Positions 1 to 5,700 of a stretch of 5,700 nucleotides of DNA are shown piece after piece. Origin of the DNA: a virus; the IMG/VR virus record IMGVR_UViG_3300050014_000428, positions 1 to 5,700 of that record. One strand, written 5' to 3'. Under the pieces are notes generated by a model. That model saw only the letters and a list, made by a program, of their open reading frames with translations, searched no databases and was not told where the DNA came from. Within the stretch, counting starts at the first letter, position 1; each line of letters starts with the position of its first letter. A program made the position numbers and the translations under genes.

Positions 1-127
1 CCAGTCCGCCGACTACTGATGTCAAGACTGAGCCGAAAACAACCTTTTGTGCGGAACATCCAACGGATTCGACGTGTAAAGCTGCTGATAGCACATTTCA
101 AGGGTCATGCGGTGCGGGGATTAGTGG
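1..127. repeat. Terminal direct repeat, copy 1 (identical to 5574-5700)
   Basis: Base-by-base comparison: ccagtccgccgactactgatgtcaag...ggtgcggggattagtgg occurs at both ends with no mismatch I could see. Offset is 5,573 nt. Confidence 0.95.
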
Positions 128-503
128 GTCTGTGGCCGCTTGTACAGGGGACGCTGTCCAGTGCGCGCAGGCTGCTGCGGCGTTTAAGATTCAGTGCGAT
201 ATGGAGTCGGAACCAACGGATGCGGCGTACCTGCTCGGGAAGGTGATTTCTAGCGGGGGTGTCGATTCTGTCCCTAATCCGCTGTCTGACGACAAGACAA
301 CGAAAATTGATTTGCTTTCGATTGTCAGCACGGTGGGCGGGGTGCGTTTGCTCTCTTCGACGTGTATTGCGGCTCCGTCATTCACCATTCAAGGCAAGTC
401 TTATACCTTGCCAGTGGATCAGTTCTGTTCATTCGCCCAGATTGTGGGGTATCTCATGGTTGCGGCATCTGCTGTAATCGCCGTTCGTATGGTAGCGTCA
501 TAA
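1..503 (+). CDS. pIII-like minor coat / adsorption protein, C-terminal part (continuation of 4601-5700 across the circular junction)
   Basis: Same frame as ORF-track entry 132-503, but open back to position 1 (first full codon at 3). The region contains Cys pairs (TFCAEHPTDSTC, GSCGAG, AACTGDAVQCAQ, KIQCD). It ends ...FCSFAQIVGYLMVAASAVIAVRMVAS, a hydrophobic C-terminal membrane anchor like Ff pIII. Stop TAA 501-503. Confidence 0.8.
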   Translation, partial: SPPTTDVKTEPKTTFCAEHPTDSTCKAADSTFQGSCGAGISGSVAACTGDAVQCAQAAAAFKIQCDMESEPTDAAYLLGKVISSGGVDSVPNPLSDDKTTKIDLLSIVSTVGGVRLLSSTCIAAPSFTIQGKSYTLPVDQFCSFAQIVGYLMVAASAVIAVRMVAS

Positions 504-512
504 GGAAATATT

Positions 513-815
513 ATGCCAGCATTTCTGATACCGGCGATTGCCGGGGCCTTGTTGTCAGTTGCCGCGTCTTTGGTCGGGCGCATTATTGTGGCCTTGGGAA
601 TGGGGCTTGTGGCCTACAGTGGCATCAATACCGCATTGTCATATTTCCAGACTACATTTACGAATGCGATGGGCGGGGCCGGGGCTACGCTGGCGGGTAT
701 GTGCGGCGTTCTTCAGTTGGACACATGCTTGGCTATTTTCACGGCGGCGGCTCTGGCCAAGTTGGCGATTGCTGGTGCATCATCGGGCACCATTAAGAGG
801 CTGGCAATCAAGTAA
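513..815 (+). CDS. pVI-like small integral membrane protein (minor virion / assembly protein, comparable to the DUF2523-type proteins of other inoviruses)
   Basis: ATG 513 has AAGGA (502-506) 6 nt upstream and starts 9 nt after the pIII-like stop. The 100-aa product is very hydrophobic and Gly/Ala-rich with several TM-length stretches (AFLIPAIAGALLSVAASLVGRIIVALGMGLVAY; LDTCLAIFTAAALAKLAIAG). Its position between the pIII-like and pI genes matches Ff gVI. Confidence 0.7.
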   Translation: MPAFLIPAIAGALLSVAASLVGRIIVALGMGLVAYSGINTALSYFQTTFTNAMGGAGATLAGMCGVLQLDTCLAIFTAAALAKLAIAGASSGTIKRLAIK

Positions 816-1045
816 TGGCAAGGGTTTAGGACGTCGGGATAAGAGAAAAATGCAATAGCCATAGAAATATATGACAACTGTATAATCAGAATACGTATAT
901 GCCATAAATAAATATGACAAAAGAGTATGCAGGTTATCCGTGTGTCATAAAATAACATGCATTAGTAATAAATTGGCCATGCGGTTGTCATAAAAGAGAT
1001 ATGACAATATGGCATTGGTATATGTTTATGTCTTGAGGGCTTGCT
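816..1045. promoter_or_regulatory. AT-rich intergenic island carrying an array of TATGACA(A) repeats; putative operator/iteron and promoter region for the pI gene
   Basis: By hand count, 841-1020 is about 31% G+C, against about 60% in 541-600. ATATGACAA occurs at 869-877, 912-920 and 999-1007. Inverted cores are TGTCATA at 943-949 and TTGTCATA at 985-992. A ~20-nt direct repeat, gccataNaaNtaNatatgacaa, occurs at 858-877 and 901-920 (17/20 identical). A perfect TATAAT lies at 881-886. No credible ORF is present. Confidence 0.6.
985..1007. repeat. Perfect 8-bp inverted repeat TTGTCATA-n7-TATGACAA (candidate operator about 40-60 nt upstream of the pI start)
   Basis: Positions 985-992 pair base-for-base with 1000-1007, with spacer aaagaga. 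The left arm TTGTCA also resembles a -35 hexamer. Confidence 0.6.
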
Positions 1046-2092
1046 ATGATTACGCTAACGACTGGTCTCCCCGGTTCGGGGAAAACACTATTCACGATTG
1101 ATTCTGTGAAGCAATTGGCTGACAAAGAGAATAGGCCAGTGTTTTACTCGGGTATCAAGGATTTGGCATTACCATGGCATGAGATAGACGCTGAGAAGTG
1201 GATGGATTGCAGCGAGGGCGCGATTATCGTGATTGACGAATGCCAGCGGTTATTCAGGCCACGGGGTAACGGGTCGCTGGTTCCGGCCTATGTCTCGGAG
1301 TTGGAAACCCATCGCCACAAGGGGTTCGATATCTTCCTTGTGACTCAGCACCCCATGCTGATGGATGCTAATGTGAGAAGGCTAACCGAACGTCATAACC
1401 ATGTGGCGCGGCGGTTTGGGATGCAGCGTGCAACAGTACTCCAGTTCGAGTCGTGTAAAGAGCAACCTCTTTCTAAGCAGGAAGGGGCACAAAGGCTCGA
1501 ATGGAAGTACCCCAAGGCAGTTTTCGAGTATTACAAGTCGGCGGAAGTCCATACGGTCAAGCGGCGCATTCCGATGACGCTGTGGGTGCTGCTGTCCTTG
1601 CCTTTGCTGGTCGGCGGGATTATCTGGTATTTCGTGTCGTCACATTATCAAGATGGAAAGGTGGTCATAACCAAGTCACCCATTCCACCTGGACAAACAG
1701 TGGATATTTCGGGTAAGCAAGCGGCAGGGGGGAAGGATTCGGCTCAACACGTTCGTACCCCGGTGGAATATCTTGCGGCCTACACCCCGAGGGTAGCGGG
1801 GCTTGCCTACACTGCGTCGGTGTATGACGAGGTGACAAAGCCTGTGCGCGCTCCGGTGCCGGCGGGTACAGTGGTGGCGCGGGGCAAGTGCAAAGCCTAC
1901 ACCGATCAAGGCACCCCCCTTGCTATGGATCAAGCCTTGTGTATGCAGTTTGCCGCGAACGGGTTTTATCGAGAGTTCGACAATAAACCCGTTGGCAAGG
2001 CTATAGAAACGCGCAAGGATGCTCCTAACGTGGATAAGCCTGTGCCCTACACCCAAACAGTGCCCAATTCGGTGGAAGCGGCTGTGCTGTAG
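1046..2092 (+). CDS. Zot / pI-family filamentous-phage assembly ATPase
   Basis: ATG 1046 has GAGGG (1035-1039) 6 nt upstream. N-terminal Walker A GLPGSGKT (1064-1087), Walker-B-like IIVIDECQ, and the block THRHKGFDIFLVTQHP typical of the Zot/pI family. A single TM helix MTLWVLLSLPLLVGGIIWYFV (aa 177-197) is followed by a ~150-aa presumably periplasmic tail. Confidence 0.92.
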   Translation: MITLTTGLPGSGKTLFTIDSVKQLADKENRPVFYSGIKDLALPWHEIDAEKWMDCSEGAIIVIDECQRLFRPRGNGSLVPAYVSELETHRHKGFDIFLVTQHPMLMDANVRRLTERHNHVARRFGMQRATVLQFESCKEQPLSKQEGAQRLEWKYPKAVFEYYKSAEVHTVKRRIPMTLWVLLSLPLLVGGIIWYFVSSHYQDGKVVITKSPIPPGQTVDISGKQAAGGKDSAQHVRTPVEYLAAYTPRVAGLAYTASVYDEVTKPVRAPVPAGTVVARGKCKAYTDQGTPLAMDQALCMQFAANGFYREFDNKPVGKAIETRKDAPNVDKPVPYTQTVPNSVEAAVL

Positions 2093-2417
2093 GTTCCGCG
2101 CCCGCTGGCGCGGCAAGAGGCTTCTCCGCATTCGGGTAGGGGTCGGTCTGTCGGTATTCCCCCTTGCGGAGTTCCAAGGCTTACGGGCCGGAGGCCCAAG
2201 CCGAACGCGCGGCTATTTAACCCCCCCCCTCTATAGACGCCTTTCCGCTTTTGCTCTGGCGGTCTGCGCGCTTTTGCCACCTATCCGGTAGTCAGCCAAG
2301 GCGCTAAGTGCTGAGGGCCGGGACGCGCGAAGCGCGGCACGGGCCACGGGGCTTGTCTCTTTTACAACAAGTCGCATGCGAGCAACGGAAACGCAGACTG
2401 CCTAGGGTTTAAAAGGG

Positions 2418-2446
2418 TTGTTTTACACTTGACAAAAGTGTAAATT
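2418..2446 (+). promoter_or_regulatory. Candidate sigma70-type promoter for rep (-35 TTGTTT 2418-2423, 17-nt spacer, -10 TAAATT 2441-2446), overlapped by the inverted repeat
   Basis: Hexamer matches are 4/6 and 4/6 with ideal 17-nt spacing. A perfect TTGACA (2429-2434) also sits in the loop of the inverted repeat but has no usable -10 at 16-18 nt. Sequence inspection only. Confidence 0.3.
2422..2444. repeat. Perfect 9-bp inverted repeat TTTACACTT-gacaa-AAGTGTAAA (candidate operator or origin hairpin)
   Basis: All nine positions of 2422-2430 pair with 2436-2444. It lies about 95 nt upstream of the rep ATG and shares TGACAAAAG with repeat copy 915-923 in the AT island. Confidence 0.65.
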
Positions 2447-2536
2447 CCTTTTGCGCAAGAAAAGGCCCGCTTGGCGGCGGGCCCTTGGTGCAAACAAACG
2501 GTGCTGGTGACTAGCCAGCGAACAAACGGTGAAAAG

Positions 2537-3664
2537 ATGATAACCTCAAATGCAACCAAGTTGCAAGACTCGCACATAGCGCCTTTCTACGTGAATCGCG
2601 GGCGAGTCAATCAGGCCCGGTATGCTGCGGCGGAATTCGAAGCGGCGCTCAAGGCCAAACCCCTACCTGATAAGTGCGTGGTTCTGGATTCCACCGTGCA
2701 GCGCGTGTTCCGTATGCGCAAGGGTATTCTGACCGCCAGCCGGCTGATAAACGCACGGCTCAAGACCTATATCGATCCAAAGGGCAAGCGGCGCAAGTGG
2801 GTGCCGGTCATGGTTACGCTGACCTATGCCGATAGTTGCGAGTGGGCACCGGATCACATTTCAAAATATATCCATACGGTTTCGGAGTGGGGGCGGCGCC
2901 GGGGCTACAAATTGCCTTATGTGTGGGTGATGGAACTGACGAAAAAAGGCCGTGCGCATTACCATGTCATATTCTGGATACCAGTGCATTTGTTCATTCC
3001 CAAGGCTGACGTTCAAGGTTGGTGGGTGCATGGGTCAAGTAACACGGTTCGGGCGCGCAACCCGTACGGGTATCTGTCGAAGTATGCCAGCAAGGCACTT
3101 GTGCATGATGACGAGGGCAAGCGGGTAGAGTTTCCCAGGGGTGCGCGTATTCACGGCATTGGCGGCGTCACGGCTGACGAAGCGGCAATTATTGCGTGGT
3201 GGAAGTTGCCCAAGGATTTGCGCCGGGGGGACGAGGGTTCGTGCAAATGGCGGCGACACAAGGGTGGCGGGTGGGTGTGCATTGAGGGGGACGCGCGCGG
3301 CGAAATATACGTGTGTAACTGGGGGCTGTCCGCGATCAACGTCAAGGCGAAGCAAGTGCGGCTCGTTGAAAAGTCGAGCCGTGAGGACTGGGACGCGGGG
3401 GCTACTTTTGGGCGGGACTGGGCTTCTTTGGTGGCGGCAACGGCTTCGGCGAACTATGCCGCCGGTCAGGCAGCGGGTGCGGCTGCTGTGGCGTCAATAC
3501 AAACATATCGGCGGTCCTGGATTTGGCAAGGCGGGGGGCCGGGGTTCGTACATCCGACTGATGTGCCCATGAGTGAAGGATTGTTTCCAGGAGATCAGCA
3601 AGGCTTAGACCGTTTCGTGCAGCTTGTGTTTTCAACACCAGATGCATCTCAGGGGCAACCTTAA
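2537..3664 (+). CDS. Rolling-circle replication initiator (HUH endonuclease superfamily, two-tyrosine type; gII-equivalent)
   Basis: RCR motif I VMVTLTY (about 2807-2827); HUH motif AHYHVIFW (HYHVIF = 2957-2974); motif III YGYLSKYASK (3065-3094) with two Tyr spaced Y-x-x-x-Y, closely resembling the phiX174 gpA active site YVAKYVNK. I prefer ATG 2537 (GGTGA 2528-2532 upstream) over the ORF-track TTG 2471, which sits in a hairpin loop. The last ~87 aa (from about 3402) are low-complexity and overlap a minus-strand ORF. Confidence 0.9.
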   Translation: MITSNATKLQDSHIAPFYVNRGRVNQARYAAAEFEAALKAKPLPDKCVVLDSTVQRVFRMRKGILTASRLINARLKTYIDPKGKRRKWVPVMVTLTYADSCEWAPDHISKYIHTVSEWGRRRGYKLPYVWVMELTKKGRAHYHVIFWIPVHLFIPKADVQGWWVHGSSNTVRARNPYGYLSKYASKALVHDDEGKRVEFPRGARIHGIGGVTADEAAIIAWWKLPKDLRRGDEGSCKWRRHKGGGWVCIEGDARGEIYVCNWGLSAINVKAKQVRLVEKSSREDWDAGATFGRDWASLVAATASANYAAGQAAGAAAVASIQTYRRSWIWQGGGPGFVHPTDVPMSEGLFPGDQQGLDRFVQLVFSTPDASQGQP

Positions 3665-3695
3665 CGGTTTTCCAGAGGTTCATTTTATTAGACAT
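3402..3695 (-). CDS. Putative ribbon-helix-helix (Arc/Mnt/CopG-like) transcriptional regulator, antisense to the 3' end of rep
   Basis: ATG at 3695 (minus) has AAGGA 8 nt upstream (complement of 3704-3708). The N-terminus NLWKTVKVAPEMHLVLKTQAARNGLSLADLLETILHSW fits the RHH pattern: a beta-strand with alternating hydrophobics, then P-E..LK..A..NG.S....LL..I, comparable with Mnt FNFRMPMEVREKLKFRAEANGRSMNSELLQIV. The C-terminal ~45 aa are Pro-rich and look like read-through forced by the overlapping rep frame. Confidence 0.5.
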   Translation of the reverse strand: MSNKMNLWKTVKVAPEMHLVLKTQAARNGLSLADLLETILHSWAHQSDVRTPAPRLAKSRTADMFVLTPQQPHPLPDRRHSSPKPLPPPKKPSPAQK

Positions 3696-3790
3696 GCAGA
3701 AATTCCTTGACGTGGAAAAGTTTAAAGGTGTAAGGTTCGTGCCGTCACGAATCGTTCCACAAATAGCTTAATACACCGGAAGGTAAAAAA
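3696..3790. promoter_or_regulatory. Divergent control region between the RHH ORF (-) and the SSB/structural operon (+), with palindrome TTCGTGccgtCACGAA (3736-3751)
   Basis: Plus-strand candidate promoter: TTGACG 3707-3712, 18-nt spacer, TAAGGT 3731-3736. Minus-strand candidate: -35 GTGACG (complement of 3743-3748), 16-nt spacer, -10 TTTAAA (3721-3726). The perfect 6+6-bp palindrome with a 4-nt spacer starts at the last base of the plus -10 and covers the minus -35. Confidence 0.35.
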
Positions 3791-4087
3791 ATGCAAGCGA
3801 CCATGATAGGCGTCACGCGTATGTCGGGAATTGGCAAGGAAAGCAAGGCGAAGTATGATATGACAAGGGCACTTATTCTCAACCCGATCGCGCCGTTTGA
3901 AAAAGAAAACTTCAAGCGGGAGGGGTTCGGGTTTGAAGTGATTGAGGTCGAAATGTCGGCGGACTGTTTGCCGTTCTTCGCGGTGCAAAAATTTCCGCTT
4001 GCGGGCAATTTCGACGTGGTGAATGAGGTGCGGGGCGGCAAGCTGGCACCCGTGATTGTCGGCATGGTCGCGTCGAAGGCTGCCTAA
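3791..4087 (+). CDS. gV-like ssDNA-binding protein (assigned mainly by position, size and loose similarity)
   Basis: ATG 3791 has GGAAGG (3778-3783) 7 nt upstream. The 98-aa product sits directly downstream of rep and upstream of the coat module. VTRMSGIGKESKAKYDMTRALIL loosely parallels Ff gVp TTRSGVSRQGKPYSLNEQLCYV. Its stop overlaps the next start (TAATG, 4085-4089). Confidence 0.6.
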   Translation: MQATMIGVTRMSGIGKESKAKYDMTRALILNPIAPFEKENFKREGFGFEVIEVEMSADCLPFFAVQKFPLAGNFDVVNEVRGGKLAPVIVGMVASKAA

Positions 4088-4326
4088 TGATTTGCGCGAC
4101 GTACTCCGCTACGGGCGAAGTGCTGGTCGTGCTTCCTGCGCCCCCGGATATTTCAGGGTGTGCGCTACTTATTCCGACTGCGGCAGACCAAGCGAACTAC
4201 CCGTTTTCTTTGTCTGCTGCGGACGGTTCAGCGGTGGCATTTGCCATCGTTCTTGTGTGGGGCGCGGGTTTTGCGGGGCGAGCCTGTATTCGTGCGCTTT
4301 TTTTAGGCGGTGTTTCTAGTGAATAA
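4087..4326 (+). CDS. Hypothetical small membrane protein occupying the gVII/gIX position (possible minor virion or assembly protein)
   Basis: ATG 4087 is coupled to the SSB stop (TAATG), and its end overlaps the coat-gene GTG by 8 nt, so the genes are tightly packed like an operon. It has a hydrophobic segment SAVAFAIVLVWGAGFAG followed by R. The competing frame 4056-4319 is Arg/Cys-rich and looks non-coding. Confidence 0.5.
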   Translation: MICATYSATGEVLVVLPAPPDISGCALLIPTAADQANYPFSLSAADGSAVAFAIVLVWGAGFAGRACIRALFLGGVSSE

Positions 4327-4489
4327 AATCTATAGTGTTCTGTTGTTCGTTCTGCCCATTTCGGCTTTTGCGGCTGTTGATGTTACCGCCATTACGTCGG
4401 TTTTGGCTGACGTCGCGCTGGTTTCGGCTGCTGTCTTTGGCGTTTATGTCGCCATCAAGGCGTCGAAGTTCATCCGCCACGCTCTCTAA
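4319..4489 (+). CDS. Major coat protein (pVIII-like) precursor, 56 aa; not in the supplied ORF track
   Basis: GTG 4319 has AGGCGG (4305-4310) 8 nt upstream. Translation: MNKIYSVLLFVLPISAFA / AVDVTAITSVLADVALVSAAVFGVYVAIKASKFIRHAL. This gives a signal peptide with an A-F-A cleavage motif, then a 38-aa mature peptide with an acidic N-terminus (2 Asp), a hydrophobic core and a basic C-terminus (K,K,R,H), which is the textbook inovirus coat layout. Stop TAA 4487-4489, followed by a terminator as after Ff gVIII. Confidence 0.8.
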   Translation: MNKIYSVLLFVLPISAFAAVDVTAITSVLADVALVSAAVFGVYVAIKASKFIRHAL

Positions 4490-4516
4490 TCGAGAACGCA
4501 TCGGATGAAGTTCGAC

Positions 4517-4544
4517 AGGCGGGGCTACGTCCTCGCCTTTTTTT
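4517..4544 (+). terminator. Rho-independent terminator downstream of the coat gene
   Basis: An 8-bp stem AGGCGGGG / CCTCGCCT (one G-U pair), a 6-nt loop ctacgt, then a run of seven T (4538-4544). It starts 28 nt after the coat stop. Confidence 0.75.
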
Positions 4545-4562
4545 ATTCCCGAGGGTATGACA

Positions 4563-4622
4563 ATGGGCTTATGGGTCATCGTGGCGGTGTTGGGGGCGAC
4601 ATGGTTGATTTTCAGCGCGTAG
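4563..4622 (+). CDS. Possible hydrophobic micro-ORF (19 aa from ATG 4563, 21 aa from ATG 4557), a pVII/pIX-like candidate
   Basis: GAGGG (4551-4555) lies 7 nt upstream of ATG 4563. Translation: (MT)MGLWVIVAVLGATWLIFSA, stop TAG 4620-4622. It overlaps the preferred pIII start (4601) in another frame. It is very short, so chance cannot be excluded. Confidence 0.3.
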   Translation: MGLWVIVAVLGATWLIFSA

Positions 4623-5700
4623 GGCGGCTTTTTCTTTGCTTTCTCTTTGGCGTGCTTCTCGTTGGTGTGCCGATGCTTGCGCGTGCTGAAACTATTGCTG
4701 CGACCTATAACGGTACGGCGGTCGCGGTTGCTGGTGGTTCGCCAATTACCTATGGGGGTATTGGTTTGCAGGGAGCGTTTTCGTCTGCGGATGCGGCGTG
4801 CAATTCGCTTGTTGCGGGTTCTCACGGTGATTCGGTTCCGGGCCCTCCTGCTAGTGGTTATATGTCGGTAAGTTTTCTATGCAAAAGTGCTGCGGGGGCG
4901 ACTGTGGTGGGTGCGCAAGCTAATTTTAGTTGTATACCGCCATCCGTTTCTACGGCTAGCTATTGCAAAATTCCGGCGGGTTATTCCTGTCCGGGTGGTC
5001 AGAACTGGACGCTCGCGGGTTCTAGTTGTTCTCGACCGGATTGTGTTGCGCCGCAAGTGCGTGATTCTGCGACTGGTGTTTGTAATGCGCCTGCGTGTCC
5101 TGTTGCGGGTACTACGGTCGGCGCGGTAGGTCAGATTTCTAGCGGTTTGGGTCAGATAGGCGGTGCGGGCACGATTTGCATTTCGTCTTGTGTGGTTTCG
5201 CCGTCGGGTGGTTGTGAAAGTGTTCATAACACTGCGGGGTGGAAATACTTTTGTCATGGTCCTTTTGTTGTTACTGGCACGAGTTGCACGGGTGCGGATG
5301 TTGCTGTGCCTCCGACTGATCCGGCTTATAAATGCGCGCAACAGGGTATGCAATCGGGTACGGTTAATGGCGCTGTGGTGTGTGTTCCTGCGGATACGAC
5401 CCAACAAACTAAGCCGGAAACTGACGTTAAAACACCGGGCACCGGGCCGGCAGCGACTGATAATTCAACGGCAACCACGGTCTGTACGGGGGATGGTTCT
5501 TGTACGACGACGACGATAACTACGACAACGCAAGGTGGATCGGGGCCGGGGGGGACGGGGCCGGGTTCGACTACCAGTCCGCCGACTACTGATGTCAAGA
5601 CTGAGCCGAAAACAACCTTTTGTGCGGAACATCCAACGGATTCGACGTGTAAAGCTGCTGATAGCACATTTCAAGGGTCATGCGGTGCGGGGATTAGTGG
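4601..5700 (+). CDS. pIII-like minor coat / adsorption protein, N-terminal part (runs off the window end and continues at 1-503; ~491 aa in total)
   Basis: The frame (position mod 3 = 2) has no stop from 4490 to the window end. It is absent from the ORF track because it never terminates in the window. ATG 4601 gives MVDFQRVGRLFLCFLFGVLLVGVPMLARA / ETIAATYNG, a Sec-type signal peptide with a basic n-region, hydrophobic core and A-R-A site. The mature part is Cys-rich and carries a Thr/Gly/Pro linker TTTTITTTTQGGSGPGGTGPGSTTSPPTT (5504-5590). 973 nt plus 503 nt equals 492 codons, so the frame is continuous over the junction. Alternative starts are ATG 4571, GTG 4652 and ATG 4673. Confidence 0.8.
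   Translation, partial: MVDFQRVGRLFLCFLFGVLLVGVPMLARAETIAATYNGTAVAVAGGSPITYGGIGLQGAFSSADAACNSLVAGSHGDSVPGPPASGYMSVSFLCKSAAGATVVGAQANFSCIPPSVSTASYCKIPAGYSCPGGQNWTLAGSSCSRPDCVAPQVRDSATGVCNAPACPVAGTTVGAVGQISSGLGQIGGAGTICISSCVVSPSGGCESVHNTAGWKYFCHGPFVVTGTSCTGADVAVPPTDPAYKCAQQGMQSGTVNGAVVCVPADTTQQTKPETDVKTPGTGPAATDNSTATTVCTGDGSCTTTTITTTTQGGSGPGGTGPGSTTSPPTTDVKTEPKTTFCAEHPTDSTCKAADSTFQGSCGAGIS
5574..5700. repeat. Terminal direct repeat, copy 2 (identical to 1-127)
   Basis: Same 127-nt string as the window start. It lies inside the pIII-like coding frame, so it is a circular-permutation or assembly overlap (or a tandem unit), not an att site. Confidence 0.95.

Follow-up and report, generated by a model that had tools for sequence, protein, structure and literature searches.

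An AT-rich, non-coding island of foreign composition (816-1045) lies between the pVI-like gene and the pI gene of a small inovirus, at a junction where its closest relatives have overlapping genes. The island is made of tandem 43-nt units that each open with one palindrome, and its two ends are predicted to pair in the mRNA across the ribosome-binding site of pI. We tentatively read it as a phased array for a dimeric protein joined to a re-created translational coupling of pI to pVI, a reading that we hold at somewhat short of an even chance.

The window is a complete inovirus genome

The window, which is the whole 5,700-nt stretch analysed, ends by repeating its first 127 nt, from which we conclude that the genome is a closed circle of 5,573 nt and the inovirus complete. 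The gene inventory is limited to Rep, an RHH protein, ssb, a 79-aa protein, coat, a pIII-like protein, a pVI-like protein and Zot, which is the gene set of a small secretin-less inovirus. Apart from the RHH gene, which is described below, the genes are placed as follows:

513-815: pVI-like protein, DUF2523 (stop codon at 813-815)
1046-2092: Zot/pI (AUG at 1046-1048)
2537-3664: Rep (PF23343)
3791-4087: RstB-like ssDNA-binding protein
4087-4326: 79-aa protein
4310-4489: Coat B
4601, wrapping to 503: pIII-like protein

No close annotated phage was found at the DNA level. The named Zot relatives come from Propionivibrio and Candidatus Accumulibacter, and for this reason the host is probably a member of the Rhodocyclales.

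The island is an insertion at a normally overlapping gene junction

Positions 816-1045 are non-coding and separate pVI from pI. Comparison of the junction with that of relatives, a survey of gap lengths and base composition together define the following feature:

812..1045, unstranded: lineage-specific non-coding insertion of ~231-234 nt

The G+C content is 34.8% across 816-1045 and 30.8% in the repeat core (858-1029), compared with 54% for the genome. A first-pass annotation of this DNA, made from the letters alone, had put the island at about 31% G+C within a genome of 55-60%. The contrast with the genome holds at a genomic value of 54%, and the figure for the island is right for the core but not for 816-1045 as a whole. 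The annotation had also noticed, correctly, that non-coding DNA interrupts the gVI/gI pair, but it had not recognised an insertion into a pair of genes that normally overlap. In relatives, the sequence at the insertion point reads ...ATCAAATGATTACG..., and the pVI stop overlaps the pI start. We found this overlap in all six of the closest Zot relatives (L002-L005, L342 and L343; 57-71% identity), in which the junction reads ...AAATGATTACG... and an ATGA is common to the pVI stop and the pI start. The corresponding stretch of the window has ~231 nt between ...ATCAAG and ATGATTACG. An ATG stands at both boundaries of the insert, which could reflect microhomology or a duplicated 3-bp target. Owing to a new TAA in the insert, pVI stays at 100 aa, and pI receives a GAGGG-N6-ATG site from it. 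A search for the island in related inovirus genomes had been proposed with the first-pass annotation as a check on its significance; the island is absent from all six closest relatives.

The gap between the pVI stop and the pI start was then surveyed in 64 further relatives. The genes overlap in 38 of these, are 2-17 nt apart in 17 and are 41-243 nt apart in 9. Every gap of at least 142 nt (seven of seven) is filled by an ORF of 49-71 aa that is unrelated to the island, and such ORFs are mostly chained to both neighbours via stop/start overlaps. The gap ORFs include the following:

L094: RHH-like ORF
L132: coat-like membrane protein
L345-L347: zinc-ribbon-like ORF
L338/L339: ORF of 56 aa

From these ORF-filled gaps we conclude that the pVI/pI junction is a hotspot for accessory DNA at which coupling into pI is normally kept. 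Among the relatives surveyed, this phage is the only one with a long non-coding, AT-rich and repetitive insert at the junction. A second contig, L001, also has the island and is 100% identical to the window over 4,085 nt. Because L001 carries the same island, an assembly artefact is ruled out. The two sequences may come from one sample and, being identical, L001 adds no evolutionary information, so that conservation of the sites and of the helix described below cannot be judged from it.

The island is a phased tandem array of palindromes

Autocorrelation of the island gave a value of 0.51 at a lag of 43, the sole lag above 0.42, and no 21/22-nt periodicity was detected in the island by the same measure. 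Together with a register print-out, this resolved the island into 43-nt units. Each unit opens with one palindrome of 20-21 bp, TGYCATA-N6/7-TATGACA, which is degenerate in the third site:

858..1029, + strand: four tandem 43-nt units, starting at 858, 901, 944 and 987
815-857 and from 1030: degenerate flanking units
857..877, unstranded: site 1, aGCCATA-GAAATA-TATGACAA, with a weak left half-site
900..920, unstranded: site 2, TGCCATA-AATAAA-TATGACAA
943..962, unstranded: site 3, TGTCATA-AAATAA-CATGCAT, with a degenerate right half-site
985..1007, unstranded: site 4, the perfect palindrome TTGTCATA-AAAGAGA-TATGACAA
1008-1014: extra weak half-site TATGGCA, 3' of site 4

Within this register, ATATGACAA occurs exactly at 869, 912 and 999, TGTCATA occurs at 943-949 and 986-992, and weaker half-sites are found at 858 (GCCATA), 900 (TGCCATA) and 1008 (TATGGCA). 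The first-pass annotation had pointed out the three exact 9-mers, the two inverted cores, one perfect palindrome (TTGTCATA-N7-TATGACAA at 985-1007) and a direct repeat of ~20 nt (858-877 and 901-920). All four observations were reproduced, the direct repeat with matches at 17 of 20 positions. The heptads are spaced by 6-7 nt inside the sites and by ~23 nt between them. With one palindrome every four helical turns, all four point to about the same side of the DNA.

Outside the palindrome, the units share 42% identity, compared with 29% expected by chance, and we conclude that the units arose by tandem duplication. Conservation within the unit is highest in the half-site columns, with a permutation p-value of 0.017 for the best block of 20 columns. 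The dyad symmetry that runs across the whole island is a by-product of the periodic palindromes.

TATGACA is over-represented inside and outside the island

The window contains nine copies of TATGACA where 0.42 are expected, and none of 200 shuffles reached nine. When dinucleotides were shuffled within the island only, the p-values were 0.013 for five copies of the 7-mer, 0.003 for four copies of the 8-mer and 0.019 for three copies of the 9-mer. The comparison with shuffled sequence that the first-pass annotation had recommended thus places the motif above chance both in the window (0/200) and in the island by itself (p 0.003-0.019). The within-island p-values are moderate (0.003-0.02), and tandem duplication alone yields repeated motifs.

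Outside the island, we found three copies of the 8-mer against 0.10 expected (P = 1.5e-4) and four copies of the 7-mer against 0.44 expected (P ~1e-3 to 1e-4):

636..644, - strand: isolated exact ATATGACAA in the pVI-like gene
2964..2972, - strand: isolated ATATGACAT, 7-mer core only, inside rep
3858..3866, + strand: isolated exact ATATGACAA in the ssDNA-binding-protein gene, partly imposed by conserved YDM residues
4555..4563, + strand: isolated GTATGACAA in the coat-gene terminator / pIII gap

Partly constrained codons underlie two of these copies. Across 560 kb of related inoviruses the motif occurs at 0.40 copies per genome-equivalent, which is chance density, and by this comparison the excess outside the island is confined to the present genome.

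A predicted RNA helix hides the ribosome-binding site of pI

The two ends of the island are predicted to pair with each other in the mRNA:

815..834, + strand: 5' arm of the helix, with the final base of the pVI stop codon as its first nucleotide
1028..1047, + strand: 3' arm of the helix, spanning the pI Shine-Dalgarno sequence GAGGG (1035-1039) and the AUG up to its second base

The resulting 18-bp helix (815-834/1028-1047) has a predicted pair probability of ~0.9 in sequence contexts of 249-788 nt. Its duplex dG is -20.1 kcal/mol, compared with -9.6 +/- 2.7 kcal/mol for shuffled sequences, of which 4 of 2000 did as well. In the predicted fold, the pI ribosome-binding window (-14..+2) is 76% paired, solely with the 25 nt immediately 3' of the pVI stop. 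Five positions of the helix are not Watson-Crick pairs, and all five are G.U on the + strand. Ranked against all windows of the genome, the 5' arm is 57th of 1849, and the RNA fold of the whole island marginally beats shuffles (z = -1.8). No comparable RBS-masking helix was found in the other non-coding gaps of the relatives.

We propose that pairing of the first 20 nt past the pVI stop with the final 20 nt of the island would hide the pI Shine-Dalgarno sequence and AUG. On reaching the pVI stop, a terminating ribosome would open the helix and could thereby re-create translational coupling from pVI to pI, taking the place of the ATGA overlap that the relatives use. On these folding predictions, the helix appears to restore the dependence of pI translation on pVI.

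Searches for related arrays and for known sites

A blastn search with the island returned no match in phages, plasmids or ~90 related inovirus loci, and no Rfam family matches it. Exact 18-mers from both ends of the island had no match in viral contigs. We also searched for the spaced pair ATATGACAA-N34-ATATGACAA. Viral contigs gave 7 matches, all by chance, and a collection of 185,579 genomes with one genome per species gave 54, none of them island-like. Forty of the 54 are bare pairs, and the few dense arrays (in Treponemataceae, Campylobacter and Saccharibacteria) have no neighbouring gene in common. In metagenomes, a search with the spacer relaxed to N33-35 gave at least 120 matches, and those listed are unrelated satellites with no blastn similarity to the island; this negative is weak, since the window's own contig was not among the matches listed. 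A scan for the palindrome in viral contigs gave 71 matches, which are due to chance or belong to unrelated arrays, and a literature search with the core sequence of the motif returned only irrelevant matches.

Known promoter and protein-binding sequences were compared with the island as well. No sigma-70 promoter scoring at least 9/12 was found on either strand of the island, no DnaA box (TTATNCACA) within one mismatch was found in 812-1045, and no IHF consensus was found in the island. The closest promoter-like element is the following:

881..886, + strand: perfect -10-like TATAAT just 3' of site 1, with no matching -35 and a total of 8/12

Several other candidates were compared by eye with the island and rejected. 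PhoB boxes have a similar half-site, and the 11-bp direct repeats are missing from the island. For LexA, CRP/FNR, TyrR and NifA UAS sites, and likewise for sigma-54 and ECF-type promoters, the spacing fits at most one or two units.

A binding array is preferred over a tolerated passenger

The results described thus far bear on whether the repeats serve any purpose. The island could be a tolerated passenger, that is, an AT-rich minisatellite that was captured or expanded by slippage, with repeats that are alike by common descent and have no binding function. The new stop, the Shine-Dalgarno sequence and perhaps the terminal helix would then be all that matters to the phage. Units that are homologous along their whole length, as from tandem duplication, are consistent with such a history, as are the restriction of the island to one genome with no homologue in the collections searched, the demonstrated tolerance of the junction for unrelated insertions, and the failure to find a promoter, a terminator or an Rfam family. 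However, the half-sites are kept better than the rest of the units (p = 0.017), and outside the island an excess of the 8- and 9-mers is seen in this genome alone, neither of which is expected of a passenger. As a general consideration, 4% of idle sequence would be unusual in an ssDNA genome of 5.6 kb. We consider a passenger, which is the main rival reading, somewhat unlikely.

Our preferred reading, the phased array, would proceed in the following steps. In one inovirus lineage, AT-rich foreign DNA would have entered the pVI/pI junction, where a 43-nt unit would have been tandemly duplicated to give the present island. The four palindromes of the double-stranded replicative form would then act as a cooperative array for a dimeric, sequence-specific DNA-binding protein. 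Once bound, this protein may gate transcription from pIII/pVI into pI, the assembly ATPase, an excess of which is toxic, or it may instead tether the replicative form. The first-pass annotation had proposed a field of cooperative protein binding upstream of pI, read by the RHH protein or by Rep. The palindromic, phased and best-kept sites agree with the general part of that proposal, a generic array, whereas the named partners do not fit, as shown in the next section. What we observe is the insertion, the anatomy of the units, the motif enrichment, a helix in folding predictions and relatives that lack the motif; protein binding, the nature of the binder and the coupling are inferred.

The RHH protein and Rep are not likely readers of the array

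The RHH protein had been put forward as the product of a putative ORF at 3695-3402, antisense in the 3' end of rep. We found that the ORF is a real, conserved, omega-like gene. A word-indexed protein search returned nothing for it, which we attribute to a gene-calling artefact in that collection and do not count as evidence against the gene. The ORF is intact in four other phage lineages that share Rep, with 50-69% identity over the first 50 residues, a conservation equal to that of the Rep core, and in L340 the RHH domain lies mostly outside rep. An exhaustive HMMER search recovered seven called RHH homologues. With a profile built from the ORFs of the five phages, the best solved relative was omega of pSM19035 (2bnw; E = 0.0075), and the beta-strand reads KTVKV in the phage protein and KTVRV in omega. 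Pfam Omega_Repress gave a below-threshold match in four of four members, and a single-sequence AlphaFold (AF2) model has two RHH helices after an N-terminal strand region. Gene callers thus systematically miss a conserved omega-like repressor gene that lies antisense in the 3' end of rep, which matters for annotation.

If this omega-like protein bound the TATGACA heptads, the island would be its operator field or an omega-style centromere for pI. In addition to the reality of the gene, its conservation and its relation to omega (E = 0.0075), such binding would be consistent with the match of TATGACA to TATCACA at six of seven positions and with the loose likeness of GTCATAAAA to the GTGTAAAA repeats at the ssb promoter. 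The spacing of the sites argues against it. Omega binds contiguous 7-bp WATCACW heptads in direct and inverted orientation and requires at least two contiguous heptads without a gap (PMC9499535), whereas the heptads of the island are 6-7 nt apart. Nor is a ParA partner encoded. The distribution of the motif argues in the same direction, because the four other RHH lineages lack the island and have TATGACA at chance counts. The carriers L338-L341 and L345-L347 each have 0-2 copies, and the RHH beta-strand is almost identical across these relatives.

In addition, both proteins have candidate sites elsewhere in the genome. All five phages with RHH and Rep have AAA(A/G)GTGTAA repeats both at the promoter of rep and at that of ssb. 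Contiguous GTGTAAAA-type repeats are found in the spacer of the ssb promoter in five of the five (3712-3735 in the window), and AAAAGTGTAAATT is invariant at the rep promoter in all five. Judged by sequence, these two elements are the natural candidate operators of the RHH protein, and neither is present in the island, which again argues against binding there. Similarly, a repeat-hairpin-repeat precedes rep in all five phages (2490-2531 in the window), with repeats that vary with the Rep lineage and a hairpin stem that is kept by compensatory changes; this element, likewise absent from the island, is the natural candidate site for Rep. Given candidate sites elsewhere and relatives without TATGACA enrichment, we conclude that the RHH protein and Rep are not likely readers, and the earlier proposal that one of them controls pI through the island is not borne out. 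Binding of the heptads by the phage's own RHH protein is, in our judgment, decidedly unlikely. The binder of the array is probably not encoded by the phage, and since it would not be a conserved phage protein, it would be supplied by the host or by a co-resident element.

Mobile-element, handle, origin and integration readings

An insertion of ~230 nt with AT-rich, foreign composition inside an operon could also be a MITE-like or ERIC/Correia-like hairpin element that landed there and acts, if at all, via an RNA hairpin on processing or on masking of the ribosome-binding site. Paired ends, the boundary ATGs and dyad symmetry across the whole element are consistent with this. However, the terminal repeat matches at 13 of 20 positions as DNA, and with G.U pairs counted in the RNA, each of the 18 helix positions is paired. 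Since the mismatches in the helix are all G.U on the + strand, they point to selection on the RNA and not to a transposase end. A tandem array in the interior is atypical of a MITE body, and no second copy was found in viral contigs, phages, plasmids, ~90 relatives, 185,579 species genomes or the metagenome matches listed. We give such an element a slim chance.

The putative binding sites could also serve the multicopy replicative form as a centromere-like handle or as a sponge for protein. The palindromes would attract, or titrate away, a DNA-binding protein that belongs to the host or to a plasmid or prophage in the same cell. The phage would then take a ride on a foreign partition system or deplete the repressor or initiator of a competitor. 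The half-sites scattered outside the island would add to the load. We see this as a very slim prospect.

The first-pass annotation had offered a second origin as its other option. Such an origin could serve the minus or the plus strand, or the island could be an iteron array for Rep or for an initiator of plasmid type provided in trans. The AT-rich composition and the repeated sites are in keeping with an origin, and one unrelated viral contig (L048), which was among the matches of the palindrome scan, offers an analogy, though an analogy only, in the form of 21-nt iterons that contain TGTCATA and lie beside a plasmid-type initiator gene. Folded as ssDNA, the island shows no significant structure (z = -1.16; 23 of 200 shuffles fold as well), whereas the main intergenic region (2093-2536) does, with z = -2.8 and conserved hairpins kept by compensatory change. 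From this difference we conclude that a role of the island in origin function or packaging is unlikely. Further, the palindromes are 43 nt apart and are not direct iterons of 17-22 nt, the phage has no initiator gene besides the HUH Rep, and a nick site would not occur as nine copies spread over both strands. An origin is therefore highly improbable. Finally, many integrase-less inoviruses integrate via XerCD at dif-like sites, and the CATA-N6-TATG of the palindromes is faintly like the inner Xer arms, but the best match to the 28-nt dif in the whole genome is 16/28, equal to the shuffle mean (16.3) and outside the island, and a dif-like attP for XerCD-mediated integration is scarcely credible.

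Comparison with known systems

If the binding field is real, a minimal ssDNA phage has acquired non-coding DNA as a cassette for regulation or tethering, to be read by a protein that it does not encode, and has repaired a broken translational coupling with an RNA helix. The pVI/pI junction is a recurrent insertion site for accessory DNA in this inovirus group, which matters for annotation. For now, as a single sequence, the island is a well-described orphan and not yet a discovery.

The predicted helix is best compared with masking of the MS2 type. The ribosome-binding site of the MS2 replicase is masked by a segment of the coat gene and is opened by ribosomes. In both cases, the ribosome-binding site of a downstream gene pairs with a remote segment further upstream, on the route of ribosomes that translate the upstream gene. 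Unlike in MS2, the upstream arm in the island is placed just past the stop codon and not in the coding region, and its masking effect is a prediction from folding. ERIC and Correia elements are likewise short, AT-rich, imperfect palindromes that are co-transcribed between genes and have ends that pair in RNA. Those elements, however, are multi-copy and have defined terminal repeats, whereas no second copy of the island was found. With moron-type insertions the island shares a foreign composition, a position between conserved genes and a site that holds unrelated inserts in relatives, but the inserts of the relatives are small ORFs chained by stop/start overlaps, whereas the island is non-coding and repetitive.

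Among arrays that are read by proteins, those of omega in pSM19035 also consist of 7-bp units in direct and inverted orientation and are read by an RHH dimer. The omega heptads are contiguous, whereas those of the island are gapped by 6-7 nt and differ from WATCACW in the central base (six of seven positions match). The sopC locus of the F plasmid consists of tandem 43-bp direct repeats, each with an inverted-repeat box for a dimeric protein (PMC3177203). sopC has 12 units with a 16-bp box, TGGGACCNNGGTCCCA, and adjacent sopA/sopB genes. The island differs in having four good units and 7-N6/7-7 sites of unrelated sequence; the sopC box was not found in it within three mismatches, and neither a ParA nor a ParB gene is in the gene inventory of the phage replicon. 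The two have in common the 43-nt tandem register, one inverted-repeat box per unit and phasing by four helical turns. Taken together, we conclude by analogy that the architecture of the island is closest to that of the 43-bp sopC repeats and, more loosely, resembles that of the omega heptad arrays.

An omega-like gene lies antisense to rep

The window encodes an omega-like ribbon-helix-helix (RHH) protein on the strand opposite the replication gene, and the following elements surround this module or lie further along the genome.

2422-2446: perfect palindrome TTTACACTT-N5-AAGTGTAAA, ~95 nt upstream of rep
2461-2486: conserved GC hairpin, 5' of the repeat-hairpin-repeat
within 2461-2531: repeat-hairpin-repeat, its two repeats (GCAAACAAACGGTG at 2490, GCGAACAAACGGTG at 2518) on either side of a stem-loop at 2503-2519
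3402-3695, minus strand: omega-like RHH gene, antisense, inside the 3' end of rep
3707-3736: ssb promoter, TTGACG, 18-nt spacer, TAAGGT
4517-4538 plus T-run: strong intrinsic terminator, 3' of the coat gene
4563-4622: hydrophobic 19-codon ORF (MGLWVIVAVLGATWLIFSA), overlapping the pIII start in a different frame

When related contigs were compared, the RHH reading frame was found to be intact in five phage lineages, across which its conservation equals that of the Rep core. No gene caller called the gene on contigs L001 (100% identical to the window over 4,085 nt), L338-L341 or L345-L347, and its product is nearly absent from protein databases.

Putative control sites of ssb and rep

The spacer of the ssb promoter consists of three contiguous 8-nt repeats, GTGGAAAA GTTTAAAG GTGTAAGG, which are kept in relatives; this spacer is likely the operator of the RHH repressor. 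Upstream of rep, the palindrome overlaps a AAAAGTGTAAATT element that is invariant in all five related phages, and this site probably combines the -10 element of the rep promoter with an operator. The repeats within 2461-2531 vary in step with the Rep lineage, and compensatory changes preserve the stems. This structure is a candidate for a plus-strand origin or for a site bound by Rep.

The genome is circularly closed

Positions 1-127 of the window are exactly identical to positions 5574-5700. This 127-nt terminal redundancy shows that the contig closes into a circular genome of 5,573 nt, with the pIII-like gene spanning the join. Downstream of the coat-gene terminator (within 4517-4619), a GAGGG-N7-ATG starts the 19-codon ORF.

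The pVI/pI junction and repeat arrays elsewhere

Small accessory ORFs of 49-71 aa occupy the gap between the DUF2523 (pVI-like) and Zot (pI) genes in L094, L132, L140, L099, L097, L338/L339 and L345-L347. Among them are one RHH-like ORF, one for a coat-like membrane protein and one that is zinc-ribbon-like, and most are linked to both neighbours by stop/start codon overlap. We conclude that such ORFs have inserted recurrently at this junction. One relative, L141, has an 88-nt non-coding gap here (3913-4000), in which a hairpin resembling an intrinsic terminator (GGGTGATGCCAAGGTATCACCC, then T8) lies immediately 5' of the Zot ribosome-binding site.

In two Treponemataceae MAGs (L214, 2630-3010; L206, 4340-4560), 10-13 copies of ATATGACAA in mixed orientation form dense arrays within AT-rich chromosomal intergenic DNA, and no common neighbouring gene was recognised beside the two. 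The unrelated, AT-rich viral contig L048 (IMGVR_UViG_3300045988_158547, 6513-7980) encodes a 369-aa protein resembling a plasmid-type replication initiator, with five 21-nt iterons (TGTCATAGTTCATTATGTTTT) upstream of its gene and an inverted pair of the iteron core at the promoter; this region looks like a phage-plasmid style origin.

Follow-up and report, generated by a model that had tools for sequence, protein, structure and literature searches.

Gene content of the locus

The analysed window comprises 5,700 nt of viral DNA (IMG/VR record IMGVR_UViG_3300050014_000428), and its positions 1-127 are identical to positions 5574-5700, which points to a circular assembly with a genome of 5573 nt. 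An identical 4085-bp contig (L006) comes from an independent sequencing run. The rep gene (2537-3664, plus strand) has its called ATG at 2537 and encodes a rolling-circle initiator of 375 residues (PF23343). The SSB gene (3791-4087, plus strand), coding for an RstB-like single-stranded-DNA-binding protein, is the first gene of a rightward operon. Between the two, an ORF of 97 codons occupies the minus strand (3402-3695, stop at 3402-3404), with its ATG at 3695 in the ORF listing of the window; we refer to it as the RHH gene, after the ribbon-helix-helix fold predicted for its product. All other ORFs in the genome could be assigned (Rep, SSB, coat, adsorption, DUF2523, Zot), and no adjacent minus-strand gene lies beside the RHH gene in the ORF listing of the window. 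A megablast search with the entire window retrieved nothing from GenBank phages, and an Rfam search found no family. The nearest Rep proteins in genomes share ~40% identity and belong to Chromatiaceae, Methyloglobulus and Sedimenticola.

The RHH ORF is intact, and a Shine-Dalgarno sequence AAGGA (3704-3708, minus strand) is located 8 nt upstream of its ATG, as described in the original prediction. The 263 nt of convergent overlap with rep (3402-3664) are likewise open in both frames, and RHH codon position 3 is paired with Rep codon position 2. Rep residues 289-375 are antisense to the RHH gene, and the Rep family profile places the end of the conserved Rep domain near residue 280 (~nt 3376), ahead of the overlap. 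The RHH product can be divided into a DNA-binding core (residues 8-46; 3558-3674, minus strand), a conserved C-terminal stretch and a variable tail. The conserved stretch, TPAP...TADMFVL (residues 47-67; 3495-3557, minus strand), contains the invariant residues Pro-52 and Asp-63 and is antisense to the Rep motif YRRSWIWQGGGPGFVHPTD. The tail (residues 68-97; 3405-3494, minus strand) is rich in Pro, Arg and Lys, carries a loosely recurring (H)DRR motif and is antisense to an Ala/Gly-rich part of Rep, so that both proteins indeed have the odd ends noted before, Pro-rich in RHH and Ala/Gly-rich in Rep.

A predicted ribbon-helix-helix protein

We compared the 97-residue product to domain and structure collections. 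In single-sequence searches, all four Pfam matches were RHH families aligned over residues 9-46, every one of them below its gathering score. Omega_Repress (PF07764) was matched weakly by 14 of 14 family members, with a best E-value of 0.0011 and 17.1 bits against a cut-off of 33.3. With a family profile, omega (2bnw/1irq; E = 3.5e-4) and ParG (E = 0.038) were retrieved from the PDB. The omega core scored 93.8% in hhalign, with Lys-9, Thr-10, Val-11 and Lys-12 aligned to Lys-28, Thr-29, Val-30 and Arg-31 of omega, and 96.3% was reached with L018, a ParG-like protein that adjoins a ParA ATPase gene and is the nearest non-phage relative. In omega, Thr-29 and Arg-31 read the bases. No PHROG or NCBIfam entry matched the protein, and no Arc or CopG/RHH_1 Pfam model did so at E ≤ 1.

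The core consists of a predicted strand (WKTVKV) with alternating polar and hydrophobic residues, helix 1 (residues 15-27), an NGLS turn of the Gly-x-Ser/Thr/Asn type and helix 2 (residues 32-46). Trp-8, Lys-9, Thr-10, Lys-12, Pro-15, His-18, Lys-22 and Trp-43 are invariant in our alignments, and Gly-29 of the Asn-28-Gly-29-Leu-30-Ser-31 turn between the helices is invariant or nearly so. An AlphaFold2 monomer model is extended over residues 8-14 and has helices at 15-27 and 32-46, with pLDDT values of 88-96 in the core. DSSP does not assign the β-strand in this model, as expected for a sheet that forms only in the dimer. The top Foldseek matches are nearly all RHH proteins, among them CopG, Arc, VapB, ORF56 and NikA, with TM scores of 0.7-0.8 normalised to the target; the small size of the domain keeps their E-values, all above 0.1, from reaching significance. 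The protein is thus predicted to be an RHH factor from Pfam, PDB profile and hhalign matches, with which the AlphaFold and Foldseek results agree. The kinship to Arc, Mnt and CopG that had been proposed for it stands as a likeness of fold, but sequence profiles place the nearest branch with omega and ParG rather than with Arc/Mnt, in line with the missing Arc and CopG Pfam matches.

Conservation among related genomes

The length of the RHH ORF alone is no more than expected by chance, and spurious minus-strand ORFs of 169 and 176 aa are also present in the window. We therefore looked to conservation as the evidence beyond chance, and we regard it as decisive. In a tblastn search with the 97-aa product, the same position was matched in eight of eight contigs fetched via Rep, with E-values of 1e-17 to 1e-24 and 48-64% identity, and 20 further called RHH proteins or loci were found besides these contigs. 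A word-indexed protein search with the 97-aa ORF had found nothing; the homologues came from exhaustive HMMER and profile searches. Homologues at the same site were found in 18 distinct genomes, in L059 and in the distant L066. The ORF is homologous and intact in ~20 related genomes, and the minus frame is uninterrupted and begins with ATG in all relatives examined. Purine-rich motifs occupy the Shine-Dalgarno site of the relatives' RHH genes too. Convergence with rep and divergence from the SSB operon, both seen in the window from the outset, are conserved, and this layout (Rep rightward, RHH leftward, SSB rightward) is common to ~20 distinct metagenomic inovirus genomes. An arrangement first taken for an unusual oddity is instead the norm for a clade.

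The alternative would be that the ORF is an unexpressed shadow ORF, open by chance antisense to the G+C-rich rep gene. The region has a G+C content of 52-63%, the window holds longer spurious ORFs on the minus strand, and the gene calls of the closest relatives omit the RHH ORF, all of which this explanation would accommodate. It is at odds with the maintenance of the ATG and Shine-Dalgarno sequence in relatives, with separate gene calls for homologues in 20 other contigs, with the profile matches to RHH proteins and with the codon-position and substitution patterns reported below, which point to the minus frame. The comparative data rule it out, and we assign it practically no probability; they show that the RHH gene is real and under purifying selection.

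Outside this group the gene was rarely encountered. A tblastn search of RHH against GenBank phages returned chance-level matches only (E ≥ 0.9), and RHH peptide patterns had no match in 185,579 species genomes or in the JGI metagenome collection. Rep-based scans covered 36 prophages and 80 metagenome loci, among which RHH was present in L059 and L066 only. On these results, no host can be assigned.

Selection in the overlap with rep

We analysed the overlap in the 16 genomes in which its context is intact. In all 16 it measures 101-263 nt, both frames are open and the relative frame is the same throughout; in the distant L066, it measures 146 nt. L020 and L022 were left out of these statistics, as their Rep-RHH junctions cross contig ends. 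The long open Rep frame was considered as evidence of selection and rejected: when synonymous codons of the RHH gene were shuffled, 10% of trials gave a Rep read-through that equalled or exceeded the real one (p = 0.10 for the window), and pooling the genomes, which are not independent, gave a Fisher-combined value of 0.13.

Over 45 codons of the DNA-binding core in 18 sequences, variability at the three positions is 0.37/0.20/0.62 in the RHH frame, and the Rep frame over the same core has an anti-coding pattern (0.40/0.64/0.21). As a control, the Rep core read in the Rep frame gave the normal pattern (0.24/0.20/0.57). Counts of synonymous and nonsynonymous changes between close pairs follow the same trend: 8/0 in the RHH frame versus 0/8 in the Rep frame for L013/L014, 25/4 versus 2/27 for L020/L021 and 16/10 versus 2/24 for L008/L009. 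Across the core, selection thus acts on the RHH frame only. Among relatives, the Rep stop codon occupies six different places with respect to RHH, with a spread of ~33 codons, and the last ~35 residues of Rep are for this reason best regarded as a passenger of RHH codon choice.

True dual coding, in which the Rep extension antisense to RHH would be functional and selection would maintain both frames, is an unlikely reading of these data. Rep does enter the RHH gene in 16 of 16 intact-context genomes with a constant relative frame, although a shared frame may be mere inheritance. Further indications come from RHH residues 47-67, opposite Rep residues ~320-340. In the subgroup formed by the window, L001, L003 and L007, variability in this stretch is evenly low (0.25/0.29/0.29), and identity is 0.59 in the Rep frame versus 0.52 in the RHH frame. 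RHH-synonymous change declines from 50% in the core to 33% at residues 47-67 and Rep-synonymous change rises from 8% to 21%, in pairs that are not independent. L004 has a copy of the Rep motif (YIWQGGAIGF...PF) outside the overlap, with stop codons in its antisense. Elsewhere the pattern speaks against two selected frames: Rep is anti-coding over the RHH core, where substitutions are nearly all nonsynonymous in Rep, the Rep stop codon shifts among relatives, the overlap length lies within the reach of synonymous shuffles, Rep tails of different subgroups cannot be aligned, and the L008/L009/L004 subgroup has no Rep-frame signal. The dual coding originally proposed is thus physically true in that both frames are open, but over the DNA-binding core selection operates in the RHH frame alone, and there is a hint of dual constraint at 3495-3557 only.

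Candidate operators and promoters

We aligned the RHH-SSB intergenic regions of the relatives and found their architecture to be conserved. This alignment revealed a set of 8-bp boxes that a generic repeat finder did not report. In the window, three tandem boxes of the GTGTAAAA type (GTGGAAAA, GTTTAAAG and GTGTAAGG; 3712-3735, plus strand) form a candidate operator with the consensus GTGT followed by a 4-bp A-rich spacer. An inverted box, GTTCCAC (complement of GTGGAAC; 3754-3760, minus strand), follows, and GTTACAC is found at the same place in relatives. The tandem boxes coincide with a candidate promoter that would drive the SSB and structural genes rightward (3707-3736, plus strand), composed of TTGACG (3707-3712), 18 nt and TAAGGT (3731-3736). 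Its -35 element and a TAAnnT hexamer are kept in relatives, with the boxes occupying the spacer and the -10 element. A weak candidate promoter for the RHH gene (3719-3748, minus strand), with GTGACG (3748 to 3743), 18 nt and TAAACT (3724 to 3719), is interleaved with the rightward one and covered by the boxes. Neither proposed promoter was flagged in a consensus promoter scan.

Two further boxes are located at the candidate rep promoter (2422-2446, plus strand), an exact inverted TTTACAC (2422-2428) and an exact GTGTAAA (2438-2444), 16 bp apart. The second overlaps the candidate -10 element TAAATT (2441-2446), and all relatives have AAAAGTGTAAATT at the rep -10 site, 17 nt downstream of TTGACC. 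Box pairs with 8-bp phasing occur almost only in the RHH-SSB intergenic region, and the expectation from shuffling is 0.01 per genome; 6 of 18 genomes are without a phased pair at a one-mismatch threshold. The apparent 219-nt intergenic region of L012 crosses a contig junction, and we read its internal repeat as a putative contig terminal repeat. In 36 related prophages that lack RHH there are no phased pairs and only four isolated exact boxes on the reverse strand. The boxes thus co-occur with the RHH gene, in a comparison confounded by phylogeny, as the box-less prophages are more distant and higher in G+C. Since the boxes overlap -10 elements, part of their conservation could reflect promoter sequence and not an operator.

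A proposed model for regulation by RHH

Taken together, the conserved gene, its predicted fold and the position of the boxes make it probable that RHH is a repressor that acts on the rep and SSB/structural promoters and regulates its own gene in a small episomal inovirus. The scheme that we infer, from box binding and promoter assignments to repression, immunity and an effect of convergent transcription, would run as follows. RHH dimers would bind the 8-bp-phased GTGT-AAAA boxes, three tandem and one inverted over the interleaved divergent RHH and SSB promoters and one or two over the -10 element of the rep promoter. Because the boxes lie over these promoters, binding would repress the SSB/structural/assembly operon, rep and the RHH gene itself. 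Repression would set a low-production carrier state and would probably confer immunity to related phages. The RHH gene would at some point have become placed tail-to-tail with rep and, as rep has no stop codon before it, translation of Rep would run 101-263 nt into RHH antisense, most of the resulting tail being a by-product whose length shifts with synonymous RHH codon choice. The arrangement probably serves to switch phage gene expression on and off.

The overlap itself may act as the regulator, with the RHH transcript acting as a long antisense RNA against the 3' portion of the rep mRNA, alongside or instead of the protein at the rep promoter. Colliding polymerases, or RNase III cutting the RNA duplex, would then limit Rep synthesis and read-through into the SSB operon. 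We consider this possible but doubtful. The convergent overlap is at least 101 nt in every genome, including L066, and a consensus scan of 3300-3900 found no intrinsic terminator on either strand that would separate RHH and rep. A precedent may be Xanthomonas phage cf, whose immunity, according to a brief account, reportedly uses RNA-RNA interactions together with a repressor protein (PMC8402870). The argument derives from layout alone, however, and the overlap involves the dispensable-looking 3' tail of rep rather than its start or ribosome-binding site, the usual target of antisense RNAs. The strong purifying selection on the protein also implies that RNA alone is not the function.

A more remote reading is that RHH is not a transcription regulator but an antitoxin, or a ParG-like centromere-binding partition adaptor of the episomal replicative form. 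Its nearest non-phage relative is encoded beside a ParA ATPase, omega and ParG each act in partition in addition to repression (PMC3130281, PMC9499535), and the tandem boxes resemble a small centromere. The conserved C-terminal TPxP...PDMFLV could also bind a partner, as the tails of RHH antitoxins do. However, there is no ParA or toxin gene in the 5573-nt genome, in which Zot is the sole ATPase, and only seven residues precede the predicted strand, compared to the long ATPase-contacting N-terminal tails of ParG and omega (PMC3130281). Moreover, the arrays have just 3-4 boxes and are placed exactly on promoters. We thus judge a partition or antitoxin role to be very improbable, and retain the autoregulated repressor as our preferred interpretation.

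An extended version would combine these elements into a three-layer switch that an integrase-less phage derives from a single gene of 300 nt: RHH on its boxes at the rep and the divergent promoters, its mRNA as antisense to rep, and functional peptides on both strands at 3495-3557 (the RHH C-terminal motif and IWQGGGPGF in Rep), the last of which would lock the two genes together. Such a switch would set a heritable choice between silent carriage and virion production; in this full form we find it quite unlikely.

To our knowledge, next to nothing has been established on how the many small non-integrating inoviruses of metagenomes are regulated. The locus provides a candidate clade-wide regulator with no match in PHROGs, NCBIfam or GenBank phages and none at threshold in Pfam, together with a concrete candidate operator and promoters that are directly testable. 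Gene callers missed the RHH gene in the closest relatives that we fetched, so that regulators of this kind have probably been under-annotated. The locus also offers a clean natural example of antisense overlap with an unambiguous comparative signal: one frame is selected, and the other grows or shrinks through synonymous changes in the selected one. A single short stretch is possibly constrained on both strands. Such an example is useful for the debate on the origin of antisense overlaps.

Comparison with known systems

We compared the RHH system to known repressors and partition proteins. The omega repressor (ParB of pSM19035; PF07764; 1irq, 2bnw) shares the RHH fold and is the best sequence match. 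It binds contiguous heptad arrays, direct and inverted, over promoters (PMC9499535), and it is described as repressing genes of replication control and maintenance on a global scale (PMC9499535; PMC10534721). Its heptads are 7 bp long, whereas the unit here, GTGTAAAA, has 8 bp. Omega has a ParA partner (delta) and a long N-terminal tail; RHH has neither and instead carries a conserved C-terminal extension, and its replicon is a filamentous phage with the gene antisense to rep.

ParG of TP228 (1p94) has the same fold and is the second-best profile match. It is autoregulatory, and its operator/centromere consists of 4-bp boxes with regular 4-bp AT-rich spacers in direct and inverted orientation, each bound by one dimer (PMC3130281). 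This 8-bp geometry is that of the GTGT+AAAA boxes described here (three tandem and one inverted). ParG boxes read ACTC and number 8-12 per array, however, compared to GTGT and 3-4 per array here, and ParG contacts the ParF ATPase via a flexible N-terminal tail, neither of which was found here.

Among filamentous phages, the episomal Pseudomonas inovirus PMBT54 has on its minus strand ORF13, annotated as an omega-like RHH protein, for which the relevant passage suggests copy or maintenance control (PMC10534721). That passage numbers ORF13 last, after the morphogenesis genes, and makes no mention of an overlap with rep. A tblastn search with the window protein detected no sequence relation to any GenBank phage record. 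RstR of CTXphi and Pf4r of Pf4 are helix-turn-helix rather than RHH proteins and are transcribed opposite to the rep operon, with their genes upstream of rep, divergent and free of coding overlap. Here, in contrast, the gene is downstream of rep, convergent with it, overlapping its 3' end and divergent from the SSB operon. RstR and Pf4r, the latter a P2 repressor C-like protein, are small phage repressors with control over the activity of the rep promoter as well as over immunity and superinfection (PMC8402870).

The RHH fold is also shared with CopG of pMV158 and with Arc and Mnt of P22, CopG and Arc chains reaching TM scores of 0.70-0.76 normalised to the target. The copG gene is co-transcribed upstream of repB, and its operator is pseudo-palindromic rather than built of phased direct repeats. 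CopG is the repressor half of a copy control that pairs a repressor with an antisense RNA in a rolling-circle replicon, and in functional terms this copy control comes nearest to what the present layout suggests.

Results

The minus-strand ORF at 3402-3695 corresponds to the original description: it encodes 97 amino acids from an ATG with AAGGA 8 nt upstream and shares 263 nt with rep, a stretch in which neither frame contains a stop. ORF length alone is no evidence for a gene here, because the window also contains longer, spurious minus-strand ORFs. In all 8 contigs obtained via Rep proteins 52-60% identical to the window Rep, a translated match to the 97-amino acid product (E = 1e-17 to 1e-24) occupies the corresponding position. 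In each of them the minus frame is uninterrupted and starts with ATG. An exhaustive HMMER search together with a profile search recovered 20 called proteins of 67-102 amino acids, and IMG/VR supplied additional genomes encoding the ribbon-helix-helix (RHH) protein. The order Rep→ ←RHH, SSB→ is common to all contexts of the homologues found, and in the 16 genomes with intact context the Rep/RHH overlap spans 101-263 nt in one constant relative frame. The same layout is present in a distant, G+C-rich contig (L066, 587-1914), with Rep at 587-1435 (plus strand), a 73-amino acid RHH at 1511-1290 (minus strand, 146-nt overlap with Rep), and an SSB-like gene after RHH; the arrangement is thus older than the clade of the window.

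In the overlap, the third RHH codon position pairs with the second Rep position, and the two frames therefore predict opposite locations of variation. Variability at RHH positions 1/2/3 is 0.37/0.20/0.62 (45 ungapped codons, W8-P52, 18 sequences), and the non-overlapping Rep core, analyzed as a control, shows a normal Rep-frame pattern (0.24/0.20/0.57). Between the related loci L013 and L014, all 8 differing sites are synonymous for RHH and nonsynonymous for Rep. Synonymous/nonsynonymous counts are 25/4 in the RHH frame versus 2/27 in the Rep frame for the pair L020/L021, and 16/10 versus 2/24 for L008/L009. The close-pair substitutions unambiguously favor the RHH frame. A chance ORF is ruled out by the conservation of homologues together with the codon-position and close-pair patterns.

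We assigned the fold from several lines of evidence. A single-sequence Pfam search returned four matches, all to RHH families over residues 9-46 and each sub-threshold, and Omega_Repress (PF07764) was matched by 14 of 14 members tested. A profile of the RHH homologues identified the omega repressor of pSM19035 in the PDB (2bnw, 1irq; E = 3.5e-4), followed by the partition protein ParG of plasmid TP228 (0.038), and hhalign aligned the omega core at 93.8%, placing K9-T10-V11-K12 opposite omega K28-T29-V30-R31. The AlphaFold model, built from a 17-sequence alignment, has a mean pLDDT of 77 (88-96 in the core) and shows an extended N-terminus, then helices 15-27 and 32-46 joined by the turn NGLS. 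Its best Foldseek matches are nearly all RHH proteins (CopG, Arc, VapB, ORF56, NikA, MatP C-domain), with target-normalized TM-scores of 0.7-0.8 and E-values that are not significant. The sole homologue found outside the inovirus clade is a ParG-like, 102-amino acid protein with a C-terminal RHH (hhalign 96%), encoded after a ParA ATPase gene on a 116-kb IMG/VR viral contig (L018, 4177-5126). Together, these results make the RHH assignment sound. The Arc/Mnt-like repressor originally proposed thus holds for the fold but not for the branch, as the profile matches place omega/ParG nearest. No match was found in PHROG or NCBIfam and no relative among GenBank phages, and the family belongs to no curated model.

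Past the core, a conserved C-terminal stretch reads (G)VxTPxP...(T)PD(M/L)F(L)V, in which P52 and D63 never vary, and a variable, basic, proline-rich tail follows. The conserved peptide (residues 50-67, 3495-3548) could serve in contacts between dimers or with a partner, or else the Rep frame could impose part of its conservation.

The Rep family profile and a cross-clade alignment both stop near residue 280, and the Rep residues beyond are antisense to the RHH gene. Relative to the RHH gene, the genomes place the Rep stop at six different sites. In most relatives it is made by RHH codons L21-K22, read from the sequence as NTT/NTC followed by A..; the window has TTG-AAA there, and Rep continues for 10 codons to GTT-AAG (V11-K12). 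The length of Rep has therefore shifted through a synonymous change in RHH. Shuffling synonymous RHH codons of the window gave an overlap of at least the observed length in 10% of trials (Fisher-combined p = 0.13 across genomes that are not independent). Because the stop position varies and shuffles reach the observed overlap, most of the Rep tail is a passenger.

The exception is 3495-3557 (RHH 47-67, Rep YRRSWIWQGGGPGFVHPTD). In the subgroup of the window, variability here is low and even at the three codon positions, and identity in the Rep frame equals or exceeds that in the RHH frame; the share of RHH-synonymous change falls and that of Rep-synonymous change rises, among pairs that are not independent. 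L004, a contig of another subgroup, has a non-overlapping copy of this Rep motif whose antisense has decayed. Both frames are open, as first envisaged, and 3495-3557 gives a hint, not proof, of true dual constraint; elsewhere the passenger tail and the RHH-frame substitution pattern speak against it. In L004 (1690-2016), Rep, of 401 amino acids, has a complete, non-overlapping usual tail, YIWQGGAIGF...ETPF, with stop codons in its antisense; beyond this old tail, Rep continues into an L008/L009-type RHH gene, as if a module had been swapped in while the old tail stayed in place.

Alignment of the RHH-SSB intergenic region revealed a candidate operator and promoter architecture common to the relatives: a -35 TTGAC(G) is followed by two or three tandem 8-bp boxes (consensus GTGTAAAA) and a conserved TAAnnT, and 26-45 bp beyond lies GTTACAC, an inverted copy of the box. 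In the window these are TTGACG (3707-3712), GTGGAAAA, GTTTAAAG, and GTGTAAGG (3712-3735), TAAGGT (3731-3736), and GTTCCAC (3754-3760). Box pairs exactly 8 bp apart are nearly confined to this region in each genome (0.01 expected per shuffled genome), and 12 of 18 genomes contain such pairs at one mismatch. The RHH gene could be transcribed from a minus-strand candidate promoter, GTGACG-18-TAAACT (3748→3719), with a leader of ~17 nt that includes the Shine-Dalgarno sequence; the leftward and rightward candidates could then interleave beneath the boxes. A consensus promoter scanner called neither intergenic candidate. In every relative the region preceding rep contains TTGACC-17-TAAATT, whose -10 lies within AAAAGTGTAAATT, and the window has an exact box (2438-2444) and, 16 bp from it, an exact inverted box (2422-2428). 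Thirty-six related prophages without RHH, which are also more distant and thus confound the comparison, have no phased boxes and nearly no exact boxes near rep.

Other features were noted around rep. In all relatives, a nearly invariant motif, GGGGCTTGTCTCTTTTACAACAA (2348-2370 in the window), lies upstream of rep and follows a G+C-rich hairpin (~2320-2347 in the window); this motif is a candidate for the plus-strand origin or the site nicked by Rep. The rep leader (2460-2536) contains a conserved G+C hairpin, GGCCCGCTTGGCGGCGGGCC, and two direct repeats of CAAACAAACGGTG around a second hairpin, CTGGTGACTAGCCAGC, the second repeat providing the rep ribosome-binding site. All relatives share this design with different sequences, and it may serve translational control or as a minus-strand origin.

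A perfect 127-nt terminal direct repeat (1-127 = 5574-5700) identifies the window as a circular assembly of a 5573-nt genome, and an independent run yielded an identical 4085-bp contig (L006). The genome encodes a DUF2523 pVI-like protein (513-815), Zot (1046-2092), Rep (PF23343; 2537-3664, plus strand), an RstB-like SSB (3791-4087), a 79-amino acid protein (4087-4326), the major coat protein (4310-4489), and a large adsorption-protein ORF spanning the contig junction. Between the DUF2523 gene and zot lies an A+T-rich gap without an ORF (816-1045, 38-40% G+C), where relatives have a small ORF; it contains two ATCCGTGTGTCATAAAA-like sequences (936-952, 979-995), together with long, imperfect inverted repeats that extend into 626-665. 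The 7.6-kb contig L003 has two additional minus-strand genes (5378-6240; 202 and 83 amino acids, no Pfam match) in the zot-rep interval, which may form an additional regulatory or accessory module.

Discussion

We propose that RHH would act as an autoregulated repressor, coating the box arrays and thereby silencing both the SSB/structural operon and transcription from the rep promoter. Such repression would keep the episome at low output and would probably confer immunity. Interference or antisense effects may also arise from convergent transcription over the overlap.

Among phages and plasmids, RHH repressors are already well known. Two inovirus repressors, RstR and Pf4r, are helix-turn-helix proteins whose genes lie upstream of rep. 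Both have been studied and repress rep promoters (PMC8402870). An omega-like RHH is annotated in inovirus PMBT54, where it is numbered last in the genome, after the morphogenesis genes (PMC10534721). New here are an RHH sequence family outside all curated models, an RHH gene downstream of and antisense to rep with a conserved coding overlap, and a system of 8-bp boxes at two candidate promoter regions. These boxes differ from omega operators, which are contiguous heptads (PMC9499535), and have the same geometry as ParG operators, in which a 4-bp box and a 4-bp A/T spacer, direct and inverted, bind one dimer per box (PMC3130281).
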